Positions 1 through 64,000 of a DNA stretch of 64,000 bases are shown piece after piece. Numbering within the stretch: position 1 is the first letter of the stretch; every line of letters begins with the position of its first letter. The DNA is from Candidatus Shapirobacteria bacterium (GTDB lineage: Bacteria > Patescibacteriota > Microgenomatia > UBA12405), in contig JACPHO010000006.1 in the NCBI GenBank assembly GCA_016188545.1, forward strand, positions 693 to 64,692, written 5' to 3'. Under the pieces are notes generated by a model. That model saw nothing but the letters and a program-made list of their open reading frames with translations. It was not told the origin of the DNA and ran no database searches. The position numbers were made by a program, and so were the translations under genes.

Positions 1-321
1 AGAAGTTAGAAGTTTTCCATTATAAAGATACATTCCAATCTCTGCTTGCAAACTATCAACTCTCTCCCCATAAGCATTCATCAAATAGCTCATCGACCTT
101 CCACTACTAATGGTAATGTGGAATCTTTTTTTAAGCTTATTTAACTTCTCCAAAAAATCAATCCGGGGCGGATAGCTTTCCAGTACTAGTTGTCCATTTT
201 CAAATAAAAATTCTGTCCCTTTTTGCTTAGTAACCCCATCACCATCAAAACAAATCACTTTAATATTCGCCAAATATTCACTTGTTAGTTGCTCTATTGG
301 CAAATTCAAATTCGTCTGCAT
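1..321 (-). CDS. HAD-superfamily phosphatase, KdsC/YrbI-like (partial, runs off window start)
   Basis: Reverse-strand translation from ATG at 321: MQTNLNLPIEQLTSEYLANIKVICFDGDGVTKQKG... with the HAD DxDG-type motif; the ORF continues past position 1. Confidence 0.5.
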   Translation of the reverse strand, partial: MQTNLNLPIEQLTSEYLANIKVICFDGDGVTKQKGTEFLFENGQLVLESYPPRIDFLEKLNKLKKRFHITISSGRSMSYLMNAYGERVDSLQAEIGMYLYNGKLLTS

Positions 322-330
322 TAACCAATT

Positions 331-705
331 CTACACGTTTACCAACTTTTTCAACACCTCCAGACCCAAATAAGCACATTTTTTCCGGCTTGGAGTCAAT
401 TCTACTCCCATTATTTTTTCAATCTCCGTTCCCGACATTTTTTTTATTTCAGTTAACTTTTTTCCAATTACCATGTCAAGAAGTATATCGGCAGCAGCCA
501 GAGATATCGCACAGCCTCCCCCGGAAAATTTAGCGTCGACTATTTTTCCTTTCTCAACTTTAGCCGTAATCCGCAAACTATCACCACAGCTCATATTCAC
601 TTCACCAGCCTCAATCCCACCTTCAAGTATTCCCTTATGTGTCGGGTATTTGTAATGATCCAAAATTATTTCCTGATATAGATCATCCATTATCTGTCTC
701 CTCAA
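331..705 (-). CDS. sufU: Fe-S cluster assembly scaffold SufU/IscU-like (NifU-like)
   Basis: 124 aa; LYQEIILDHYKYP, CGDSL and GGGCAIS motifs typical of SufU; immediately downstream of sufS in the same operon. The true start may be the internal MDDLYQ. Confidence 0.8.
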   Translation of the reverse strand: MRRQIMDDLYQEIILDHYKYPTHKGILEGGIEAGEVNMSCGDSLRITAKVEKGKIVDAKFSGGGCAISLAAADILLDMVIGKKLTEIKKMSGTEIEKIMGVELTPSRKKCAYLGLEVLKKLVNV

Positions 706-1915
706 AAATTTTCCTTACCTCTATTAGTCCTTCGACAAATGCATCAATATCCTCTTTGGTGCTATAAATACCCAAACTTGCCCTCAGAGTCCCAGATGGC
801 AACCCCATTAGATTATGTAGTGGCATAGCGCAGTGATGTCCAGCTCGGACGCATACGTTAAATTTTGACCCCAAAATTGAGCTCCAGTCGTGGGCAGTTC
901 CCATGTCTTCGTCGTTAAAAACAACTGAAAACACTCCAATCCGGTTATTTTTTTTACCCAAAACCCTTATATTACTGTACTTTTCTAACTTACCAATAGC
1001 ATAGTCAATCAGTTCTTTTTCATGACTAGCCACTGTCTCCATTCCAATTCCCGACAAAAAATCTACAGCAGCACCCAACCCAATTACTTGAGCAATTGGT
1101 GGTGTCCCCGCCTCAAACTTTTCCGGCCCGATCGCCCAACTTGCCCCTTCCTTGTGTACTTCCTTAATCATTCCCCCACCAAAGTTTTCTGGGGACATTT
1201 GTAGTTGGCGAGATGCTTTGGCATACAGCACCCCCACCCCAGTTGGCCCATACATTTTATGAGCCGAAAATGCATAAAAATCAACATTAAGTTCCTGAAT
1301 ATCTACCTTAAAATGTCCCACTGCCTGGGCTCCATCAATCACAATACAAATTTTCGGATTTATTTTTCGGGCTCGCTCAACTATTTCCTCAATTGGATTT
1401 ACAGTTCCCAGCACATTGCTTACCTGGGTCAATGCAATCAGTTTTGTTTTAGGACCAATATAGGTCTCCATGTCTGCCATAACTAGCTGAAAATCCTCCA
1501 CCAACCAATATCTAAGTATTGCCCCTTTACGTTTACACAATTCTTGCCATGGAACCAAGTTTGAATGATGCTCCATCTCACTAATTACCACTTCATCCCC
1601 TTCAAGAATATTATCCTCTCCCCAACCTCTAGACACCAAATTAAGGGAAGCTGTTGTTCCGGAAGTAAAAACAACTTCACTTTCATGCTTAGTATTTATA
1701 AAGGTGGCTACTTTCTTTCGTACGTTTTCGTACTCCATTGTTGCCCTTTCAGACATTGGGTACAGCCCCCTGTGAATATTTGCTGAATACTCGGTGTAAT
1801 ATTCCATAATCTTGTCCAGTACCACTTGTGGTTTTAGAGTTGTCGCTCCACTATCCAAGTAATGTAGATCAGGATTTTTGATTAGTAGTGGAAAAAGTTT
1901 TTTATAATCTGCCAT
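683..1915 (-). CDS. sufS: Cysteine desulfurase SufS (class V aminotransferase)
   Basis: 410 aa; PLP-lysine motif SAHKMYGPTGVGVLY and C-terminal HHCAMPL catalytic Cys region; lies in the suf operon. Confidence 0.9.
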   Translation of the reverse strand: MADYKKLFPLLIKNPDLHYLDSGATTLKPQVVLDKIMEYYTEYSANIHRGLYPMSERATMEYENVRKKVATFINTKHESEVVFTSGTTASLNLVSRGWGEDNILEGDEVVISEMEHHSNLVPWQELCKRKGAILRYWLVEDFQLVMADMETYIGPKTKLIALTQVSNVLGTVNPIEEIVERARKINPKICIVIDGAQAVGHFKVDIQELNVDFYAFSAHKMYGPTGVGVLYAKASRQLQMSPENFGGGMIKEVHKEGASWAIGPEKFEAGTPPIAQVIGLGAAVDFLSGIGMETVASHEKELIDYAIGKLEKYSNIRVLGKKNNRIGVFSVVFNDEDMGTAHDWSSILGSKFNVCVRAGHHCAMPLHNLMGLPSGTLRASLGIYSTKEDIDAFVEGLIEVRKIFEETDNG

Positions 1916-2051
1916 ATTTTATTTTAGTACTATTTTTTATTACGAAACGTTGTTTATATTTTAGTAATTATGAAGTAATAATTTTTTAGTTCGTTGAGCC
2001 CATACTTGGACCTCACTGGAACTAAAAAATTCGTTAACGAATAATTACCAG

Positions 2052-2471
2052 TTAAGATAAAAACGCCTCAATAATCAACTCTTCAGACTCTTTTTTTGAT
2101 AATCCTCGACTCATCAGATAAAATATTTGCTCTTCATCAATTCTCCCTACTGACGCTGCGTGCGAAGCCTTAACCTCATTACATTCAATCTCAAGTTCTG
2201 GGATCGCTTCGGCTCGGGCATTTTCTCCCACAAGTAGTACTTTCTGTCTCAAAAACCCCTCAACCAACTCTGCCCCATTAGCAATAATAATCGTCCCTTT
2301 AAGTTTTAAAAAAGCGTTCTCTCGAACTACAGCCCGAATTTCCACCTCTCCAGTCTGACGTGGTTTGGTATATCTGGATACAGTTGTTAGGTTTACCGTC
2401 TCCCCCGGATTCACCACTAAAATCTTTTTCAGATTCAATCCGTTGTAGTTAATATTTATTACTTTTGTCAT
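2052..2471 (-). CDS. sufD: SufD-like Fe-S assembly protein (short, C-terminal domain only)
   Basis: 139 aa; the C-terminal block (HAASVGRIDEEQIFYLMSRGLSKKESEELIIEAF) parallels the SufB C-terminus ([34 protein letters not shown]); positioned between sufB and sufS. Confidence 0.7.
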   Translation of the reverse strand: MTKVININYNGLNLKKILVVNPGETVNLTTVSRYTKPRQTGEVEIRAVVRENAFLKLKGTIIIANGAELVEGFLRQKVLLVGENARAEAIPELEIECNEVKASHAASVGRIDEEQIFYLMSRGLSKKESEELIIEAFLS

Positions 2472-2513
2472 TATGTTTTTATTTTTTACTTTTGAATTTA
2501 GAATTTGTCGGCA

Positions 2514-3944
2514 TCAGCCGACACTCCCCTCCATTTGCAAATTGATTAATCGGTTTAACTCAAGACTATATTCCATTGGCAATTCTTTGACTATCGGTTC
2601 GATAAAGCCATTAACGATCATTGCCTCAGCTTCATGCTCTTCGAATCCTCGCGACATTAGGTAGAACAATTGCTCTTCCCCTATCTTACTTACAGTTGCT
2701 TCATGCTCTAGGACTACATTATTTTCATCAATTTTATTGACTGGGTACGTGTCGCTACGGCTGGTTTTATCTAAAATTAAGGCGTCGCAAACCACCTTAC
2801 TTCTCGAATTACTGGCCCCCTTGTTCATCCGTATGAGACCACGATAGCTAGCCCGCCCTCCCCGAAGACTAATTGATTTAGAAATAATTCTACTAGTAGT
2901 ATCTGAAGCCAGATGAACACATTTTCCACCAGCATCTTGATGTTGGCCATTTCCAGCTACGGCTACTGACAAAATCTCACCATGAGCTCTTTTACCCACC
3001 AAAAATACTGCCGGGTACTTCATGGTAACTTTGCTTCCCAAGTTACCATCAATCCACTCCATTACTCCATCTTCCTCGACCCTAGCCCTCTTAGTCACCA
3101 AGTTGTACACGTTAGTCGACCAGTTTTGAATAGTGGTATAGCGACACCTGGCATTCTTTTTTACAAAAATTTCCACCACTGCCGAATGTAGCGAGTCTGT
3201 CGTATATATTGGGGCAGTACAGCCTTCAACATAATGGACATAAGCCCCCTCATCGACAATGATCAGTGTCCTTTCAAATTGTCCCATATTTGCCGAATTT
3301 ATCCGAAAATATGCTTGCAGTGGCAGATCAACTTTTACTCCCTTGGGCACATAAATAAATGATCCTCCAGACCAGACCGCACTGTTTAAAGCGGCGAACT
3401 TATTATCAGCACTAGGAATAATTTTTCCAAAATATTCTTTAACCAGTTCCGGATATTTAATAAGTGCCTCATCCATCCCGCAGAAGATTATCCCCATATC
3501 GGACAACCGATTGATCAAGCTTCCATAGACCACTTCCGATTCGTACTGAGCTTTAACACCACCTAAGTATTGCTTTTCTGCCTCAGGGATCCCTAATCTA
3601 TCATAAGTATTTTTAATATCTGCAGGCACATCTTCCCATTTTTTTTCAGTTCTTTCACTGGGTTTGATGTAATAAAAGATATTGTCAAAATCAATTCCCG
3701 ACAAATCAGCTCCAAAATCCGGCATCGGCTTATCCAAGAACAACTTATAAGCATGAAGCCGGTATTCCGCCATCCAAAGTGGCTCCTTTTTCATTGCCGA
3801 TATCATTCGGACTACCTTTTCGTTTAGTCCTCTTTCAGCTTTAAACACATAGTTTTCCGGCATGGAAAAGCCATACTTGTACTCACCAGGAGAATAATTT
3901 GTATCTTCAGGTTTAGTATCTTTAATTGGGGCAAATCTAGTCAT
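2514..3944 (-). CDS. sufB: Fe-S cluster assembly protein SufB
   Basis: 476 aa; conserved SufB core and C-terminal FYLMSRG motif; sits between sufC and sufD. Confidence 0.9.
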
Positions 3945-4702
3945 TAATTTTCGTTTTTGTAACCATCTTTTTCAATCTTCACCGCCAGCTCTCCGGTTCC
4001 CGACCGTACAATCAACCCACCTTTAAGCACAATTACTCTATCAGGGATTAAGTATTTCAAAATTCGGTTGTAGTGAGTAATCACCAGGACACCGATTTTT
4101 CTTTGTTTGGCCACCAGGGCTACCGTTTTGGCAATCCGTTTTAAAGCATCCACATCCAACCCCGAATCGATTTCGTCCAAAATTACTTGTTTTGGGTTAA
4201 AAACAATTAACTGAAGAATCTCTAATTTCTTTTTTTCTCCACCAGAAAATCCGTCATTCAATCCTCTTTTAAGTAAATCTGGATTCAATTCCAATAGTTC
4301 TGCTTGCTTCTCAATCCAGGCTCGAAACTCAATTAATTTCATCCCTTTTCCTTCGGGATTACGCTTTTTATAAAGTTGGTACAGAAAGCTGTTTACAGTT
4401 AGGCCACTTATAGCTACCGGATACTGGTTTGCCAGAAAAAGCCCCTCGTTAGCTCTTTCATCTGGACTCATCTCATCCAACACTTTTCCACCTAGTTCTA
4501 TGTTTTTACTTTTTACTTTTGAATTTTTACTTTTGACTATCTCGTATTTTGGATGACCAGCCAAGGCAAAGGCTAGGGTTGATTTTCCCGATCCATTTGG
4601 ACCCATGACAGCGACCACTTCACCAGGTTTTACCTCAAGACCAACTCCTTTTAGAATTTCTTTTCCGCCAACATTTACCCTCAAATTGGTTATTTTCATC
4701 AT
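3944..4702 (-). CDS. sufC: Fe-S cluster assembly ATPase SufC
   Basis: 252 aa; Walker [13 protein letters not shown] signature FSGGEKKK, Walker [12 protein letters not shown]-loop ITHY; carries the insert [11 protein letters not shown] after the Walker A region. Confidence 0.9.
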
Positions 4703-4772
4703 ACTCCTACTATTTTAGTAGTAGTATGGCCAATTTACAATAGGTAGCTGAAACTGGCTATACTCTATTCTG

Positions 4773-4845
4773 AGCCTGGAAAGGAACTTGAATCCTTGAC
4801 CTTCCCCTTACCAAGGGGATGCTCTACCAACTGAGCTATCCAGGC
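4773..4845 (-). tRNA. tRNA-Thr (anticodon GGT)
   Basis: Reverse complement GCCTGGATAGCTCAGTTGGTAGAGCATCCCCTTGGTAAGGGGAAGGTCAAGGATTCAAGTTCCTTTCCAGGCT folds as a cloverleaf: 7-bp acceptor GCCTGGA/TCCAGGC, anticodon loop TTGGTAA, T-loop TTCAAGT. CCA is not encoded. Confidence 0.85.
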
Positions 4846-4934
4846 GACTCGCTATTGTAACAAAAATTTTACCACTTACTAACCAGAAGATAGGTTCTTT
4901 TGCTATAATTCCTCATCTTAATTAGTAATTATTA

Positions 4935-5019
4935 ATTAATTTCCGGAGAGTGGGCAGGACGGTAATGCGCTAGTCTTGAAAACTAGTGGGAGCAATCCCT
5001 AACAGGTTCGACCCCTGTA
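4935..5019 (+). tRNA. tRNA-Ser (anticodon TGA), long variable arm
   Basis: GGAGAGTGGGCAGGACGGTAATGCGCTAGTCTTGAAAACTAG + long variable arm TGGGAGCAATCCCTAAC + T-arm AGGTTCGACCCCTGT + ACTCTCC G CCA. Acceptor GGAGAGT/ACTCTCC; anticodon loop CTTGAAA; CCA encoded. Confidence 0.85.
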
Positions 5020-5042
5020 CTCTCCGCCAGTTGGGAAAAGCG

Positions 5043-5064
5043 GGCGAATTCAGCAAAATTCGCC
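5043..5064 (+). terminator. Hairpin GGCGAATT-CAGCAA-AATTCGCC directly after tRNA-Ser
   Basis: Perfect 8-bp stem seen in sequence; no strong U-tract follows, so terminator function is uncertain. Confidence 0.3.
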
Positions 5065-5166
5065 AGCCGATATTGCCCTGAAATCCGAAATTTTTATCTT
5101 TTAAAACGAAGTTCAAGCCGATATTTTTTAAGAAACTCCTAAATTCATAAGGATTGTTTTTCCCTA

Positions 5167-6189
5167 TTAATACTCCCTAAGTACCTGCAATATCTTTTCA
5201 GATAAGAAGGCAAACTCTTCTTTTGATTTCTCAATATTCTCTTTAGTTCCAACTTGAATCTCTTCGATTAAACTTGGATCTAGGTCAAAAATAGCAACAC
5301 CAATTTCCTGACATTTAGCCGGTATTCGGCCATAATCTTGAATTACTGCCAGTGGATTTTTCCAACTTTTTTCAACCAAACCATTACGACCATGTTTTTC
5401 TGATAGATACTTCTTAACTTTATTTGGAATTTCTTCAATCCAATGACGATGGTCTTTAATGGGTTTCTTGGCATAGACATTGTATGCATTAACAATATAG
5501 CCAATGAATAGCCCATCACCTGATAATACGAATTTACTCTCAGTACTACCTGACAAAGCCTTACCGGTAACTTTCCAATTTTGTTTCCATTTCTCGAACA
5601 TACTACCCAAGTTTTCAATACCTTGAACCGAAAAAGCGTCAGGCATCATTGGGACAACAAAATAATCTGATCCAAGAAAAATAATTTGATTTAGCAAACT
5701 GAGACTAGGAGAACTGTCAATAATAAAAATATCAACTTCATCGTTTAACCCTTTTTCCCGCAAAAATCTATCAATGGCACTAGTTTGGAAATAGCCTAAT
5801 TGTTGGCCGGCAGCCGCTTGTCCGTAAGCAGTAACTAATATATTTTCATATTGAGATAAGTTGACACTACCTTTTAATAAATACAAATTCTCAACATTGT
5901 TACTTTTAATGAAAGGTACAGTTAAGTCAATATCAGCACCACCTTGGACTATGCCTTTTAAAACATCTGAAATATCTTTGTAGGTTGAAGAGAATAATGT
6001 GTCGGTGTAGTTGTTGTCCCCCAAAACTAAACGCGACAAATTGCATTGAGGATCAAGGTCAACTAAGACAACTTTATACCCCTGCTTGGCTAAAAATACG
6101 CCAACATTATAAGATAACGTAGTTTTACCAACACCACCTTTATTATTTGCAAAAAGGAGTTTTTTGGTACGAGGAAAAATCATGCTCAA
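5167..6189 (-). CDS. ParA/MinD-family P-loop ATPase (orphan, extended C-terminus)
   Basis: 340 aa; deviant Walker A KGGVGKTT near the N-terminus and VVLVDLDPQ; no parB partner is nearby. Confidence 0.7.
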   Translation of the reverse strand: MSMIFPRTKKLLFANNKGGVGKTTLSYNVGVFLAKQGYKVVLVDLDPQCNLSRLVLGDNNYTDTLFSSTYKDISDVLKGIVQGGADIDLTVPFIKSNNVENLYLLKGSVNLSQYENILVTAYGQAAAGQQLGYFQTSAIDRFLREKGLNDEVDIFIIDSSPSLSLLNQIIFLGSDYFVVPMMPDAFSVQGIENLGSMFEKWKQNWKVTGKALSGSTESKFVLSGDGLFIGYIVNAYNVYAKKPIKDHRHWIEEIPNKVKKYLSEKHGRNGLVEKSWKNPLAVIQDYGRIPAKCQEIGVAIFDLDPSLIEEIQVGTKENIEKSKEEFAFLSEKILQVLREY

Positions 6190-6819
6190 ATTAGTTTATC
6201 ATAGAGGTAGCTATTCTTTTATCGGCTTTTAGTGTTCTACTTTCTGCAAAAAGCTTGAAAGATATTTTTCTTTTAACGATCAAAGATACGAGCCCACCTT
6301 TGTATTACTTTTTGCTTCATTTTTGGTTGTTTATTTTATTTCTGCTCTTTGGGTATCAATATTTCACGAGAGATATTTAATACCAATTTTACCGATTTTT
6401 ATTATTTGGATAGTTTATTCTTTATTTAAATTGTCCAACTTAAATAAAACCATTATCATATGTCATTTTTGCTATCAGTATTTCTTATGTTATCTTTCTG
6501 GTTCGAGGTTCTGAAGAAATAGTTAAAAAGACAACTAAACCTGCTATTAATTATGGTGTTTCTCAAGTTCTTTCTCAAATTGGTAGTGACGATGTAATAA
6601 TTCCAGAATCGGAACTTAATTTTTTGGAAATTAAATATTACGTAAAAAAACAGAGGCCAGATATACCTGTATATGTCTATTTACCTAATAGAAATCCCGT
6701 ATTCTATATTGGTTCGGTTTTATTTGAAGAAAGTGAAATTATTGATAAATATCCAGAAAATAAAAAGATTTGGATTATTACAAAAGATGGAAAGGTTCCA
6801 AGCCTCACAACACCGCCAA

Positions 6820-7083
6820 TCAGTCTCTCCCCACCCTTCGCGGTGGATGCAAAACGTGGTCAAAAATCATAAAGTGACCCGTCGACTCTTTAACTTCATG
6901 CAAAAAACCGTCCCCCGCTGCTTCCTGAACATCCAAAAAGTGACCTCTATGTCTTGGAATATCCCAAATAGCAGCTTTGGCAGCAGCCACCCCTTCTTCA
7001 CTCGTCACCGCCAATCGAGTCCCTCCACAAGTTAGACAAAGAATCACTCTTAACCCAGACTTATTTTCCATTTTATTTACCAA
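6820..7083 (-). CDS. Hypothetical small protein (GC-rich relative to flanks)
   Basis: 87-aa ORF (RVILCLTCGGTRLAV...) in a locally GC-enriched patch; no family recognised. Confidence 0.3.
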   Translation of the reverse strand: MVNKMENKSGLRVILCLTCGGTRLAVTSEEGVAAAKAAIWDIPRHRGHFLDVQEAAGDGFLHEVKESTGHFMIFDHVLHPPRRVGRD

Positions 7084-7411
7084 TCATTCTACCCACAGCC
7101 ATTGACAACAAACTCATTACTAATGTCGCTATTAAGGTTGTTTTAAAAGAGTCACTACCTACCCCCGGTACGACCTTCATCGCCAGTTGCAACACAATCG
7201 CGTTAATAACAAAGGTAAATAGTCCTAAAGTAAGGATGTTAATAGGTAACGTCAATAAGAATAATATCGGCTTTACCAACACGTTCAGTAAACTCAACAC
7301 CAACACTAGTACCAGAGCCCCCGTGAATCCAGAGACCATAAAACCAGGAACTAGATATGCGGTAGCCAATATAACCATCGCCCGAAGTACCCAGCTAATT
7401 AGATTATCCAT
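7073..7411 (-). CDS. Small 4-TM membrane protein, DUF360/phage-holin-4-like
   Basis: 112 aa, almost entirely hydrophobic helices (LVLVLVLSLLNVLVKPILFLLTLPINILTLGLFTFVINAIV). Confidence 0.5.
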   Translation of the reverse strand: MDNLISWVLRAMVILATAYLVPGFMVSGFTGALVLVLVLSLLNVLVKPILFLLTLPINILTLGLFTFVINAIVLQLAMKVVPGVGSDSFKTTLIATLVMSLLSMAVGRMIGK

Positions 7412-7450
7412 ATCCTATTATAATACATACGCTTTCTGCTAATCTTAATC

Positions 7451-8905
7451 GTGGACAGTATCAACACCTCAATCAAAAGTCACACCGGACTCATCATTAT
7501 AATAGCTATCGCTGTTAGCTTTGTCTTCCCTGGGTTTGGCTCCCAACTAAAACCTTATCTCAACTCATTTTTAATTGCCATGATGTTCCTTAGCTGTCTT
7601 GACCTTAAGATATCCGAAATCGTTCATAGCCTAAGTGATTTCAAAAACATTTCTTTAATGCTCGTCATTGTTCACATGGTATCCCCCTTAATAATATTTT
7701 TACTTCAAGGCTACTTCTCCCCACCTGTATTTCTCGGGTTGATTATTTCTGCCACGATTCCTGCCGGCCGTAGCGCCGTCTTTTTATCACACATCTATGG
7801 TGGAGTTCCCATTAAAGCCCTAGTGTCTACCTCGGTCAGTAATTTTCTCAGCCCAATTACTGTTCCACTTTTTGTTTGGGTCTTTGCCCATACCGTCATC
7901 AAAATGGATCTTTTCGATATGAGTCGGACAATAGTTTATCTTGTAGCAATCCCTCTAATACTGGCGGTACTATTCGGTAAAACAAAGTATGGCCATAAAC
8001 TAAATGAATACTCACCCAGTATTTCGATAGTCATTTTATTCTTCATCATCTTGGGAATTATTTCGCCACTAAAAAATGTCGTCGTCGAAAATCTTCAACT
8101 ATCACTAATTCTGGGAGTCGTAATTTCTGTTCTGATCGTCGTCGACTTTTGCCTCGGCTACTTTTTAGGCAAAAATCACCCCGAGAAAGTTACCTACGCT
8201 ATCAGTAGTAGTTACAAAAACTACACCTTAGGAACACTTTTAGCCTTGACTGTTTTCACTCCTCTAGTCGCCCTACCATCAGTTATTTATACAGTCGTGT
8301 CTAATCTACTTTTGATTCCACTCCAAATGTTTCTTGCACCAAAAACTAAACCCAAGCCACACCACCATCACAAACGTCACAATGTTTTTCTCTTGGTGTC
8401 AGGGGTGTTTTTCGCCATAGTCCTCGCCTATAGTCCACTTCTCAACACTCTTCTTGAATACTTTTCCCCACACCCCCTCATTACTGCCTTCATTGCTGGT
8501 GTGCTGTTTGCCTCAACTTTTACAGTTGCCACAGGGGGCATACTGCTTATAAAGCTCAGTGAGCATTACTCCCCCCTCCTTCTGATTCTTTCCGCTGGTA
8601 TGGGTGCAGCTTTTTGCGACTATCTAATTTTCTCCCTCGTCAAAGACAAAGCTCCAACTCATGTCGCCCCTGTTTATAAAAACATGTTCAACCATAGTCA
8701 TCTCCATAAGATTCTCCATACCCATTACTTTGCTTGGACTTTACCAGTCATTGGCGCCATTGTTATGGCTTCACCTCTTCCTGATGAAATAGCTGTCAGT
8801 CTTTTGGGGATATCCAAGTTAACTGATACCAAATTTATACTTATAGCCCTAACCTCGCATCTAATCGGTATGGCCATCGTCGTTGCCGGTTCTAGACTAC
8901 TTTGA
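7451..8905 (+). CDS. Polytopic membrane protein; N-terminal bile acid:Na+ symporter (BASS)-like domain plus C-terminal 4-TM domain
   Basis: 484 aa; BASS-like signature ISATIPAGRSAVFLSHIYGGVPIKALVSTSVSNFLSPITVPL; His-rich linker KPKPHHHHKRH; more TM helices follow. Confidence 0.55.
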   Translation: MDSINTSIKSHTGLIIIIAIAVSFVFPGFGSQLKPYLNSFLIAMMFLSCLDLKISEIVHSLSDFKNISLMLVIVHMVSPLIIFLLQGYFSPPVFLGLIISATIPAGRSAVFLSHIYGGVPIKALVSTSVSNFLSPITVPLFVWVFAHTVIKMDLFDMSRTIVYLVAIPLILAVLFGKTKYGHKLNEYSPSISIVILFFIILGIISPLKNVVVENLQLSLILGVVISVLIVVDFCLGYFLGKNHPEKVTYAISSSYKNYTLGTLLALTVFTPLVALPSVIYTVVSNLLLIPLQMFLAPKTKPKPHHHHKRHNVFLLVSGVFFAIVLAYSPLLNTLLEYFSPHPLITAFIAGVLFASTFTVATGGILLIKLSEHYSPLLLILSAGMGAAFCDYLIFSLVKDKAPTHVAPVYKNMFNHSHLHKILHTHYFAWTLPVIGAIVMASPLPDEIAVSLLGISKLTDTKFILIALTSHLIGMAIVVAGSRLL

Positions 8906-8942
8906 CATGGTATTCTTAGTTGTTAATGTTTAATCTCTTCCC

Positions 8943-9260
8943 ATGAATATTCAGATCATTGGTGATAACTTTAACGTCTCTCAAAGCACTAAAGACCTTG
9001 TTGAAGAAAAAGTCGGTAAACGATTAGATAAACTCCTGACTAAGTTTGCCCCGGAAATGAAAATAGTCCTGATGCATATTGAAAAGGATAAATTTGACAA
9101 CCTTCACATCAACTTGGATATGAACCTCCCAGGTAAAGAACACATCTTTGCTAACACCTCACACAAAATTCTTGAGTCAGGACTAATTCACCTCGCTGAA
9201 GAAACAGAAAAACAAATTAAAAAATATAAAGACAAACTCGCTAACTATAGCCTGGGTTAA
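8943..9260 (+). CDS. hpf: Ribosome hibernation promoting factor (HPF/RaiA, short form)
   Basis: 105 aa; MNIQIIGDNFNVSQSTKDLVEEKVGKRLDKL matches the HPF/YfiA N-terminal pattern. Confidence 0.75.
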   Translation: MNIQIIGDNFNVSQSTKDLVEEKVGKRLDKLLTKFAPEMKIVLMHIEKDKFDNLHINLDMNLPGKEHIFANTSHKILESGLIHLAEETEKQIKKYKDKLANYSLG

Positions 9261-9276
9261 CACGATATACTGACTT

Positions 9277-10152
9277 ATGTTCCTAGCACTGCTGGTACTA
9301 TTACTTGTCGTATTTGCGCGGCCTGCTAACGCTCAAATTCCCCTATTCTACCAGCTTCTTGAAGCATATCATCCTGTTTACTATTACAATCCCATCATCA
9401 GTCTTTCTAGTCCAGAAGTTCTTGGTGTCGGAACAAGTGCTACAGCTACGGCCACCCCCACTTCTGCTCCTACTAATATTGGTGGTGGTGACAAAGTAAC
9501 CACCATAGCTCTTTTAGGTGATTCCATGATTGACACCCTTGGCCAATATGTCACTACCCTCGACCAATCCCTTGCTCGCCAGTACCCAAATCGCTCGTTT
9601 AACCTTTTAAATTATGGCGTTGGCAGCCGCGACATCGAATACGGTCTCTATCGTCTAACTAATGGTTATGAATATCAAGGAAAACATATCGACAGTTTAG
9701 TTTCCGCCAACCCCGATATTGTTGTCGTCGAATCATTTGCTTACAACAACTTTGGCAACACCCAGCCAGGTATTGATCGTCACTGGCTAGCCCTTGGAGC
9801 GATCACCACTACTATTAAACACCGACTTCCCAAAGCCAAGATAATTATTGCTGCTACTATCGCCCCCAACTCCATTGTCTACGGCAATGGCATTAAAGAC
9901 CTCCATCTAACTTCACTCGAAAAAATTGAAAAAGCTAACACCACCAAACTCTATCTCCAAAACGCCATCAATTACGCTACTTCTCAAGGGTATCCCTTAG
10001 CCAACGCTTATCAAGCCAGTCTTTCTGGTAACGACGGTCAGCGTCAATATATCAGCTCAACCGACAATCTCCACCCTTCAGCAATGGGTGCTTCACTTTT
10101 TTCTGACTCCATTGCTAAGACTATTGAAAAACACAAGTTACTTGAGAATTAA
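9277..10152 (+). CDS. Secreted SGNH/GDSL-family hydrolase
   Basis: Signal peptide MFLALLVLLLVVFARPANA; block-I motif ALLGDSMID with catalytic Ser. Confidence 0.65.
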   Translation: MFLALLVLLLVVFARPANAQIPLFYQLLEAYHPVYYYNPIISLSSPEVLGVGTSATATATPTSAPTNIGGGDKVTTIALLGDSMIDTLGQYVTTLDQSLARQYPNRSFNLLNYGVGSRDIEYGLYRLTNGYEYQGKHIDSLVSANPDIVVVESFAYNNFGNTQPGIDRHWLALGAITTTIKHRLPKAKIIIAATIAPNSIVYGNGIKDLHLTSLEKIEKANTTKLYLQNAINYATSQGYPLANAYQASLSGNDGQRQYISSTDNLHPSAMGASLFSDSIAKTIEKHKLLEN

Positions 10153-10159
10153 TTCAAAG

Positions 10160-10378
10160 TTAAGCCGAAGCAGGTCCTACTATTCTCACTGTTGGCATTC
10201 CTGAGAAAGCTCTCCTAGATTCCTCTTCTAACTTTTGACGAATTCTCTCTGCTTCTGCGGCTGAAACAGTTTCTTTTGACCACAACGGACGACTTACACC
10301 ATCTTGATGAGTAAACATTCCCGGTACCAATCTCTCAATGATAACTTTCCCTTCAACTGCGGTTGCTGTTACTGCCAT
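10160..10378 (-). CDS. Hypothetical small protein
   Basis: 72-aa ORF, GC-richer than surroundings, immediately downstream of the next small ORF (two-gene module). Confidence 0.3.
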   Translation of the reverse strand: MAVTATAVEGKVIIERLVPGMFTHQDGVSRPLWSKETVSAAEAERIRQKLEEESRRAFSGMPTVRIVGPASA

Positions 10379-10384
10379 ATTTTT

Positions 10385-10636
10385 TTAATAACTTCTAACT
10401 AATAACTCACCACACTCACAGGTTATTTCATTTGGAATACGCCTCAAAAATGCCCCAAAATCTGGGGCATCCGTCAATTTAAATTCTTTTATCTGTAAAA
10501 TCTTGTCATCACTTACTCTAGGAACAGTACATCTCAACCCACCGCACTTATGAACATAATAGGTCAACACTCTACCAGTTACCTCACGACTCACTGCTAT
10601 TGTCGCCATTTGCCAATTGTAGCATACCCGATACAT
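10385..10636 (-). CDS. Hypothetical small Cys-containing protein (possible zinc ribbon)
   Basis: 83-aa ORF; KCGGLRC ... CEC Cys pairs; likely start at the internal MATIAV. Confidence 0.3.
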   Translation of the reverse strand: MYRVCYNWQMATIAVSREVTGRVLTYYVHKCGGLRCTVPRVSDDKILQIKEFKLTDAPDFGAFLRRIPNEITCECGELLVRSY

Positions 10637-10801
10637 ACTCTGTCTACCACTAAAGACTTAAAATTTAGGTACAAAAAGTAAAATGTTTGTGATATATAAA
10701 TATTATGATTTTAAAAATAAACTACGCCAAAAAGACAAGCATGGTCTAGGTAAAAACTTATATCATTGCCATAACTTCGGATTTGTTTTACAATATCAGC
10801 C

Positions 10802-10981
10802 ATGGCCAAAGCAAAAAAAACACCTCGGATTTTGATCGCCCTCAACTGCGCAGTCTGTGGAGCACAAAACTATCTTTCCGAAAAGAATAAAACCAATACT
10901 CCAGACAAACTCAAATTCATCAAGTATTGCAACTGGTGCAAAAAACGTACCGAACACAAAGAATCCACCAAACTAAAGTAA
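10802..10981 (+). CDS. rpmG: 50S ribosomal protein L33
   Basis: Not in the ORF track (59 aa). MAKAKKTPRILIALNCAVCGAQNYLSEKNKTNTPDKLKFIKYCNWCKKRTEHKESTKLK carries the L33 zinc-ribbon pattern C-x2-C ... C-x2-C and NTPD. Confidence 0.85.
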   Translation: MAKAKKTPRILIALNCAVCGAQNYLSEKNKTNTPDKLKFIKYCNWCKKRTEHKESTKLK

Positions 10982-11039
10982 TCCGTAATTCGTAAACCGT
11001 AAACCGTGTTACGTATTACTTTTTACGTATTACGAAATA

Positions 11040-11837
11040 ATGAATAATCTCGAAAACATCTACATCTCCCCTCTCGAACTGTGTAATTTGCGTTGTCTAT
11101 ACTGCTACACTGACAAAACTAAAAGTATTTTGAGTAACGATCAAATACTGAGTTTTATCGATAATTACTCTCATCTTATTCATAAATCATATTTCCTAAA
11201 TCTTAAATCAATTATCTTCTGTGGTGGTGAAGTTTTCACTCTCAAAGACTTTCCGTCTCTTGTCAACACTGTAATATCTAAAGGTATTTTTGTCTCAGTG
11301 ATTACCAACGGTGTTATCGACCGTCTTGATGAAATTAAAGAACCACACAATTGCCAACTCATCGTTTCCTTCGACGGCCCTCAAAAAATCCACGACCATA
11401 ACCGAGGTAAAGGAAACTTCAAAAAATCAAAAGGTTTTGTCAAAAAAGCCCTAAGGTTAGGTTTTCCGATCGAAATATTTTATCTAATCACCAAAGATTC
11501 TTACCCCTACAAAGACACCTTTCCTAAGTTGTTTTATTCATACTTCATACTTCATAAATCATATATCCATTTCACCTATCTTACCGACCGTCTCGGTTCA
11601 CTGACCAAAGACCAGGAAAAAGACATCCGCACTAACTATCCTTGTTATCCACCCAAAGATTTTGGCTGCAATGTCTTCTCTTTACAATCAAATGGTAACT
11701 TTTATGGATGTTGTGAATCAGCCCGATCCATCGGAAATCTAAGCGACCCGCTTATGCCAACAGTCCGCAAATATCTTGATATCATCACCCTCCACCCCAA
11801 GTGCTCCGATCCTGATTATTGGTGTGGGCTAAAATAG
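11040..11837 (+). CDS. Small radical SAM enzyme with C-terminal Cys-rich (SPASM/twitch-like) region
   Basis: 265 aa; CNLRCLYC (CxxxCxxC) at residues 15-22; C-terminal CNVFSLQSNGNFYGCCES and CSDPDYWCG. Confidence 0.65.
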   Translation: MNNLENIYISPLELCNLRCLYCYTDKTKSILSNDQILSFIDNYSHLIHKSYFLNLKSIIFCGGEVFTLKDFPSLVNTVISKGIFVSVITNGVIDRLDEIKEPHNCQLIVSFDGPQKIHDHNRGKGNFKKSKGFVKKALRLGFPIEIFYLITKDSYPYKDTFPKLFYSYFILHKSYIHFTYLTDRLGSLTKDQEKDIRTNYPCYPPKDFGCNVFSLQSNGNFYGCCESARSIGNLSDPLMPTVRKYLDIITLHPKCSDPDYWCGLK

Positions 11838-11887
11838 CCAAACAACCTGGTTATTTGCTCACCATCAAAAAAGCGATAGAATTTACT

Positions 11888-13285
11888 ATGCCAACAACCC
11901 AAGATAAGGCCAAAGAAGTTTTACTTCACAATCTTTATGAAGTTGAACTAAACCACATCCTCTACCGCCGCACTGTACCTTCCCGCGAATTTTATATCCA
12001 TCAATGGAATTGGGATTCCGCCACTCACGCCATGGGGTTAGTTCACATCGATCCAAGTCGTGCCTATGATGAAATAATCTCCTTAATCTCCGGACAATGG
12101 GACAATGGGCTGATTGCTCAAATAACCTTCAACCCCAATGAGTCTAAGTATTTTCCCGGACCTCAATTCTGGAACACCCAGCAATTTTCCCAAGGGGAAA
12201 TATCCACTTCGGGTATAACCCAACCACCACTTTTGGGTTTTAGCATCTGGTATGTTTATCAGAACTCTCCTAATAAGAAGGCTGCCACTGAGTTTTTATC
12301 AAAAACTCTCCCCGCCTTAAAAAAATACCATCATTATCTAAAAACGTTCCGTGACCCAGAAGATTCTGGGTTGTTAACAGTCGTTCACCCTTGGGAAAGT
12401 GGTTTAGATAACAGCCCTCGTTGGGATGACCCACTCAAAAATATTAGCTTAGACTCCATTCCCGATTCAGTAAAAATTTTGGTAAATACTTACAGAAGTG
12501 ACAACAAGATCGGTAATAACACACATCGTCCTGGTCTTGAAGATTACTATCGCTATATGTATTTAGTTTATCTATTCTCGGAGTGGAAATGGGACTATTC
12601 TAAAATAGTTACCGATTCACCATTTGCTGTTAAAGATATCTTGTTTAATTCACTTTGGGCATTGTCAAATGAGGCACTTTCCTCATTATGTTCAACTGTT
12701 AGTGAATCTGAGGATGCAGCTTATTTCCTAAAGCTCGCCAACCAAACCTCACTCGCCATTCAAAAACAGTGGTCGGATTCAGAATCACTTTTCCAAGACG
12801 TTGATGTTAGCCTCGGTCAACACAAAGCAATTACGTCTAATACCATTTCCACCTTCTCCCCATTAATGACTTCCGGTGTCACTCTAGAAATTATCAAGTC
12901 TTTGCACACCCGACTAAATGACCCTTCACAATACGCCACCCCATACCCTCTTCCCACTACCTCACTCAATAATCCTGTCTTTGAAACCAAACGTTACTGG
13001 CGTGGACCCACTTGGCCTATTACCAACTTATTTACCATTCTCGGACTACATCGTTATCGTCAAAACCAAAAATGTCTGCAGCTTAGAGATAATTTAATTA
13101 ATAATACCAAGCAAATGATAGATTCATCGGGGTTTTTCGAATACTTTGATCCCACTCTTGGTTTGGCACGTCCCAACAACCAAAATGCAGCTTACGGTTT
13201 TGGATCCTTTAGTTGGACAGCCGCTATTTACACTATACTTTCGCAACCAAACTTTACAAAACTCAAACTACCTCTAGAAACCTAG
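11888..13285 (+). CDS. Glycoside hydrolase, GH63-like (alpha/alpha)6-barrel (mannosylglycerate/glucosylglycerate hydrolase-like)
   Basis: About 465 aa from ATG 11888 (the ORF-track start 11819 overlaps the upstream gene). Long soluble protein with a W/Y/acidic-rich catalytic-domain pattern (VVHPWESGLDNSPRWDD, YWRGPTWP) typical of GH63/GH15-like enzymes. Confidence 0.5.
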   Translation: MPTTQDKAKEVLLHNLYEVELNHILYRRTVPSREFYIHQWNWDSATHAMGLVHIDPSRAYDEIISLISGQWDNGLIAQITFNPNESKYFPGPQFWNTQQFSQGEISTSGITQPPLLGFSIWYVYQNSPNKKAATEFLSKTLPALKKYHHYLKTFRDPEDSGLLTVVHPWESGLDNSPRWDDPLKNISLDSIPDSVKILVNTYRSDNKIGNNTHRPGLEDYYRYMYLVYLFSEWKWDYSKIVTDSPFAVKDILFNSLWALSNEALSSLCSTVSESEDAAYFLKLANQTSLAIQKQWSDSESLFQDVDVSLGQHKAITSNTISTFSPLMTSGVTLEIIKSLHTRLNDPSQYATPYPLPTTSLNNPVFETKRYWRGPTWPITNLFTILGLHRYRQNQKCLQLRDNLINNTKQMIDSSGFFEYFDPTLGLARPNNQNAAYGFGSFSWTAAIYTILSQPNFTKLKLPLET

Positions 13286-14506
13286 CTGTTTAAGTTTTTC
13301 CTCTACTGCTTCGTGTGAAAAATACTTCCTGGCGATTTCAAAATTAACATCCGTCATCTTTTTTATTTTTTGTTTATCTGCCAGTATTTGCCGAACTAGT
13401 TCCACTGTATTATCAGTAACTTTTCCATTAATTGCTATTGTCTTAAAACCTAATTTCTCCAAGTCAGTCCGATAAACTTTGTACCTATTTATAAATACCG
13501 GCACTCTAAAATAAATTGCTTCGATAAACTGATTTCCAAAACCTTCAACTTCAGAAGGGTAAGTCATCAGGTCACAGTTATGAAAGCAGTCCCATAAAGT
13601 GTAACTCCTTCTACCGTTTATTATCATCCGATTTGCTTCGACCCTATCGCCAATAAAAACAGCTCGAATTTTTTTAGATTCCACCAATTTCCTCAACTCT
13701 CCCTCATAATCACCAGACTCATCTCCATGCCTCCCCGCCAACACCAAGATTACTCGAGGGTCATTCAACTTAGCCACCAGCTCAATCGATAGTTCAATTT
13801 TTTTGCGAGGCACAATCCTGGTAGCCTGCAAAAATACAATGTCGCTTTTACTTATTCCAAAATCCTTCCGCCACTGTTGTGAAAACCCATTTTTATACGC
13901 TTTTAGATTATTAAAATCAAAACAATCTCCGATAACCATCGAATCAACCCCCGCTCGTTTTTTAAGTTCTAGCGCCGAAATGCTATTGATAGTTACGTGC
14001 TTTATCAGCGGACTAACAGGTGGGAAAAATTTTTGAAAAAACTCAAAACAACTGGACCTCAAATATCTTTTCCTCTCCCACCAAAAGTCATGATGTTTGG
14101 CAATTGTCGGAATTTTGAGATCATCAATTACTCTCGATAAGGCTACCGCCAATGGGAAATGGATTGGCAGACTAAAAACATTTGCCACAATTAAAGCGTC
14201 GAATTTATTATTGATAAACTCTTCCCTTAATACACCCTCAATCCTTCCCGCCAATTCATATATCCTTTTTTCTATTTTTCGATACGAAATATGGTTATCT
14301 ACCACCTCCCGGTGAACTTCGTTGACATTCGGACTGGTAAAGTGGAGCTCTGGAATCAGAATACCCCTCCGATCCAATTCTCCCGCTACAAACACCACCT
14401 TGTGCCCCATTTTTTTCAGTATTTTTCGCCACCGCACCGCCTCCAGGCTAACTCCATCATTTCCCGCAATCCTAAATGACAAATATCCGATTTTCACTAA
14501 CCCCAA
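13274..14506 (-). CDS. Glycosyltransferase family 4 (GT-B fold)
   Basis: 410 aa; C-terminal donor-binding EX7E-like region (TYPSEVEGFGNQFIEAI) and GT4/GT1 architecture. Confidence 0.65.
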   Translation of the reverse strand: MGLVKIGYLSFRIAGNDGVSLEAVRWRKILKKMGHKVVFVAGELDRRGILIPELHFTSPNVNEVHREVVDNHISYRKIEKRIYELAGRIEGVLREEFINNKFDALIVANVFSLPIHFPLAVALSRVIDDLKIPTIAKHHDFWWERKRYLRSSCFEFFQKFFPPVSPLIKHVTINSISALELKKRAGVDSMVIGDCFDFNNLKAYKNGFSQQWRKDFGISKSDIVFLQATRIVPRKKIELSIELVAKLNDPRVILVLAGRHGDESGDYEGELRKLVESKKIRAVFIGDRVEANRMIINGRRSYTLWDCFHNCDLMTYPSEVEGFGNQFIEAIYFRVPVFINRYKVYRTDLEKLGFKTIAINGKVTDNTVELVRQILADKQKIKKMTDVNFEIARKYFSHEAVEEKLKQLGF

Positions 14507-14757
14507 TATATTATTAGCTCACCAGTAAATCAACCACCACTTCTAATTTACTTCTACTTAAGTATCCCCATCCTGATTACAGGTGTGGATAAAATAATAA
14601 TTTAAAGAAGTAATCGTTTTTATAGTCTGTTTCCCTGTCCGCCTGTGGCGGAAACCTGCATTGCAGACTTGATTCTCGTCAATAAAAAATGGTTACAAGG
14701 ACTTGATAAGTTTTAGTTATAAAAAATATCAAAAAAGTTTTTAGGTACAATACACTC

Positions 14758-15621
14758 ATGACCCTCTCCGAATTGCTAAAATTCACCCGCCAATACTTCT
14801 GGAATCTAGGATTTGAAGAAGTCGAGGTAAATTATTTAAACGAGTCCCTCCCCCTTGAACCAAATCTCTATTCATTCGAGACAGTTTGGCGCAATCTCGG
14901 GACAAAATACTATCTGCCAACTTCTCCGGAATTTGCCTTAAAAAACTACTTAGCCAACCACAAAATAGACTGTTTTAGTATCAGCCATTGTTTTCGTGAC
15001 CTGGAAAATAGTGGACCTCAGCATCACCCTGAATTTATAATGTTGGAGTGGTATGAGGTACATAAAAGTTTGAATGACATTCGTACCTCTACTGAAAAAT
15101 ATCTAAAAAAACTAATTCCCGAAATTACTTTTACCTCTTTGACCCTTCCCCAAAATCTTCCTGACAACGAACCTGATTTTAACCAGTTTTTCCTCAACAA
15201 GATCGAACCAACCATTCCCAAAGAAGGCGCCGTTTTTATCACTGGTTATCCGTCATTTTTAAGTCCACTTGCGATACGAGAGTCTGGTGAAGTATACAAT
15301 TTTTTAGAGCACAGCGATCGCGACCAAGCTAGAGCGGAGCCCGAAGGTAGCGAGCATCTAAAAAATTCGTATACAAGCCATAGATTCGAGCTCTACATCA
15401 ATGGTATTGAAATTGCCAATGCTTGCGAGGAAAACCGCGACCCAGAACAAATAAAGTCTGCCTTTATAAGTGAACAAAATTTTCGTCAAAAAAAATCCCT
15501 TCCCTCCCATCCATTTTCTGAAAAATTCATCACAGACTCCTCGCAACTCCCTCCTTCGAGTGGCATTGGACTTGGTTTGGAACGTTTGCTAATGTTAATA
15601 AACCACTCCCAAAAGATATGA
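14758..15621 (+). CDS. Class II aaRS catalytic-core paralog, EpmA/PoxA (EF-P lysine ligase)-like
   Basis: 287 aa, no anticodon-binding domain; LysRS class II motifs FRDLENS..HHPEFIMLEWY (motif 2), ELYINGIEIANACEE, GIGLGLERLLML (motif 3). Confidence 0.6.
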   Translation: MTLSELLKFTRQYFWNLGFEEVEVNYLNESLPLEPNLYSFETVWRNLGTKYYLPTSPEFALKNYLANHKIDCFSISHCFRDLENSGPQHHPEFIMLEWYEVHKSLNDIRTSTEKYLKKLIPEITFTSLTLPQNLPDNEPDFNQFFLNKIEPTIPKEGAVFITGYPSFLSPLAIRESGEVYNFLEHSDRDQARAEPEGSEHLKNSYTSHRFELYINGIEIANACEENRDPEQIKSAFISEQNFRQKKSLPSHPFSEKFITDSSQLPPSSGIGLGLERLLMLINHSQKI

Positions 15622-16286
15622 TCGATCAACCCCAAGACCGCCGCGGTAAAGTCATGGCTGACACAACCACTCTTATGCTTCTCAAAAGTATTAAGGAGTT
15701 GGAGAAAAAATCGACCACTGACTCTCTCACTGGGTTACACAATCGGGACTTCTGGGAACAGGAAACCCCCATCCTCGAACAATCTAAGCGTATGGGATAC
15801 ACCATAATTTCCATTGATGTTGACGGGCTAAAAGAAATCAATGATTCAAAAGGACATCTGGCCGGTGATATTTTGATAAAAAATGCCGCCAACATCCTCA
15901 GGCATACGTTTCGCATCGAAGATCATCTAATTCGTCTCGGTGGTGATGAGCTTTGTGTGATTGTTCCATATGATATGGATCAATTCAAAAACGCTTACGA
16001 GGAATATTTAATAAATACCCTCGACCAGGACGAGTCCAAAGTTCCTAGTATGGAGCAGTTCATAGAGAAAATCCTCACAGACCGATTTAATGACAAAATA
16101 GCTGCTTTCAGTAATTCCCCTGAAGCTGGAGAATATCAAGTAGCTCTTTCTTTTGGGATGTGTACTTCCCTACCCAACGACAACCTTACACCACCTCACA
16201 ACCTAACCAAAGCTTTTAATAACGCCGATGCCCGCATGTATCTAATGAAAGAACTTCATCACCAGTCAGTCACAAATAATATATAA
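15618..16286 (+). CDS. GGDEF-domain protein (diguanylate cyclase-like; motif reads GGDEL)
   Basis: 222 aa; SLTGLHNR, IISIDVDGLKEINDSKGHLAGD, RLGGDELCVIV. Confidence 0.7.
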   Translation: MIDQPQDRRGKVMADTTTLMLLKSIKELEKKSTTDSLTGLHNRDFWEQETPILEQSKRMGYTIISIDVDGLKEINDSKGHLAGDILIKNAANILRHTFRIEDHLIRLGGDELCVIVPYDMDQFKNAYEEYLINTLDQDESKVPSMEQFIEKILTDRFNDKIAAFSNSPEAGEYQVALSFGMCTSLPNDNLTPPHNLTKAFNNADARMYLMKELHHQSVTNNI

Positions 16287-16293
16287 TTAGTCT

Positions 16294-16464
16294 ATGGCCC
16301 AACAACAACAAAAAAATACTCGAATTAAAGCACCTCAAAAACCAATGATGACTCTACCTCCCAAACCATTCTCGCAACCATTCAACAAGCCTTTCTTCAA
16401 CAACAAACAGAAAAGTTTTGCCACTGCTTTTCGCACCCAGAGTAAAGGGGGCGGAGGAAAATAA
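16294..16464 (+). CDS. Hypothetical small low-complexity protein (56 aa)
   Basis: ATG...TAA ORF MAQQQQKNTRIKAPQKPMMTLPPKPFSQPFNKPFFNNKQKSFATAFRTQSKGGGGK; not in the ORF track; basic and Pro/Gln-rich. Confidence 0.2.
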   Translation: MAQQQQKNTRIKAPQKPMMTLPPKPFSQPFNKPFFNNKQKSFATAFRTQSKGGGGK

Positions 16465-16551
16465 CCACAAAAATAAACCAAAAACAATGTTACAATAGGT
16501 TACAAGAGTCAGTCTGTACATTTTAGCTTTTTCTTATACTTTTGTCTTCCT

Positions 16552-17031
16552 ATGACCCCTAAAAACACCAATAAAATCGGCAACTATCTGATCGATTCTA
16601 ACCAAGTCTACTCCATCTATAAGATCGAAAACGACCGTCTTTTCTACCGTCCAGCAGTCAGTGGTGGCAACCACCCTTCTGTCACTGGATCTATTCCTGA
16701 GGCCAACATTGCCATGGCTGGTTTTCGTCCACTGTTAAGCGCCGAAGAAATCAAAACCTTCTTTACTCAGTTAATTAAAGTCCGTCCAGCTACTGAGCCA
16801 ATTGACTCCAAGCTTTTCAAAGAACTTCTAATCAACAACAACCCTCTCGAAATTATTCCCTTACTTAAACAGCTTTGGAAAACCAAAAATCTTCCCAATA
16901 CTAACTTTTCCGGCACAAATCGCGATACTTTAGAAGATATCATCTCCCACCTAACTTTGGAATTCTCCCTAGCTACCAAAAAATCCCCCGATTCCATTCG
17001 TAAGAAGATAATGGCTTCTCTGGTCAAATAA
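16552..17031 (+). CDS. CarD/CdnL-family RNA-polymerase-binding regulator-like
   Basis: 159 aa; N-terminal IGNYLIDSNQVYSIYKI..RLFYRP and SIPEANIAMAGFRPLLSAEEIKTFFTQL resemble the CarD_CdnL_TRCF domain. Moderate certainty. Confidence 0.45.
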   Translation: MTPKNTNKIGNYLIDSNQVYSIYKIENDRLFYRPAVSGGNHPSVTGSIPEANIAMAGFRPLLSAEEIKTFFTQLIKVRPATEPIDSKLFKELLINNNPLEIIPLLKQLWKTKNLPNTNFSGTNRDTLEDIISHLTLEFSLATKKSPDSIRKKIMASLVK

Positions 17032-17697
17032 TTATCGTTTTCCAGTTCCAAAAATCAGCGCTGTAGCCGTACCCTTTGTACCTATCCCTACGTAATTCCA
17101 CCGGTTATTCACTTGATTATCATCATGTGGCTTATCACCAGCATAGACCCACTCAATTAGATGTACACCCTCCATCCTATATCCAAAACTAATATTTTCT
17201 CCAACCCAAGTAAATCCTAGCTTGTCATAACCATTATCCTTTTCTAAAAAGTCAACAAACCCCTTGTGCTCATCAGTCGACTTAATACTAAACAAATAAT
17301 CAGCCCTACTTTTGGCATATTTTGCCAAGCCTTCATCCCAGGTTAGTCTTTGTGATCCCCGTCTGACCCGATACTCATTAAGAGCATCAAGTATCTCTTT
17401 GGGTGTTCCCATCCTTTCATCATGTCCTACCTGCATAGTCCAAGTATGTTCGCCCACTTGTCTAGCTACACCCCATTCCCCTGTGGGCACAGCTCGAACG
17501 GGTATCTTAGTCGATATTACTTTAACAATTTTCTGTGTCGGTATCGGAGTCATCGTCAGCGTTGGTTCAACATCTTCTTTTATCTTTTGGATTTTGATTT
17601 TTGGATTTTCTTCGACAACATATCCCACCATTGGATCAATTATTTTGGTTGTAAAAAAACTTAGAACCCAAGCGATCAACATTGAAATAAATTCCAT
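17032..17697 (-). CDS. Membrane-anchored CAP/SCP/PR-1-like domain protein
   Basis: 221 aa; N-terminal TM helix; CAP motifs HTWTMQVGHDE, GENISFGY, HYTQVVW-like WNYVGIG. Confidence 0.55.
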   Translation of the reverse strand: MEFISMLIAWVLSFFTTKIIDPMVGYVVEENPKIKIQKIKEDVEPTLTMTPIPTQKIVKVISTKIPVRAVPTGEWGVARQVGEHTWTMQVGHDERMGTPKEILDALNEYRVRRGSQRLTWDEGLAKYAKSRADYLFSIKSTDEHKGFVDFLEKDNGYDKLGFTWVGENISFGYRMEGVHLIEWVYAGDKPHDDNQVNNRWNYVGIGTKGTATALIFGTGKR

Positions 17698-17710
17698 TCC
17701 CTATTTTACC

Positions 17711-17983
17711 TTACGCCACTATTCTCAACACCACCGGCAAAGCACCTATAAAATCCGCCACACCCATACTTACATCTGAGGGTAAAATTGCTAAGTTCAC
17801 TCTGGCTTCAACTCTAACTCCATTGCCATTAACAAATCCTGCCTCAGGCACCACATCGCCATCATTTAGATGTCTTCTTTCAATTGCGTTTAAGGGAATT
17901 TGTGACTCAACCTTGGCTGTATGCCAATACATAAATGAAGTCGACGCCCCATTCACTCGATACTGCCAGATACCTCCTGCCAT
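17711..17983 (-). CDS. Hypothetical protein
   Basis: 90-aa ORF only; no recognisable motif. Confidence 0.2.
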   Translation of the reverse strand: MAGGIWQYRVNGASTSFMYWHTAKVESQIPLNAIERRHLNDGDVVPEAGFVNGNGVRVEARVNLAILPSDVSMGVADFIGALPVVLRIVA

Positions 17984-18114
17984 ATTACTTATTATACTCC
18001 TTCTCTCTTCCTTCCTAAATTAGGATATTTTTTGTTAAAATCAAAGGCACCTTAGCAAAACAATATCTCATTTCTCAATTGAAAATTGTTTATTGAAAAT
18101 TGAAGATTAATTTT

Positions 18115-18186
18115 AGGCCCATAGTGAAATGGTTATCACTGGGATCTCCAAAATCTCCATTCGAGGTTCGAATCCTCGTGGGCCTG
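18115..18186 (+). tRNA. tRNA-Trp (anticodon CCA)
   Basis: AGGCCCATAGTGAAATGGTTATCACTGGGATCTCCAAAATCTCCATTCGAGGTTCGAATCCTCGTGGGCCTG; acceptor AGGCCCA/TGGGCCT, anticodon loop CTCCAAA, T-loop TTCGAAT. Confidence 0.8.
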
Positions 18187-18206
18187 CATACCTGTCTTTA
18201 TAATTA

Positions 18207-18824
18207 TTAGGCAACAAGCTTCTCAAAGTTTTCGTAAAAATCCAACACTATTTCTCTGGCTTTCTCTACCGAACATATATTATCAATAACATTTATTATC
18301 TCCTCGGCCACTCCAATTGGTAATTTCGTTACCCCAACAAAACTTCTCACAGCCTCATTGCTATTAGTAGACAAAAAATATTTTGACAACATCTCATGCC
18401 ATTTTTTTATCTGAGATTCTTCAATGCCATAATTACGTTCTTCGTCGTATATAGAATTAAAATAGCCTGCCACAACTTCATTGTTTACAAACTTATTTGC
18501 CAAGACTCCATCTTCAAATAATTTCATCGCTTGTGTTTTATATGGTGACTCTATAAAAAAATCATACAACCCTCTCTCAACCACAAACTTCTCCCTTGCA
18601 TGATCGACCAGTGAGTGAAACTTTACTCCAGCTTCAAAAGAATCGCTCAATATTATTTCTGATAAACGAATCTTTCCGAAATGAGTCTTCTCCCGATCAA
18701 TTACTCCCAAATATCGGATGTCAGGGAAACTCGTCCCCACCACAAACTTTCCAATATCCTTACCATTAAAAAACTTATCAAATACTTTCTCTGCTATTAC
18801 CACGTGTGTTGTTGGTGCTGCCAT
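18207..18824 (-). CDS. Hypothetical protein (possible metal-dependent hydrolase-like His/Asp pattern)
   Basis: 205 aa; HVVIAEKV, FPDIRYL and FHSLVDH blocks; no confident family. Confidence 0.35.
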   Translation of the reverse strand: MAAPTTHVVIAEKVFDKFFNGKDIGKFVVGTSFPDIRYLGVIDREKTHFGKIRLSEIILSDSFEAGVKFHSLVDHAREKFVVERGLYDFFIESPYKTQAMKLFEDGVLANKFVNNEVVAGYFNSIYDEERNYGIEESQIKKWHEMLSKYFLSTNSNEAVRSFVGVTKLPIGVAEEIINVIDNICSVEKAREIVLDFYENFEKLVA

Positions 18825-18860
18825 AATCTATTTTATCTTAGTCGCTACCTATCTACATCC

Positions 18861-19202
18861 CTATGTCACTATTGGTAAATTTTCACTCTCCCACTGAGCT
18901 ATACCACCCGTCATATTAAAAACATTTTTGTAACCATGTTTCATCATATATTCCACTGCTGCCTCACTCCTCACCCCACTATGGCAATAAACATAAACCT
19001 TCGAATTTTTGTTAGGAATTATTTTTAGTATGTCACCCTCAAGGTTATCTAAAGGCAAGTTTATCGCTGTTTTAATATACCCCTCGTCAAATTCTTCCTT
19101 AGTCCGGACATCAAGAATTATTATTTCATCACCCTTAGTTATAAATCCATAGACTTCCTTCGGTTTTATTTCTGGAATTTCCATATTCATCATTATACCC
19201 AA
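18861..19202 (-). CDS. Rhodanese-domain sulfurtransferase
   Basis: 113 aa; active-site loop VYCHSGVRS. Confidence 0.8.
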   Translation of the reverse strand: MGIMMNMEIPEIKPKEVYGFITKGDEIIILDVRTKEEFDEGYIKTAINLPLDNLEGDILKIIPNKNSKVYVYCHSGVRSEAAVEYMMKHGYKNVFNMTGGIAQWESENLPIVT

Positions 19203-19229
19203 CTTCTAAAATAATCACCGCTGTCTTTA

Positions 19230-19320
19230 GTGCCCATAGTGCCAGTCTACAGAAGTTATCGATTCAGTGATTGCGGGCAGGTAGTTGGTAGCGCGGTCCG
19301 AAAGCTTTCGGACAGGTCAG
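19230..19320 (+). pseudogene. tRNA-like pseudo-fragment (5' acceptor/D-arm-like + aberrant anticodon-arm palindrome)
   Basis: GCCCATAGTGCCAG ... GGTAGTTGGTAGCGCG GTCCGAAAGCTTTCGGAC AGGTCAG; matches D-loop/D-stem of the downstream tRNA-Ala but does not fold into a canonical tRNA. Confidence 0.4.
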
Positions 19321-19409
19321 AATACAAAGACTCATCACCAATTGTTTTTTATCCTGAAAAATTTTCCATTCCACGTTATAATCGAACACATAGTCGCAAT
19401 ACTATAGCC

Positions 19410-19485
19410 GGGCCCATAGCGTAGTTGGTAGCGCGTCCCCATGGCATGGGGAAGGTCAGGGGTTCGAGTCCCCTTGGGTCCACCA
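19410..19485 (+). tRNA. tRNA-Ala (anticodon GGC)
   Basis: GGGCCCATAGCGTAGTTGGTAGCGCGTCCCCATGGCATGGGGAAGGTCAGGGGTTCGAGTCCCCTTGGGTCCACCA; G3:U70 identity pair present; CCA encoded. Confidence 0.85.
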
Positions 19486-19642
19486 AATGTCCGGAATAGT
19501 TTATATTCTTAGGTCACAAAAGAAACTATCAAAATTGCTAGGCAAATTGAATACAAATTAAAAAGATTAAAAAATAAAAAAATAATTGAAATGATAATAA
19601 CCAAGGGTGAACTATTTATTAACAAAAAAGAAAACATAAACT

Positions 19643-19720
19643 GGTAGCACGGTCCGAAAGCTTTCGGACAGGTCAAGGGGAAGTTTATCCGCCAGTGGCG
19701 GAAGTCCCCTTGGGTCCACA
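19643..19720 (+). pseudogene. tRNA-like pseudo-fragment (D-arm + same palindrome + T-arm with hairpin insertion + acceptor 3' end)
   Basis: TGGTAGCACG GTCCGAAAGCTTTCGGAC AGGTC AAGGGG aagtttatCCGCCagtGGCGGaagt CCCCTTGGGTCCACA; the 3' end is near-identical to tRNA-Ala but lacks CCA and has a 25-nt T-loop insertion. Confidence 0.4.
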
Positions 19721-19724
19721 ATTT

Positions 19725-19973
19725 CTAACAAGACTGTATTTTACGAGCACAGCCACCCACAACTTCTTCCACAGCCTCTACAGTTCCTGAATTAATTTTT
19801 CGGCTGCCCGTTCCGTCTACTTGAGTTACGTTTGATACTCTGACACGAGCCCAACCCCATTGACATCCGGGACATTTAACCATCCCTTTTCCATTCACGA
19901 TACCTGTTATATTTGTTGCTGTGTCGCCAGACGTTAATTCACGAACACAACCTATCCACTCAATGTCAACCAT
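19725..19973 (-). CDS. Hypothetical small Cys-containing protein
   Basis: 82-aa ORF (CPGCQWGW); GC-richer patch; may not be a gene. Confidence 0.2.
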   Translation of the reverse strand: MVDIEWIGCVRELTSGDTATNITGIVNGKGMVKCPGCQWGWARVRVSNVTQVDGTGSRKINSGTVEAVEEVVGGCARKIQSC

Positions 19974-20031
19974 GAATCGTGATTATACTTTATTGACATT
20001 ATTTGATCTAGTAGTATACTATCTTCCAACT

Positions 20032-20631
20032 ATGAAAAAACTATTTTTTGCTTTTATTATTCTTGTTTCTAGTTTCTCGTTTCTAGTTTCACCTGTATTA
20101 GCTGAAGATGAAGTTCGTAAACTAATGTTAGACCTCAAAGTCAAAGGTTTTTCTCAAACTGTTTGGCAAGATAATCTAAGTAGCTCCAATATAATTTTTG
20201 CCCCAGGCGACAAATTCCAAGTCCAAGTAAAAATACGTAACGAAGGCAACCGCAACCAGACCCAAGTCAAGGTTCGCCAAACACTCCCTTCAACCGTCAC
20301 TTCCGACTCTCCCGTCGAATTCACCATTCCTCAGATCTCCGCCGGGCAGGACTATGTCAAAGACATTACTGTTACTGTAAAAAACAAAACCGATGTCTAC
20401 AAAGCGTTGACCAACAACTCACTTCGTTTCACTGCCAAGTCCGAAGTTGGTACCGAGTCCAGTGATTTTGCTGCTTTTTATACCAGCAATGGCACTAAAG
20501 ATATTGCCAAATCAAACACTCCCGTTCTTCCAAAAACAGGTGCTGCTTCAACTCTCATCTTCGGCTCAGCTATAGCTGCTGTCCTAGCTATTGCTGGACT
20601 CAAGCTTCGCCAAGCTGTTCGTGGATACTAA
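20032..20631 (+). CDS. Secreted LPXTG cell-wall-anchored protein (sortase substrate)
   Basis: Start at ATG 20032 (MKKLFFAFIILVSSFSFLVSPVLA signal peptide); C-terminus LPKTG + hydrophobic stretch + KLRQAVRGY positive tail. Confidence 0.7.
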   Translation: MKKLFFAFIILVSSFSFLVSPVLAEDEVRKLMLDLKVKGFSQTVWQDNLSSSNIIFAPGDKFQVQVKIRNEGNRNQTQVKVRQTLPSTVTSDSPVEFTIPQISAGQDYVKDITVTVKNKTDVYKALTNNSLRFTAKSEVGTESSDFAAFYTSNGTKDIAKSNTPVLPKTGAASTLIFGSAIAAVLAIAGLKLRQAVRGY

Positions 20632-20653
20632 AATAAATCATGATGATTTCAAG

Positions 20654-20681
20654 GACCCGCTTCGGCGGGTCTTTTTTTTAA
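20654..20681 (+). terminator. Rho-independent terminator
   Basis: GACCCGC-TTCG-GCGGGTC followed by T8, 20 nt after the LPXTG gene stop. Confidence 0.75.
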
Positions 20682-20851
20682 TATATCAAATACATACATC
20701 TCTAATTGACATTATAGGACTCGTCTGCTACACTATAGGCTAGAAAAATATACCTAGAGATCAGTAGAGAAAAAGGGGTTAGGTGGCTCCTTGTCATTTT
20801 CTTACTCCTTTTCTCTTCTGACCTCTAACCGCACATTTACAATTTGTTAGA

Positions 20852-20880
20852 TTGACAATCTGTCCAATTCTTGATAATAT
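20852..20880 (+). promoter_or_regulatory. Near-consensus sigma70-type promoter TTGACA-N17-TAATAT
   Basis: TTGACA at 20852-20857, 17-nt spacer, TAATAT at 20875-20880 (TG at 20872-20873). Confidence 0.4.
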
Positions 20881-20888
20881 TTTATCAA

Positions 20889-20954
20889 GAAAGAGCTCAG
20901 GGATTAAAGTTCCCGACGTCGACCCGCAGGGCGAGAGAGAGAGCTCTTTTTTTT
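20889..20954. terminator. Large composite hairpin (AAAGAGCTC ... GAGCTCTTT) with T8 on the + strand; bidirectional terminator or small structured RNA
   Basis: Self-complementary GAGCTC arms at 20893-20898 and 20941-20946 enclose GGGATTAAAGTTCCC and CCCGCAGGG sub-hairpins; T8 at 20947-20954. Confidence 0.5.
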
Positions 20955-21354
20955 ATGTCTTTATTTCTCCCAACCAAACACACGACAAAAAATATGGCTT
21001 ACCGCCACCAACTTTTGTCACCACTGTCTTTACCAACACGTTGTCGACCTCCGCTTCAAATGACCAATACTCAACGATTAAGTACTTTTTCTTTCGTTGG
21101 TTATAATCACAATATTTCCTACATTTTTTCAAGACACCGACCACTCGTGGTAAAGCAAAAAATCTGGTAATCAATTCATTTACCGATCGGTCTTTTTCCA
21201 CAAAATGATTCCAACCGCTATGCGTAAAATAAATATGTTTTTTAAGAGCAGGTGAATACACCTTTGTCCCTTGCAATTTGCCAATATAAAAATCTTTTGC
21301 TAGCTTCTCAGCATATTCATAAGTCGTTTTTTGAATATGGTTTAAGTCATCCAC
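20953..21354 (-). CDS. Hypothetical protein (downstream part of a TGA-interrupted reading frame; GTG start)
   Basis: 133-aa ORF; the upstream ORF 21358..21567 is in the same frame, separated by one in-frame TGA. Confidence 0.35.
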   Translation of the reverse strand: MDDLNHIQKTTYEYAEKLAKDFYIGKLQGTKVYSPALKKHIYFTHSGWNHFVEKDRSVNELITRFFALPRVVGVLKKCRKYCDYNQRKKKYLIVEYWSFEAEVDNVLVKTVVTKVGGGKPYFLSCVWLGEIKT

Positions 21355-21357
21355 ATA

Positions 21358-21567
21358 TCAATCTAACACAAAGTTATCAAAGAAGTGATAATTATTACAA
21401 ATAATTACTATTTCTTTGGTAATTCTTGTCAGCCTTTGGCTGATATTACCAAATGGCAAAAACCAAATACTTAGCATCGCGCTAAACAATTTGGAGCTTG
21501 CCAGTCCGAAGCTCGCAAGAGCGTAGGATGGTTCTTTAACAATCTTTTTTCTTGTCCGCCGTAGCAT
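21358..21567 (-). pseudogene. Upstream part of the same TGA-interrupted frame
   Basis: Reverse-strand reading: ...GAT TGA TAT GTG GAT GAC... (D * Y V D D) joins the two ORFs in one frame. Confidence 0.3.
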
Positions 21568-21905
21568 AGTTCTCGCGAAGGCGGATCATATTCGAGCTAA
21601 ATTCTAGTTTGAATATGCTTTCTTTTCAAAAAATGTGTGTATTTTGTGGTGAACTTTGACCGTCATTGCGAGGCAGTTTACCCTGAGCGAAGTCGAAGGG
21701 TGGCAATCTCTTTTTTTAATGGATCCATTTCTGGTGGCAGTATTTTATTCTCAAATTGCTTGAGGCTAAGATACTGTCACTAGAGAAATTTTCTAGAGGT
21801 TGAGTAATACTTCAAAAAGTACAAACAGTTGTACTTTAAACCCAAACATTCGCCACCGGATCCGGCGAAAATTTTTTCAATTGTCACCCTGAAAGGAGAC
21901 AACAA

Positions 21906-22577
21906 ATGAACGACTCTATGAACGTCCCTGCACGACGCAACACAAACTGGCTCGCCATCATTTTGGGCGGCCTCCTGACACTATGCCTCCTCTGCGTACT
22001 TCCAGGAATGGCATACACGTCCTGGAACATCGGCAATTCCCAACCTGCGGCCTCCGTGACCCAGATCCCCGCCGAAGCCCCCGAGCTGCACAAGCCCGCC
22101 GAGTTCCAGACCATCACGGTCAACTCGAAAGAGTACGGAACTGATTTTACCGATCGCCTCACCTTCACCAATGGCGAGATCCTCACGGGTCACGTCGCAC
22201 CTTATGAAGGCACCGAACTCGACAACATCCAGCACACCTGGGTTGACTACAATGTCGAAGTTCCTGAAGGCACGGCCTATGCTGTTGCATTCGGCTACTC
22301 GGTCAAGATCAATGGCAAGGAATACCAGCCCGGCGCTATCATCATGCTTCCAACCGATGGCGGCACCGTCAAAGTCAGCATTCTCGATGGAGAGCTGGTC
22401 TTTTGGCGTGATTTGACTGCCATGCATGATGACATCAGCGATCGCATCAGCACTGAAATTGCCAATGGCAACCTGAGCATTGATGGCCCCCTTGCCTTCT
22501 CGTTCTGCTCTCAGGAGTTCACTGGTTACGTGCCCCGCGAATTGCTCGAAGCCAATAAGGTCCAGATCGTCAAGTAG
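21906..22577 (+). CDS. Secreted/membrane-anchored hypothetical protein in a GC-rich (foreign-looking) segment
   Basis: 223 aa; perfect SD GAAAGGAGA 7 nt before ATG; N-terminal TM/signal (WLAIILGGLLTLCLLCVLPGMA); GC3-rich codons unlike the rest of the window. The long opposite-strand ORFs are typical high-GC artefacts. Confidence 0.6.
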   Translation: MNDSMNVPARRNTNWLAIILGGLLTLCLLCVLPGMAYTSWNIGNSQPAASVTQIPAEAPELHKPAEFQTITVNSKEYGTDFTDRLTFTNGEILTGHVAPYEGTELDNIQHTWVDYNVEVPEGTAYAVAFGYSVKINGKEYQPGAIIMLPTDGGTVKVSILDGELVFWRDLTAMHDDISDRISTEIANGNLSIDGPLAFSFCSQEFTGYVPRELLEANKVQIVK

Positions 22578-22747
22578 GCGCCTTGGCTCAGGCCGCCCCA
22601 CATTTTCAGAGACCCGGCAATAGCCGAGTCTCTGAATCGTGGTGGGGATTCCCCCACCACCCACACACAAAAAAGAAAAGAAAGAAGAAAAAGGTTAGCA
22701 TATTCCGATGTGTATCGGAACTGACGATTCCAAAAGGATGAAATGCT

Positions 22748-23632
22748 ATGTCCAATCTCAAAACAAAATATCCATTAATCAGCGTCATCATGCCGGTGTA
22801 CAATTCCGGAGAATTCCTAGCCCCAGCTATCGTTTCCATCCTCTCACAATCCTACAAAAATTTTGAATTTATCATTGTCGACGATGCCTCAACTGACAAC
22901 TCTTGGAAAACCATCCGTTCTTTTGCCAAAGCTGATAAACGTATCAGAATCTACCGAAACTCCATCAATTTAGGTGTCAGTTTAACTGCCAACATCGCCA
23001 CTTCCCATGCCAAAGGCAGATACTTAGCCCGCATGGATTCTGATGATATCTCCTCCCCTGACCGTCTTCAAAAACAAATAAATTTTTTTAAAAAACACCC
23101 CCAAACAATTCTTATTGGCGGCCAATGCACCATCATTAATGAATTAAACCAAGTTATTGGGTATAAAAACTTCCCTCTCTCCCCTCACGAAGCTCTCATG
23201 GACATGCTCTTTTGGGCGGTCCCTATCCAGCAAGGTTTTATGATGATCAACCTTCAAAAATTACCATCAAATTTTACCTGGTATGAAGCAGGTAAAAAAA
23301 CAGCTGAAGAAATTGACCTGTTTTTCAGGCTCTCCGAATACGGAAAGTTTGCCAATCTTGCTGATAACTTATACTTTTATCGCCAATTGTCAGGCAGTCT
23401 TTCTCACCAAAATCCCAAAAAAACTTTTTATCTCACCCTCCAATCTCGGCTACTCGCCGTCAAGAACGGCTACCAGCCATCAATCAAAGCATGGTTCCTC
23501 AACTTTGCTCAAATATTTTTAGTTGCTATTTTACCAACTTCCGCCATCTACAACATTTGGTATTTAGTTCGTGGCGTCAGCCAGCTAAAGTTAAGACTTG
23601 TCCCCACCTCCCTCTCCAGTACCAAAGCATAA
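22748..23632 (+). CDS. Glycosyltransferase family 2
   Basis: 294 aa; ISVIMPVYNSGEFL, IIVDDASTDNS, DSDD motifs (GT-A fold, DXD). Confidence 0.8.
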   Translation: MSNLKTKYPLISVIMPVYNSGEFLAPAIVSILSQSYKNFEFIIVDDASTDNSWKTIRSFAKADKRIRIYRNSINLGVSLTANIATSHAKGRYLARMDSDDISSPDRLQKQINFFKKHPQTILIGGQCTIINELNQVIGYKNFPLSPHEALMDMLFWAVPIQQGFMMINLQKLPSNFTWYEAGKKTAEEIDLFFRLSEYGKFANLADNLYFYRQLSGSLSHQNPKKTFYLTLQSRLLAVKNGYQPSIKAWFLNFAQIFLVAILPTSAIYNIWYLVRGVSQLKLRLVPTSLSSTKA

Positions 23633-23659
23633 TCAGCCACAATTCAGTATACTATTCCC

Positions 23660-24442
23660 ATGATCAGAGCTACTATTTTTTTCCTCAGAAGTCTTCTCTA
23701 TCACCTTACCTATTCAATATCGTCAAAAACCCCTGACAAAATAATCCTCTGTTATCACTCTGTTGGTGGTCCTAGTTGGGATTACAATGTCAAATTAAAC
23801 GATTTCAAAGATCAAATCGATTACCTTCTAACCCTTTATCAACCAACCACTTTAGACAAAATTATCACCGCGACAGCCCCCTCTTTTGTACTCACCTTTG
23901 ATGACGGCTACAAAAGTATTTTCAAAATTCACGAGTTTTTAAAGACAGAAAATATTTATCCCACCCTATTTCTTCTATCCGACAAGAAAAATCTGAATCA
24001 CCAAGAAATCGATAACAATATAAGTCTACTCAAAAATCATCAAGTCCGAAAACTAATTGCTTCCGGTTGGAAAATCGGTTCCCACGGCAGTCAACATCAA
24101 GATTATTGGCAACTCAAACCAAACGAAATTAGTTCTGAGATTGTCAAATCAAAAAGCGATCTTGAAAAAAGATTTGGAGTACCAATCAGTTGTTTCTCCT
24201 ACCCAAAGGGTAGATACTCACCAGCAATAATTGACGCAGTCAAAAACGCCGGTTACAAGATGGCCGCCACTATGGATGATGGAATCTTGGATAAAACAAC
24301 AAATCTCTATACCATTCCCCGAATCGGTGTCGACAAAACACTTAATATAGATGAGTTTAAAAGAGTATTAGCCATCTCTACAATTACCGCCAGAGGTATT
24401 GTCAAAAAACTCGGTGGCAAATTATTAGCTAAACTAATCTAG
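23660..24442 (+). CDS. Polysaccharide deacetylase (CE4/NodB homology domain)
   Basis: 260 aa; TFDDGY, HGSQH and proline-containing NodB motifs. Confidence 0.7.
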   Translation: MIRATIFFLRSLLYHLTYSISSKTPDKIILCYHSVGGPSWDYNVKLNDFKDQIDYLLTLYQPTTLDKIITATAPSFVLTFDDGYKSIFKIHEFLKTENIYPTLFLLSDKKNLNHQEIDNNISLLKNHQVRKLIASGWKIGSHGSQHQDYWQLKPNEISSEIVKSKSDLEKRFGVPISCFSYPKGRYSPAIIDAVKNAGYKMAATMDDGILDKTTNLYTIPRIGVDKTLNIDEFKRVLAISTITARGIVKKLGGKLLAKLI

Positions 24443-24711
24443 TTCTTGTACACCTCTTCATGTTTTCCAATTGCTACAAAATAAGCAGTATTCTCATCAA
24501 TATAATAAAAAATCATTCTGATACTCTCATTGATAGAAATACTCCACGATTCTTTCATTGATCCTGTTAGTTTATGCAACCTTAATGAAGGTCTTGACTT
24601 GTCCAAACAAAATATTTTTAATTTGCTTGCCACCAGATCATACAGCTTCTTGTTCTTCTTGGCTATTTTGAATAAATCTTTTTCTACTTTTGTGTCAAAT
24701 ATTACTTCCAC
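24439..24711 (-). CDS. Type II toxin, RelE/ParE family
   Basis: 90 aa; LHKLTGSMKESWSISINESIRMIFYYID..AYFVAIGKHEEVY (RelE fold signature). Confidence 0.7.
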   Translation of the reverse strand: MEVIFDTKVEKDLFKIAKKNKKLYDLVASKLKIFCLDKSRPSLRLHKLTGSMKESWSISINESIRMIFYYIDENTAYFVAIGKHEEVYKN

Positions 24712-24982
24712 TCTTCAGTTTAGCAAAATACTCATCGATATTATCAATTTTAATAGATTTGCTTTTTCCTGACAACGAGTCCGCGACTCTCTTCTTTACT
24801 CTATCCGAAGCCTCAAAAGTCGGGTACTCTTCCTCAACTTTGTTGACCATCAAATATTTGATATACGAGGCCAGAGTCATCCCCCACTTATCAGCCCTTT
24901 TCTTGACTTCATTTTTGAGAGCCACAGGCAAACTAATTTTTATCTGGGTAATTGCTTGATTCATACCACTATTATACCCCAA
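24695..24982 (-). CDS. Antitoxin, ribbon-helix-helix type
   Basis: Overlaps the toxin start by 17 nt; QIKISLPVALKNEVKKRADKWGMTLASYIKYLMV is RHH-like; probable start at the internal MNQAIT. Confidence 0.6.
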   Translation of the reverse strand: MGYNSGMNQAITQIKISLPVALKNEVKKRADKWGMTLASYIKYLMVNKVEEEYPTFEASDRVKKRVADSLSGKSKSIKIDNIDEYFAKLKSGSNI

Positions 24983-25064
24983 TAAATGGTCTAATCAAGT
25001 GCCTGTATCATAATTCGACAGATACAGCCAAAATTTCTGGCGTCTTTTAGTATAAAATAATTTA

Positions 25065-27848
25065 GTGCTCAAAAAAATATTTTCCTCACCATTTTTTTAC
25101 CCATCGCTCCTAACTATTGTTTTGTCGTTAATTTGTTTCGCCAATTATGTTCCCAACACCTATCTCACCGGCTGGGACAATCTCATGCCCGAACTCAATA
25201 TTTGGATGAACCTCAAGAGGTCACTTTTTGCTGTCTGGCAAGAATATCAAGGCCTTGGCCTTGTTGGTGGTATGGGCCACGCCACAGATTTGATCCGACA
25301 ACTAATTATTTTACCCTTTACTCTAGTTCTCCCTACCAATCTCATCCGCTATCTCTGGCATTTTGCCATGCTATTTCTTGGAACATTTGGAATCTATTTT
25401 GGTGTCAACAAATTATTCTTAAATCATAAATCATATTTCATAATTCCTTTTTCAAGTGCCCTATTTTATCTTCTCAATTTTGGCACCATCCAGTATTTTT
25501 GGGCTCCCCTCGAAACTTTTTCCACTTTTTGGGGATTTTTCCCTTGGCTTATATTCTTCCTTTTTGACTATCTCGAAACACCAAACAACAAAAACCTCAA
25601 AAAAATATTTTGGATAAACCTGCTCGCCATCCCCTCATTTTATGTTCAGACTCTATTTGTAGTCTATATGTTATGTGTTTCTCTTATCCTTTTTTCTCAC
25701 TTTGTATTCCATTTTAGAAGTTGGAAGTTAGAAGTCGGAAATTCCATCAGAACTATTCTACTGATCTTGCTCATCAATAGTTTCTGGCTCCTGCCTCAAA
25801 TTTACTTCCTAAAAGAAAATCTTCACAGTCCGATTGCCGGGATTGGCAACTTCATGTCCTCCGAAGAAAGCTTTACCCGTAATCAAAACCGTGGCTATCT
25901 TTCCGATTTTCTTATTTTACGGAACTATTACATCGATTTTCCCGACTCCCAAGGACCATTTATGGCACCATGGATTGTCCATTTTTCCAGTCAATATATC
26001 CTTATTTGTGGATATATCATCGGGTCTTTGACTATTTTTGGATTAATATTTCTTCTGTCTGCTCCAAAACAGCTTAGTTTCAAAAAGCTCTCAGTAGTTT
26101 TTATTTTCCTACTTTCTGCCCTCACCTTACTTTCAGCCACACCACCCTTTTCTGGATTCAATACCCTTATTCGTTTTTCAGACTTACTCAACCAAATATT
26201 TCGAGCCCCTTTCACCAAATTTATAGTCCCCACCATTTTTTCTTTTTCCTTGCTTATTGCTTATGGGCTCCATGCTTTAGCTCAATTTTTCACCCAAATT
26301 AAGTATTCCCAAAAAGTATTTACTCCACTATTTTTTATTTTTTACTTTTTACTTTTATTCACTTTCTCCTTTCCTGTCTTTAAAGGCAATCTATTTTCCA
26401 GCAAAATGCGACAAACAATTCTACCTGAATATTTTGAGATGTTCAGACACCTCCAAGCCAAATCTCCAACAGCCCGAATCAGCAACCTCCCTTCTGGTTC
26501 TTTTTGGGGATGGACAAATTATTTGTGGGGCTATCGAGGCTCAGGTTTTATTTGGTACTCTCTCCCCCAGCCAATACTCGACCGTGCCTTTGATGCTTGG
26601 AACCTAACGAATGAACAATACTACTGGGAAATCAATCTAGCTCTCCAAAAAAGAGACCCCATCCTCCTTTCTCAAGTTCTAAAAAAATATTCGATTGAGT
26701 ATATTTTGTTTGACAACAACATCTATTTTCCCGACGAATTTATCTATGCCAAACAAAGCGTAGCTACTCCCAGTTTGTTACTACAAACACCAGGTGTCTT
26801 TCTCGATCAAAGGTTTGGCAATATAAGTCTTTACAGAACTTCAGTTACTACCTCTCCATACCTTCTCACCAACCCTACCAACAGCTCCAACTCAGGTTTC
26901 CTATCTGAAGACAGTATCTACGTCCAACACCAAGACTACATCTCCACCCCATCAACTCAGAGCCTAGATTATCCTTTTGTCAATTTATTTACCAACCGTC
27001 TCCAAAACGAAATCCCCTACCAATTTAAAGTTGACAGTGACACACTTTCTATTTCACGCAAGTCAGACAACTACAAAACAACTATTCCATTAGACAATTC
27101 CATTAATATAACCAAGAATAAATCCAAAAACATCAGTCTTTTATCCAACCGCCACAATTCTCAGCTCCTTGCTTACAACTTTCCTAGCGCCACTTTATCA
27201 AAGTCGTACCTCATTCAGGTCAACTACCAATACCTCACCGGGCTGCCACTAACAATATCTGTCAACAGTGACAACCTACAACAAAAATATCTATACACCA
27301 AACTTGACAAAAAAACTGGGCTTCAGAACGCATGGTTTGTAATCCCAGCTCGGGAAACAGAGAACTATAACCAAGGTATTACAGTGGTTTTCAACAACAC
27401 CTCATTTAGCAAATTTCTAACCCAAAACAAAGTCGTCGACGTGAACATATATCCCATCCCTCTTTTCGATTTAATCCGACAATCAAGTCCCAAATCAAAT
27501 CAAATTTCTAGCAGATCCGACCTAAAATTCAAAAGCGATATCTATCATTACCAAGTTGATGTTGACTCAAATTCAACATCAAATTCCACTCTCGTCCTCC
27601 CTCAGTCCTTCTCTCCTGGCTGGCTCGCCTTCTATTTTAATTGTAAGGGTAATGCTTTATGCTTACCTACTCTCCTATCCAACCATGTCCTCATCAACAA
27701 TTGGGCCAATGGTTGGCTTGTCTCGCCGAAGCCAACCAGCGAAGGCGGAGCATTTACTATCTACATCTTCTTTTGGCCCCAGCTTCTGCAATTTCTTGGC
27801 TTTGGACTACTTATTGGCACCTTTATCTGGATTTTGAAAAAACACTAA
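25065..27848 (+). CDS. YfhO-like GT-C family membrane glycosyltransferase
   Basis: 927 aa; about 14 N-terminal TM helices, a large soluble C-terminal domain and a final C-terminal TM (LQFLGFGLLIGTFIWILKKH): YfhO/GT-C topology. A GT2 gene lies upstream. Confidence 0.55.
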   Translation: MLKKIFSSPFFYPSLLTIVLSLICFANYVPNTYLTGWDNLMPELNIWMNLKRSLFAVWQEYQGLGLVGGMGHATDLIRQLIILPFTLVLPTNLIRYLWHFAMLFLGTFGIYFGVNKLFLNHKSYFIIPFSSALFYLLNFGTIQYFWAPLETFSTFWGFFPWLIFFLFDYLETPNNKNLKKIFWINLLAIPSFYVQTLFVVYMLCVSLILFSHFVFHFRSWKLEVGNSIRTILLILLINSFWLLPQIYFLKENLHSPIAGIGNFMSSEESFTRNQNRGYLSDFLILRNYYIDFPDSQGPFMAPWIVHFSSQYILICGYIIGSLTIFGLIFLLSAPKQLSFKKLSVVFIFLLSALTLLSATPPFSGFNTLIRFSDLLNQIFRAPFTKFIVPTIFSFSLLIAYGLHALAQFFTQIKYSQKVFTPLFFIFYFLLLFTFSFPVFKGNLFSSKMRQTILPEYFEMFRHLQAKSPTARISNLPSGSFWGWTNYLWGYRGSGFIWYSLPQPILDRAFDAWNLTNEQYYWEINLALQKRDPILLSQVLKKYSIEYILFDNNIYFPDEFIYAKQSVATPSLLLQTPGVFLDQRFGNISLYRTSVTTSPYLLTNPTNSSNSGFLSEDSIYVQHQDYISTPSTQSLDYPFVNLFTNRLQNEIPYQFKVDSDTLSISRKSDNYKTTIPLDNSINITKNKSKNISLLSNRHNSQLLAYNFPSATLSKSYLIQVNYQYLTGLPLTISVNSDNLQQKYLYTKLDKKTGLQNAWFVIPARETENYNQGITVVFNNTSFSKFLTQNKVVDVNIYPIPLFDLIRQSSPKSNQISSRSDLKFKSDIYHYQVDVDSNSTSNSTLVLPQSFSPGWLAFYFNCKGNALCLPTLLSNHVLINNWANGWLVSPKPTSEGGAFTIYIFFWPQLLQFLGFGLLIGTFIWILKKH

Positions 27849-28117
27849 TGTTCTCCATAAACTTCTTTGTGAGTACCAATATCCGACAGAACAATTGTGT
27901 CATTTTGAGAATAAAATAATATTCGTAAATCATCATTGATTGAAATACTCCAAAACAAACTCAGATCACCTTCCAATTGATGTAGCCTCAGTCCATCATT
28001 ACTTTCTCCATTCAACAGTTGTTGCACAACATCCTGTATTTCTATACCCAGACTCTTGTTTTTTCTCAATATATTCTTCAACCGTTGGTCAAAATTATCA
28101 GTTGTTCTCAATCTCAC
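27845..28117 (-). CDS. Type II toxin, RelE/ParE family (paralog of 24439..24711)
   Basis: 90 aa; LHQLEGDLSLFWSISINDDLRILFYSQNDTIVLSDIGTHKEVY. Confidence 0.7.
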   Translation of the reverse strand: MRLRTTDNFDQRLKNILRKNKSLGIEIQDVVQQLLNGESNDGLRLHQLEGDLSLFWSISINDDLRILFYSQNDTIVLSDIGTHKEVYGEH

Positions 28118-28377
28118 TTAATCATTTTAGCAAAGAATTCATTTATGTCAGTTATCTCGTGTAATTTTCCATTTTTCTCGTCAATCTTAGCCTGTTTCAA
28201 AGCCTCAATAGATCTTTTCGATAGATGGTAGACTGGAATACCAGACTTCAAATCCATCATCAAAAGATGTTTCATATATCCAGCCAGAGTCAGATCATAT
28301 TCTTCAGCTCTTCTCTTCAGCTTTGCCTTTAATTTTAACGGCAAGTTTATTTTAATCTGTGTTTGTTTCTGGATCAT
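28114..28377 (-). CDS. RHH antitoxin (paralog of 24695..24982)
   Basis: 87 aa; QIKINLPLKLKAKLKRRAEEYDLTLAGYMKHLLM; overlaps the toxin by 4 nt. Confidence 0.6.
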   Translation of the reverse strand: MIQKQTQIKINLPLKLKAKLKRRAEEYDLTLAGYMKHLLMMDLKSGIPVYHLSKRSIEALKQAKIDEKNGKLHEITDINEFFAKMIK

Positions 28378-28505
28378 AAAATAATCATAGCACCAAAATC
28401 AGGACTTTTCAAGTACCACATCTCTAACACTATATTTGTTTTCCCTATCGCGAAGAGATTTCTTCACTACATGTAACTATGACAATGTATATACAATGTC
28501 AATAA

Positions 28506-28539
28506 ATAATATTATGTAATATAAATTACATAATATTAT
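28506..28539. promoter_or_regulatory. Perfect 15-bp inverted repeat ATAATATTATGTAAT-ATAA-ATTACATAATATTAT (operator-like)
   Basis: Verified base by base; lies 40 nt upstream of the ATP-grasp gene start (GTG 28580). Confidence 0.6.
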
Positions 28540-28579
28540 CACATTGATTTATCTCCAAAACGCCCTATATTAAAAGTAC

Positions 28580-29650
28580 GTGAACAATACTATTGTTAAC
28601 CTACCTCATACTCGACAACTTATTGCCAAAAATAATCATAGTTGCCGCAAACTACCACAGAAAGTCGCCATCATCTACACCGACGAAAAAAGGGAATATT
28701 TCTATACAGAGGAAGAATTTTGGACAGTCGAAGGTTCTGAAGATGAAGCTCGCGAATTTCAACCTTACTTTGACCAACTAAATATCCAAACCTGTTATCT
28801 CAAGGGCGATTCAAATCTAGTTAAAAACCTCCGCCATGAAAAACCAGATATGGCTCTTAATCTCGTTACTACTGTCAAAGGATATGACTATCTCGGCGCC
28901 ACTATTCCTGCCACTCTAGAACTACTAGAAATACCTTATACTGGTGCCGCTATATTGGGATTTTCCCTTGGTTGTAATAAATATCTAATATACGCTCTCT
29001 TATCTCAACACGGAATCCCTGTACCTAGATTCCAACTACTTACATCAACCAAATCAACCATTGACCCATCACTCCGTTACCCTTTGATTCTCAAACTAAA
29101 CGAAGAGCATAGTAATGTTGAAATTAAACGGGAATCAATCGCTGAAAATGAGACTCAATTGCGTAAACGACTCCGTTATCTCATTAATAAATACGAACAG
29201 GATGTCCTCGTTTCCGAGTTTATTGACGGTCGAGAATTTGGTGCCTTCGTCTTCCAGTCATATAACAAAAAAGCCTATACAATTGAACGTAAAATTCATC
29301 TTCCCAACAACAACTCCCGACACGAATTTTTGGATTACGATATCGTCTGGGGAAATGATTACGACAACTACAAAAAATATGTCCATTATGAAAAATTCCA
29401 CGATCCTCTCCTCAACGCCTATGTCAAGAAAGCTTTCAACATTATCAAGATGGACGACTATGGAAAATTTGATATCCGGATGGACAGTCTTGGCAATTAT
29501 TACTTTATCGACGCCAATGCCAACTGCCACTTTGCACCTCTCACCGGCAGTTCATCAGAATTATCAATTGCTATGAAAATGTATGGAATTTCCTTCAAAA
29601 CTCTTCTCAAACGTCTACTACAAAACACCATGCGGGAATGGGGCTATTGA
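28580..29650 (+). CDS. ATP-grasp ligase, D-Ala-D-Ala-ligase-like family (paralog 1)
   Basis: 356 aa (GTG start); LNLVTTVKGYDYLGATIPATLELLEIPYTGA, an ATP-grasp core, GKFDIRMD and YFIDANANCHFAP. Confidence 0.65.
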   Translation: MNNTIVNLPHTRQLIAKNNHSCRKLPQKVAIIYTDEKREYFYTEEEFWTVEGSEDEAREFQPYFDQLNIQTCYLKGDSNLVKNLRHEKPDMALNLVTTVKGYDYLGATIPATLELLEIPYTGAAILGFSLGCNKYLIYALLSQHGIPVPRFQLLTSTKSTIDPSLRYPLILKLNEEHSNVEIKRESIAENETQLRKRLRYLINKYEQDVLVSEFIDGREFGAFVFQSYNKKAYTIERKIHLPNNNSRHEFLDYDIVWGNDYDNYKKYVHYEKFHDPLLNAYVKKAFNIIKMDDYGKFDIRMDSLGNYYFIDANANCHFAPLTGSSSELSIAMKMYGISFKTLLKRLLQNTMREWGY

Positions 29651-29683
29651 TAATTACTAATCATCAACTATCATTAACTACAT

Positions 29684-30715
29684 ATGAATTTCAGTGACAA
29701 CTCTGATTCTCAAATAACTCCCAACCAACACCACCTTCCCCAAAAAGTTGCCATCCTTTATTCCGATGTCAAACGCGAGTTCTACGCCACCGAGGAACTC
29801 TTTCTCAGCGAAGCTGATGCCTACATTTATGCCAACGATGTTGCCAAATACGTTGCCAAAATGGGGATTGATGTCATCGCTTTAGCTGGTGACGTTGACA
29901 TGACCGACAAACTTCAAAAATATGACCCTGATATGGTGCTGAATCTCGTCGACTCTGTCAACGGAGAATCACATCTCGGTTCTTCTATCCCCGGAGTCCT
30001 GGAGGTTCTTCAAATCCCCTACACCGGTGCCGGAACACTCGGTTGGGCGCTGGGTTGTAATAAGTTTCTAATGTATCAGATACTTCAAGCCGCTGGGGTA
30101 CCGGTTCCAACTCATCAGCTAGTCAACAGCAGCAGTGACATGATTGACCCCTCCCTCCGTTACCCCCTGTTTCCCAAATTAAACAACGAACACAGTAGCA
30201 TTGGTATCGCCGACGATAGTATTTGTTACAACGAGAAAGAACTCCGAGCCAAATTAAGAGACTTGATTACCACTTACAGACAACCAGTATTGATTGACGA
30301 ATTTATTGCTGGCATCGAAGTCACCGCAGCTATCCTCGAAGGCGTCAACACTAAAGTCTATGCAGTTCAAAGAAAAGTAAAAGGTGGTAAAGAAGATGTA
30401 GTCACTTTTGATAAAAAATGGCGCGACTATCTTGACATGTCCTATACCAAATTCGAAGATCCAGTACTGAAAGGTCATGTCAAAATGGCATTTGATTTAC
30501 TGAAAATGTCTGACTATGGTCGGATTGACGTTCGTGTCGACGCTGCTGGTAGGTTCTACTTTATCGATCCTAACTGCAATCCATTTTTTGGTCCACCCAA
30601 GGAAACCCACGCAACTTACAGTATGATTCTTGACATGTACGGCGTCACTTTTGAAGAAACCCTCAAGCGAATGTTCCAAAATACCCTCGAAGCCGAACAT
30701 AACGGCTGGCATTAA
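29684..30715 (+). CDS. ATP-grasp ligase, D-Ala-D-Ala-ligase-like family (paralog 2)
   Basis: 343 aa; same architecture as paralog 1 (LNLVDSVNGESHLGSSIPGVLEVLQIPYTGA, GRIDVRVD, YFIDPNCNPFFGP). Confidence 0.65.
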   Translation: MNFSDNSDSQITPNQHHLPQKVAILYSDVKREFYATEELFLSEADAYIYANDVAKYVAKMGIDVIALAGDVDMTDKLQKYDPDMVLNLVDSVNGESHLGSSIPGVLEVLQIPYTGAGTLGWALGCNKFLMYQILQAAGVPVPTHQLVNSSSDMIDPSLRYPLFPKLNNEHSSIGIADDSICYNEKELRAKLRDLITTYRQPVLIDEFIAGIEVTAAILEGVNTKVYAVQRKVKGGKEDVVTFDKKWRDYLDMSYTKFEDPVLKGHVKMAFDLLKMSDYGRIDVRVDAAGRFYFIDPNCNPFFGPPKETHATYSMILDMYGVTFEETLKRMFQNTLEAEHNGWH

Positions 30716-30844
30716 TTAGTCCTTTAGTGCTCTAGATCGTAAGAGCTTTAGTTTTCAAATAAGGTAAAAGTTTTAGATTGTCTTTAAATAACTTTTCAAA
30801 ATCTTCACGAGTTATTTATTAATAAAACCAAAGATTTGTTTTTA

Positions 30845-31025
30845 GGGAGGACTTTTCGCAGTCAACCTACTCTACTTATTTAATTGACTTTAAAGTCAGA
30901 CACGTTTCCAGAGTGGAGGTTTCGCAGAAGACCTGTTTTTGGTTCGGAGGTCTTCGAGAATTCAGATAACTGCCGGACGTGCGTATGAGAACAGTAGAGA
31001 CTGCAGATTATCGGTCCATGGAGGA
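30845..31025. repeat. Structured intergenic repeat element, copy A (TTTCGCAG-containing modules)
   Basis: Shares GGAnnTTTCGCAGTCA, ACGTTTCCnnAGTGGAGGTTTCGCAG and CGGnACGTGCG..TGAGA..GATTAyCGGTCC blocks with copy B at 57515..57705; sits in a convergent intergenic region. Confidence 0.55.
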
Positions 31026-31044
31026 AATGTGTTTGAGTTTATGA

Positions 31045-32208
31045 TTATTTTTTAATAATTTGCGCCATCCTCTTCCCCAACTCTTCAAAATCTTTTTCCA
31101 CCCACCCTCTAGTCGTCATTGCCGGAGTCCCAATCCTAAGTCCTGACGGTCTAAACGGACTCCCTTGCTCATTGGGAATAGTATTTTTATTGACGATAAT
31201 GTCGTTTTCCTCGAGTCTCTGCGCCACCTCTTTTCCCATCCCCTCACCCACATCAATTAACATCAAATGATTTTCTGTTCCCAGAACTTTCAACCCCTCT
31301 GATTTTAGCGTCTGCGCCAACACAATAGAATTTTTTACTATTTGTTCTGCATATTTTTTAAACTCTGGTCTCGACGCCTCTTCAAACGCCACTGCCATTG
31401 CTGCTATATTGTTCAAATGTGGCCCACCCTGTAGTCCCGGGAACACCGACTTGTCAATTTTTTTAGCCGCTTCCGGATCTTTGGCTAAGCCGTTTTCAGT
31501 AACTCCAATAATTGCCCCCCTGGGACCACGTAATGTTTTATGAGTCGTTGAAGTAATAATATCGACAAATGGTGCTGGGTCAGGATGAACCCCACCCACA
31601 ATCAATCCAGCAATATGAGACACGTCTGCCACCAACCAAGCATTTACACTCTTAGCCATTCTTGAAAATTTTTCCCATTCCAGTATCCATGGATAAGCCG
31701 TCGCTCCCACAAATATTAATTTTGGTTTTTCCCTCTCTACGTCCTGCGCCATTTTTTCATAATCAATCTTTCCCTCTTCATTCACCCCATACTGCATACT
31801 TTGAAAATATTTTCCTGAAAAGGTCACTCCCGGATGTCCGTGGGTCAGATGACCTCCTGCTGAAAGTTGCATGCCGTAAAATTTGCCACCATGTTCCAAA
31901 AGTCCCACCAATACCGCCATATTTGCTGGACTACCAGAATATGGTTGAACATTTAGGTGAGGCACACCAAATAATTTTTTACCACGATCGATAGCCAGTT
32001 GTTCAATTTCATCAACTATTTTATTCCCTTGATAGTAGCGTTTTCCCGGATAACCTTCGGCATATTTATTTGACAAATCAGATCCCAGTGCTGACTTGAC
32101 CTCTTCTGAAATAAAATTTTCACTGGGAATTAGTTGCACCTGTTTGCGCTGCCTTTCAGTTTCTTGTTTAATCAAATCAAATATTGGATCCATTGAGTAT
32201 TTTATCAC
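31045..32208 (-). CDS. glyA: Serine hydroxymethyltransferase
   Basis: 387 aa; YAEGYPGKRYYQG, TTHKTLRGPRG (PLP Lys), conserved SHMT blocks. Confidence 0.9.
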   Translation of the reverse strand: MIKYSMDPIFDLIKQETERQRKQVQLIPSENFISEEVKSALGSDLSNKYAEGYPGKRYYQGNKIVDEIEQLAIDRGKKLFGVPHLNVQPYSGSPANMAVLVGLLEHGGKFYGMQLSAGGHLTHGHPGVTFSGKYFQSMQYGVNEEGKIDYEKMAQDVEREKPKLIFVGATAYPWILEWEKFSRMAKSVNAWLVADVSHIAGLIVGGVHPDPAPFVDIITSTTHKTLRGPRGAIIGVTENGLAKDPEAAKKIDKSVFPGLQGGPHLNNIAAMAVAFEEASRPEFKKYAEQIVKNSIVLAQTLKSEGLKVLGTENHLMLIDVGEGMGKEVAQRLEENDIIVNKNTIPNEQGSPFRPSGLRIGTPAMTTRGWVEKDFEELGKRMAQIIKK

Positions 32209-32600
32209 TTCTCCATTATTTCTTTTCCCAACTTTGAATTTTTTGAAATGATTCCAAACTCTAGATACTCAAAGTCGTCAGCTACAAAATACTTATCAAA
32301 ATATCTTTTTTTATCTTTTTTTAGAGCCATCAACTCATTTATTCCCATTTGTAATCTAATAAGCTCCTTATCCATACTCTCAATTTCCTGTTCAACCGCC
32401 CAACGAGTTGCCGTAATATATCTCGAAACGTTTGAATTGTCTTGGTCACCCATATCCAATCTCCTAAGTCGTAACTTTTCTGTCAGCTCCCCAACTTTAC
32501 TTCTCAGTTTTTTCACCACCCCATCTATATCCACCATCACCAATTTTAACAAAAAAGCACACCAAGGATTATAATACATCATGATTACCTTTCCCATCAT
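32205..32600 (-). CDS. Hypothetical coiled-coil protein
   Basis: 131-aa ORF; the likely true start is an internal Met; heptad-rich (ELTEKLRLRRLDMG, IRLQMGINELMALKK). Confidence 0.35.
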   Translation of the reverse strand: MMGKVIMMYYNPWCAFLLKLVMVDIDGVVKKLRSKVGELTEKLRLRRLDMGDQDNSNVSRYITATRWAVEQEIESMDKELIRLQMGINELMALKKDKKRYFDKYFVADDFEYLEFGIISKNSKLGKEIMEK

Positions 32601-33327
32601 CGCCTTCTTCTTCGTTGTTTATCTGGTTTTCAAATCCATCATCATCGTCAACCAATATGAACGTGGTATCGTCCTCACCCTCGGTGTCTACTCCTACACT
32701 CTCGGTCCCGGCCTCAAGCTCGTTGTCCCTATTCTCCAAAGAGTTATCAAAGTTGATATTCGTATCAACACTCTCGATATTCCCAAGCAGGAAATCATTA
32801 CTAAGGACAATGTCGCAGTTTCTATTAATGCCGTCGTCTATTTCCAAGTTACCAAAGCCGAAGACGCCGTCCTCAAAGTCAAAGACTTTGGTTATGCCGT
32901 CTCCCAATACGCCCAAACAGCTCTTCGAGATGTTATTGGCGGTGTTGAACTTGACCAACTTCTGACCGACCGTCAGAAAATTAGTGACGAAATCAAAGCT
33001 ATTGTCGATAAAGAAACCATTGACTGGGGTGTCGACGTCACCAGTATTAAGCTTCAAGATATCGCTGTTCCTGACAACATGAAACGGGTCATGGCTAAGC
33101 AGGCTGAAGCTGAGCGCGAGCGCCGTGCCACCATTATCCGTGCCGAAGGTGAGCTTAAAGCTTCCGAAAACCTCAACAAAGCTATGCACGCTCTTCAGGA
33201 GTCAGGAGCCATCTCCCTTCGTTCACTTCAAACTATCGAAAACGCCACCAACGGCCCTAACAACACTGTTATTTTCAGTATGCCAATGGAATTGCTTGAA
33301 GGTTTCAAAAACCTAGTCAAAAAATAA
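32581..33327 (+). CDS. SPFH/band-7 (stomatin/HflK/C-like) membrane protein
   Basis: 248 aa; N-terminal TM, then IVNQYERGIVLTLG and a PHB-domain pattern and coiled-coil C-terminus. Confidence 0.8.
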   Translation: MITFPIIAFFFVVYLVFKSIIIVNQYERGIVLTLGVYSYTLGPGLKLVVPILQRVIKVDIRINTLDIPKQEIITKDNVAVSINAVVYFQVTKAEDAVLKVKDFGYAVSQYAQTALRDVIGGVELDQLLTDRQKISDEIKAIVDKETIDWGVDVTSIKLQDIAVPDNMKRVMAKQAEAERERRATIIRAEGELKASENLNKAMHALQESGAISLRSLQTIENATNGPNNTVIFSMPMELLEGFKNLVKK

Positions 33328-33350
33328 TATTAATAATTAAACACATAATA

Positions 33351-33707
33351 ATGACGAATTCAAAACCAGTAAAAGAACACATTTTTTTTCCCGACAAGCT
33401 AAAGGGTGAGGGAAAGTTGGATGGACGCGAGGAGATAGTCCTTGTTTTTGAAAAAATCTGCAACCAACTTGACGAAGCTAGCCTTAACCCGAGCAAACCA
33501 GATCTAAGTAAATTAGTTGAAACCTGTAATACCAACGTCCATGCAAGGGGTGCCGCACTATCAATTAGAGACCATCTTCACTCAGTACTCGAAGAGTTGG
33601 ACCTCGTAAAAGGACCAGAAGCCAGAGAAGTTGAACAAAAATACGCCTTCGCACTTGGAGCAATCTACATAGCAACTTCACAACCATACAGAAAGTCAAT
33701 ATTGTAA
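33351..33707 (+). CDS. Hypothetical protein
   Basis: 118-aa ORF; no motif. Confidence 0.3.
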   Translation: MTNSKPVKEHIFFPDKLKGEGKLDGREEIVLVFEKICNQLDEASLNPSKPDLSKLVETCNTNVHARGAALSIRDHLHSVLEELDLVKGPEAREVEQKYAFALGAIYIATSQPYRKSIL

Positions 33708-33735
33708 TTTAGTAAAAACTTAATAAACTATTTTT

Positions 33736-34509
33736 ATGAGCCTTCAAGACAAATTAGCAGTAATCAACCAACTAAACGAAACCAAAGGACAAGAGCTGGC
33801 AGTGCTATCTCAACTCCCCGCTTTTCGCGAACAAGCTGAAACCGAACACGATTGGCCCATGGTTGCCCAAAGCTATTGGCAAGAACATTTAGCCCATCAA
33901 CATTTGGTTATGAACGACCAAGATCCAGACGATTCTCACCGTACCGCCATGCTCACTACGGCTCAATCTGCTCATCAAGTTGTTATCGATCATAACTTAT
34001 CCGAACTCCTCGGTAATTCTCATCGCTTCCTCGGCCGGGCTTACACCTACAATGGACGACATGAAGAAGCCAAAACCGAATACCAAACTGCCATTGATCT
34101 TCTCCAAAAAGTTCAGGATCCCCGCTATCTGGAAGTCAGTGGCTTTTTAGCCGAATCTTTGATTCGTACCGGAGAAGTCGAAAAAGGTCTTGCCCTAGCT
34201 TATGAAATTTTCGACAAATACGACACTGATCCTTTAGCTCTAACTCTTCAAAAAGCCGATAATTATGTTTATCTCGTCTGGCGTACTGGGATATTTCCCC
34301 GCCTTCAAATTGCTCTTGATGATGTCCAAGCCGTTTATGACAAGGCTAAACTAAAATCTTATCTGGAAAAATCGCAAGCACTTCTAACTGACACTGACAA
34401 ATTTGCCTATCGACTTACTGAGATATCCAAGTCATTATCGCTAATAGTTTTTTTACTTGCGTACTACCTCCCCCTCATCACCGATCTTGGTCATCACCCC
34501 CGCCTGTAA
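33736..34509 (+). CDS. Hypothetical protein (helical/TPR-like)
   Basis: 257-aa ORF; its 3' end overlaps the convergent TrmB-like gene and may be read-through. Confidence 0.35.
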   Translation: MSLQDKLAVINQLNETKGQELAVLSQLPAFREQAETEHDWPMVAQSYWQEHLAHQHLVMNDQDPDDSHRTAMLTTAQSAHQVVIDHNLSELLGNSHRFLGRAYTYNGRHEEAKTEYQTAIDLLQKVQDPRYLEVSGFLAESLIRTGEVEKGLALAYEIFDKYDTDPLALTLQKADNYVYLVWRTGIFPRLQIALDDVQAVYDKAKLKSYLEKSQALLTDTDKFAYRLTEISKSLSLIVFLLAYYLPLITDLGHHPRL

Positions 34510-35271
34510 CCATAAGTTCTCAAATATTTGTCGATTCATATCTGCCAACGGTTGGTTTTGCATCTCAAAACAAAATACATCCCCTTTTTCCAAGTAGTGA
34601 CAGACCGCGTAAATGTCATTGTAGATAAACACATCCGTTTTAATACTTAGTTTTTTTTCACCCACCCACCTTATGTTCCACCAATTTTTTACCATCGCTT
34701 TAACCTTAGTAAACGGTTCAATTCTTTGTTTATTCGTCAAAGTACGAACCAATATTCTGTTTTCCACTATTCCCTCCCTAAGTTTTTCTGCTTCTTTTTG
34801 GGGCATATAGGCATCAGCTGTCGCCACTTCATAAGAAAGCAATTCCCCTCTAGCTCGCAACACGTTCCAATTCACTCGACTCAGTCCTTCAACTCCTCTG
34901 TAATATAAAATTCTCGATCCTGGCATATCAATTCCCAGCTTTTGACTTAGTAGATCAATTGTTTCTGGTAACTGCTGACTCAAAGACATTAACTCGCTTT
35001 CCCTAACCATCAAAAGTGTCTTCAATTGGCTAGGATCTCCGGCCACAAATTTGAATCCACCACTATCAAGTTTCTGAGTAACCAATCTTTTGTCAATCAA
35101 TCTGTCCAAAATTCGATACACCTTAGTCCGACCAATACCCAACAAGCGGCTAAGTGACAATGCAGTCGATACTCTTTTTTCCAGTAATTCAAGGTAAACT
35201 CTAGCCTCATCTTGATCAAGTCCGTAAGTCATTAATCTAGAAACCATGTTGTCTGTTTGTTCGGACATCAC
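34453..35271 (-). CDS. TrmB-family transcriptional regulator
   Basis: 272 aa; N-terminal wHTH LGLDQDEARVYLELLEKRVSTALSLSRLLGIGRTKVYRILDRL plus a TrmB C-terminal domain. Confidence 0.65.
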   Translation of the reverse strand: MMSEQTDNMVSRLMTYGLDQDEARVYLELLEKRVSTALSLSRLLGIGRTKVYRILDRLIDKRLVTQKLDSGGFKFVAGDPSQLKTLLMVRESELMSLSQQLPETIDLLSQKLGIDMPGSRILYYRGVEGLSRVNWNVLRARGELLSYEVATADAYMPQKEAEKLREGIVENRILVRTLTNKQRIEPFTKVKAMVKNWWNIRWVGEKKLSIKTDVFIYNDIYAVCHYLEKGDVFCFEMQNQPLADMNRQIFENLWLQAGVMTKIGDEGEVVRK

Positions 35272-35327
35272 CTATGACTTTAGTTCACCAAGTGAGAAAC
35301 TGTCAACAGTTAATATTTCATTAACTT

Positions 35328-35570
35328 ATGACTGAAAAAATAACCATACCTGGTACTTTTACTAATAATGAACTTCAGCAAATCGCCCACGCTAGATACA
35401 AACATCTCACTTTTGGAGATGTTGATAGCTTTGCAGATGGTGTTGCTTCTGCCTATCTTGCCTGTCAGGAAGAAAGTCCAGAGGTTATCAAAGAAATCTT
35501 TGGTGATTATCCGTTTGTAGTCGAAGTATCAGATGAGACATATACTGAATTACTAAAGCTATTAAAATAA
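35328..35570 (+). CDS. Hypothetical small protein
   Basis: 80-aa ORF. Confidence 0.25.
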   Translation: MTEKITIPGTFTNNELQQIAHARYKHLTFGDVDSFADGVASAYLACQEESPEVIKEIFGDYPFVVEVSDETYTELLKLLK

Positions 35571-35574
35571 TCCT

Positions 35575-36435
35575 ATGAAACCCACTCGTGGTGCCAGCCT
35601 GATTCTCACTTCTGCTTTCTTTTATGCCACCTATGGCATCTGGTCGAGAATCATGGGGAATGCTTTTGGTGAATTTTCTCAAGCTTGGACCCGAGGACTG
35701 GTGTTACTAATCTTTATTTTAATTTTCAACTTTAAATATAAAATATTTAAACCTCTTCAAAAACGTGACCTGCCCTGGTTGGCCATAATCGGTTTGGCCG
35801 GTGGTATCAACCAAGCTCCATATTATTTTGGCTTTCAACATCTTAGTATCGGCACCGCCACCCTCCTTTTTTATGCCGCATTAGTCGTTGGCGGTTATCT
35901 TCTTGGCAAAATATTTTTTAAAGAACAGATTACCGGTATCAAAATTGTTAGCCTAGTGTTGGCTATTGTAGGCATGGCATCCATCTATCACTTTCAACTC
36001 TTACCATCCCAATTTTTGGCCGCTGGAATGACCATCATTTCTGGATTACTTGGAAGTATCACCGTCATCATTCCTCGAAAACTAGTCGGCAACTACCCAG
36101 AGTTTCAAGTCATGGTTAGTTACTTTTCGCTCCAAATCATCTTCAATGGAGTTCTCTCTATTTTGTTTCACAACTCCATTCCTCATATCTCAAACATTAC
36201 ACCATGGATTGGGCAGCTCGCCTATGCCATCGCCATGCTATTTGCCAACTGGGCAGCTATCGAAGGCTACAAACATTACGACGCCAGTATTGGCAGTCTC
36301 ATTGGCCTTGCTGAGATCATCTTTGGTGTGGCCTTTGGAGTCATCATTTTCCACGAACCACTAACCATAGGCATTACCTTAGGCTCTTTGATTATTATTT
36401 CTGCTGCCGCCCTGCCCCATCTAAAGCTCGGGTAA
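35575..36435 (+). CDS. EamA-like (DMT superfamily) transporter
   Basis: 286 aa; about 10 TM helices in a duplicated EamA-domain pattern. Confidence 0.65.
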   Translation: MKPTRGASLILTSAFFYATYGIWSRIMGNAFGEFSQAWTRGLVLLIFILIFNFKYKIFKPLQKRDLPWLAIIGLAGGINQAPYYFGFQHLSIGTATLLFYAALVVGGYLLGKIFFKEQITGIKIVSLVLAIVGMASIYHFQLLPSQFLAAGMTIISGLLGSITVIIPRKLVGNYPEFQVMVSYFSLQIIFNGVLSILFHNSIPHISNITPWIGQLAYAIAMLFANWAAIEGYKHYDASIGSLIGLAEIIFGVAFGVIIFHEPLTIGITLGSLIIISAAALPHLKLG

Positions 36436-36437
36436 TT

Positions 36438-36839
36438 CTATTTTTTGTAAGTCCTCAGCCCCTCAATCATTTCAAAGTGTTTTAAATTATTAGTCACCAA
36501 TATCAAGTTTTTTTCAATTGCTGTTGCAGCGATAATTAAATCCATAATTGGCCGAGTCATACCTTTTTTGTAATGTTTTGATTGTATCAATGCATATGTT
36601 TTAGCTATTTTTTCGTCAAACGAAATTACGCTCATATTTCCAATTTCAATAAAACTTTTGTACCAAGATTCCTCGCTTCTTCCATACTTTCCACGATAAA
36701 CACCTTGAAAAAATTCTGCCGTTACCACACTACATATTTCACACTCAGGAATTTCGATACCTTTCAATATATTTGCCCTTTCATCCCCTCGGTACAAATC
36801 AATTAATACACCAGTGTCAAGTAAATATTTTTTTACCAT
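36438..36839 (-). CDS. vapC: PIN-domain toxin VapC
   Basis: 133 aa; LLDTGVLIDL with an acidic catalytic residue set; overlaps the upstream antitoxin gene. Confidence 0.75.
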   Translation of the reverse strand: MVKKYLLDTGVLIDLYRGDERANILKGIEIPECEICSVVTAEFFQGVYRGKYGRSEESWYKSFIEIGNMSVISFDEKIAKTYALIQSKHYKKGMTRPIMDLIIAATAIEKNLILVTNNLKHFEMIEGLRTYKK

Positions 36840-37096
36840 AGCCTCCTCTTTGTCTCACCATATTTATCCACCATTTTCTTAGCTTTTAATATATCCCGAG
36901 CCACTTTTTTACTCCCTTTTCCAAAAAAATCATCCCAACTAGGTTTTTTGACTATTTTTTTCTTGGATACTACAAATTCTAATCTAGATTTTTTACTATT
37001 TATATACACTCTTCTTTTACCCGATTCGGCAATTTTAATCAAATTAAAAAAATTTCTTCTGGCCTCTGTGGGAGTTACAATTAAATCAGTCATCAC
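36833..37096 (-). CDS. vapB: Antitoxin (Phd/YefM- or VapB-like)
   Basis: 87 aa; N-terminal VTPTEARRNFFNLIK; 7-nt overlap with vapC. Confidence 0.6.
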   Translation of the reverse strand: MMTDLIVTPTEARRNFFNLIKIAESGKRRVYINSKKSRLEFVVSKKKIVKKPSWDDFFGKGSKKVARDILKAKKMVDKYGETKRRLW

Positions 37097-37138
37097 TAAT
37101 TCTACAAAACATGTACACTTTTGTCAACATGTACATGT

Positions 37139-37714
37139 TTATTCACCCCTAATCTTCTTTTCCCACCTCCACACTGCCGTCCCCTTTTCAGGCACTACTG
37201 TTTCAAAGGTCTCGATATCAATTTCTGCCATTTCTTTCACTTTTCCGAAATGTAGAGCAAAGCCTGTGCAAGCTAAATAAAACTTATCATCGTATTCTTT
37301 GGCCTGTATCATAGTATTATCACCAGCACCTTTTCCATCAATCTTGTCAAACAATTCTGCTGTATCACAAAACAATCTAGCTGAATCAGCATTCAACAAA
37401 GCCTGATCAACATTTCGCTCTGCAGCGTAAGACATGTACAAACAAACCGCCCTGCTAACTCTATCCATTTTATCCAACTCGGTGATAATTGCGTTTGTTT
37501 CAGGAGCTACAACATCGTTATAATAACGAGCCATCAATGGTCTGTCACTGATAATTCTGCTTGCGCGGTCATCAGTCATCTCCCACCCTCGACTTACTTT
37601 ACTTAAAAAAGTAAGAGTGTCGTAGTCAAATTGCCCTTTCACAAAATTCTCCGCCCCTTTACTAATTTCAGTAAACTGAGCCCTGTGTTCGATATTTGTT
37701 GTCTTTTCTGTCAT
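37139..37714 (-). CDS. Hypothetical protein (cluster gene 4)
   Basis: 191 aa; no motif recognised. Confidence 0.4.
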   Translation of the reverse strand: MTEKTTNIEHRAQFTEISKGAENFVKGQFDYDTLTFLSKVSRGWEMTDDRASRIISDRPLMARYYNDVVAPETNAIITELDKMDRVSRAVCLYMSYAAERNVDQALLNADSARLFCDTAELFDKIDGKGAGDNTMIQAKEYDDKFYLACTGFALHFGKVKEMAEIDIETFETVVPEKGTAVWRWEKKIRGE

Positions 37715-37803
37715 AGTTATTTTTAATTTTTAACTACGAAAATTGTATCCTATAACAAAAACTACAGCTTGAGCTTGAAACCCCTTTTTCTGACTGTATA
37801 ATT

Positions 37804-38703
37804 CTATTCCTGACCAAACACAAACCCCTGTCCCTTTACGGTTCTTATCATTCTCTTTTCACCAACATCTCCAATTTTTTTCCTAATTTTAGACATTATT
37901 TGATCAATTGCCCAATCCGAATATTTTTCCTCTGTATCTTTGGACCAAAGTATCTCTGCAATTTGGTTTCGAGTTACCATGGTACTTTTATTTTTGAATA
38001 ATTCGTCCAGCACTTGATACTCTTGAAAACTCAAGTCAGTTTCCAAATCAATGTTTCCATTCAACCATAGTTTTCCATCTTTTGCTTCAATCCTATTCAA
38101 ACACTCCCCCAGTTTATTTCGCAACCACTCCTCAAACAGTGGCGAAAACACTCTTCCGTTATTTACCAACCCAGTCTTAGTTAAATACTCACCAAAGCCT
38201 TTTGGTTTTCCTCGCATTAAATCCATCAGTTGTGTTTGACTAGTTTCACTTAAGCACCCCCACAACATCTCAAACGTCGCTTCCACTACCCCATCCATTT
38301 CTTTTCTGCCCTCAATCGGTCGGTATTTACCATTTATATCAAACCACACTCGGTTTACTTGATAATACAAATAAAAATTTCCCAATAACTCTTTAACTCC
38401 AACCACCTCCTCACAACCTTGACCAAACACAAATTTAATTTTATTGGGATTCTGATGATAAAAAGTAACAAGTTTTCTCCATATCATCATTCTTTTTTCG
38501 TTTGTGATCGAATCAAGTGAATTAACCACCACTGTACCCTCATAATTATCCAAAACCGGTTCTACTTCTGACGGAATGTCCACTACCAACCAATTATTTT
38601 TCTTCCCCAGCTCTCTCATTTGATACGACCGACCGCTTTCAGGTAGCCCAATTACAAACACCACCCCATTATTTTCCAAAACCTTTTTTATTTCATCTTC
38701 CAT
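37804..38703 (-). CDS. P-loop-like NTPase domain fused to C-terminal OmpR/PhoB-type winged-helix DNA-binding domain (cluster gene 3)
   Basis: 299 aa; N-terminal VVFVIGLPESGRSYQM (degenerate Walker A, R in place of K); C-terminal LSFQEYQVLDELFKNKSTMVTRNQIAEILW...IRKKIG...IRTVKGQGFVF matches trans_reg_C. Confidence 0.55.
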   Translation of the reverse strand: MEDEIKKVLENNGVVFVIGLPESGRSYQMRELGKKNNWLVVDIPSEVEPVLDNYEGTVVVNSLDSITNEKRMMIWRKLVTFYHQNPNKIKFVFGQGCEEVVGVKELLGNFYLYYQVNRVWFDINGKYRPIEGRKEMDGVVEATFEMLWGCLSETSQTQLMDLMRGKPKGFGEYLTKTGLVNNGRVFSPLFEEWLRNKLGECLNRIEAKDGKLWLNGNIDLETDLSFQEYQVLDELFKNKSTMVTRNQIAEILWSKDTEEKYSDWAIDQIMSKIRKKIGDVGEKRMIRTVKGQGFVFGQE

Positions 38704-38709
38704 AGCTCA

Positions 38710-39939
38710 TTATACTGTTTTTATTTTCTTTCCACCGGCAAAAGCCACTCCATCCATCGGTCCTGGATTCCAGTGATCAGTAAACTCACTTTTTATCTTG
38801 GTTTTTTGCTTTTCATCTACTCCATCCAATACAGCATCAACAAAATCACCAACCGAGTGAAATGTACCCTCTGCCATCTCTTCATCCAATTGATTAGTCA
38901 TCCTAACAAGTTTTTGCCATTTATCAGGAGAATTGTATGTTTCCAGTAATGCCTCATCAAGATCCCCCGTGTACCAACTCAAAAATCCAAAGTTTATTGC
39001 CACCATTTTAAACCAACCAAAATTACCATTAGCGGCTTTTACCATTCTTTTTGATAAGGTTTTCATTATATCCAGCGACTCGCCTGCCCAACTTGCATTC
39101 TCCACCACCTCATTCCGCCACTTATCCTGCACTTCTGGTGCCATTCTCATTCCGAATTGAGTCATTACTGCCACTTTTCCGACATTGTAAGCCCATTCCC
39201 TCATTACCATATTAGCCAAATTCACTTCACCATTTTCAAATAACTCTTGTGCAACACCAGGAGAAAATATTGATTGTTCGTTTATCTCTATTAAATAAGT
39301 AACCACTTCTCTACCAGATAACATTAATATTTGTGACCCTTGGTTGTTTACCAAAATAGGGTCCATGTCATTTTTTAATAATTTTGCTCGCATATATATT
39401 TCTAGATCAGTGCCAGTGTTCTCGATCCCCAATTTATTATTTATTTCTTTCACCGTGCCCACACTTGTCTTTAGATCAGAAATTGACATCACTTCCACCC
39501 CGTTTTGTATAATATCCACCCGAGGATAATCCGCTAAATTACTCCCCACCACCTCATAACCATCACCTAGCTGGTCTTGCAATATGGTTATCAGCTGATT
39601 AACATTCCCGATATCATCTACCATCAAATCAATATCTGCATTTCGAGTTGAATCAAGTTTTTCAGTTAACAATCCACCCTCAGTAACCATATCCGAACAT
39701 ATCGGCACAGTCGAATCCAAAACTGGTAACACATCATCTCTTTCAATCAACATAGCCATACCCCCATATATTAAGAATTGATCATGGGTTTCTGACAGCA
39801 ACACTTCACTTACTTTTGAAAATGTTTCATTTTCATGCAAAGCTTTATATCTGTTCTCTTGGTTATAAGTCAAACCAGTTGCAATACTTATCTGAGGTTG
39901 CAAAACATCAACAAGTACTACCATTCCATCATTGTACAT
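38710..39939 (-). CDS. Hypothetical protein (cluster gene 2)
   Basis: 409 aa; no motif recognised; 6 nt upstream of gene 3. Confidence 0.45.
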   Translation of the reverse strand: MYNDGMVVLVDVLQPQISIATGLTYNQENRYKALHENETFSKVSEVLLSETHDQFLIYGGMAMLIERDDVLPVLDSTVPICSDMVTEGGLLTEKLDSTRNADIDLMVDDIGNVNQLITILQDQLGDGYEVVGSNLADYPRVDIIQNGVEVMSISDLKTSVGTVKEINNKLGIENTGTDLEIYMRAKLLKNDMDPILVNNQGSQILMLSGREVVTYLIEINEQSIFSPGVAQELFENGEVNLANMVMREWAYNVGKVAVMTQFGMRMAPEVQDKWRNEVVENASWAGESLDIMKTLSKRMVKAANGNFGWFKMVAINFGFLSWYTGDLDEALLETYNSPDKWQKLVRMTNQLDEEMAEGTFHSVGDFVDAVLDGVDEKQKTKIKSEFTDHWNPGPMDGVAFAGGKKIKTV

Positions 39940-40817
39940 TACCCCTTACACTTCGGACATTGTTTTTTCTTTTTAATAAAAAAATTTCCACAGCCATTAC
40001 ACCTCTCCAATCTCGAATCCAAACTTTCACTACTAACTACAGGAGCCATCGAAAACAAACTATTAAATGGTGACATCGTACCCAAAAGTGATGTGTTCGA
40101 TACTCCATGATTTCCTCCCATTATTTGAAAACCATTTCTCGCCATAAACATTTCCAATTGTGCCCCCCACCAAATATCCCCACCTCTTTTGGCGACTTCC
40201 GACTCCGGGCTGTTTCTAAACCTGGCAATCATCTCTTCGGCCAAATGTTTTGTTAACTGATCTTTGCTATTCCTGATCTCTTCCCAAATTTCCGAATTTC
40301 CAAACGCCTTTTCCATCATATCCCAAAGCTCACCTTCACTCTTAACATCGACTGCCAACGCCTGTTCTCTCAAGTCCTCAAGATTTCTAATTTCATCCAT
40401 TACCACTGCACCTTTTTCTTGTAGTTTTCTCACCATTTCCAACAATTCTTCTGGTGATTCATTTTTCAACACGATTCCTCGACATTCCATGGTTACCTCT
40501 TGAAATCTTCCAGTGACTATAGCTACAACTACCCGGCTTCCATCTTTATACACACTCCTTCCTAATTCTGGACTAGCCCAAACGACATAGTTGTGACCCA
40601 TCATTGCCAGCCTTCTCATATTCTGCATCCCCTCATTTTCTGCTCTACCCAAAACGCTATTCTTATCACAAGGAAAATCGGGCTCTCCATTGGCCTTGAA
40701 CCTCAGCATGTACGGGACAATTCTGTCTTTTAGTTCCGCCTTTCTATTCTCTACAAATGCCGCTGCCAATTCATCGTTTGGCGACCTACTCTCAACCAAT
40801 CTTTTTACTCTATCCAT
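39939..40817 (-). CDS. Hypothetical protein with C-terminal zinc ribbon (cluster gene 1)
   Basis: 292 aa; C-terminus CNGCGNFFIKKKKQCPKCKG; stop overlaps the start of gene 2. Confidence 0.45.
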   Translation of the reverse strand: MDRVKRLVESRSPNDELAAAFVENRKAELKDRIVPYMLRFKANGEPDFPCDKNSVLGRAENEGMQNMRRLAMMGHNYVVWASPELGRSVYKDGSRVVVAIVTGRFQEVTMECRGIVLKNESPEELLEMVRKLQEKGAVVMDEIRNLEDLREQALAVDVKSEGELWDMMEKAFGNSEIWEEIRNSKDQLTKHLAEEMIARFRNSPESEVAKRGGDIWWGAQLEMFMARNGFQIMGGNHGVSNTSLLGTMSPFNSLFSMAPVVSSESLDSRLERCNGCGNFFIKKKKQCPKCKG

Positions 40818-40828
40818 ATTTTTCTCTT

Positions 40829-40900
40829 GAACGAAGGCGGCGCTTTACCGTAGCGGCACTGCGAGGGAATTCCTGCCTACCGGCAGGCAGGTCACCCTAC
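40829..40900 (-). ncRNA. GC-rich structured leader/hairpin element upstream of cluster gene 1
   Basis: GAACGAAGGCGGCGCTTTACCGTAGCGGCACTGCGAGGGAATTCCTGCCTACCGGCAGGCAGGTCACC: strong CCTGCC..GGCAGG hairpin and CGCT..AGCG hairpin in otherwise AT-rich DNA; 12 nt from the ATG. Confidence 0.35.
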
Positions 40901-40913
40901 TTCAAAAATAATT

Positions 40914-41366
40914 TTATCCTTCTTCTTTTCGACTTAACATAAATAAATAATCTGACAAACGGTTGATGTAAGCTAGCAATTTTGGGCTGACATCTTCTTT
41001 TTTAGACAAAGCCACCAATCTTCTTTCCGCTCGACGACATACCGTTCTGACCCAATTTATTTTTTTGGCATTTTTATTTTTAAAAATCAAAAAATTTGTA
41101 ATTGGTTTTAATTTCTTTTCAATCTTTTTTATTTCTTTTTCAAATTGTTCTATTCTTAAATCATATTTCATACTTCTTACTTCGTAACCCAACTCTCCCA
41201 TAATTTCATAAATATCTCGCGCCAAATCTTTTTGACCCACAATCATTAATAGCGCCTGTAACTCGTCAAGTGTTCCCACTGTCTCCAAAAGCTCACTATC
41301 TTTAGCCATTACTTTTCCCAAGAATCGGCTCTTCCCATCATCACCAGTTTTCGTTACCACACTCAT
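40914..41366 (-). CDS. ATP:cob(I)alamin adenosyltransferase, PduO-type
   Basis: 150 aa; [10 protein letters not shown]-terminus and [11 protein letters not shown]-terminal motif. Confidence 0.7.
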
Positions 41367-41409
41367 TCTGTCTTATTCATAAATCATAAATCGTATTTCA
41401 TAATTCGGT

Positions 41410-43977
41410 TTACGAACACTTAGAGTATCCACAATAGCCATTGGAACATTTAAAACACCCTTCTTCAGCATAAAGTGGTGAGCCACAGTCGGGACAGGAG
41501 CTGAATTTACTCTCACCCTCGGTCTGCTTGACTCGTAGTTCCGCTAATATTTGCTTACCAGAAGTTGTCGTGACTTGTGTTTGTTCTTTTGGTTTACCCG
41601 TCGTAGCGTCAGCGGAGGCGGGCAGATCTAATTTTAGTTTTTCTTCCGCAAACATGTTCAGTTGTTCACCTCGAGAAATCTCTAAAATAGCCTTGCCAAC
41701 TGCATCAAACATACTCAGAACAGCATTGTTTCCCATCCCTACTTTCTGTCCACATGATACTCCCACCAGTTCGTCTGCCACCTCGTCTAAAGTTGCTCCA
41801 TATTTTAGTGCGAGGGATGCTAGTCGTCCAGTAACCTCAGACGCCCCAGCTAGGTAACCACCTGATTTTCCCAAATTCACAAACACCTCAACCGGTCCAT
41901 CCCCCTCCTCAAAAAATACCGAGGTATATACCTTACCCACATCACAAGTTTTTCGCAATCGTACTCCCCGAGCTGCCTCTGGTGTTTTTTTCTTGGCTTT
42001 TAAGTGCAACACACTTAAGTGCGACTTTCCATTACCCTCAACTGCAACAGTCTTTTCTTTAACAGGAGCAATCACTTCTTTCTCACGACTACCACTACGA
42101 TAGATAGTAATTCCCTTAGTGCCCAGAGCATAAGCCAATCGGTATGCTACCCTCACATCTTCCACAGTAGCTTCCTTAGGAAAGTTAATAGTCTTACTAA
42201 CTGCATTGTCAGTATATTTTTGAAAAACTGCTTGGATTTTGACATGCCATTCTGGGGAAATTTCCATGGCAGTCCGATAGATATTTACAATATCATCAGG
42301 AAGGCCTTCGATTCCGGTTAGTTTTCCTCCATTTTTTACTATTCTGTCCAAAAGTTGCTCATTATAGAGATCCCTTCTTTTTAATTCAGCCACAAATACC
42401 GGATTCATCATATAAAGAGTCTTCCCTTCGACAGTATTTTTTTGGTACCCCAGCGAAAATGCTGGTTCTACTCCCGAAGATGCATCAGCAATCATCGAGA
42501 TGGTTCCGGTTGGCGCTATGGTCGTCAGTGCCATATTTCGAGGACGGTAATCAGTATTAGCAAATACTGACACATCCCATGCTGGGAACACTCCTCGGGT
42601 CTTTGCTAACTCAACAGAAGCAATCTTTGTCTCATCTTGGACAAACTTCATTATTTTTTCAGCCCAAGCAGCACCCTCGTCAGAGTCATAACGAATTCCC
42701 AGTTTGAAAAGCATATCCGCAAAGCCCATCAGTCCCAAACCCACCCGTCGGGTTTTACTAACCATTTCTCGAATTTTGACCACTGGGAATTGATTCACCT
42801 CCACCACATTATCCAAAAAATGAATTGACTCGTGGACCACTCTCTTAAGTTCGTTCCAGTCCAAATCTCCAGTTTCTAGTTTCTGGTTTCTAGTTTCTGT
42901 TTCAAAATTTGATTTTACAAATTTTGAAACATTAATCGAACCCAAATTACAGGCATCATAAGGCAAAAGTGGTTGTTCACCACAAGGATTAGTTGCCTCA
43001 ATACGACCCATTGAAGGTACTGGATTACTGCTTGATTCATTCATCCGATCGATAAAGACTAGACCTGGATCACCATACTGCCATGCCAGTCGTGTTACCA
43101 AATTAAATACTTTATAAGCATTCAATTTTATAGTCACCTCACCCGTTCGGGGATTAATTAAGTTGTATCCTTCACCTTCGTTAGTTGCCTTAGCCCAATC
43201 GTATAGTTTCTTAGTCCACAACTCAATTTCTCGAAGTCGAGCATCCACGTCGCGAGAGGCTTCCGCTATCCTAATTTTTTCAACAATATCTTCTGGAAAG
43301 CTGTCATCAGTCACAAATTTTTTATCACTATCAATCTTCTCCATAAAAACATTTGTCACCGCCAGAGAGATATTAAAATTAGTCAGCGAATACTCATCTA
43401 ACTTCACCACCGAGAAACGTAGTACATCCGGGTGATCTATCGACAGCATGCCCATGTTTGCCCCCCGTCGAACTCCACCCTGTTTAATCTGGGATGTCAC
43501 ATCGTTGTACGCCTGCATGAAGGATACGGGGCCAACTGTAGTGCCGCCAGAAGTGGCAATATAGTCGCCAAAAGGTCGTAGTCGGTTAAAAGAAAATCCT
43601 GTTCCCCCCCCACTTTTATGAATCTTAGCCATATCAGTCATGGTTTCCAAAATCCCGCTCATCGAATCCTCTATAGGTAGCACAAAACAAGCCGATAACT
43701 GCTGATGTTTTTTACCGGCATTTACCAAGCAAGGAGTGTTGGGGAAAAACTTCTGTTCCGCCATCAAGTCATAAAAGACCTGCGCCTGTGCTTCGACATC
43801 CACCTCACCCTTTCCGAAAACTGCATCTCCCTTGGCTAAGTTGTAAGCCACTCTCCAAAAAATATCCTTAACCGATTCAACGAGCTTTCCCGATTCATCC
43901 TTCATTCCATACCGTGTTTGAGTAATGTACTTGGCATTGTCAGACAATAGCGGTTCAATTAGGTTTTGGTTATTCAT
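41410..43977 (-). CDS. nrdJ: Class II (adenosylcobalamin-dependent) ribonucleotide reductase
   Basis: 855 aa; FFPNTPCLVNAG, CGEQPLLPYDACNLGSINVSKF, C-terminal Cys-rich zinc ribbon. Confidence 0.85.
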   Translation of the reverse strand: MNNQNLIEPLLSDNAKYITQTRYGMKDESGKLVESVKDIFWRVAYNLAKGDAVFGKGEVDVEAQAQVFYDLMAEQKFFPNTPCLVNAGKKHQQLSACFVLPIEDSMSGILETMTDMAKIHKSGGGTGFSFNRLRPFGDYIATSGGTTVGPVSFMQAYNDVTSQIKQGGVRRGANMGMLSIDHPDVLRFSVVKLDEYSLTNFNISLAVTNVFMEKIDSDKKFVTDDSFPEDIVEKIRIAEASRDVDARLREIELWTKKLYDWAKATNEGEGYNLINPRTGEVTIKLNAYKVFNLVTRLAWQYGDPGLVFIDRMNESSSNPVPSMGRIEATNPCGEQPLLPYDACNLGSINVSKFVKSNFETETRNQKLETGDLDWNELKRVVHESIHFLDNVVEVNQFPVVKIREMVSKTRRVGLGLMGFADMLFKLGIRYDSDEGAAWAEKIMKFVQDETKIASVELAKTRGVFPAWDVSVFANTDYRPRNMALTTIAPTGTISMIADASSGVEPAFSLGYQKNTVEGKTLYMMNPVFVAELKRRDLYNEQLLDRIVKNGGKLTGIEGLPDDIVNIYRTAMEISPEWHVKIQAVFQKYTDNAVSKTINFPKEATVEDVRVAYRLAYALGTKGITIYRSGSREKEVIAPVKEKTVAVEGNGKSHLSVLHLKAKKKTPEAARGVRLRKTCDVGKVYTSVFFEEGDGPVEVFVNLGKSGGYLAGASEVTGRLASLALKYGATLDEVADELVGVSCGQKVGMGNNAVLSMFDAVGKAILEISRGEQLNMFAEEKLKLDLPASADATTGKPKEQTQVTTTSGKQILAELRVKQTEGESKFSSCPDCGSPLYAEEGCFKCSNGYCGYSKCS

Positions 43978-44441
43978 TTTTTATTTGAAAAATTTTTAAT
44001 AATGTCTTCGAATTCTTTAATTTCAGTTATATTGTTATAGATAGTCGCGAATCTGATATAGGCCACCGGGTCTGTTCGTTTAAGAATATCCATCACTAGT
44101 TTTCCAATTTCACGGCTAGGTATCTCCACGCTTTCCCAGTTCAGTAGCTTCATCTCAATTTCATCGATCAGTTTTTGTCTTTCGTCTTCTTCTATTCGCC
44201 ACAAAGCCTTCTCAAAACACTTTTCTAACTTTTCTCTCCGGTAGTCTTCTATATGTCCATCTTTTTTAATTACTTTCAGCTCAATATTGCCAAGCTTTTC
44301 GTAGGTAGTAAACCGCTTATTACACTTAAGGCACTCTCTTCGCCGTCGGGTTGCTTTTCCTTCAAACGCATCCCGGGATTCCAGGACATTCGATTCATCA
44401 TGATTACAATAAGGACACAACATATAGTGGATGTCATTCAC
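43974..44441 (-). CDS. nrdR: Transcriptional repressor NrdR
   Basis: Zinc ribbon CPYCNHD...CLKCNKRF plus ATP-cone; start probably at the internal MLCPYC; 4-nt overlap with nrdJ. Confidence 0.85.
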   Translation of the reverse strand: MNDIHYMLCPYCNHDESNVLESRDAFEGKATRRRRECLKCNKRFTTYEKLGNIELKVIKKDGHIEDYRREKLEKCFEKALWRIEEDERQKLIDEIEMKLLNWESVEIPSREIGKLVMDILKRTDPVAYIRFATIYNNITEIKEFEDIIKNFSNKK

Positions 44442-44532
44442 TATACATACTACAGACAGTGCCAGTCAACTATTAATTAATAATACAGAGGCAGTCAAAA
44501 TTCTACATTGCGGAGAATATAAAATGAACAAA

Positions 44533-44787
44533 CTACTTATACACTTCTCTTCTATGTCTAATCCTATTTACCACAATTTTGTTACCATCAATGTCAAAAC
44601 AAATTCGATAGTCACCTACTCGATATCTAAAACTACCTTGATCAAAGTTAATTAAACTTTTCGATAGACCAGTCGGATCATTTTTTAGATATATCAACTT
44701 ATTGTAAATATTTTTAACTAAAACCCTATCCAATTTATCAATATCCTGTCTAGCATTTTTCGTAATTAAGATTACGTACTCCACCAT
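44533..44787 (-). CDS. Type II toxin, RelE/ParE family
   Basis: 84 aa; FRYRVGDYRICFDIDGNKIVVNRIRHRREVY. Confidence 0.75.
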   Translation of the reverse strand: MVEYVILITKNARQDIDKLDRVLVKNIYNKLIYLKNDPTGLSKSLINFDQGSFRYRVGDYRICFDIDGNKIVVNRIRHRREVYK

Positions 44788-45032
44788 TAAATATTGCCAA
44801 ATACTTCATCCATTGTATAGTACTCACCTCTTTTGTACTGTGCTCTCGATTCCTTAACAGAAGCTAAAAACTTCTTGTCCCCCAGTTCCAACAAGTCTTC
44901 TAAATCATCAACATCGATTATAGCCTTACTTACTTTACCTTTTTGAGTTATCAGCAAATACTTGCCCCTTTTAACCATTTTCAAAGCATCGGCCAAATTA
45001 TTTCTTAATTTCGTACTGCTAACAATATTCAT
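44787..45032 (-). CDS. Antitoxin, Phd/YefM family
   Basis: 81 aa; N-terminal IVSSTKLRNNLADALKMVKRGKYLLITQKGKVSKAII; stop overlaps the toxin start. Confidence 0.65.
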   Translation of the reverse strand: MNIVSSTKLRNNLADALKMVKRGKYLLITQKGKVSKAIIDVDDLEDLLELGDKKFLASVKESRAQYKRGEYYTMDEVFGNI

Positions 45033-45153
45033 ATGTACATTATAACTGTACAGTTTAAATCTGGCAACAACTAAATAGCATATATTTCAAAATAGACTTA
45101 CCATTTAGAACCCGTCTATAACAAACAAAAGGTAGTGTATAATAAAACGAAAT

Positions 45154-45537
45154 ATGACACAAAGTAGGATCATTCCCGAAGCAAAGATCTGGCCACTTGA
45201 AAAATTCCAACCTGCCTTTCCCAACTTCCCCATCGAAGTCAAAGACGGGCAAGTTGCCATCAACTCCGACTCGGTCATCTGTACCGACATGGTAGTTTGC
45301 GCCACCCATCGGGTTACTTTAGTTCCCGACCTCACCTCCACACTAACGGCTGCCAAACCAATACTTGAGAGAGTCTGTCCAATTCCAGAATGTCAAACTC
45401 GTGCAATAGTTAGGCCAAAGCATTATGTTACCAGTGCTGACACACGACAATCCTGGAACCACATAAAAAAAGAGGTCGCAGCCAGCCATCTCAGAATACA
45501 CGGGCCTGCTGGTAAAACTCACCCACCCAAACCATAG
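45154..45537 (+). CDS. Hypothetical protein (GC-richer patch)
   Basis: 127-aa ORF with an AT-rich -10-like box upstream; the overlapping minus-strand ORFs are considered spurious. Confidence 0.3.
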   Translation: MTQSRIIPEAKIWPLEKFQPAFPNFPIEVKDGQVAINSDSVICTDMVVCATHRVTLVPDLTSTLTAAKPILERVCPIPECQTRAIVRPKHYVTSADTRQSWNHIKKEVAASHLRIHGPAGKTHPPKP

Positions 45538-45549
45538 TATCGCACTTCA

Positions 45550-45840
45550 ATGTATAATACCCTCATGCGTGGCATTATAAAATTCCTCCAGGAAGTCCGT
45601 ACCGAATTTGGCAACATCTCCTGGCCCAAAAAAGATTCTTTATTTCAATTGACTTTTGTGGTAATATCAATCTCCCTCATTATCTCCCTGATTTTGGGTG
45701 GTTTTGATTATTTGTTTACCCAATCGTTTAACCTACTAGGTCAACCTACAGTAGTAGCTCAACCAACCATCACTGCCCCACCGGTTAATCTAGCACCAAC
45801 GATTACCGTTATCAGTCCCACAACCAGTATCAAAAAATAG
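45550..45840 (+). CDS. secE: Preprotein translocase subunit SecE (with Pro/Thr-rich C-terminal extension)
   Basis: 96 aa; single TM LFQLTFVVISISLIISLILGGFDYLF; canonical position before nusG. Confidence 0.75.
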   Translation: MYNTLMRGIIKFLQEVRTEFGNISWPKKDSLFQLTFVVISISLIISLILGGFDYLFTQSFNLLGQPTVVAQPTITAPPVNLAPTITVISPTTSIKK

Positions 45841-45879
45841 CAACTTTACAAACTTTATTAACTTTACAAACTAACTCCC

Positions 45880-46476
45880 ATGCCCAACAACGCCAGTAAG
45901 ACCAAACAAAAAGATTTTTTATTTCAACTCTCTCCTTTAACTCCACCAATTGATGCTGCCTGGTATGTCATTAACACCTATTCTGGTCACGAATACAAAG
46001 TCATCGACGCTCTCAAAATCCGTATCAAAACCATGAGCTTAGAAGGTGAAATCTTTCAAGCCATCATTCCTATCCAGTCAAAAATGGTTATCCGTCGTGG
46101 TACCAAGGTCAAAACTCAAGAAAAAACTTTCCCTGGTTATGTTCTCATCCAAATGGTTCTTACCGACGATTCTTGGGTCACTGTTCGTACCACTCAAGGA
46201 GTAACTGGTTTTATCGGTGTCGATAACAAACCCTCCCCCATTTCTCAAGCCGAAGTTGACCAGATTCTCAAAACCACTATCGAAGACAAGCCAAAATATC
46301 AGGCACCGTTTGGAATTGGCGATGTCGTCAAAGTCACCAACGGCCCATTTACCGACTACATTGGCGCTATTGATAGTATCGATCAGGAACGCGGTAAGAT
46401 TCGTGTCCTTATTTCTTTCTTCGAAAGAGAGACACCTGTTGAGCTTGATTTCTTACAAGTTACCCGTGAGTTATGA
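45880..46476 (+). CDS. nusG: Transcription termination/antitermination factor NusG
   Basis: NGN domain (WYVINTYSGHEYKV) and KOW (FGIGDVVKVTNGPFTDYIGAI). Confidence 0.85.
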   Translation: MPNNASKTKQKDFLFQLSPLTPPIDAAWYVINTYSGHEYKVIDALKIRIKTMSLEGEIFQAIIPIQSKMVIRRGTKVKTQEKTFPGYVLIQMVLTDDSWVTVRTTQGVTGFIGVDNKPSPISQAEVDQILKTTIEDKPKYQAPFGIGDVVKVTNGPFTDYIGAIDSIDQERGKIRVLISFFERETPVELDFLQVTREL

Positions 46477-46570
46477 GAACTATTTTGGGACGCTTCTACC
46501 CAAAATATTAAATTAAATAATATTTATTAAACTAGCGCTCTAGAGCACCAAAGCTCTATCGCTCTAATAT

Positions 46571-46996
46571 ATGGCAAAAAAAATTAAAACAATCGTCAAG
46601 CTAGCTATCCAAGCCGGAATGGCCAACCCCGCTCCTCCAGTTGGTACCGCTCTTGGTCCTCAGGGCATCAAGATCATGGACTTCTGCAATGAGTTCAATG
46701 AAAGAACCAAAGACATGAAGGGATCTCTTATTCCTTCGATCATCACCATCTTTGAAGATCGTTCTTTCACTTTCATCATCAAGAAACCTCCAGTTTCTGA
46801 CATGATTAAAAAAATCACTGGTATTAGTAAAGGTAGTGGCACCACCGGTCGTGAAAAAATCGGTAAAATCACTGCCGCCCAAATCGCCAAAGTCGCTGAA
46901 GATAAATTAGTAGATCTTAATACCAATGATATCGAAGCTGCCAAACGTATGGTCGCCGGCACTGCCAAATCCATGGGGTTTGAAATTGTAGACTAA
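46571..46996 (+). CDS. rplK: 50S ribosomal protein L11
   Basis: 141 aa; PAPPVGTALGPQGIKIMDFCNEFN. Confidence 0.95.
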   Translation: MAKKIKTIVKLAIQAGMANPAPPVGTALGPQGIKIMDFCNEFNERTKDMKGSLIPSIITIFEDRSFTFIIKKPPVSDMIKKITGISKGSGTTGREKIGKITAAQIAKVAEDKLVDLNTNDIEAAKRMVAGTAKSMGFEIVD

Positions 46997-47017
46997 TTTT
47001 TAATAATTTAAACCAAA

Positions 47018-47770
47018 ATGAGCAAAACCTCACAAGAAAACAAGGTCAAAAAGACCAAAAAGCTTGCTGTGGAAGATCAAGTAATTGATCAAAAGGCTCC
47101 AGAAACTGAAGTAACTACTCCAGTCGAGGAAACCACAGACCTGTCCGCCGTGGCGGAATTAAAAACCGCCAGAACTGCTAAAGTTCGTGGCAAAAGATAC
47201 CAAAAAGTCCGTAAGCTCGTCGATGCTAATAAGCTCTACAGTCTTAAGGAAGCCGTCAAACTAGTCAAAGCAACCTCTCTTTCCAAGTTTGATGGTAAAG
47301 TCGAAGCCCATGTCACCATCCTCGACATCGGTAATGCCGGAGAAATTGTTTTCCCCCATCTTGAAGCTAGTAGCAAAAGAATTGTCGTTCTCAATGACAC
47401 TGTTCTCGCCGAGATTAAAGGTGGTAAGGTCAACTTTGACATTCTTATCGCTACTCCCATCACCATGCCCAAACTTCTTCCTTTCGCTAAACTCTTGGGT
47501 CCCAAGGGATTAATGCCCAACCCCAAAAGTGGTACTCTCACCGACAAACCAGAAGATGCTCTCAAAAAACTTTCAGTCGCTAAGACTGTTATTAAAACTG
47601 AGAAAAAAGCTCCTGTCGTTCACATCGTTGTTGGTAAAGTTTCCCAACCTATTGCTGAACTAGAAGCCAATGTAACTGAACTCATGAAGGTCATCAAAGT
47701 CATCAAGATTAAAAAACTTGCTCTTTGTGCTACCATGGGCCCTTCAGTCAAGATTGAGATCGTCAAATAA
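47018..47770 (+). CDS. rplA: 50S ribosomal protein L1 (with about 50-aa N-terminal extension)
   Basis: 250 aa; KRYQKVRKLVD...YSLKEAVKLVK..FDGKVEAHV L1 core follows a Lys/Glu-rich extension. Confidence 0.9.
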   Translation: MSKTSQENKVKKTKKLAVEDQVIDQKAPETEVTTPVEETTDLSAVAELKTARTAKVRGKRYQKVRKLVDANKLYSLKEAVKLVKATSLSKFDGKVEAHVTILDIGNAGEIVFPHLEASSKRIVVLNDTVLAEIKGGKVNFDILIATPITMPKLLPFAKLLGPKGLMPNPKSGTLTDKPEDALKKLSVAKTVIKTEKKAPVVHIVVGKVSQPIAELEANVTELMKVIKVIKIKKLALCATMGPSVKIEIVK

Positions 47771-47780
47771 TTCTATTTGA

Positions 47781-47815
47781 ACCAAAAAAACCCGCTCGTA
47801 AGGGCGGGTTTTTTT
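47781..47815. terminator. Terminator hairpin AAACCCGC-TCGTAAG-GGCGGGTTTTTTT (repeat copy 1)
   Basis: A-tract + GC stem + T7; follows the rplA stop. Confidence 0.75.
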
Positions 47816-47816
47816 A

Positions 47817-48893
47817 TTATCCCAATTCCACTGCCGATACTTTTGTAAGTTCTTGCCATTCTATAGTCTCTGGAGATACTTTTTGAACTGTTCCCTCATA
47901 TAGGTCAAAAACAAATCTATAGTTTTCATCGTTTCCGACAATTAGACAAGCACCCATTCCATAAGAGTCAGATTCTTTTCTTCTACCTAGCCCAACTTCG
48001 GACCAACTAGTTTTGGCCACAATTTCTTCATTATGTATCTGACCACCAGGCAGGTATGCCAATACCACAGGAAACTTTAATTTAAATAAAGTCATCTCAC
48101 TTGTATCAAAAATATTTTCACCTCCCAACATTGTGGTTAAAATAGACTTTATATCTTCACCACCCACTACGGCCTTAACCACCTCTTCTCGTATTTCAAT
48201 CTGTTTTTCCAAGTTAGTTTCACCTTTAAACATAGCCACCAACATTGCTACTGCCTGCAATTCAGTAAACTCCACAAATTTAGAAAATTGCTCTGCTGTG
48301 TCACCATCACCATAAAATTTATTTATAAGCATCATTGACTCATCCGACAACAGACGGTTTTCCCAGAGGCCTTTTGCTTTTTGAAAAACTCCATTCCAAT
48401 CATTCTCCACAGTCGCTTCTTTTTTTATAACTGGAGTTTCCTCCTTAGCTCTAAAACTAGCAACGGCTTTTCTCACCTCAATCATATCCACACTCTGTTC
48501 TCTTTTTTGAACAACCTCCTGCCACCTTACCATAGCAATCCAGTAAATTCTTTCCAAATAATCCTTTCGGACATCACCTTTTAACCCAGAAATGCCATAT
48601 ACATCCTGCCTCGACACTTCAGCCACCATTGCATTTCGCATCTCATCATCATGTTGCAAACGCCAATATGCACTACAAGTTGCTATCGGGTATTTTTCTA
48701 GACTCTGCATCATTGTCAGACTTACTCTAATTACAGTATCATTCACCTTAAACCCCTCTTTGATTTCATCCATAGCTAATAACACCCTTGCCTCAACCTG
48801 ATTTATTGCACCATCACCAATTTTTCGGGGCTGTCTTTCACTTGGCTGGACCATTCCCACCAAAGAATCCAACATATCTCTTCTTGCTGACAT
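47817..48893 (-). CDS. Hypothetical protein bracketed by duplicated terminator hairpins
   Basis: 358 aa from the ATG at 48893; the ORF-track N-terminus (to 48968) reads through the hairpin at 48908..48943 and is rejected. Confidence 0.45.
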   Translation of the reverse strand: MSARRDMLDSLVGMVQPSERQPRKIGDGAINQVEARVLLAMDEIKEGFKVNDTVIRVSLTMMQSLEKYPIATCSAYWRLQHDDEMRNAMVAEVSRQDVYGISGLKGDVRKDYLERIYWIAMVRWQEVVQKREQSVDMIEVRKAVASFRAKEETPVIKKEATVENDWNGVFQKAKGLWENRLLSDESMMLINKFYGDGDTAEQFSKFVEFTELQAVAMLVAMFKGETNLEKQIEIREEVVKAVVGGEDIKSILTTMLGGENIFDTSEMTLFKLKFPVVLAYLPGGQIHNEEIVAKTSWSEVGLGRRKESDSYGMGACLIVGNDENYRFVFDLYEGTVQKVSPETIEWQELTKVSAVELG

Positions 48894-48907
48894 GTAAATA
48901 TTGTAAC

Positions 48908-48943
48908 ACTGAATAAAAACCCGCTCGTCAGGGCGGTTTTTTT
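48908..48943. repeat. Second near-identical copy of the terminator hairpin (AAACCCGCTCGTCAGGGCGGTTTTTTTT)
   Basis: About 30/32 identity with 47781..47815 in the same orientation: direct repeats flanking the 358-aa gene. Confidence 0.6.
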
Positions 48944-48966
48944 TGATTTGACAATCTATACTAGAC

Positions 48967-49515
48967 ATGTTATTCTATACAAAATTGTATATGATAAATA
49001 AACTAGATATTTTATTAAAACAGCCTCAAAAAATATATCACACCAATGATTTACGAATTTTGTGGAACATCACCAAACTTACTACTCTCTACCAAACTAT
49101 ATCCCGGCTTATTAAAAAAGGTGTTTTAATTAAAATACACAAAGGGCTATATTGCACCATTCCCATTACCAATCTTGACCCCATCGAACTTGGATCTCGT
49201 CTTATTAATCGTTTTTGCTACCTCACCACCGAAACCATTCTCGCTCAAAGTGGAACCATCAATCAATCACCAAACAAAATTACGTTCGTTTCCGACATTT
49301 CCAAAAAAATTACTGTCGGCAATAACACTTATTTATACCGGCAGTTAAATGATAAATATTTATACAATAGTATTGGTATTAATCTACAACCAAACGGAGT
49401 ATTAGTTGCTTCAACCGCCAGAGCCGCTGCCGATGTGCTCTATTTTCAACCCAATTACCACTTCGACAACAATAGTATCATTATTCAAAAAGGAGTTTAT
49501 GATAGCCAACCGTAG
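48967..49515 (+). CDS. AbiEi-family antitoxin/transcriptional regulator (type IV TA)
   Basis: 182 aa; N-terminal wHTH with the characteristic ...LIKKGVLIKIHKGLY motif. Confidence 0.6.
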   Translation: MLFYTKLYMINKLDILLKQPQKIYHTNDLRILWNITKLTTLYQTISRLIKKGVLIKIHKGLYCTIPITNLDPIELGSRLINRFCYLTTETILAQSGTINQSPNKITFVSDISKKITVGNNTYLYRQLNDKYLYNSIGINLQPNGVLVASTARAAADVLYFQPNYHFDNNSIIIQKGVYDSQP

Positions 49516-50224
49516 AGTCGATATTATTCATAAAGTTCATTTATTACGAGTCTTAACTAAAATTGTTGATAATCCAATTTTATCTCAGTCACTATATTTT
49601 AAAGGTGGAACTTGCGCATCAATGCAAAATATTTTAGATAGGTTTTCTGTTGATTTAGACTTTGATATTAATCCTAAATCAAACGAAAACACTTTAAGAA
49701 CCGAATTTCACACCATTTTCAAAAAACTAGATTTCACCCTCGATCAAGAAAGTCAAAATGCTTTAGAATTTTTTCTCAAATATAAAAACGATCCAAATCA
49801 GCGTAACACTCTCAAAATCGATGCTCTAAACTTTCAGGTTAAGTCAAATTTATATGCTCCAGTTTTTCTTCCCGAAATCAACCGAATTGTAAATTGTCAA
49901 ACCAAAGAGACAATTTTTGCCAACAAATTGGTTGCCATCAAAGATCGTTTTGACAAACACGAATCAATCGCCTGCCGTGACTTGTATGACATTCATCATT
50001 TTTTCATGATTGGTTTGCAATATCGATCAGAAATCATTGTTGAAAGGACAAACCTTTCTCCTCAAAGATATTTTAAATATTTAATTGATTTCATCAAATC
50101 CAAGATTACACAAACCTTAATCGACCAGGACCTCAACACTTTACTATCACCAGAGTCATTTAATAAAATCCGCAAAATCCTCAAACCTGAAGTGCTCCTC
50201 CTATTGCAAAATCAAGAAAAATAA
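49499..50224 (+). CDS. AbiEii/AbiGii-family nucleotidyltransferase toxin (DUF1814)
   Basis: Start ATG 49499 preceded by AAGGAG; YFKGGTCASMQNILDRFSVDLDFDI matches the GGT...RxSxDxD NTase motif; overlaps AbiEi by 17 nt. Confidence 0.65.
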   Translation: MIANRRVDIIHKVHLLRVLTKIVDNPILSQSLYFKGGTCASMQNILDRFSVDLDFDINPKSNENTLRTEFHTIFKKLDFTLDQESQNALEFFLKYKNDPNQRNTLKIDALNFQVKSNLYAPVFLPEINRIVNCQTKETIFANKLVAIKDRFDKHESIACRDLYDIHHFFMIGLQYRSEIIVERTNLSPQRYFKYLIDFIKSKITQTLIDQDLNTLLSPESFNKIRKILKPEVLLLLQNQEK

Positions 50225-50244
50225 TCTGATATAATCAAAACCTA

Positions 50245-51603
50245 ATGTCTCCCGTTCACTGCGGTCTCGATTTTGGTACCACCAATTCTTCACTGGCGGT
50301 ATTTTCCGGCAATACACCTCAGATTATCCCAATAGATGAGCAAAATAATAATCCATCCGTTTTAAAATCCCTCCTGTACCTCAACCCTCGCCAAGAATCA
50401 GCCGTTGGTGCATCCGCCATCAAAAACTACCTGTCAGATCTCGACACCCTCCCATCTGTCCCCCTAAGACTCGAAGAAACTGGCCGATTGATCAAAACTT
50501 TTGGACCATCAACTGCCAGTGGAGTCGGTCCAGTAGTTTTTGTCCCCGAAATTATTGAAGTTGATGACAGTGGTCGCGGACGACTGCTTCAGTCTCTCAA
50601 GTCCGTATTAACCAACCCCAGTTTCACCGGCACCAACATCTTCGGTAAATTTTACTCTCTTGAAGAACTCCTAGGAATACTCATGCAGGAAATAAAATCA
50701 TCTGCCGAAACACACCTAGGCCACACTCTTGATTCCGTTGTTCTTGGTCGTCCTGTCAAATATGTCGGTACGGGTCAAAATCAAACTGCCATCGACCGCA
50801 TGGTCAGAATTGCCACTTCAGCCGGATTTAAAAACATCGAATTCGAGCTAGAACCAATCGGTGCCGCCCTTAACTACGGAATTAATATCAAAAATAACCA
50901 AAACATCCTTGTTTTTGACTTTGGCGGAGGAACTCTGGATATCTGTGTTATGAAACTCCCTGAGAAAAAAATTCTTTCTGTCTCTGGTCGAGGCATAGGT
51001 GGAGATCTTCTCAATTCTCGTATCGTGCAAGCTAAGATTGCCAAATATTTTGGCGTCTACAGCCAGATTAATCACAAAGTCCCCTTCCCTAGTGACTACC
51101 GCCTGGCTCTAACCTCATGGTATCGCACCTCCCTACTTAAAAACGTCAAAGATTTAGGCATGCTCAAAGATCTATCGATTCGCTCCACTGATCCAGAATA
51201 TGTCCAAAACTTTTGTAATCTAGTCGAACACGATTACGCTTTTGATTTTTTCTCCACCATTGATCGCTTAAAGGTAAGTCTATCAACAACTGACTCTGCT
51301 GATTTTAACTTTCACCGTTCCCATCTCAACCTACAACAAACTATCACCCGAAATGATTTTGAGAACTCGATAATTAATGAACTCGATGAATCAAAACTTT
51401 GTATCAACGAAGCTTTGTCAGCCGCAGGTCTAAAATCCACCGACATCGACCAGGTTATTCTCACCGGCGGTTCTTCCCAAACTCCTGTCTTTAGGCAATT
51501 AGTTGATAGTATATTTACCCCTGACAAAATTATTGCCTCTGACTACTTCACCGCGGTCGCCGCTGGACTCAGTATCCGCGCCCACCAGATATTTGGTTCT
51601 TAG
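50245..51603 (+). CDS. Hsp70-family actin-like ATPase, nucleotide-binding domain only
   Basis: 452 aa; CGLDFGTTNSSLAV (phosphate-1), VFDFGGGTLDICVM (phosphate-2/connect-1), ILTGGSSQTPVF; no substrate-binding domain. Confidence 0.65.
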   Translation: MSPVHCGLDFGTTNSSLAVFSGNTPQIIPIDEQNNNPSVLKSLLYLNPRQESAVGASAIKNYLSDLDTLPSVPLRLEETGRLIKTFGPSTASGVGPVVFVPEIIEVDDSGRGRLLQSLKSVLTNPSFTGTNIFGKFYSLEELLGILMQEIKSSAETHLGHTLDSVVLGRPVKYVGTGQNQTAIDRMVRIATSAGFKNIEFELEPIGAALNYGINIKNNQNILVFDFGGGTLDICVMKLPEKKILSVSGRGIGGDLLNSRIVQAKIAKYFGVYSQINHKVPFPSDYRLALTSWYRTSLLKNVKDLGMLKDLSIRSTDPEYVQNFCNLVEHDYAFDFFSTIDRLKVSLSTTDSADFNFHRSHLNLQQTITRNDFENSIINELDESKLCINEALSAAGLKSTDIDQVILTGGSSQTPVFRQLVDSIFTPDKIIASDYFTAVAAGLSIRAHQIFGS

Positions 51604-51648
51604 CTAAATACCCTCTTCACAAACGGCTGGTATTATTTAGTCCCACAA

Positions 51649-53448
51649 GTGATAAATTTAACTATGCCCTCCCGCTCAAAATCATCTATTAACTACCCCT
51701 TCCTCACTTTTGCAGCCGATATCTGGGAATACACTCGTGGCTATCATCGCCGTTTTCTCACTTGGTACACCCTATTCTTTATCTCCTCACTAATAAGCTT
51801 TTTGGTTCCTGTTTATATGGCCAAGATAATCGACAGTGTCGCCATCAAACAAACCGGCAATATTGTCTATTATATTTTAATAATATTTGCTATTGAGTTT
51901 GGCCGCATCATAGGTCGTAACCGTATCAAGTTAGCTATATACAAGTTGGCTGAAATCTGTCGGTTATCAAGTCGCCAGCGCTGGATTTCCAAAGTACTTA
52001 GTTTCGATCTTAAGTGGCATGATAGTCAAAATTCCGGTAAAAAAATCTCCATCCTGTCTCGCGGTTCAGACCAACTAAAAGGACTAATCCAGTTTATTAC
52101 TAAAGGTGGTGGTGGTATCGACATCTTCGTCAGTATTATCGGTGTCATAGTTATTTTTTTCACTCTGAACTACAAGTACGCCATTCTTTGTTTTGTTAAC
52201 GTCACCTTCTACATGGGTACACTTATTTATCAGACCCGCCGCCTCAACCAAAAACGTCATCAGATCAACCGGACCTCCGACAATGTCATGGGTAAAAACT
52301 TCGACTTTTTTTCCAACATGTCACTTATCAAAAGCCTAGGCATTGGTCAAAATATCAACCAAGCTCTGTTTGTCAAAGAATCACATCTTAAGGAAAAAAC
52401 CATAAAATACACCATTTTGGAGTTCAATAAATGGATCTATATCAACACAGTTTCCCAAGTCTGTCATATCATCGCCATTTTTCTAGTCGTCGATGACATC
52501 CTCAACCAACGAATATCTATCGGTTCTTTTTTTATCTATAACGGTTACATTAACCGGCTTCAAGACGGTTTGGGAGGTCTAGCTGAATGGGTCAACGATC
52601 TTATTGAAAAATACTTAGGCCTCTACAGAATTCATCAACTGTTACATTCCGGAACTACTACCACCTCAAACGGACAACAAGCATTTCCTGATAATCTAGA
52701 ACTTATCAAAATAGACCATCTTTCTTTTGGCTACAACAACTCCCGTTTAATCCTCGACGACGCCAACCTATTACTAAAATCAGGCAACAAATATGGCTTT
52801 GTTGGTATTTCCGGATCAGGTAAGTCGACTCTTAGTAAATTACTTCTAAAACTCTATCTTCCCTCCTCAGGCACTATCTACTTTAATAATCGAAAAATTA
52901 CTCAAATAAATACCGATTCAATTCACCAACACATCAGTGTCGCCCCTCAAGATAACGAAATATTTAACCTGTCTTTCAAGGAAAACATAACAATTGCCTC
53001 CACAAGTAAACGGTTCAATCCCCAATTATATGAGCTAGCTATCAAAACCTCTGAGTGTCGGTCAATCCTCGACAAAATTAAAAATAATCATCAAACAATT
53101 CTCGGAGAAAAAGGTATCAAGTTGTCGGGTGGTGAACGCCAAAGATTAGGTATTGCCCGGGCGATCTACAAAAACACTCCACTTATAATTTTTGACGAAA
53201 GCACTTCTGCTCTCGACTCTAAAACCGAATCAAAAATCCTCGCTAGTCTAGAAAAATACTTTGCTTCCAAAACTATCATCTGGATAGCCCACCGCCTATC
53301 CACCCTTCGTTTTACTGATGAAATTATCGTCTTTGATCAAGGGAAAATAGTTGAACAGGGAAGCTTCAAGTCCTTAATTTCAAAAATGGGACACTTCTAC
53401 GAACTCTGGCAAATCCAAAAAAAGACCAACATAAAACGGCTTTCTTAA
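51649..53448 (+). CDS. ABC transporter, fused permease-ATPase (type I exporter)
   Basis: 599 aa; 6 TM then GISGSGKSTL, LSGGERQRLGIARA, IIFDESTSALD. Confidence 0.85.
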   Translation: MINLTMPSRSKSSINYPFLTFAADIWEYTRGYHRRFLTWYTLFFISSLISFLVPVYMAKIIDSVAIKQTGNIVYYILIIFAIEFGRIIGRNRIKLAIYKLAEICRLSSRQRWISKVLSFDLKWHDSQNSGKKISILSRGSDQLKGLIQFITKGGGGIDIFVSIIGVIVIFFTLNYKYAILCFVNVTFYMGTLIYQTRRLNQKRHQINRTSDNVMGKNFDFFSNMSLIKSLGIGQNINQALFVKESHLKEKTIKYTILEFNKWIYINTVSQVCHIIAIFLVVDDILNQRISIGSFFIYNGYINRLQDGLGGLAEWVNDLIEKYLGLYRIHQLLHSGTTTTSNGQQAFPDNLELIKIDHLSFGYNNSRLILDDANLLLKSGNKYGFVGISGSGKSTLSKLLLKLYLPSSGTIYFNNRKITQINTDSIHQHISVAPQDNEIFNLSFKENITIASTSKRFNPQLYELAIKTSECRSILDKIKNNHQTILGEKGIKLSGGERQRLGIARAIYKNTPLIIFDESTSALDSKTESKILASLEKYFASKTIIWIAHRLSTLRFTDEIIVFDQGKIVEQGSFKSLISKMGHFYELWQIQKKTNIKRLS

Positions 53449-53471
53449 TCTAGCTTTTACTTTTTTTAAAT

Positions 53472-53696
53472 CTACGAGTTAGCCTCAGTGATTGCCTTTT
53501 CCATATTTGCCGCCGCCCAACCAAGTGTTTTTCTCATTACCGGTACCGACACGCCTTCATCTTTAGCTGCTTGTGCTACGCTCAATCCCTTATGAGCCAC
53601 CTCTACGGCTCTCCTGGCTTGAAAGCCTGGCAGGGAAACTTCTAAATCTTCGGGTGATATCCCAGATAAAAAATCAACGGCTCCTTTTGTACTCAT
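53472..53696 (-). CDS. Small HTH protein (GC-rich; possible transposase OrfA-like remnant)
   Basis: 74 aa; HTH segment GLSVAQAAKDEGVSVPVMRKTL; GC content above its flanks. Confidence 0.25.
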   Translation of the reverse strand: MSTKGAVDFLSGISPEDLEVSLPGFQARRAVEVAHKGLSVAQAAKDEGVSVPVMRKTLGWAAANMEKAITEANS

Positions 53697-53736
53697 ACAA
53701 ATATCATACCACTATCAATTTTTTATAACTCACAGT

Positions 53737-54150
53737 TTAGATCAATTCGTCCTTAATTAGCTTCGGAAATAAATTTTGATACATACTTTCCGATACCCCT
53801 ATCTGATTATTAGTATAATCGTCTTTTGAATACCACAACATTTCTCCTATCTCTGCACCTAAAACTATTACTCCAGAAAATTCTTTCACCAAATAACAGT
53901 TAACTCTCTGGTATTGTTCGCCTTCGCCAATCCTAGCCTCATATGAAAAATATTTTTCAATAGTGGTTGGAGATATCGACATTTCCTCACCCAACTCTCT
54001 ATTCATCGCCATTAGGTCATCCTCCCCAGTCTCCACTTTTCCTCCAGGGGTAAAATAAAACTCTTTATAAAACCCCTCATTTCCTTTTACCAGTAAGATC
54101 TTTTTATCCTTAATGATTAAGGCCGATACTCTTGTCCTGACTATCTTCAT
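53737..54150 (-). CDS. NUDIX hydrolase
   Basis: 137 aa; Nudix box GGKVETGEDDLMAMNRELGEEMSI. Confidence 0.8.
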   Translation of the reverse strand: MKIVRTRVSALIIKDKKILLVKGNEGFYKEFYFTPGGKVETGEDDLMAMNRELGEEMSISPTTIEKYFSYEARIGEGEQYQRVNCYLVKEFSGVIVLGAEIGEMLWYSKDDYTNNQIGVSESMYQNLFPKLIKDELI

Positions 54151-54153
54151 TAG

Positions 54154-55020
54154 TTATTCTAATCCCAACTCAATTATTTTATCGAGTAGCTTTGAATACG
54201 ATATTCCAGCTGCCCTCGCCTCTTTTGGCAGTAATGAGTTTTTTGTCATCCCCGGTAAGGTATTGATCTCCAGCACAAATATTTTTCCCTCCCTAACTAT
54301 CATATCGACTCTCGCAAACCCATTCGCTTTAACAGCTTTATAAACTTTCAAAGTTATCGCCTCCACCTTTCTTTGTAATGCTGGCGATATTCTGGCGGGA
54401 CATATTTCATCGGCCATACCATCAACATATTTTGCTTCATAGTCAAAAAATGGATTTTTAGGATGAATTTCAATAATAGGTAACACTACTGGTAAGTCGT
54501 TTCCCAACACCCCACACGACAGTTCCAGTCCCTCAATATATTTTTCCACTATCGCCTCCTTACTATATTCCTTGGCTTCAACAATCGCTTTAGTCAGCTT
54601 GTTTTGTTGTTTGACAATACTCACTCCCACACTAGAACCGCCGTCCACTGGCTTAACCACACAAGGTGTTTCAGTTGTCAGTGGTGCCATTAATATCCCC
54701 TCACTCTCCATTACCTTTCGGAATATCATTTTGTCCATCCCTACCGCCGACGCCATCACTCCGCTCCCGGTGTATTTGATTCCTCTTGTTTCTAAGTATC
54801 CCTGAATCGCCCCATCCTCTCCACTCTTACCATGTAAAACCAGGAATGCGATATCTGGTTTAAATTCTGTCAGCTTATCTATCTCGCTGGGCATGTCCAC
54901 TGACAAAACTTCATATTTCTTTTTAGATAAGTTATAGACTACCTCGCTGCCTGAGTTAAGTGACACCACCCTCTCACTACTGTCTCCACCCATTAATACA
55001 GCTACTTTTAATTTTGTCAT
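54154..55020 (-). CDS. ddl: D-alanine--D-alanine ligase
   Basis: 288 aa; KVAVLMGG, FLVLHGKSGEDGAIQGYLETRGIKYTGSG, ATP-grasp C-terminal blocks. Confidence 0.8.
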   Translation of the reverse strand: MTKLKVAVLMGGDSSERVVSLNSGSEVVYNLSKKKYEVLSVDMPSEIDKLTEFKPDIAFLVLHGKSGEDGAIQGYLETRGIKYTGSGVMASAVGMDKMIFRKVMESEGILMAPLTTETPCVVKPVDGGSSVGVSIVKQQNKLTKAIVEAKEYSKEAIVEKYIEGLELSCGVLGNDLPVVLPIIEIHPKNPFFDYEAKYVDGMADEICPARISPALQRKVEAITLKVYKAVKANGFARVDMIVREGKIFVLEINTLPGMTKNSLLPKEARAAGISYSKLLDKIIELGLE

Positions 55021-55107
55021 AACCGATTATACTACACTATTTACTTTATTAACACTAATATTAAGTTCAAACTTTACTTTTACAACATAAACTGATATAT
55101 TAGAAAC

Positions 55108-56235
55108 ATGGCCGAATACAAAACATTAAATGAAATCACTGTTTGCAGCTCCTCTCTTGTACACAACTACCACTACTATCAAAAGCTATCTCCACATGCT
55201 GTTATTTGTCCCGTCATCAAGGCCAACGCCTACGGTCATGGTTTGCGGGAAGTCGCCAAGATTATTGACGAACACCTGAGTCCACCCTATCTCATGGTCG
55301 ATTCTCTCTATGAAGCCTACGAACTTAGCAAGCTCAAAACCCGCACACCTATCCTTATCATGGGTTTCACCGACCCACAAAACTATGCTGTTTGGAAAAA
55401 GCTCCCCTTTACTTTCACTGTCTACGATCAAAGCTCACTCTTAGCACTTAACCAACACCAAAAAGGCGCTAAGATTCATATCAAACTCGATACTGGCATG
55501 TGCCGTCTAGGAATTCAAAAAAAAGATGTCAAGAGTTTTATAAAAACTCTCCTCGAATGTCGCAATCTTAAAGTTGAAGGTATATACTCCCACCTTTCTC
55601 AAGCTGATGATCCCAAAAAAACCACCTTTACCAACAGCCAGATCAAATCCTTTAAAGAAATGGTCTCTATTTTTGAATCTGCGGGTTTTACCTTCAAATA
55701 CAAACACATTGCTGCATCAGCTGGTGCCAGCACCATCCATGATCCATATTTTAATCTTATTAGACTAGGCCTCGGTTTTTATGGTTATTCCCCATTTGGC
55801 CCCCACACTATCCCTGGTCGTCTTGATCGTCAATCTCTACGTCCCGCCCTCAGTTTTACTTCACGTATAGCTCTCATCAAACAAGTCAGTCCTGGCAATC
55901 AGATCGGCTATAGCGGTTCCTATCGTGTCAAACAGGACGAAACCATAGCCATTCTCACTGCCGGTTATAACGAAGGTATCCCCCGGGAGTTAAGTAACCG
56001 TTTTTCTTTTCTCGTCAAAGGTACTCAGTGCCCAGTTGTTGGTAATATCAGCATGGACATGACCACCATCAAAATCCCCCGCACAATTAATGCTCTTATC
56101 GGTGACACCACCACCATGATCTCTCCGGACATAAATTCACCCTGTTCTATTTATAAGTACGCTATAACCATGGATACGATTCCATACACCATTCTAACTG
56201 GACTACATCCCTCAACTAAAAGGAGGATAATATAA
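55108..56235 (+). CDS. alr: Alanine racemase
   Basis: 375 aa; VIKANAYGHGL (PLP-Lys). Confidence 0.8.
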   Translation: MAEYKTLNEITVCSSSLVHNYHYYQKLSPHAVICPVIKANAYGHGLREVAKIIDEHLSPPYLMVDSLYEAYELSKLKTRTPILIMGFTDPQNYAVWKKLPFTFTVYDQSSLLALNQHQKGAKIHIKLDTGMCRLGIQKKDVKSFIKTLLECRNLKVEGIYSHLSQADDPKKTTFTNSQIKSFKEMVSIFESAGFTFKYKHIAASAGASTIHDPYFNLIRLGLGFYGYSPFGPHTIPGRLDRQSLRPALSFTSRIALIKQVSPGNQIGYSGSYRVKQDETIAILTAGYNEGIPRELSNRFSFLVKGTQCPVVGNISMDMTTIKIPRTINALIGDTTTMISPDINSPCSIYKYAITMDTIPYTILTGLHPSTKRRII

Positions 56236-56240
56236 CACTT

Positions 56241-57509
56241 ATGAAAAATTTCATTAGCTCTTTTGTACTTACTTACCTTCGCCTTCTCGCTCATATCCAA
56301 CTTAGTAAAATCCGACTACTTCAAAAAATTAAAGGTAAAAAATTAACCATTGTCGGCATCACCGGTTCTGCAGGTAAGTCATCTACTATCAATGCCTGTG
56401 AGTCAACCCTACAAGACTATCTAAAAGTCAAAACCACAGCCGGTTCAAACTCCGAATCGGGAATTCCCCTAAACATCCTCGGGATCAAAGTTTCTTCATT
56501 TACCCCTGTAGACTGGCTAAAATACTGCGCCTTGGCACTAAGGAAACTGTTTGCCAACTGGGAAAGCTGTGATATCTACCTAGTCGAAATGGGTATTGAT
56601 AGTCCAACAGAACCCAAGAACATGTCATACCTGCTCAAAATAGTCCATCCTGATATTGGAATTTTTCTCAACGTCAACCTCACCCACTCCCAAGAATTCG
56701 AAAAAACCATATCCAGCCACCTCATAGGAGATCAAAAAACATCAAAAGTAATTGAGCTTATCGGCGCGGAGAAAGCCAAACTCGTCAACTCGCTACCGTC
56801 AACTGGATATGCACTGATTAATACTGCTGACCCGACAGTTCTCAAAACCACTCTCACTCTTAGAGCCAAAAAAATAATTCTCAAACCAGTTCATCTTGAC
56901 TTTCCACACTATGCTCCCCCAACCGATTTTGACATCTCCATCTCCGCCGCGATTAACTTAGCCAAAGTATTTGGGGTTGATGAAAAAACTGCCATAACCG
57001 GCTTGAAACAAAATCTGATTCTTCCTCCTAGTCGGTCCTCTCTATTCTCTGGAATAAACGATTCAACAATCATCGACTCTTCATACAACTCCTCACCTTT
57101 AGCCACCACTGCCATGCTTCAGGTACTCTCAAAACACAATAGCCCTCGTATTGCCATTCTCGGAGACATGCGTGAACTCGGAGATGAATCACCTGTCGCT
57201 CACCAAAAACTCTACCAACAGGCTGTCAAAGTAGCCAACACTATTATTAGTGTTGGACCGGAGACTCAAAAATATTTTGGTGATAAGTCTATAAAGTTCT
57301 TATATTGGTGGCAGGTTGGTGAATACCTACTCTCTCACAAAGAACTGCTAAAAAACGCTACTATTCTTGTCAAAGGATCTCAAAATACGATTTATCTCGA
57401 AGAACTTGTCAAACAACTTTTAGCTGATAAATCAGACGAATCAAAACTCTGCCGCCAATCCTCCTACTGGCTCGATCTCAAAACTAAGTTCCGAAGTTCT
57501 AATACTTAG
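56241..57509 (+). CDS. murF: Mur ligase family, MurF-like (UDP-MurNAc-tripeptide--D-Ala-D-Ala ligase), lacking N-terminal domain
   Basis: 422 aa; IVGITGSAGKSST P-loop, VEMGIDSPTEPKNMSY..IGIFLNVNLTHS; adjacent to ddl/alr. Confidence 0.6.
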   Translation: MKNFISSFVLTYLRLLAHIQLSKIRLLQKIKGKKLTIVGITGSAGKSSTINACESTLQDYLKVKTTAGSNSESGIPLNILGIKVSSFTPVDWLKYCALALRKLFANWESCDIYLVEMGIDSPTEPKNMSYLLKIVHPDIGIFLNVNLTHSQEFEKTISSHLIGDQKTSKVIELIGAEKAKLVNSLPSTGYALINTADPTVLKTTLTLRAKKIILKPVHLDFPHYAPPTDFDISISAAINLAKVFGVDEKTAITGLKQNLILPPSRSSLFSGINDSTIIDSSYNSSPLATTAMLQVLSKHNSPRIAILGDMRELGDESPVAHQKLYQQAVKVANTIISVGPETQKYFGDKSIKFLYWWQVGEYLLSHKELLKNATILVKGSQNTIYLEELVKQLLADKSDESKLCRQSSYWLDLKTKFRSSNT

Positions 57510-57514
57510 GAGTG

Positions 57515-57705
57515 CTTGAGACGTTTCCCAAGTGGAGGTTTCGCAGTAACAACTTTCAAACTATCACCAGATCGCCTATTGTTTTAGGTTGTTTTGAAAG
57601 GAACTTTCGCAGTCAGTCTGCTATTTGGTTGGAGACTGACGAGAATGTAGGTGACGGCGGTACGTGCGCTTGAGATTATGTTAGCCAGCCGATTACCGGT
57701 CCGAC
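57515..57705. repeat. Structured intergenic repeat element, copy B
   Basis: Shares three sequence blocks with copy A (30845..31025), the first two in swapped order; contains a perfect 8-bp hairpin GTCAGTCT..AGACTGAC. Confidence 0.55.
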
Positions 57706-57752
57706 TCAAAACAAGCTAAAACAACAGATATGGTGAAAAAACTTTTCAAGAG

Positions 57753-58388
57753 TTACAACGTCTCGATCTGATCCACAATCGTCACAATCTCTTGTGGCTT
57801 TCTTGCCACCCAGTTTGGAACATATCCCATCAACGCTTCCTCCGAATTATATCCCCAAGTTACCGCAATAATCCTTACTCCAGCCTTATGACTGGCAATC
57901 ACATCTTTAGTCTCATCCCCAACATAAATCAACTGATCTTTGTTTAATTTTCTTTTACGAATAACTTTTTTTAGTTTTCTGGCTTTTCCCCACATCAGTC
58001 CACTCGGAACAATATATTCAAACACTCCCTCCAATCCATTCTCACTAAAAAATCTCTGTATATTTTCTTTTGAATTTGAAGACAAAATTCCCATTTTTAT
58101 CCCCTGTTTTTGTAATTCCCGAAAAACTCCAGGCATTCCCGGAAACATATTGATGGTACTAATATCGTTTTTGAGTTCCTTAATTGCTCTTCTTCCTACT
58201 CTGATAAATTGAAACCAACTCACTCCGAATGCTTTCATGGCTTTTTTTGTCCCCAACCGCTTAAATTCTCTTTGCATTTCTTCAGTTACCGGCTCATAAC
58301 CATACTCCGGAGCCAACCGATTAAGAATTTTTACAGCCGCATCAAATGTGTCAGCAATCGTCCCATCAAAGTCAAAGACAATCTCCAT
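57753..58388 (-). CDS. HAD-superfamily hydrolase (phosphoglycolate-phosphatase-like)
   Basis: 211 aa; MEIVFDFDGTIADT (motif I), YVGDETKD. Confidence 0.75.
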   Translation of the reverse strand: MEIVFDFDGTIADTFDAAVKILNRLAPEYGYEPVTEEMQREFKRLGTKKAMKAFGVSWFQFIRVGRRAIKELKNDISTINMFPGMPGVFRELQKQGIKMGILSSNSKENIQRFFSENGLEGVFEYIVPSGLMWGKARKLKKVIRKRKLNKDQLIYVGDETKDVIASHKAGVRIIAVTWGYNSEEALMGYVPNWVARKPQEIVTIVDQIETL

Positions 58389-58390
58389 TA

Positions 58391-58960
58391 CTATCCATTA
58401 AATTCCTTATTCTTTCTCATTTCTTTTTCAATGAGATTTCGTAAGTAAACCGAGCGAGGTATCATTCTCTTTTGAGCTACCCAATCAAGGTAAGCCAAAA
58501 TCTTGGGACTCACAAAAAAGTTAAATCGCACGTCCGCCGTCTTTTTGGCCTCTTCAACTGCATCTACCAACACCTTCTCCAAATTCTGGTCATTATATTC
58601 TGCCCAAATAATTCTGTCGTCTTTTAGCCCCCTAAACACTGTTGGTTCTGCCCCTGTTCGGTAGAGAACTACTACGGGTTTTGATTTCTCCAACGCCAAT
58701 GTTATTTCATGACCAATATGCAATGTTGATGGAAATGAACCTTCAATCACCGAAAAGTCAGCCTGGTCTATCCACTTAACAATATTTTTGTAGTTTCTCA
58801 CCCTATCCTCATCTCCCATTTCCAAAGCCTTGTCAAGGGGCATCGACAAAGTATCCTCGAGGACCTTATAACCCTCTTTGCGTAACAACTCAACAATCCG
58901 CCTATACGAGTCGAGCAACTTCTCCTTTTGGTACAAAGCACCGGAAAAATATATCTTCAT
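58391..58960 (-). CDS. Nucleoside 2-deoxyribosyltransferase-like Rossmann domain fused to C-terminal RHH-like segment
   Basis: 189 aa; N-terminus MKIYFSGALY..; C-terminus VSPKILAYLDWVAQKRMIPRSVYLRNLIEKEM is CopG/RHH-like. Confidence 0.4.
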   Translation of the reverse strand: MKIYFSGALYQKEKLLDSYRRIVELLRKEGYKVLEDTLSMPLDKALEMGDEDRVRNYKNIVKWIDQADFSVIEGSFPSTLHIGHEITLALEKSKPVVVLYRTGAEPTVFRGLKDDRIIWAEYNDQNLEKVLVDAVEEAKKTADVRFNFFVSPKILAYLDWVAQKRMIPRSVYLRNLIEKEMRKNKEFNG

Positions 58961-58972
58961 CCCGCTATTATC

Positions 58973-59749
58973 TCAACCAACCAGTCCAAAAGTCAATATT
59001 ACCATTCTATCGATCACAACTTCTCTCCCACTCACTCGCTCGTGAAAGTTTTTTTGCCACTTTTTAAACTCAACATTTGTCAGATATGCCAAAACAGAAA
59101 AAGGCCGCGACTGTGTCCACATCTCCAAGGTCGATGGTGTAAACTGCTTTTTAACAGTCAAAATCACCCTATTTATAAGAGAAAAACCACCATCCGTAAA
59201 CGCTCTGACTATCACCGGCTCGTCCGGAGTTCTGGATAATTCTCTTTTCAAAACCTTTTCGAGTGACCGACAATAAGGTAACCCATAAAACTGCTCATGA
59301 TTAGTACTGGCAATAATCATGCTCCCCTTATCGCTAAGTATGGTCTTAACTCTGTTTACTAATCGTGGCAGATCGCCAACAAAGTGAATGCTTTGAAAAA
59401 ATATCACCAGATCAAACTTTATTGAAGACAGCTTCTCCGTCCAACCATTATCAAAGTCAGCTTTAATTACCTCTACATTAGTGAGCCCCTCTCCAACCAC
59501 ATTGTCCCTCAAACTTATCAGCATTTCCTCGGACAGGTCTACCCCCACAAACTTTTTATGTGGATACAGTTTTGCCAGTGGAATCAACAATCTACCCGAA
59601 CCACAGCCCAAATCTAAAATCGTCTCACTTGTCTCAACCTTCAGAGATAACTCTATCAACACCTTGCACAAAGCCCTTCTTCCCAAGGCTCTCTTGTGGC
59701 TAAAGTCTTTGGCCAAAACCGCTAAAATATCTTCCCTGACTAGACTCAT
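58973..59749 (-). CDS. Class I SAM-dependent methyltransferase
   Basis: 258 aa; motif I ILDLGCGSGRLL, acidic motif II VGVDLSEEM. Confidence 0.75.
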   Translation of the reverse strand: MSLVREDILAVLAKDFSHKRALGRRALCKVLIELSLKVETSETILDLGCGSGRLLIPLAKLYPHKKFVGVDLSEEMLISLRDNVVGEGLTNVEVIKADFDNGWTEKLSSIKFDLVIFFQSIHFVGDLPRLVNRVKTILSDKGSMIIASTNHEQFYGLPYCRSLEKVLKRELSRTPDEPVIVRAFTDGGFSLINRVILTVKKQFTPSTLEMWTQSRPFSVLAYLTNVEFKKWQKNFHERVSGREVVIDRMVILTFGLVG

Positions 59750-59795
59750 AAACTTGGAGATTATATCTTAAAAAAGTTGAATAATCCACAACTTA

Positions 59796-60809
59796 TCACC
59801 ATTCACTGTCATACCAACTGACAGCTTTGACCACTGCTTCCTCCCACCCACTCCCAACAGGTCCTTTTAAATTGTGATCCGCTCCTTTGTAAATCACCAA
59901 TTCAATATTTTTTCCAATCCCTTTGAGATTTGTTACCACAGTGTTTTGCCACTCTACTTTCACCCACTCATCCTGGGTTCCTTGCTGAATCATGATTGGA
60001 GAATTTATCCATTGATAATAATTGTCAAATGCATAACGTCTGGCATCGTAATGTCTTTGAAACTCATCAATCACATCTTTTACTGGACTCCCCTCATCTA
60101 TTGTTGACAACACACTTTCCGGAAATGGTTGGGTCATCGGTGCCCACATTACTGTGGGGTATTGCCCCCCAGTTACCTCCAGTACCGACATTACTATCTG
60201 TCCACCATTGCTATGCGCCCAAAAGCCGATTCGACTTTTATCTACCCAAGGAATCCTTTTTACCGATTCAAGTAAATCCAGTACTTCTACCACCTTATGA
60301 AACCGTGCCTCCAGCATATCAGTCGACTCCACATCACTATTGGCATAACCCAAAAAATCCAGACTGATTGTTACGTATCCTTGTTTTGCCAATTCATCCG
60401 CCATCTTCCAACTCCCCGACCCGGGATAATACCCTATCTTTTCGGCGTATCCCCGAACCATGATGATTACTGGACTTAAACTACTCCGCTCCGGCATATA
60501 GCTCATCATCCCACTAATCCATTTACCGTCGCTCTTAAATCTTACTTCTCTAGTTTCAAATTCGTTTTGACTTTTTACTTTTGAATTTTGAATTTTTCTC
60601 CTATCCTCCACTTCTTTTATCGGACCTAAGATTTCTATTTCTGAAGCTATTGGTATTCGTTTTCGTAAGCTGTCAAAATCATATTTTTCTAGACTCAATT
60701 CAATAATCTCCCTAGCAGATCCTTTTGGATTAATAGTTTCTCGTGGCCAAAAATAATATCCTAAAATAATTGAAATAATACAAAATATTACAATAATTGC
60801 CTTTTTCAT
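59796..60809 (-). CDS. Membrane-anchored alpha/beta-hydrolase (S9/dienelactone-hydrolase-like)
   Basis: 337 aa; N-terminal TM; nucleophile elbow GFWAHSNGG; low-complexity insert KIQNSKVKSQNEFE. Confidence 0.65.
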   Translation of the reverse strand: MKKAIIVIFCIISIILGYYFWPRETINPKGSAREIIELSLEKYDFDSLRKRIPIASEIEILGPIKEVEDRRKIQNSKVKSQNEFETREVRFKSDGKWISGMMSYMPERSSLSPVIIMVRGYAEKIGYYPGSGSWKMADELAKQGYVTISLDFLGYANSDVESTDMLEARFHKVVEVLDLLESVKRIPWVDKSRIGFWAHSNGGQIVMSVLEVTGGQYPTVMWAPMTQPFPESVLSTIDEGSPVKDVIDEFQRHYDARRYAFDNYYQWINSPIMIQQGTQDEWVKVEWQNTVVTNLKGIGKNIELVIYKGADHNLKGPVGSGWEEAVVKAVSWYDSEW

Positions 60810-61945
60810 AACTCCAATATCTTCTCCACCGCATTCCTGCTATTTATCATCTCAAATCTGTGTTCTAGTGGGAAAATATCCGCTGCCTTTTTCTCTATCC
60901 ATTTTATCTCCCAGCTAAAGTATTCTTTTTTATAACTCTCCACTACCAAATCTACCTCTCTGCCCCCATATTCCCTGTAAAAATATTGTTTCCACAATTT
61001 ATCGCAATTTCGCCTAACTTTTTCCACTTCCACAACCACCCAGTTTTCAAAAAGTCCCCCAAGATCAGGTCTTTTATCCAATTCTCTAAAATCCGACACC
61101 AATGCGTTTCGTATTCCCAAATCCATAAAATAAATCTTCCTTGCCTCTGATACTGACTTTCTGGTATTTAATTTAAACGATGGCAATTCTACCAAAATAT
61201 AATTTCTACAAAAAATATCCAGATAGTTGGCAATTGTTGCCGGACTAGATTGCAAGCTACTGGCAATTTCCCGATATGATACCTCCTGACCCAGTTGCAA
61301 TGCCACCATCATCAATACTTTTTTTGCCAATTCAGCACTCTGTAAATCATAAAAATTAACAATGTCCTTAAGTACATATGCTTCAACCAAATTCTCTAAT
61401 TTTTTTACTTTCTCTGTTTCGCCAGTAGTTTCCATTACCTCCGGATACCAACCAAAAGACAATGTCTTGGCCAACTGTTCCCTTGACCACTCTTGTATAT
61501 TAATTTCTTTGGGATTATCATTTTCTTTTGTTTCCCCCAAGGATAGGGGTAAACAATAATATTCTTCAAATCTTCCTGCCAACGTGTCAAAGTCCTTACC
61601 TGCCTTTTTCCGCAGTTCACTGCTACCAGTAGCAATAATCTTTATTTTCAGAACATCATGAATAATTTTTAGTATTTTTGTCGACTCCGGATAGTTTTGA
61701 ACTTCGTCAATCAAAATTACCTTCAAGTCCCCCACTATTTTTTTTAGCCAGTCCACATCATTTTTAAATTTTTCCCGGTCAGTTGAGATATCAAAATTAA
61801 ACACCGGTAAATCCATCTTTTTACCGTAATATTCCAAAATTGTAGTCTTCCCCGATCGTCTCGGCCCCCAAATAAACAATATATTCGTATTGTCTCTGTC
61901 TTCAATATATTTATCTATCTTTTCCTCGATCATTCTTCTAATCAT
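60806..61945 (-). CDS. AAA+ ATPase with DUF4143-like C-terminal domain
   Basis: 379 aa; Walker A GPRRSGKTT, Walker B ILIDEVQ. Confidence 0.65.
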   Translation of the reverse strand: MIRRMIEEKIDKYIEDRDNTNILFIWGPRRSGKTTILEYYGKKMDLPVFNFDISTDREKFKNDVDWLKKIVGDLKVILIDEVQNYPESTKILKIIHDVLKIKIIATGSSELRKKAGKDFDTLAGRFEEYYCLPLSLGETKENDNPKEINIQEWSREQLAKTLSFGWYPEVMETTGETEKVKKLENLVEAYVLKDIVNFYDLQSAELAKKVLMMVALQLGQEVSYREIASSLQSSPATIANYLDIFCRNYILVELPSFKLNTRKSVSEARKIYFMDLGIRNALVSDFRELDKRPDLGGLFENWVVVEVEKVRRNCDKLWKQYFYREYGGREVDLVVESYKKEYFSWEIKWIEKKAADIFPLEHRFEMINSRNAVEKILEL

Positions 61946-62064
61946 ACTCTAACTTAACAAATTAATACCAATTTGTAAAGTCACACTTTCCACTTTACCC
62001 TAAATTTGCCAACTTTACCCCATAATACTTGACAATCTAATAAGAGAGAGATAATGCCTATAAT

Positions 62065-62337
62065 ATGAAAAACTTACCAGAAAATTTAGTCATCCCAGTA
62101 GAACCAACCGCAGAAGAAATGGTCGCAATGCAAAAAAAATTTGACGGCATCTTTCGAAAAGTACTAGTTGCCTGTGACAATATCACCTTTGGTACACCTG
62201 TTTCTGAAAAAAAATTCGCCAAATACCTAGGTGGCCGAGATCAAGTTGAAATATACTACCAAATGAGATCACAACTTCCAGATCTTAAAATAAAGACTGG
62301 TGCGCAACTAGGCATTCGAACGAGACTGAATGGTTGA
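62065..62337 (+). CDS. Hypothetical small protein
   Basis: 90-aa ORF preceded by the conserved motif CTTTACCCCATAATACTTGACAATC and GAGAGAGA. Confidence 0.35.
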   Translation: MKNLPENLVIPVEPTAEEMVAMQKKFDGIFRKVLVACDNITFGTPVSEKKFAKYLGGRDQVEIYYQMRSQLPDLKIKTGAQLGIRTRLNG

Positions 62338-62389
62338 TCTTTTAACCCATAATACTTGACTTATTCATTAGTGAGAGAGAAAATACCTT

Positions 62390-62770
62390 ATGCCAAGAAG
62401 GATTCTTACAGCTGAACAAGGCCTACCCACTGGTCCAATAATGGATGCCGGCATAGTTGAATTAAAAGTAAAACAACTATTAGAAAAGGAGGCTGGTCAA
62501 AAACCTGTTATTCTGGATAATATGGCCATATTAAACCCACGAAATAGAGGGGCTGATCCAGCTTGGCACGGTGGCCATAAAGCAATTCAATTAGTATATC
62601 TTCCCCTAAATGACATACTCGCGGTTCACCGGGCAACAGAAAACGAAGCAGAAGCTGATCGTACTGACATCTACGTAATTCCACTCGATGAAGCCAGACG
62701 TTTCTTTACTGGAACCATAGAAAGCATAACTCATCCAGAGTGGCCAAAAGCAACCAGGATTGGAAGTTAA
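62390..62770 (+). CDS. Hypothetical small protein
   Basis: 126-aa ORF preceded by a second copy of the same upstream motif (TTTAACCCATAATACTTGAC) and GAGAGAGA. Confidence 0.35.
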   Translation: MPRRILTAEQGLPTGPIMDAGIVELKVKQLLEKEAGQKPVILDNMAILNPRNRGADPAWHGGHKAIQLVYLPLNDILAVHRATENEAEADRTDIYVIPLDEARRFFTGTIESITHPEWPKATRIGS

Positions 62771-62799
62771 ACACAATCCCTTTTCTTTTCCATGAACTC

Positions 62800-62990
62800 T
62801 GTTATACTATCCCTTGTTCTACCGAAGACAGCAGGCTTGGCTCGCCAAAACGAAAGTGAAGGCGGCTTATAAGAGATTCATCTCCCCCGCCGAGGCCAAA
62901 TTAGACTTTCTAATTGCGTCCCGAATTCGGGACCTTTTTAGTTTTTAACTAAATTACTAGAGCACTATAGCTCTAAAGCACTAAATCAAT
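62800..62990 (+). promoter_or_regulatory. Candidate ribosomal protein L10 (rplJ) leader with attenuator hairpin
   Basis: GC-rich structured segment (GGCTCGCCAAAACGAAAGTGAAGGCGGC, CCCCCGCCGAGGCC) and GTCCCGAATTCGGGAC + T5 at 62927..62947, directly upstream of rplJ. Confidence 0.45.
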
Positions 62991-63506
62991 ATGTCAAAAG
63001 CCAAAATCAACAAAATCGCGCAAGTCGAGCAAGTCGTCGTTAAGCTTAACAGCGCCAAGTCCGCTGCCCTAGTCCAATACCAAGGTTTAAACGCTGCCGG
63101 TGTCGTCGCACTTCGCGACAAGGTACGTGAGAATGGTGGAGCCCTCGAGGTCACCAAAAATTCCCTTATCTTCCGTGCTCTTCTTAAGATGGGTATCGCC
63201 CTACCTGAGGAATTAGTCGGACCAACCGCCATTGCCTATAGCAATGATGACGAAATCGCTCCTCTAAAAGAAATTGATGCCGTCAACAAAAGTTCTGAAA
63301 AAACTTTCTTCAAATACGGTATCTACCAAGGTAAACTTCTATCTGTTGATGATCTCAAAAAATTCATTTCTCTTCCTTCAAAATCCACACTACTCTCTCA
63401 ACTAGTTGGTGGACTTAGAAATCCTCTCGAAAGAATGGTTTACGCTATGCGCTACAACCAAACTCAATTAGTTATGACCATCAAGGCTATAGCTGATAAA
63501 AAATAA
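62991..63506 (+). CDS. rplJ: 50S ribosomal protein L10
   Basis: 171 aa; canonical L10 N-terminus (KINKIAQVEQVVVKLNSAKSAALVQYQGLNAAGV..LR). Confidence 0.9.
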   Translation: MSKAKINKIAQVEQVVVKLNSAKSAALVQYQGLNAAGVVALRDKVRENGGALEVTKNSLIFRALLKMGIALPEELVGPTAIAYSNDDEIAPLKEIDAVNKSSEKTFFKYGIYQGKLLSVDDLKKFISLPSKSTLLSQLVGGLRNPLERMVYAMRYNQTQLVMTIKAIADKK

Positions 63507-63541
63507 TTTGTTGTTAATAATTTATTAATTAATTAAAAAAA

Positions 63542-63922
63542 ATGGACGCAAAATTAACCAAAATTCTCGACCAAATTGCTGAACTTTCAGTAATGGAATT
63601 ATCCGAACTGGTCAAAGCTTTAGAAGAAAAATTCGACGTTAAGGCTGTGGCCGTGGCAGCCGCCTCGCCCGCCGGAGCGCCAGCGCAGGCAGGTCCTGCT
63701 GCTGAAGAGAAGACCGAATTCGATGTTGTTATTACCAACGCTGGTACTAATAAAATCGCTGTTATCAAAGTAGTCCGTGAATTCAAACCAGAGCTAGGAC
63801 TCAAAGAAGCTAAAGATATGGTCGATGCTGCTCCCGCAGACCTCGGAACCATGAAGAAAGACGCTGCTACCGATGCTAAGACCAAACTCGAAGCTGCTGG
63901 CGCAACTGTCGAACTCAAATAA
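63542..63922 (+). CDS. rplL: 50S ribosomal protein L7/L12
   Basis: 126 aa; Ala-rich hinge [22 protein letters not shown] and C-terminal domain [18 protein letters not shown]...AGATVELK. Confidence 0.95.
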
Positions 63923-63943
63923 TTCTATTTGTTTCAAACTTTA

Positions 63944-63975
63944 ATACCCGCCGCAAGGCGGGTATTTTTATTAAA
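63944..63975 (+). terminator. Rho-independent terminator after rplL
   Basis: ACCCGCC-GCAA-GGCGGGT followed by ATTTTTATT. Confidence 0.7.
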
Positions 63976-64000
63976 TCACTTTCAACACGTGTCCTCTCCC

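Follow-up and report, generated by a model that had tools for sequence, protein, structure and literature searches.

Two tandem ATP-grasp genes behind a perfect palindrome raise two questions: what do the encoded enzymes join, and is the palindrome their operator? We analysed this locus in its genomic setting, a 64-kb stretch of DNA (hereafter the window), and in related genomes. The two genes, which we call grA and grB, are as follows, with residues here and below numbered as in E. coli DdlB:

28580 to 29650, + strand: grA, a Ddl-family ATP-grasp ligase of 356 aa and of a 'variant' active-site type (V at K215, K at R255, W at Y216)
29684 to 30715, + strand: grB, a Ddl-family ATP-grasp ligase of 343 aa and of a 'canonical' catalytic type (K215, R255, D257, D270 and N272 kept)

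The genes are 33 nt apart and their products share 43% identity; together with the Pfam matches given below, the open reading frames and this identity verify the starting observation of two back-to-back paralogues. The GTG start of grA is backed by an N-terminus, VNxxIVNLPHTRxLI, that is conserved in relatives.

Within the ATP-grasp superfamily both proteins fall into the Ddl branch, and neither is the housekeeping D-Ala-D-Ala ligase. They match the Pfam family Dala_Dala_lig_C (PF07478) above its gathering score of 24 (58.3 and 62.4 bits), and in a profile search of the PDB with the pair, Ddl/Van ligases were the sole solved relatives, with E-values down to 1.7e-26. A Foldseek search with an AlphaFold model of grB, built on 23 close homologues, likewise gave Ddl as the best matches. 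This model (pLDDT 65) confirms the fold but is only moderate, with a pocket that is unreadable from it; hence, we read the pocket residues from the sequence alignment. Ddl and VanA ligases are the nearest relatives in both sequence and structure, and share with the pair the ATP-grasp fold, the Mg/ATP ligands K97, K144, E187, D257 and N272 and, presumably, acyl-phosphate chemistry; however, identity to them is 22–27%. Against the curated NCBIfam cut-offs for Ddl (243 bits for NF002378 and 245.65 bits for TIGR01205), grA scored 100.4 and 85.0 bits and grB scored 116.6 and 99.9 bits, in every case less than half of the cut-off. The genome has a canonical Ddl of its own:

54154 to 55020, − strand: housekeeping D-Ala-D-Ala ligase gene (ddl), assigned from scores, residues and linkage to alr and murF

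This protein scores above both cut-offs (337.3 bits for NF002378 and 287.5 bits for TIGR01205) and keeps all canonical residues and the D-Ala pocket. Its gene is part of a ddl-alr-murF group at 54.1–57.5 kb, where ddl is divergent from alr and murF. The earlier distinction between the pair and a bona fide ddl at 54154 therefore holds.

We next compared the active-site residues of the two proteins with those of DdlB. The catalytic set is present in grB (K97, K144, E187, K215, R255, D257 and N272), with E270 as D. In grA, K97, K144, E187, D257, D270 and N272 are kept, K215 is V and R255 is K, and the latter two changes are common to all grA orthologues. The D-Ala-binding set comprises Y216, H63, G276, S281, L282, S150 and E15, the last of these in a column whose alignment is unreliable. 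In both proteins Y216 is W, G276 is F or H, and S281/L282 are A/T or S/E; the changes in grB are Y216W, H63D/N, G276F, S281A and L282T. The H63 column, with D/N in grB and T/K in grA, shows a different residue in each of two alignments. Both the D-Ala1 and the D-Ala2 pockets of Ddl/VanA are replaced in the pair, as is the N-terminal GGxSxE. With these residues replaced in both proteins, synthesis of an unusual D-amino-acid dipeptide, offered previously as one role for the pair, is unlikely. The same replacements argue against a cell-wall variant in which the pair would make an alternative, VanA-like D-Ala-D-X dipeptide or depsipeptide, or would extend the peptidoglycan stem peptide by side-chain or cross-bridge residues. 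Such a role would suit enzymes whose nearest characterised relatives are Ddl and VanA, in an organism that has a peptidoglycan pathway (ddl, alr and murF are in the window), and Shapirobacteria encode a large membrane protein (~900 aa, no Pfam match) upstream of the pair. However, we found no mur, van, alr, dipeptidase or other cell-wall gene beside grA/grB in 27 loci, where the neighbours encode GNAT-like, Ntn amidase and SET proteins, and we consider a cell-wall role distinctly unlikely.

Since grA lacks two of the catalytic residues of DdlB, it may be inactive. One alternative to two successive reactions is a single-step heteromer with grB as the catalytic subunit and grA as a weakened partner, such that one bond would be made and not two. 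The loss of K215 and the R255K change in grA fit this arrangement, as does the dimeric state of Ddl enzymes, and the order and adjacency of grA and grB are strictly conserved. Moreover, both gene pairs examined consist of one 'K/R' and one 'x/K' enzyme, the two types into which the wider family falls by the correlation of residues 215 and 255 (K215 with R255, non-K215 with K255). On the other hand, grA keeps the remainder of its catalytic set and is 63–85% conserved among relatives, and 'x/K' proteins occur without a nearby second copy in loci examined, such as those of Dojkabacteria, which speaks for activity without a partner. We regard the single-step heteromer as doubtful.

Two Ddl-like ATP-grasp units also stand side by side, fused in one chain, in double-domain Ddl-like proteins of 650–730 aa (P0239, P0242, P0251 and P0261) found in a library of 1.8 billion proteins. 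We considered these as a 'Rosetta stone' for an interaction of grA with grB and rejected them: they form a separate clade with 25–30% identity to grA/grB, about as distant as Ddl, and both of their halves are K215/R255, so they are not fusions of a grA-type with a grB-type protein.

The pair is ordered and conserved in related Microgenomates. We detected grA followed by grB in 25 of 27 loci, a further pair occurs in a more distant lineage (L065), and pair identity is 65–93% across Shapirobacteria and Woesebacteria, plus one Berkelbacteria locus. In 13 loci the pair is accompanied by a gene for a Cys-Ntn amidase/acyltransferase (F1), whose AlphaFold model (pLDDT 93.5) gave isopenicillin-N acyltransferase, NAAA and acid ceramidase as best matches and in which an invariant Cys starts a strand; the F1 family comprises 91 proteins, none of them annotated. 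A GNAT-like protein (F2; Acetyltransf_3 at a sub-threshold 22.9 bits) is encoded in 12 of the 29 loci that were clustered, a set of 29 that takes in the window and a few loci from outside the scan; in the closest relatives its gene separates grA from grB. Searching NCBIfam and PDB sequences with F1 and F2 gave no match. A SET protein is also among the neighbours in relatives, GIY-YIG and serine-recombinase genes are common near the pair, and one distant family member (P0237) is fused to a C39-like peptidase. PADLOC defence models matched none of grA, grB, F1, F2, the SET protein or a 927-aa protein. Because F1, F2 and the SET protein are missing from the window, any argument from the neighbourhood is borrowed from the relatives.

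The sequence-only reading had proposed a graspetide/microviridin-type RiPP pathway. In such a pathway the two ATP-grasp enzymes would cross-link, by lactones or lactams, a ribosomal precursor peptide encoded elsewhere. Several features recall such a system. There are two ATP-grasp genes in tandem, and the GNAT-like gene between them in close relatives is reminiscent of MdnD; the fusion partner in P0237 is a Peptidase_C39-like domain, and such domains often serve to cleave off leader peptides; and in one sub-clade, five loci encode a 59-aa protein containing Cys, Lys and Thr directly after grB. Neither the C39-like fusion nor the 59-aa protein is found in the window. Sequence matches point away from graspetide enzymes: the PDB profile hits were to Ddl/Van only, neither RimK nor any graspetide ligase came up with the profile of the two paralogues at E ≤ 1 or with that of grB at E ≤ 10, and Pfam RimK gave 17.7 bits for grA, under the 21-bit threshold, and no match for grB. 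In microviridin clusters, the genes for MdnB and MdnC are accompanied by that for the GNAT MdnD, and graspetide precursor genes (≤ 150 aa) adjoin the ligase genes (PMC8939145). For the pair we found no graspetide-clade homology, no precursor and no ABC exporter/peptidase. A search for precursor ORFs in the flanks of 26 loci yielded clusters that were shadows of larger genes, and neither in these loci nor in the window did we find a conserved small ORF next to the pair, in keeping with the original remark that no precursor was obvious. The intergenic DNA downstream of the pair carries a structured RNA rather than a peptide gene. After grB there is also the following element:

30729 to 30746, + strand: weak terminator-like hairpin 3' of grB, seen in the sequence

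Rfam searches of the pair region and the whole window found four tRNAs only, far from the pair. Given the profile matches and the lack of a conserved small ORF beside the pair, we consider a graspetide pathway very unlikely.

Two other known systems resemble the pair in part. In rhizocticin biosynthesis, RhiM and RhiC are sequential L-amino-acid ligases that build a short peptide bond by bond (PMC13579937). As two ATP-grasp ligases encoded together they provide a working model for grA/grB, but L-amino-acid ligases (BacD, RizA, BL00235 and RhiM/RhiC) belong to a different ATP-grasp sub-family, and warhead-biosynthesis genes are absent. In our searches, BL00235 (3vot) matched with E = 1.6e-5 over residues 126–229 only, the ATP-binding segment, and 4wd3 matched with E = 0.52. 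The second system is glutathionylspermidine synthetase/amidase, in which an ATP-grasp amide synthetase works together with a cysteine amidase whose substrate is a small-molecule amide. This coupling parallels grA/grB with F1, or the C39-like fusion P0237, although the amidase folds differ, sequence relationship is lacking, and F1 is not encoded in the window.

We then turned to the control region of the pair, which holds the following elements:

28480 to 28501, no strand: second dyad/direct-repeat element TGACAATGTATATACAATGTCA (ACAATGT twice), from the sequence and comparison with the metagenomic relative L009
28506 to 28539, no strand: candidate operator, a perfect 15-4-15 palindrome ATAATATTATGTAAT-ATAA-ATTACATAATATTAT, from the sequence, shuffles, Markov simulations and folding
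28544 to 28571, + strand: sigma-70-like promoter of grA (TTGATT, 16 nt, TATATT), from the consensus, with −10 box and spacing kept in relatives
29647 to 29674, + strand: promoter-like site 9 nt upstream of the grB ATG (TTGATA, 16 nt, TATCAT), a consensus match alone

The −10 box of the grA promoter ends 8 nt upstream of the GTG, which lacks a Shine-Dalgarno sequence; hence, the grA mRNA is probably leaderless, with a transcription start predicted from the promoter. The site upstream of grB is possibly this gene's own promoter. Three features of the region had escaped the sequence-only reading: the second dyad, a divergent toxin-antitoxin pair, and the abutment of the palindrome on the −35 box of a leaderless-looking promoter.

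The palindrome is not a chance feature of the sequence. Its arms (28506–28520 and 28525–28539) are 15 nt each with a 4-nt spacer, and their complementarity is 100%, so the 34-nt, mismatch-free repeat reported 40 nt before the ligase genes is verified; its 3' edge lies 40 nt before the GTG at 28580 and its centre ~57 nt before that start codon. No other perfect inverted repeat in the window is as long. We recovered it in 0 of 100 shuffled sequences, and Markov simulations gave 15-nt arms in 0 of 60, including those with the 27% GC composition of intergenic DNA. As a DNA hairpin it folds with −15.2 kcal/mol (z = −4.6). A regulon search of the window with the palindrome or its core, allowing ≤ 3 mismatches, found no site besides the known one.

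The divergent toxin-antitoxin pair lies outside the ligase module:

28114 to 28377, − strand: RHH-like antitoxin, 87 aa, with a promoter TTGAAA..TATGAT at 28412–28384
27845 to 28117, − strand: YafQ/RelE-family toxin, 90 aa, from homology

Palindromes within their own promoters are typical binding sites of RHH antitoxins, and the adjacent antitoxin is RHH-like and divergently transcribed, so the palindrome could in principle be the operator of this cassette and be unrelated to the ligases. However, the toxin-antitoxin promoter is at least 94 nt away. In one relative (L035) the same cassette is at the same site, with an antitoxin 75% identical, and the palindrome is missing; in L009 the palindrome is present and the cassette is missing; and a second, paralogous cassette in the window (24439–24982) has no such site. 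These three comparisons rule out the toxin-antitoxin reading in large part, and we regard it as highly improbable.

Comparison with relatives suggests a different regulator. The palindrome is identical in L009 and absent from L001/L034, L035, L036, L061 and L063, and the closest relatives have the same grA promoter without it; the palindrome is thus not a general feature of the ligase module. In L009, both dyads lie between the back-to-back promoters of grA and of an RHH gene that starts ~45 nt from them (Pfam CopG_antitoxin, E = 8e-8), with the palindrome exactly between the two −35 boxes and the second dyad overlapping the −35 box and spacer of the RHH promoter. On the minus strand of the window, we read by eye a perfect TTGACA (28502–28497), a 17-nt spacer and a poor −10 box, TAGTTA. 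We detected homologues of the L009 RHH protein neither in the window nor in a wider search.

Two further leads on the regulator were rejected. A 'decayed RHH gene remnant' at 28413–28477 had a score matched by 40 of 500 shuffles. The 11-4-11 core of the palindrome occurs in 28 other metagenomic contigs, where the neighbours are unrelated (GntR, BlaI-like or none) and hence uninformative; because the same core adjoins unrelated regulators, the sequence by itself names no regulator family.

Alternatively, the palindrome could be without a regulatory role, as a relic or as a structural or recombination site in a region upstream of grA that is a hot spot for cassette insertion. In favour of this, relatives differ in what separates grA from the upstream gene: a toxin-antitoxin cassette, an RHH gene together with DUF3800, a tRNA or nothing at all. 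GIY-YIG and serine-recombinase genes are frequent nearby in relatives, and the window lacks the cognate regulator. Against this, identity between the window and L009 is 97% over 28478–28543, which spans both dyads, whereas third codon positions of grA are 45% identical, with synonymous sites near saturation. The exact placement between two −35 boxes in L009 and the single copy in 64 kb also speak against a recombination site or relic, which we consider rather unlikely. As for the proposed role as an operator of the ligase genes, the non-random nature and regulatory-site-like placement of the palindrome stand. This role must be qualified in that the closest relatives keep the promoter without the palindrome, that the palindrome is kept in only one other lineage, beside an RHH gene missing from the window, and that a site upstream of the −35 box is not in the classic position for a repressor. 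Most likely, to judge from these comparisons, the palindrome is a local example of an operator outliving its adjacent regulator gene.

Taken together, our favoured explanation, held with moderate confidence, is that the locus is a two-gene Microgenomates (CPR) module of complementary Ddl-like paralogues for amide ligation, with RHH-type operators. With ATP and Mg2+, each enzyme would turn a carboxylate into an activated acyl-phosphate and then join it to an amine, with substrates other than D-Ala-D-Ala. grA and grB would act successively or as an A/B heteromer, and the product would be a small peptide-like or N-acyl-amino compound, which F2 and F1 presumably modify or turn over in many relatives. 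Transcription would start from the conserved, leaderless-looking promoter directly upstream of the grA GTG. The palindrome and the second dyad are most likely operators bound by a lineage-specific CopG-type RHH regulator with a divergently transcribed gene. That gene no longer adjoins the pair in this genome, where the YafQ/RelE-RHH cassette stands in its place; hence, the site would be served in trans or be an orphan. More tentatively, the ligases of K/R and x/K type, F1 and the GNAT-like protein may form a hitherto undescribed, CPR-restricted pathway that makes and turns over a small N-acyl peptide or pseudopeptide, which could serve as an osmolyte, decorate the envelope or be a metabolite directed at a host, or else a RiPP-like peptide-modification system whose ATP-grasp enzymes are of Ddl type and not of RimK type. 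If true, either version would give the Ddl family a new functional class.

We conclude that grA and grB belong to a divergent sub-family of Ddl-like enzymes that is without a characterised member and is a variant of a known enzyme kind. We found no named member, Pfam sub-family or paper for this family, and a literature search on Microgenomates and ATP-grasp enzymes returned nothing. The palindrome is of local interest only. Our analysis corrects the database label of these proteins, which JGI names 'D-alanine-D-alanine ligase', and provides an experimental handle in the form of two residue-defined enzyme types and a confidently modelled Cys-Ntn partner family, F1. CPR/Patescibacteria have tiny genomes with few biosynthetic genes; hence, an ordered and strongly conserved pair of amide ligases likely makes something that these episymbionts need or deploy.

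We examined the inverted repeat that lies in front of grA and grB, two tandem Ddl-like ATP-grasp genes. The feature is real, and the sequence-only reading had described it correctly. The palindrome at 28506-28539 (ATAATATTATGTAAT-ATAA-ATTACATAATATTAT) consists of two perfectly complementary 15-nt arms around a 4-nt spacer and ends 40 nt before the GTG of grA at 28580. [quoted passage not shown] The palindrome is the longest perfect inverted repeat of the 64 kb and the sole match in the window with up to 3 mismatches permitted; none of 100 shuffles gave any match, and arms of 15 nt were reached in none of 60 Markov simulations based on either the whole-window composition or the 27% GC intergenic composition. 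The window's second-longest inverted repeat, a perfect 14-6-14 at 42898-42931 (TGTTTCAAAATTTG ... CAAATTTTGAAACA), falls within an 855-aa ORF (41410-43977, minus strand), and, between convergent genes, a perfect 12-8-12 repeat with a G+C-rich stem core at 47784-47815 (AAAAAAACCCGC ... GCGGGTTTTTTT) resembles a bidirectional intrinsic terminator.

The sequence-only reading had missed a second dyad beside the palindrome (28480-28501), the grA promoter, and a divergent cassette encoding a YafQ/RelE toxin and a ribbon-helix-helix (RHH)-like antitoxin (27845-28377). The promoter is sigma-70-like (TTGATT, 16 nt, TATATT) and begins 4 nt past the palindrome. Because its -10 element ends 8 nt before the GTG and no Shine-Dalgarno sequence is present, the grA mRNA is probably leaderless. 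The GTG/ATG start is backed by a conserved N-terminus (VNxxIVNLPHTRxLI) and, in most related loci, by a -10-like hexamer whose short spacing from it is constant. Three genes of the window share this arrangement, which suggests that leaderless transcripts are common in the source genome.

-10-like hexamers 6-9 nt from a start codon, with no Shine-Dalgarno sequence
28566-28580, plus strand: before grA
29669-29684, plus strand: before grB
28389-28377, minus strand: before the antitoxin gene

In the closest full relative (L034, identical to L001; grB 93% and grA 73% identical), the promoter and first nine codons of grA match the window almost base for base, the intergenic region is 74 nt, and both the palindrome and the toxin-antitoxin cassette are missing. 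A homologous cassette occupies the same position in L035 (antitoxin 75% identical), again with the palindrome absent, as it also is from L036, L061 and L063. The cassette in the window has its own promoter (28412-28384), at least 94 nt from the palindrome, and we rejected the idea that the palindrome is part of the cassette. A second, paralogous toxin-antitoxin pair (24439-24982, minus strand; antitoxin 38% identical to that at 28114-28377) lies just upstream of a 927-aa gene, with no palindrome-like site in front. We conclude that the palindrome, while a plausible operator as first proposed, does not serve the ligase module in general.

A search across metagenomes for the 11-4-11 core found 29 contigs, of which only L009 is a relative. 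This locus is identical to the window at 64 of 66 positions across both dyads (28478-28543), at 34 of 36 in the promoter and at 26 of the first 27 coding bases of grA; beyond those bases, grA identity is 66-75%, and 45% at third codon positions. This near-perfect conservation, set against saturated synonymous sites, argues that the palindrome is either under continuing constraint, for example from a regulator acting in trans, or was recently exchanged. Past the dyads, L009 and the window are unrelated; L009 has a divergent ORF of 53-65 aa with a CopG_antitoxin-type RHH domain (E = 8e-8), followed by a DUF3800 gene. The promoter of the RHH gene, as read from the sequence (TTGCCA, 17 nt, TAAAAT), overlaps the smaller dyad, and the large palindrome fills the space between two back-to-back -35 boxes. 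On the minus strand of the window, the matching promoter has a perfect -35 (TTGACA) and a degenerate -10 (TAGTTA). No homologue of the L009 RHH protein was found in the window, and an apparent remnant of its gene there had no statistical support. Most simply, the palindrome would be the operator of a lineage-specific RHH regulator whose gene formerly stood divergently beside grA, making it a plausible orphaned operator in the window. The same core also occurs beside GntR-type and BlaI-like regulators in unrelated contigs; therefore, its sequence alone names no regulator family.

The ligase pair is conserved. The best homologues of grB (65-93% identical) come from Candidatus Shapirobacteria, Woesebacteria and other Microgenomates (CPR), under the name "hypothetical" or, automatically, "D-alanine-D-alanine ligase". 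Scanning species-representative genomes yielded 27 loci; a grA orthologue lies directly 5' of the grB orthologue on the same strand in 25, and the other two have a lone grB-like gene.

Among ATP-grasp enzymes, the two ligases belong to the Ddl-like branch, and in every test they fell short of a D-Ala-D-Ala ligase. They score 100-117 bits against the general Ddl models of NCBIfam (cut-offs 243-246 bits). As the sequence-only reading had held, the bona fide ddl is a separate gene (54154-55020, minus strand); its score of 337 bits clears the cut-off of 243, all canonical residues are kept, and the gene is divergent from alanine racemase and murF. A profile search of the PDB with the pair gave only Ddl and Van ligases as strong matches (E down to 1.7e-26), with far weaker matches to an L-amino-acid ligase (1.6e-5, ATP-binding segment only), a group to which the pair does not belong by sequence, and cyanophycin synthetase (1e-3). 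No graspetide ligase or RimK in the PDB was matched at E<=1 with the both-paralogue profile or at E<=10 with the grB profile. The best structural match of the grB AlphaFold model (pLDDT 65) is also Ddl. In E. coli DdlB numbering, grB retains K97, K144, E187, K215, R255, D257 and N272, with E270 changed to D, and its D-Ala pocket is replaced (Y216W, H63D/N, which is alignment-dependent, G276F, S281A and L282T). The grA pocket is likewise altered, including Y216W, and in every grA orthologue K215 is replaced by V or C and R255 by K.

Among 1.8 billion cluster representatives, 139 proteins matched at E<=1e-30. A rough neighbour-joining tree places the single-domain relatives that share 30-47% identity with both paralogues beside grA/grB, apart from Ddl; fused double Ddl-like proteins (P0239, P0240, P0242, P0249, P0251 and others), with two ATP-grasp units per chain of 650-730 aa and motifs AEFD...NxAEG, form an uncharacterised clade separate from both. 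Within the gr group, K215 goes with R255 and non-K at 215 with K255; the two types occur once each in both tandem pairs examined (window and L065). Proteins of the non-K215/K255 type can also stand alone, the loci examined (in Dojkabacteria, for example) having no second copy nearby, which argues that they are probably active enzymes rather than dead partners.

Clustering all ORFs across the loci revealed recurrent neighbours, none of which (F1, F2 or the SET protein) is within the 64-kb window, where, as in L036 and L064, the ligase genes are directly adjacent without partners. F1 (about 370 aa) is divergent from grA in 13 loci and belongs to a CPR-only family of 91 unnamed proteins or clusters (P0121-P0211) with no match by sequence in Pfam, NCBIfam or PDB. 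Its excellent AlphaFold model (pLDDT 93.5) matches acyl-CoA:isopenicillin-N acyltransferase (E = 8e-10, TM 0.62-0.66), as well as NAAA and acid ceramidase, and the invariant Cys (motif SGCQT) is at a strand start, as expected for the nucleophile. The predicted fold of F1 is that of these self-processing cysteine Ntn amidases and acyltransferases, whose substrates are small N-acyl compounds. F2 (about 211-220 aa, 12 loci) separates grA from grB in the closest relatives (L034, L035, L061-L063) or is found beyond F1; its resemblance to GNAT proteins is weak (Acetyltransf_3 at 22.9 bits, under the threshold). Five loci have a small SET-domain protein near the pair (about 130-140 aa; Pfam SET, 58 bits), and GIY-YIG and serine-recombinase genes are also frequent. 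PADLOC defence models matched nothing.

Recurrent neighbours and the one conserved small ORF in related loci
L038:1131-2237, minus strand: F1 (12 other loci also have it)
L040:3751-4158, minus strand: SET protein
L047:9000-9392: SET protein
L050, L052, L060: SET protein
L054:6182-6361: 59-aa protein
L055:8973-9152: 59-aa protein
L047:9401-9580: 59-aa protein
L051:~9670-9840: 59-aa protein
L053:2514-2603: 59-aa protein

Paired ATP-grasp ligases had suggested a graspetide or microviridin-type RiPP pathway. This reading is unsupported, since we found no conserved small precursor ORF in the window and neither ligase showed homology with graspetide ligases. In 26 loci we searched the 700 nt on either side of the pair for conserved small ORFs; all multi-locus clusters but one were frame-shadows of the F1, SHMT or GIY-YIG gene. 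The exception, the only conserved small ORF near any pair, encodes a 59-aa protein just 3' of grB and is confined to one sub-clade (five loci, the window not among them). This protein is hydrophobic at its N-terminus, ends in a Cys/Lys/Thr-rich tail that contains two Cys and several Lys/Thr/Glu, and matches nothing in Pfam. A metagenomic protein of 524 aa (P0237) is a distant gr-family ligase with a Peptidase_C39-like domain fused at its C-terminus (33 bits; gathering score 24), hinting that some family members handle peptides. The GNAT-like gene and this fusion keep alive a small residual probability of some peptide-modifying role for grA/grB.

The first reading had seen no obvious precursor peptide ORF. 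In the 329-nt gap 3' of grB there is no conserved ORF; a candidate structured RNA, absent from Rfam, lies there instead.

Copies of the structured non-coding element
30901-31035, plus strand: after grB
57586-57721, plus strand: after murF
L034:9112-9246: relative
L061:6087-6222: relative

Across the four distinct sequences, 93.8% of cells pair, with compensatory double changes in 17 of 36 pairs; none of 500 shuffles reached this level, and slid controls were 27-44% paired. G-U pairs favour the plus strand. At full length the element spans about 190 nt and includes a long outer stem, and a partial duplicate of its 5' core (..GGAGGTTTCGCAG..) precedes each window copy.

We found no literature on the gr family. 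grA and grB represent an uncharacterised variant, confined to CPR bacteria, of a known kind of enzyme; its residue signature is clear and its set of partners is conserved. The combination of two amide ligases with an acyltransferase and an amidase is a better fit for making and turning over a small peptide-like or N-acyl compound than for cell-wall dipeptide synthesis. By analogy, grA/grB together with F1 may act as a synthetase/amidase couple, of which glutathionylspermidine synthetase/amidase is an example. The two ligases may also resemble sequential ligase pairs such as RhiM/RhiC (PMC13579937).

Follow-up and report, generated by a model that had tools for sequence, protein, structure and literature searches.

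The whole stretch of DNA analyzed here, referred to below as the window, comprises 64,000 nucleotides of a Candidatus Shapirobacteria contig. A first-pass annotation had pointed to two intergenic stretches in it, 30845-31025 and 57515-57705, as copies of one structured element assembled from shuffled conserved modules, and had named a ncRNA, a MITE-like repeat and a modular terminator as options for its nature. The question raised by these loci was whether the two stretches were related at all and, if so, where the element began and ended, on which strand it folded and what kind of unit it was.

The three sequence blocks that had been claimed were all present in both loci where the annotation had placed them. 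The sequence GGAnnTTTCGCAG had four exact occurrences in the window against a chance expectation of 0.87. They were distributed as two boxes per locus, 66 nt apart in each (30849 and 30915; 57534 and 57600). The sequence ACGTGCGnnTGAGA was found without mismatch in the window solely at 30977 and 57662. A covariance model built from relatives scored the first locus (A) with 123 bits and the second (B) with 125 bits, at an E value of ~1e-33, hence the similarity was beyond chance and the two stretches were real copies of one intergenic element. The local hairpins described for the two loci, GAAGACC/GGTCTTC and GTCAGTCT/AGACTGAC, were also confirmed, and it was found that they represented one and the same helix, named P2b below, with a fully compensated sequence.

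The position of both copies between convergent gene ends held as well. Copy A was located between the second D-Ala-D-Ala-ligase-like ATP-grasp gene and glyA, and copy B between alr-murF and a HAD hydrolase gene. Exact-sequence look-ups of the MurF and ATP-grasp proteins of the window gave no record; a MurF cluster under the name Ca. Shapirobacteria was 100% identical to the MurF of the window. Three genes of the D-Ala-D-Ala ligase family were present in the window, at 28580-30715 (+) and 54154-55020 (-). The canonical ddl (Pfam 187 bits) adjoined alr-murF, and upstream of A stood a tandem pair of divergent ATP-grasp paralogues (58 and 62 bits). The fact that both window copies followed genes of the D-Ala-D-Ala branch was probably a coincidence, since the copies in other genomes did not follow such genes.

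The extents proposed for the two copies and the idea of shuffled modules had to be given up. The complete elements occupied 30890-31042 (A-type, 153 nt, + strand; cmsearch 123.3 bits, E 1e-33) and 57563-57737 (B-type, 175 nt, + strand; cmsearch 125.5 bits, E 2.5e-34), and no third copy was detected in the 64-kb window by the covariance model. In a MAFFT alignment A and B were colinear on the + strand and had a common 115-nt core with ~75% identity. In both loci the second box was followed, in the same order, by a 7-8-bp hairpin of differing sequence, CGAGAAU and nnAG, then by a CnGC...GCnG helix around ACGUGCGnnUGAGA and finally by GAUUAYCGGUCC. The swapped block order had appeared because each complete copy was preceded by a 5' fragment of the opposite subtype.

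The fragment in front of A was B-type-like and spanned 30836-30889 (+), as judged by reading the sequence and comparing it with B-type 5' ends. It corresponded to the block GGAnnTTTCGCAGTCA of the earlier annotation in locus A, contained a TTTCGCAG box at 30854-30861 and a degenerate P2b-like hairpin GTCAA..TTGAC, and was not scored as a full copy by the covariance model. The fragment in front of B (57518-57546, +) was A-type (GAGACGTTTCCCAAGTGGAGGTTTCGCAG) and matched the A-type 5' ends of window A and of L001, L005 and L009 (loci outside the window are designated by L numbers). It started 9 nt past the murF stop codon and was cut exactly after its TTTCGCAG box. At L001, where MurF was 81% identical, an A-type copy occupied the position of this fragment and was 3'-truncated by the HAD gene. 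That the two TTTCGCAG boxes were 66 nt apart in both window loci was probably coincidental, and the spacing was rejected as a period, because a fragment array of the same kind at L016 had spacings of 53 and 58 nt.

Further copies were sought with the strict pattern TTTCGCAG-N22-34-CGAGAAUnnAG-N8-14-ACGUG. A scan of 185,579 species-representative genomes gave three copies, all in the Shapirobacteria MAG JBAZZE01, and one chance match, and JGI metagenomes added four distinct copies, along with two that repeated known ones and some chance matches. Two viral contigs matching the pattern scored 18 bits by the model and were discarded as chance, like L006, L008 and L013; no match was obtained by blastn against phage and plasmid collections. 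The covariance model, which was built on the 115-nt core, detected four copies within 5.2 kb at L016, a second copy at L005 and one at L019. In total, 15 copies were collected (two in the window, 12 in the fetched loci and one in L019), three of which were truncated (L001, L016:3612 and L019). The proposal of a multi-copy structured intergenic family was thus borne out by copies in related genomes, found by pattern scans and the covariance model, and by the strong covariation described below.

The family was found in a few closely related Ca. Shapirobacteria genomes only, with several copies per genome that were ~75% identical to each other. The copies were exclusively intergenic and often lay immediately past a stop codon; the distance from the murF stop to the start of the element or fragment was 8-9 nt in the window and in L001. 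When the murF region was compared among relatives, a copy followed murF in L001 (81% MurF identity) and none did so in L002 (79%) or L003 (75%). About 100 kb of related sequence was without copies, namely ~80 kb from relatives with protein identity of <=75% (L003, L020-L022) and the JBAZZE locus L002. The JBAZZE genome, copy-free at L002, had copies at other loci.

Three subtypes (A, B and C) were recognized from the sequence flanking the core, which was common to all, and each subtype had a different closing terminal stem. In the A-type stem 5' CAnAnACGUUUCC paired with GGAAAUGUnUUUG, in the B-type stem 5' CACCAGAUC..UUGUUUUAGnUUGUUUUGA paired with its complement, and the C-type had a closing stem of its own. 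This stem, P1, joined the two ends of the element, and its subtype-specific sequence covaried within the subtypes. The resulting element length was 150-200 nt.

The covariation check revealed a fold with compensatory changes beyond the controls, which is the general mark of a structured ncRNA or repeat. RNAalifold predicted 22 pairs from nine cores, 12 of them with compensatory changes. Over 14 copies of the core, standard pairs were formed in 96.3% of cells and 14 of the 22 pairs had changed on both sides. These values were not reached by any of 500 shuffled controls, and the pairing dropped to 24-49% when the 3' partners were slid by 1-3 columns. In C-type copies P2a had changed from UUC/GAA to UAA/UUU, a double compensation, and P1b covaried from GGA/UCC to GAA/UUC, with both P1 and P1b supported within subtypes. 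Both the structure and the family were considered secure.

According to the model, which is strongly supported, the fold is a tight three-way junction closed by the long subtype-specific stem. P1b directly abuts P2a, a single A joins P2a to P3, and GG leads from P3 back to P1b. P2 contains an invariant asymmetric internal loop, 5'-GCA/GA-3', between P2a and P2b, and the loop that caps P2b is rich in U (..UUGGUUGGA). One A is bulged out of P3, whose 29-nt loop contains the conserved ACGUGCG..UGAGA. In copy A, on the + strand, the modeled helices are the outer P1 (30891-30909 with 31023-31041), the inner P1b (GUGGA 30913-30917 with UCCAU 31015-31019), P2a (30918-30923 with 30958-30963), P2b (30927-30934 with 30948-30955) and P3 (30965-30973 with 31003-31012). 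The invariant internal loop of A consists of GCA 30924-30926 opposite GA 30956-30957, the linker A is at 30964, and the P3 loop with ACGUGCG..UGAGA spans 30974-31002. The corresponding + strand helices of copy B are a long P1 (57564-57597 with 57706-57736), P1b (GGA 57600-57602 with UCC 57700-57702), P2a (57603-57608 with 57643-57648), P2b (57612-57619 with 57633-57640) and P3 (57650-57658 with 57688-57697), and its TTTCGCAG box is at 57605-57612 (+).

Several additional pairings were considered and set aside. A small hairpin of the 5' module, GUUUCC/GGAGGU, was dropped in favor of the long-range P1, which covaries. A hairpin inside the P3 loop could be formed by C-type copies only, and the hand-picked tertiary candidates GGAC/GUCC and GUUC/GAAC were inconsistent across subtypes. 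A naive column-pair screen for a pseudoknot or tertiary pairs between the P2b and P3 loops gave no informative signal.

The strand on which the element folds was indicated by two kinds of data. The core helices contained ten G·U cells versus two A·C cells, and in 10 of 12 copies the sense strand gave the more stable P1 duplex (sum of approximately -375 versus -316 kcal/mol). For copy A the P1 duplex energy was -30.4 kcal/mol sense versus -18.2 kcal/mol antisense, and for copy B it was -34.6 kcal/mol. Both the G·U pairs and the duplex energies favor the + strand of the window as the folding strand. The elements were G-rich (skew of +0.12 to +0.33) within DNA that was strongly C-rich on the same strand. 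A C-over-G strand bias would yield A·C mismatches and not G·U pairs, so the G·U signal would be no mutational artefact. The genomes of CPR/Patescibacteria are tiny and compact. Neutral filler would hardly be expected to form a multi-copy junction with such covariation, the more so as the G·U pairs oppose the local mutational bias.

The orientation of the copies followed the genome strand. At nine of nine distinct genomic sites the sense strand was the C-rich one, with a GC skew of -0.20 to -0.31, and this rule held for sense, antisense or convergent flanking genes. As four of the nine sites lay inside one 5-kb region, the two-sided binomial probability was ~0.004 if all sites were independent and ~0.03 if the clustered four were counted as one. 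The copies were sense after a gene in the convergent gaps of window A, window B and L014, and sense upstream of a gene at L011. They were antisense between co-directional genes at L007, in every gap of rnpA-yidD-yidC-jag-Wzy_C ligase at L016, and on both sides of jag at L005, which adjoins dnaA-dnaN.

The skew itself was surveyed in the whole window and in L001-L005 and L019-L022. It was -0.10 to -0.43 throughout the 64-kb window regardless of gene orientation, and five dnaA-dnaN / rnpA-yidC loci showed values of +0.04 to +0.56 on the rnpA sense strand with no flip at dnaA over 8-20 kb. The dnaA locus was therefore of no use as a guide to the leading strand, and the missing flip implies a location other than the one usually assumed for the origin of replication or for whatever causes the skew.

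The orientation data bear directly on whether the element is a cis-acting feature of transcripts at gene ends. In that case P1 would stop or insulate transcription, or provide an RNase III or mRNA-stability site, in a genome whose genes appear, for the most part, to be served by individual promoters right in front of the start codon. A cis role would agree with the location of every copy between genes, often directly past a stop codon (8-9 nt after that of murF), with the short U runs that follow P1 in both orientations in several copies, and with the TGGTAGAAT-like -10 boxes of neighboring genes near the ATG, by which the elements would separate transcription units. Such a role is at odds with an orientation that tracks the genome strand and not gene direction; in the rnpA-yidC-jag region the element is antisense to all its neighbors. 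Moreover, a 150-200-nt junction with invariant unpaired loops far exceeds what a terminator or a processing hairpin needs, and the element is missing from the same gaps in relatives. A scan for intrinsic terminators scored nothing in A or B: no short G+C-rich hairpin with a U run was seen inside either element, and the only terminator-like sites lay at 30729-30746 (after the upstream gene and before A) and at 57781-57798 (inside the HAD gene). We consider the cis-acting role quite improbable, and of the three options named by the first-pass annotation the modular terminator is not supported, as no terminator-like site lies inside the elements. The ncRNA and the MITE-like repeat survive in a modified form.

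Promoters were looked for as well. A simple consensus scan detected no sigma-70-type promoter beside either window copy, and upstream of the copies there was no conserved promoter motif; the TGGTAGAAT-type -10 boxes of the neighboring genes were absent there. In the yidC-jag-ligase genes an extended -10-like box (TGGTAGAAT or TGTGGTAATAT) ended ~7-10 nt before the start codon, as at L005 ~6405-6431 and at the equivalent positions in L016, L009 and L019. By their sequence, these boxes suggest gene-by-gene promoters and leaderless or very short-leader mRNAs.

Comparison of orthologous gaps showed that the occupant changed between relatives. In the window the murF-HAD gap contained a B-type copy with an A fragment; in L001 it contained an A-type copy, and in L002 and L003 no family-1 copy. 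The glyA gap was occupied by the A-type in the window and by the B-type in L004. In the jag-ligase gap a C-type copy was present in L005 and a B-type copy in L016, two loci with 96% identical YidC, and no family-1 copy in L009 and L019. After the Wzy_C ligase gene, a copy was found in L009, L016 and L019. At L016:3612 the orthologous copy had a mutated invariant box and had lost its 3' P1 strand, which shows that individual copies can decay.

In L002 and L003 the murF-HAD gap, where the window has B, was filled by a second repeat family (family 2), a long hairpin of ~85-100 nt with the layout GAAGUAAUC-UUUUUUAUUGCC-UGUUUCAAC-(variable hairpin)-UUGAUUCUC-GGCAAUAAAAAA-UGGUUAC-GAGAA. The two gaps had been considered as holding divergent members of family 1; no alignment with that family was obtained. 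Family 2 was located at 14608-14705 (+) in the window, 8925-9015 (+) in L003, 11330-11420 (+) in L002, and ~1491-1570 and 2141-2225 (-) in L009. The L009 members filled the yidC-jag and jag-ligase gaps, in which L005 and L016 have family-1 copies. Compensatory changes were present in 9 of its 31 predicted pairs, UGGUU.CGAGAA was common to both families, and in the four skew-measured loci (window, L002, L003 and L009) family 2 lay on the C-rich strand, like family 1.

Fragments adjoined complete copies in the window, L007, L014 and L016. Those ending at or just past the TTTCGCAG box were 5' fragments (two in the window and two at L016), and 3' fragments followed the copies at L007 and L014. At L016 1150-1303 (+) a complete C-type copy was immediately preceded by two successive B-type 5' modules, which made up a small array of 5' ends and were cut <=3 nt after the degenerate TTTCGCAG boxes TTTCACAG (1185-1192) and GTTCGTTG (1238-1245).

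Such arrays recall a guide-RNA module, that is, a mini repeat-spacer array with a scaffold RNA, resembling CRISPR/tracrRNA, omega-RNA or bridge RNA, the repeat being a 27-nt unit that ends in TTTCGCAG at a spacing of 53-66 nt. The box-bearing 5' modules did stand in tandem upstream of the conserved structured 3' part, both in the window and at L016 1185-1303, and on the opposite strand the unit ended in a GAAAC-like sequence. This reading is nonetheless very hard to sustain, for the box units within each locus belonged to different subtypes and were ~60% identical, and the "spacer" was the P1 strand of the next copy, for which reasons a CRISPR array was rejected. The variable 5' segment was fully paired with the 3' end in P1 and would leave no free guide, no cas, tnpB, iscB or IS110-type gene was present in the window or beside any copy, and no credible Rfam match was obtained at E <= 10.

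Signs of transposition were examined in the same loci. Among the ~50 ORFs of the window no transposase, reverse transcriptase, integrase, TnpB, HUH or cas protein was found, and the 64-kb window contained no related autonomous transposase element. No consistent direct repeat that could represent a target-site duplication flanked the copies; window B alone had AACTTTCAA / AACTTTTCAA on its two sides. The empty sites of relatives were too diverged to align, and for this reason no clean junction of empty versus filled sites was obtained.

Several ORFs of the window were recorded in passing. A 927-aa ORF at 25065-27848 (+), ~3 kb upstream of A, had no Pfam match at E <= 0.001, and neither had the ORFs at 38710-39939, 39939-40817 and 47817-48968. 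A type IV toxin-antitoxin (abortive infection) pair, consisting of an AbiEi-like antitoxin with its AbiEii nucleotidyltransferase toxin, was encoded at 48967-50224 (+); it was inserted between a DnaK-like gene and the region of the ribosomal protein L1 gene.

It was proposed that the copies constitute a new lineage-specific family of structured dispersed repeats that act as RNA or single-stranded DNA, and we give this reading about an even chance. It fits best because the host range is narrow, the copies are diverged and turn over, fragments lie adjacent to them, and the strand rule is independent of the genes. The element would then be a non-autonomous unit that spreads, or is replaced locally, by insertion or recombination beside resident copies, with breakpoints that cluster immediately downstream of the TTTCGCAG box. 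Copies would persist or propagate only if they retained the fold, and this would produce the compensatory changes across subtypes. A trans-acting protein, with its gene at another place in the genome, may dock on the invariant loops. The fold would most likely act as + strand RNA, or as that strand in single-stranded DNA. A replication-coupled single-strand step could account for the strand rule; alternatively, copies with the more stable hairpin on the lagging-strand template might be lost preferentially. Counting against a dispersed repeat are the lack of a mobilizing enzyme among the ~50 window ORFs and the within-genome identity of ~75%, which gives no sign of a recent burst.

The copies at conserved positions could equally well be old paralogous genes. 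The main rival explanation is accordingly a set of paralogous genes on the + strand for a trans-acting small RNA or RNP component, each with its own promoter, where the junction and invariant loops bind a host protein or target, the subtypes are diverged paralogues and the fragments are decayed duplicates. The structure was strongly selected in every complete copy, the G·U pairs support one transcribed strand, and the terminator-like hairpin at 30729-30746 splits A from the upstream gene, so that A would need its own transcription start. The age of the within-genome copies (~75% identity) and the positions common to several genomes, such as that after the Wzy_C ligase gene (L009, L016 and L019), agree with it too. 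Against it stand the very narrow distribution, with ~100 kb from relatives, including the JBAZZE locus L002, free of copies, and the variation of subtype at orthologous gaps, together with the truncated orthologous copy L016:3612 with its mutated invariant box. No conserved promoter motif was present upstream, and four copies in one 5-kb operon region would be unusual for regulatory RNA genes. Small-RNA genes thus explain the structural selection equally well, and the turnover, clustering and missing promoter motif less well; we regard them as possible, though doubtful.

It may further be imagined, as an improbable proposal, that the element is the non-coding half of an undescribed CPR mobile or recombination system that is strand-specific and replication-coupled. 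The junction would be a ribozyme or the recognition RNA or single-stranded DNA of an enzyme, and TTTCGCAG the site of insertion or recombination. Under this reading, the adherence of family 2 to the strand rule hints that both families depend on one strand-linked mechanism in genomes of such extreme skew.

Searches in Rfam and the literature found no described non-coding RNA or repeat family of CPR/Patescibacteria. If the copies are an RNA gene family, a lineage-specific RNP would be added to organisms known mostly via protein inference. If they are mobile, the strict orientation and the breakpoints at one 8-nt box would point to a single-strand, replication-linked mechanism. For either case, the alignment and model are a ready probe for whole-genome and metatranscriptome scans.

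The element was finally compared with known families. Among the 4227 models of Rfam 15, none matched the element at the gathering threshold, and the only gathering-level matches in the window were four tRNAs. At E <= 10, B had no match and A had four sub-threshold matches at chance level; the gathering score was not reached for families that included self-cleaving ribozymes, 6S, SRP, Y RNA and HEARO. A literature search on non-coding RNA, structured RNA and MITEs of CPR/Patescibacteria and on GC skew of Shapirobacteria found nothing relevant. Like the multi-copy motifs of unknown function in Rfam, the element is intergenic and has a covarying secondary structure; unlike them, it matches no such model at the gathering score.

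Other known types were compared by their defining features. The hallmark of a MITE is a terminal inverted repeat that is conserved between copies and serves as the transposase binding site. A classical MITE was rejected, as the P1 termini differed completely among the A, B and C subtypes and covaried like an RNA helix, with the interior conserved. Inspection by eye of both strands revealed no ORF conserved in frame or start between copies, and a type I toxin-antitoxin locus (ibs/sib, hok/sok), considered because such loci too are multi-copy, tandemly decaying repeats, was rejected. An attC site was likewise dismissed, since no R'/R'' core sites were seen by eye at the ends of P1.

The closest resemblances were to two kinds of elements. 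ERIC/IRU, Correia/NEMIS, the pneumococcal BOX and RUP are often co-transcribed with neighboring genes, and for ERIC a preservation of the RNA hairpin by compensatory changes has been reported. As in those families, the copies are intergenic, multi-copy, non-coding units of 100-200 nt with hairpin-forming inverted repeats, and occur as full and as partial or modular copies. Those repeats are essentially single long hairpins with conserved termini, whereas in the present element the P1 termini vary by subtype and the three-way-junction core and invariant loops are conserved. It further differs from them by an apparently low copy number, by its restriction to a single CPR subclade and by an orientation that follows genome strand asymmetry.

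With the PATEs of IS200/IS605 and other single-strand, replication-coupled elements it has in common a strand-specific fold and the lack of terminal inverted repeats with a conserved sequence. In the IS200/IS605 kind the target is not duplicated, orientation is coupled to the replication strand and insertion takes place beside a specific short sequence, to which the clustering of breakpoints just 3' of TTTCGCAG may be likened. However, the left-end and right-end hairpins of IS200/IS605 are alike, whereas P2 and P3 are unrelated in sequence and shape, and no Y1/HUH transposase or TnpB was seen with the element. If the G-rich strand is the leading one, IS608-type insertion would also place the fold on the strand opposite to the one observed. 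After a nested insertion the 3' part of the recipient should still be there, and no such remainder of a disrupted copy was present in the window or at L016; an IS200/IS605-type PATE was rejected on the basis of the unlike hairpins and the missing remainder. The element belongs neither to the ERIC-like repeats nor to the IS200/IS605 type, because it lacks conserved termini, is built around a three-way junction and carries unlike hairpins at its ends.

Follow-up and report, generated by a model that had tools for sequence, protein, structure and literature searches.

The class-II cobalamin riboswitch env8 works by a kissing-loop mechanism in which L5 contacts L13, and the ribosome-binding site lies inside L13 (PMC5028336). 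In BtuM (PMC6072759) and in MMADHC (PMC12501144) a cysteine residue is the axial cobalt ligand. The locus described here lies in a 64-kb stretch of Candidatus Shapirobacteria DNA, and this whole stretch is referred to as the window. An earlier note had taken four of its genes, P1 to P4, for a candidate novel system. We regard it as probable that the locus is instead a B12 regulon module with a decayed riboswitch and appended orphan genes. All four open reading frames do lie at the coordinates that had been given, on the minus strand, and PduO, NrdJ and NrdR, which the note had named as neighbours, are confirmed by profile matches. The features are as follows.

44.5-45.0 kb: Phd and ParE/RelE pair, upstream flank
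43974..44441, minus strand: nrdR, repressor with Zn-ribbon and ATP-cone (open reading frame; Pfam Zn_ribbon_NrdR and ATP-cone), opening the conserved unit
41410..43977, minus strand: nrdJ, B12-dependent class II ribonucleotide reductase (Pfam Ribonuc_red_lgN/lgC and TSCPD)
40914..41366, minus strand: pduO-type ATP:cob(I)alamin adenosyltransferase (PF01923, E 3.8e-34)
40818-40913, minus strand: pduO-P1 spacer of 96 nt, holding the leader
40834..40911, minus strand: putative degraded aptamer of a cobalamin riboswitch, AdoCbl-II (RF01689) (clade model R1)
40872..40891, minus strand: GC hairpin CCUGCCUGCCGGUAGGCAGG, 20 nt, inside the L4 loop of the aptamer (R1 alignment)
39939..40817, minus strand: gene P1, 292 aa, ending in CNGCGN...CPKCKG (open reading frame)
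38710..39939, minus strand: gene P2, 409 aa, or 404 aa if the start is at 39924 (open reading frame)
37804..38703, minus strand: gene P3, 299 aa, N-terminal domain 1-215 and winged helix (open reading frame; PF00486)
about 37816-38043, minus strand: OmpR/PhoB winged helix of P3, residues 221-296 (PF00486)
37139..37714, minus strand: gene P4, 191 aa (open reading frame)
36833-37096, minus strand: VapB-like antitoxin, 87-aa open reading frame (Phd/YefM-like, E 0.004)
36438-36839, minus strand: PIN-domain VapC (PIN, E 3e-14)

The close spacing that the earlier note had seen among the first three genes is borne out by the 6-nt gap between P2 and P3 and by the overlap of the P1 stop codon with the first ATG of P2 (TAATG). 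A start of P2 at the alternative ATG at 39924 would leave a 14-nt gap in place of the overlap; both the 404-aa P2 of NCBI and the P2 of a related genome, L002, match from this ATG. P3 and P4 are separated by 89 nt. A promoter-like site, TTGACT-18-TATAGT, is found before nrdR (44469-44440), and the VapB-VapC pair has one of its own (TTGACA-17-TAGAAT, 37127-37099). Terminator-like sites were looked for on the minus strand from pduO to P4, and none were found. We infer an operon structure for the locus, in which P1 to P4 may be transcribed together.

In every related genome read, P1 is found directly after nrdR-nrdJ-pduO and an intact riboswitch. The order pduO-riboswitch-P1 is seen in L002, L003, L006, L008, L011, L012, and L014, while the sequence of L013 begins within the spacer. 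The window has the same order, nrdJ-pduO-(riboswitch relic)-P1, and its NrdJ and PduO are 78% and 58% identical to those of L002. Riboswitch loci were gathered by an exact 24-nt pattern, and the counts therefore hold for this riboswitch variant only; among 47 such loci from representative genomes pduO is immediately upstream in 33, and a gene of the P1 superfamily is downstream in 38 (family A in 18, B in 13, and C in 7). Genes of this superfamily make up most of those behind this riboswitch variant in bacteria of the candidate phyla radiation (CPR). DUF4430, a domain which we take to be linked to B12 binding, occupies the P1 slot in two Saccharibacteria loci. Judged by synteny, P1 and its leader are part of the upstream nrdR-nrdJ-pduO unit. 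Since P1 is kept with this unit while P2-P4 vary, P1 is itself a conserved gene with variable neighbours, the situation that the earlier note had set against its own proposal.

In the relatives a hairpin with a conserved CGAGCA loop stands downstream of the aptamer and overlaps the ribosome-binding site or the start codon of P1; 50 of the 51 distinct leaders have a loop of this type. The orthologous spacers all score above the RF01689 gathering score of 36.5 bits (L008 55.6, L003 52.4, L002 41.3, and L011 41.3 bits). In the helices of the clade model R1, 93.6% of the cells are paired, compared to 34-52% with the partners shifted; in four pairs both sides have changed. The motif AGYCCGAG is invariant in 24 relatives, which is partly a consequence of the search pattern.

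The window spacer folds at -34.4 kcal/mol (z = -2.9; one of 200 shuffles was equally good), and the GC-rich structured leader that had been pointed out before is real and conserved. Against R1 the leader scores 30.9 bits (E 1.5e-9), the sole significant match in 64 kb. Intact copies, including those outside the training set, score 52-82 bits, and the window leader lies 20-50 bits under every one of them. In searches of 201 nt (E<=10), 10 kb (E<=1) and 64 kb (gathering score) Rfam gave no match to it, and by the gathering score it falls outside RF01689. It nevertheless aligns base for base with the orthologous spacers through P4, L5/P5, and the P6 stem; the RF01689 core helices are present, with stems P4, P5, and P6 all paired in the R1 alignment, and neither L5 nor the stems differ from those of the relatives. 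L4 is broken by 20 nt, the GC hairpin at 40872-40891, which expands the R1 model positions from [4] to [24] and occurs as a single copy in the window. In L032 and L002 a near-identical hairpin stands outside the aptamer, in the linker on its 3' side. In the B12 box/J6-3 the AGYCCGAG of the family is replaced by AGCGCCG and then CCUU, about 8-10 nt (six model positions in R1) are deleted 3' of the box, and of the regulatory hairpin there is a loop CGUUCA with no 5' stem strand. The 5' two-thirds of the leader are nearly identical to intact relatives. This 5' part is kept better than neutral decay predicts, and it overlaps no other identified element.

The leader is by its alignment a homologue of the AdoCbl-II cobalamin riboswitch (RF01689). 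It does not represent a new element but belongs, in degraded form, to a known family. We infer that it is a decayed relic that has lost its switching. It is conceivable that a riboswitch with this L4 insertion and changed B12 box still binds some ligand or has another role. The leader might be a working regulatory RNA, either a riboswitch whose architecture or ligand has changed or a protein-binding site, as the conserved 5' two-thirds and the z-score would allow, and a 5'-proximal pairing of P1, GAAGG/CCUUC, can be read from the sequence. This is unlikely in view of the missing Rfam match at E<=10 (201 nt), the low score relative to the intact copies, the alteration of the element that the family conserves best and the loss of the hairpin found in 50 of 51 relatives; moreover, the inserted GC hairpin gives most of the folding energy.

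P1 is built of an alpha/beta domain of PAS-like type, a helical domain and, at the C-terminus, a C4 zinc ribbon; it also has a GGNHG motif, and the CxxC...CxxC reported earlier is found as CNGCGN...CPKCKG. That no family could be named also stands: neither P1 nor P2 and P4 gave a significant match in Pfam, NCBIfam, PADLOC or PHROGs. The structure of P1 is modelled with a pLDDT of 89, and the model had no match among solved structures in the PDB. Three families, A, B, and C, of an unnamed P1 superfamily were defined in the present analysis, and they are related by hhalign (A-B with 98% probability, E 2e-13; A-C with 96%, E 3e-9). The window P1, the seed of A1, matches the full-length profile and displays SP(P)G..Y, GG-x-H/C-G, and the CxxC...CPxC zinc ribbon of the superfamily signature, as well as all invariant residues (E23, S82, R150, G238, C273, C287, and C290). 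At the His/Cys position family A has histidine in 27 of 35 sequences and cysteine in eight, while families B and C always have cysteine.

P1 probably serves in the handling of cobalamin, which it would bind or process, and the histidine or cysteine of the GG(N)H/C-G motif is possibly its contact to cobalamin. It can be suggested, as a tentative idea held at somewhat less than even confidence, that with the P1 superfamily the CPR/Patescibacteria have a hitherto overlooked protein for binding, trafficking or processing of cobalamin, the chief target of the riboswitch and the supplier of PduO and the B12-dependent reductase, and that the window lineage lost B12 control and added P2-P4 to the operon. 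If true, the superfamily would be the main cobalamin-riboswitch target in B12-auxotrophic bacteria with reduced genomes.

Genes under riboswitch repression can also encode stand-ins that work without B12, and not proteins that handle it. P1 might accordingly be a B12-independent backup for when NrdJ lacks its cofactor, for instance in deoxynucleotide supply or salvage. In the relatives P1 would be switched off by B12, and its locus is surrounded there by genes of dNTP metabolism (thyX, dcd, tmk, DHFR, SHMT, and PRPP synthetase). B12-independent isozymes and reductases are reportedly found behind B12 riboswitches, according to the comparative genomics of Rodionov/Vitreschak 2003. Still, this role is doubtful for P1: family C and other zinc-ribbon-ended proteins behind this riboswitch stand away from nucleotide genes, no similarity of P1 to kinases, reductases or nucleotide-binding folds was found, and in Saccharibacteria it is DUF4430 that holds the P1 slot.

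The orphans P2-P4 turned up in no more than one or two genomes, all of Candidatus Shapirobacteria. Among 5.8 billion clusters, P2 falls in two clusters, both from Candidatus Shapirobacteria, and P4, the least certain of the four genes, matched only itself. P4 had no match in the PDB or among viral sequences. P2 of the window is 64% identical to that of L002 over the full length, and P3 is 72.5% identical to a partial copy in the same genome; both values lie between those of PduO and NrdJ. Purifying selection acts on P2 and P3, which are real genes. The C-terminus of P3 is, as had been proposed, an OmpR/PhoB winged helix (Trans_reg_C, PF00486; 54.4 bits against a cutoff of 26.2, E 1.3e-14), which also matches response-regulator DNA-binding domains in the PDB, and by these matches P3 is a DNA-binding regulator. 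The degenerate P-loop NTPase suggested for its N-terminus is not upheld: the claim goes back to GLPESGRS, with R for K of the Walker A motif GxxxxGK[ST], and the best profile, nSTAND3, was not significant (E 0.12; 12.5 bits against a cutoff of 27.2).

Eight of nine independent contexts, among them those of the closest relatives of P1 (67-68% identity), lack P2-P4 behind P1, and the four genes thus do not travel as one unit. They are missing in L003, L006, L008, L011, L012, L013, and L014, and among the 47 loci they are present in L036 only, which is the L002 contig. P2-P4 are thus not a conserved partner set of P1. In L002, P1, P2, and P3 are adjacent behind an intact riboswitch, and P2 and P3 may therefore be functionally tied to P1 there.

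P2 could be a minimal nucleotidyltransferase, and together with the P3 regulator it could act as a signalling pair or in the manner of a toxin-antitoxin module. P2 contains an hG[GS]...DxD motif (FLIYGGMAM...RNADIDLMVDD) that is conserved in L002, and an AbiEii-type NTase toxin is encoded elsewhere in the window. We find this quite unlikely, since no NTP_transf or AbiEii profile matched, even with the isolated region at E<=10, no PDB sequence matched, and the AF2 model (pLDDT 38.8) is unusable for recognition of a fold.

P2-P4 are found together with VapBC in a 6.6-kb variable segment. The toxin-antitoxin flanks that had been described hold for the PIN-domain VapC and for Phd with ParE/RelE, and the 87-aa antitoxin frame, overlapping the toxin frame by 7 nt, has the VapBC layout; the putative VapB itself is only weakly similar to Phd/YefM (E 0.004, under the Pfam cutoff). 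A repeat, ACATGTAC...ACATGTAC, is located near VapB at 37108-37140. Flanking att-like repeats were looked for at the segment and not found, and the base composition of the region is unremarkable. In PADLOC-DB 2.0 none of the four proteins had a significant match; P1, P2, and P4 had none at all, and P3 hit PDC-S39 only (E 0.015), over its winged helix. No relatives were found in IMG/VR, GenBank phage records or JGI metagenome contigs, and the defence role proposed earlier is not supported. As genes 2-4 are lineage-restricted orphans, the locus is not read as a four-gene defence system. For P1 and the leader such a role is largely refuted. A single novel system for defence or stress response, made up of all four genes and regulated by the leader as an RNA of its own, as their common direction, tight spacing, flanking toxin-antitoxin modules, lack of annotated families, variable segment and the P1-P2-P3 adjacency in L002 might suggest, is very improbable given that P1 and the leader are kept with nrdJ-pduO but without P2-P4 in nearly all other genomes, that the leader derives from a cobalamin riboswitch, and that significant PADLOC matches, viral or metagenome relatives, att-like repeats and unusual composition were not found. 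For P2-P4, which lie beside VapBC, an accessory role is conceivable.

The B12 regulon module preferred here can be described as two layers. The first would be a conserved CPR "B12 module" of nrdR, nrdJ, pduO, the class-II cobalamin riboswitch, and P1. In the relatives, by analogy with env8, binding of cobalamin would lock the loop-loop contact and shut off translation of P1, and P1 would be made when B12 is scarce. The window switch has decayed, so that expression of P1 most likely no longer responds to B12 and probably depends on read-through from nrdR-nrdJ-pduO. The P1 gene itself is intact, and its product would feed PduO and NrdJ. The second layer would be P2, P3, and P4, appended to P1 inside the variable segment with VapBC.

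Compared to defence islands and clusters flanked by toxin-antitoxin modules, the locus is similar in that P2-P4 lie in a variable segment by VapBC with a ParE/Phd pair upstream, but the region contains no known defence family, mobility genes, flanking repeats or viral relatives, and the first supposed member of the cluster, P1, is a core gene of the B12 module. P3 resembles OmpR/PhoB regulators at residues 221-296, which score far above the threshold for the DNA-binding domain, but lacks a receiver domain, and its N-terminal 215 residues are unmatched. The window copy of the riboswitch differs from AdoCbl-II in failing the Rfam score, in the 20-nt L4 hairpin and altered B12 box, and in the deletion 3' of P6 with loss of the regulatory hairpin, while the CPR clade differs in a shortened P1/P2 region of the RNA, often an extra linker hairpin, and the L13 loop CGAGCA. 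Shared with AdoCbl-II/env8HyCbl are the P4 stem with a GUGAAAUUC-type loop, P5 with a small loop, the P6 stem, and the place directly ahead of a start codon, and the downstream hairpin of the relatives is placed equivalently to the env8 P13/L13 hairpin with its ribosome-binding site. P1 has neither sequence nor fold similarity to BtuM, MMACHC/CblC, MMADHC or DUF4430 proteins, and differs from other accessory proteins of B12 regulons in being soluble, with a C-terminal C4 zinc ribbon and a fold unmatched in the PDB; like them, it is riboswitch-controlled (in the relatives). It adjoins a PduO-type adenosyltransferase, which in bacteria corresponds to the MMAB step after CblC, and its single invariant His-or-Cys position recalls the cysteine-cobalt ligation of BtuM and MMADHC.

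The four co-directional open reading frames (ORFs) described in the earlier note were all found on the minus strand, at exactly the places claimed. They are here called P1-P4, P1 being nearest to pduO:

P1, 39939-40817, minus strand, ORF of 292 aa
P2, 38710-39939, minus strand, ORF of 409 aa
P3, 37804-38703, minus strand, ORF of 299 aa
P4, 37139-37714, minus strand, ORF of 191 aa

Their spacing is as tight as had been stated; the stop codon of P1 overlaps the first ATG of P2 (TAATG), while gaps of 6 nt and 89 nt separate P2 from P3 and P3 from P4, respectively. P2 has an alternative start at 39924, 15 nt beyond the first ATG, and it is from this codon that the 404-aa NCBI protein and the P2 of another Shapirobacteria genome, L002, match. 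The identical proteins at NCBI are HYV64_04975 to HYV64_04990, and the contig is also present in the Logan assembly of SRR12113420. Upstream of P1 are found pduO (PF01923, E 3.8e-34), nrdJ, which encodes a B12-dependent ribonucleotide reductase, and nrdR. No terminator-like site was found on the minus strand between pduO and P4.

The toxin-antitoxin (TA) flanks are also real, with a VapB-like/PIN pair downstream of P4 and a Phd/ParE pair beyond nrdR. The VapB-like gene has its own promoter-like site, and a tandem, partly palindromic repeat (AACATGTACACTTTT / AACATGTACATGTTT) lies over this site just upstream of the gene at 37108-37140; it is plausibly the antitoxin operator. A third TA-like module, mapped from positions 1-949 of L001 to approximately 48991-50224 (plus strand), contains an AbiEii-family nucleotidyltransferase toxin (PF08843) after an overlapping 174-aa ORF. 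Three TA-type modules (VapBC, Phd/ParE, and AbiE-like) are thus found within 14 kb. Between the Phd antitoxin gene and secE, the stretch 45040-45545 has 48% G+C in an AT-rich genome and carries overlapping ORFs on both strands, of which a 127-aa ORF at 45154-45537 (plus strand) is called as a gene and has no Pfam match. The stretch itself matched nothing in Rfam, and neither strand displays a folding signal (z = 0.30 and -0.34).

The GC-rich structured leader reported upstream of P1 was recovered, as the 96 nt separating pduO from P1 have a folding energy of -34.4 kcal/mol (z = -2.9). The leader did not match Rfam at E<=1 (10 kb), at E<=10 (201 nt), or at the gathering threshold (whole window). 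A guanidine-II or other small riboswitch was rejected for lack of an Rfam match, and an intrinsic terminator because no U-tract follows the hairpin. Contexts were read for P1 homologues 26-68% identical to the window P1, and the spacer between pduO and the P1 homologue is 82-121 nt in all of these except L013, where the contig starts within the spacer. The spacers of the relatives have long blocks of conserved sequence in common with the window leader, and orthologous spacers match the AdoCbl-II cobalamin riboswitch (RF01689) at 55.6 (L008), 52.4 (L003), and 41.3 bits (L002 and L011), the gathering score being 36.5 bits. A clade-specific covariance model, R1, was built from 24 relatives and comprises 64 columns and the helices P4, P5, and P6. 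In its alignment 93.6% of the cells are paired, compared to 34-52% with slid partners, and four pairs display changes on both sides. The sole significant R1 match in 64 kb is the window leader (40834-40911, minus strand; 30.9 bits, E 1.5e-9), while intact copies, including copies outside the training set, score 52-82 bits. The homology of the leader to the cobalamin riboswitch is shown. The literature search found no paper on cobalamin riboswitches in CPR.

The order nrdR-nrdJ-pduO-riboswitch-P1 is kept in all contexts read. What follows P1 is variable; it may be small ORFs and then thyX, dcd, tmk, and genes for DHFR, PRPP synthetase, and SHMT. In the closest relatives (67-68% P1 identity) a Band_7 gene comes directly after P1, while in the window a 6.6-kb segment encoding P2, P3, P4, VapBC, an EamA transporter, a TrmB regulator, a TPR protein, and small ORFs lies between the two. 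This recurrent upstream order and the variable downstream genes place P1 with the nrdJ-pduO unit and not with P2-P4. Searching genome contigs with the P1 alignment A3 as query found no relatives. Gathering loci by the exact DNA pattern of the riboswitch core, with one genome per species, gave 47, nearly all of them from CPR and several from records that are evidently mislabelled. pduO is directly upstream of the riboswitch in 33 of the 47. A gene of the P1 superfamily is found downstream in 38, divided among three families defined here: family A, to which P1 itself belongs (18), family B (13), and family C (7). The other downstream genes encode zinc-ribbon-ended unknowns, DUF4430 proteins (two), one prepilin-like protein, and one truncated ORF.

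The small, membrane-anchored DUF4430 proteins (PF14478, E 1.6e-10) replace the P1-superfamily member after pduO-riboswitch in two Saccharibacteria-labelled genomes (oriented locus coordinates):

L031, 2830-3285, DUF4430 gene
L044, 5285-5695, DUF4430 gene

In five loci of the Saccharibacteria type (L026, L041, L045, L051, and L030) the same riboswitch variant precedes larger proteins of 314-516 aa, for which there is no Pfam model. Most of these proteins have a zinc-ribbon end and an S-S-S-C-P or G-G-C motif; apart from the zinc ribbon, hhalign demonstrated no homology between them and P1. Three of the loci (L026, L041, and L045) also have a conserved, divergently transcribed neighbour of 320-380 aa in common. 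In L002 a 137-aa ORF (8578-8991) with several CxxC pairs and a C-terminal hydrophobic helix lies between pduO and the riboswitch. Many metagenome-assembled genomes titled 'uncultured Gammaproteobacteria' (L017, L020, L021, L023, and others) carry the CPR-type nrdR-nrdJ-pduO-riboswitch-P1 synteny, and these records are probably mislabelled. A 5-kb contig assigned to Candidatus Methanoperedens (L047) has the same CPR module and is probably a binning contaminant.

The proposal that the four genes form a defence or stress system did not hold, since P1 and the leader go with nrdJ-pduO, and P2 and P3 are found in only one of the 47 riboswitch loci, the L002 contig. The genes do travel together to the extent that both P2 and P3 recur in L002, but P1 occurs without P2-P4 in relatives. 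That the proteins belong to no nameable family was borne out for P1, P2, and P4, which gave nothing significant in Pfam, NCBIfam, PADLOC, PHROGs, or PDB sequences; the absence of a PADLOC match also bears on the defence proposal, and there is no positive evidence for a defence role of P2-P4. hhalign showed these three to be related neither to the P1 superfamily nor to one another. Of 5.8 billion clusters only two contain P2, both of them from Shapirobacteria, while P4 matched its own sequence only. P2 had no relatives in IMG/VR, JGI metagenome contigs, or GenBank phage records, the P3 N-terminus had none in IMG/VR or the phage records, and P4 had none in IMG/VR; Pfam scans of isolated P2 and P3 subdomains gave nothing significant. 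P2 displays a nucleotidyltransferase-like motif (FLIYGGMAM...RNADIDLMVDD) that has no profile support, and its predicted structure is poor (pLDDT 38.8). The winged helix claimed for P3 is of the OmpR/PhoB type and covers residues 221-296 (54.4 bits), and P3 is probably a DNA-binding regulator, judging from this domain. The P-loop NTPase suggested for its N-terminus was not upheld, as only the motif GLPESGRS points to it and the best profile is nSTAND3 (E 0.12).

Between the window and L002 the identities are 64% for P2 and 72.5% for P3. These values fall between those of PduO (58%) and NrdJ (78%), which marks P2 and P3 as real genes that are under constraint. Compared to the P1 tree they are patchily distributed, and no att-like repeats were found flanking the variable segment. 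The most fitting description of P2-P4 is that of lineage-specific orphans that have been added to the transcription unit of P1. P1 itself (39939-40817) evolves much faster than its neighbours, being only 40% identical to its L002 counterpart (9098-9973) while PduO, NrdJ, NrdR, NusG, and L11 are 58-88% identical.

The P1 family has 71 representatives at 50% clustering. Profile-profile comparisons relate it to family B (98% probability, E 2e-13) and family C (96% probability, E 3e-9), neither of which has a Pfam model. An AlphaFold model of P1 based on 35 sequences (pLDDT 89.4, pTM 0.79) contains an N-terminal alpha/beta domain, a helical domain, and a C4 zinc ribbon, and this confident model matched no solved structure. 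One position in the motif GG(N)H/C-G is strictly His or Cys; in family A it is His in 27 of 35 sequences and Cys in eight, while in families B and C it is always Cys. Such an alternation would suit a metal or cofactor ligand, and ligation of cobalt by Cys is known from BtuM and MMADHC (PMC6072759, PMC12501144). The His/Cys position, the riboswitch control, and the adjoining PduO-type adenosyltransferase together suggest a role connected to cobalamin. It is tentatively proposed, at somewhat below even likelihood, that P1 binds or processes cobalamin upstream of PduO and NrdJ. The main rival has P1 as a B12-independent backup for the supply of deoxynucleotides. This agrees with the dNTP-metabolism genes in the neighbourhood of P1 and with known riboswitch logic, but is a poorer fit to the family C contexts and to the presence of DUF4430 in the same slot. 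P1 is conserved as part of the CPR B12 module and belongs to an uncharacterised and structurally unmatched superfamily on which the literature search found no paper in CPR.

CPR bacteria are unable to make B12, and many of them need the B12-dependent ribonucleotide reductase for DNA precursors. To our knowledge no route for B12 acquisition and processing is known in CPR. Being riboswitch-linked in 38 of 47 loci, mostly from CPR and usually beside nrdJ-pduO, the soluble P1 superfamily is a concrete, testable candidate for the missing B12 step and merits experimental attention. The arrangement in the window is a B12 regulon in which the switch is degenerate and the regulated protein family is new, and it illustrates that co-directional unknowns next to TA modules can turn out to be a core operon to which orphans have been appended, and not a defence system.

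When it comes to the conservation of the leader, riboswitch homologues are found in the relatives but the window copy is degraded. Its L4 loop is interrupted by a 20-nt GC hairpin (40872-40891), the most conserved element of the family, the B12-box element AGYCCGAG, now reads AGCGCCG, and approximately 8-10 nt have been lost 3' of it. The downstream hairpin is also gone, CGUUCA being found there without a 5' stem strand, while 50 of 51 distinct relatives have a CGAGCA-type loop in this hairpin, which overlaps the RBS or the start codon. The CGAGCA loop is near-universal in the CPR AdoCbl-II clade (L002-L014 and L015-L061), and the start codon sometimes lies within the regulatory hairpin (e.g., GCAUGAA in L023, L028, and L037). 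Many Shapirobacteria riboswitches have an additional GC hairpin, which is variable, in the linker joining the aptamer to the regulatory hairpin. In L032 and L002 a GC hairpin near-identical to that of the window is found in the linker 3' of the aptamer, and the window leader thus looks like a rearrangement of clade-typical parts. It belongs to a known class of riboswitch but has decayed, and a natural example of such decay, where an insertion is found and the B12 box and the expression platform are lost while the regulated gene is intact, should be useful for understanding how this type of regulation is lost.

In env8HyCbl, a characterised riboswitch of class II, the RBS lies in the L13 hairpin, and cobalamin stabilises the kissing-loop contact of this hairpin with L5 (PMC5028336). 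The regulatory hairpin of the CPR riboswitches occupies the equivalent place, whereas the window copy is without it. The leader is concluded to be a riboswitch relic that has most likely lost its B12 sensing.
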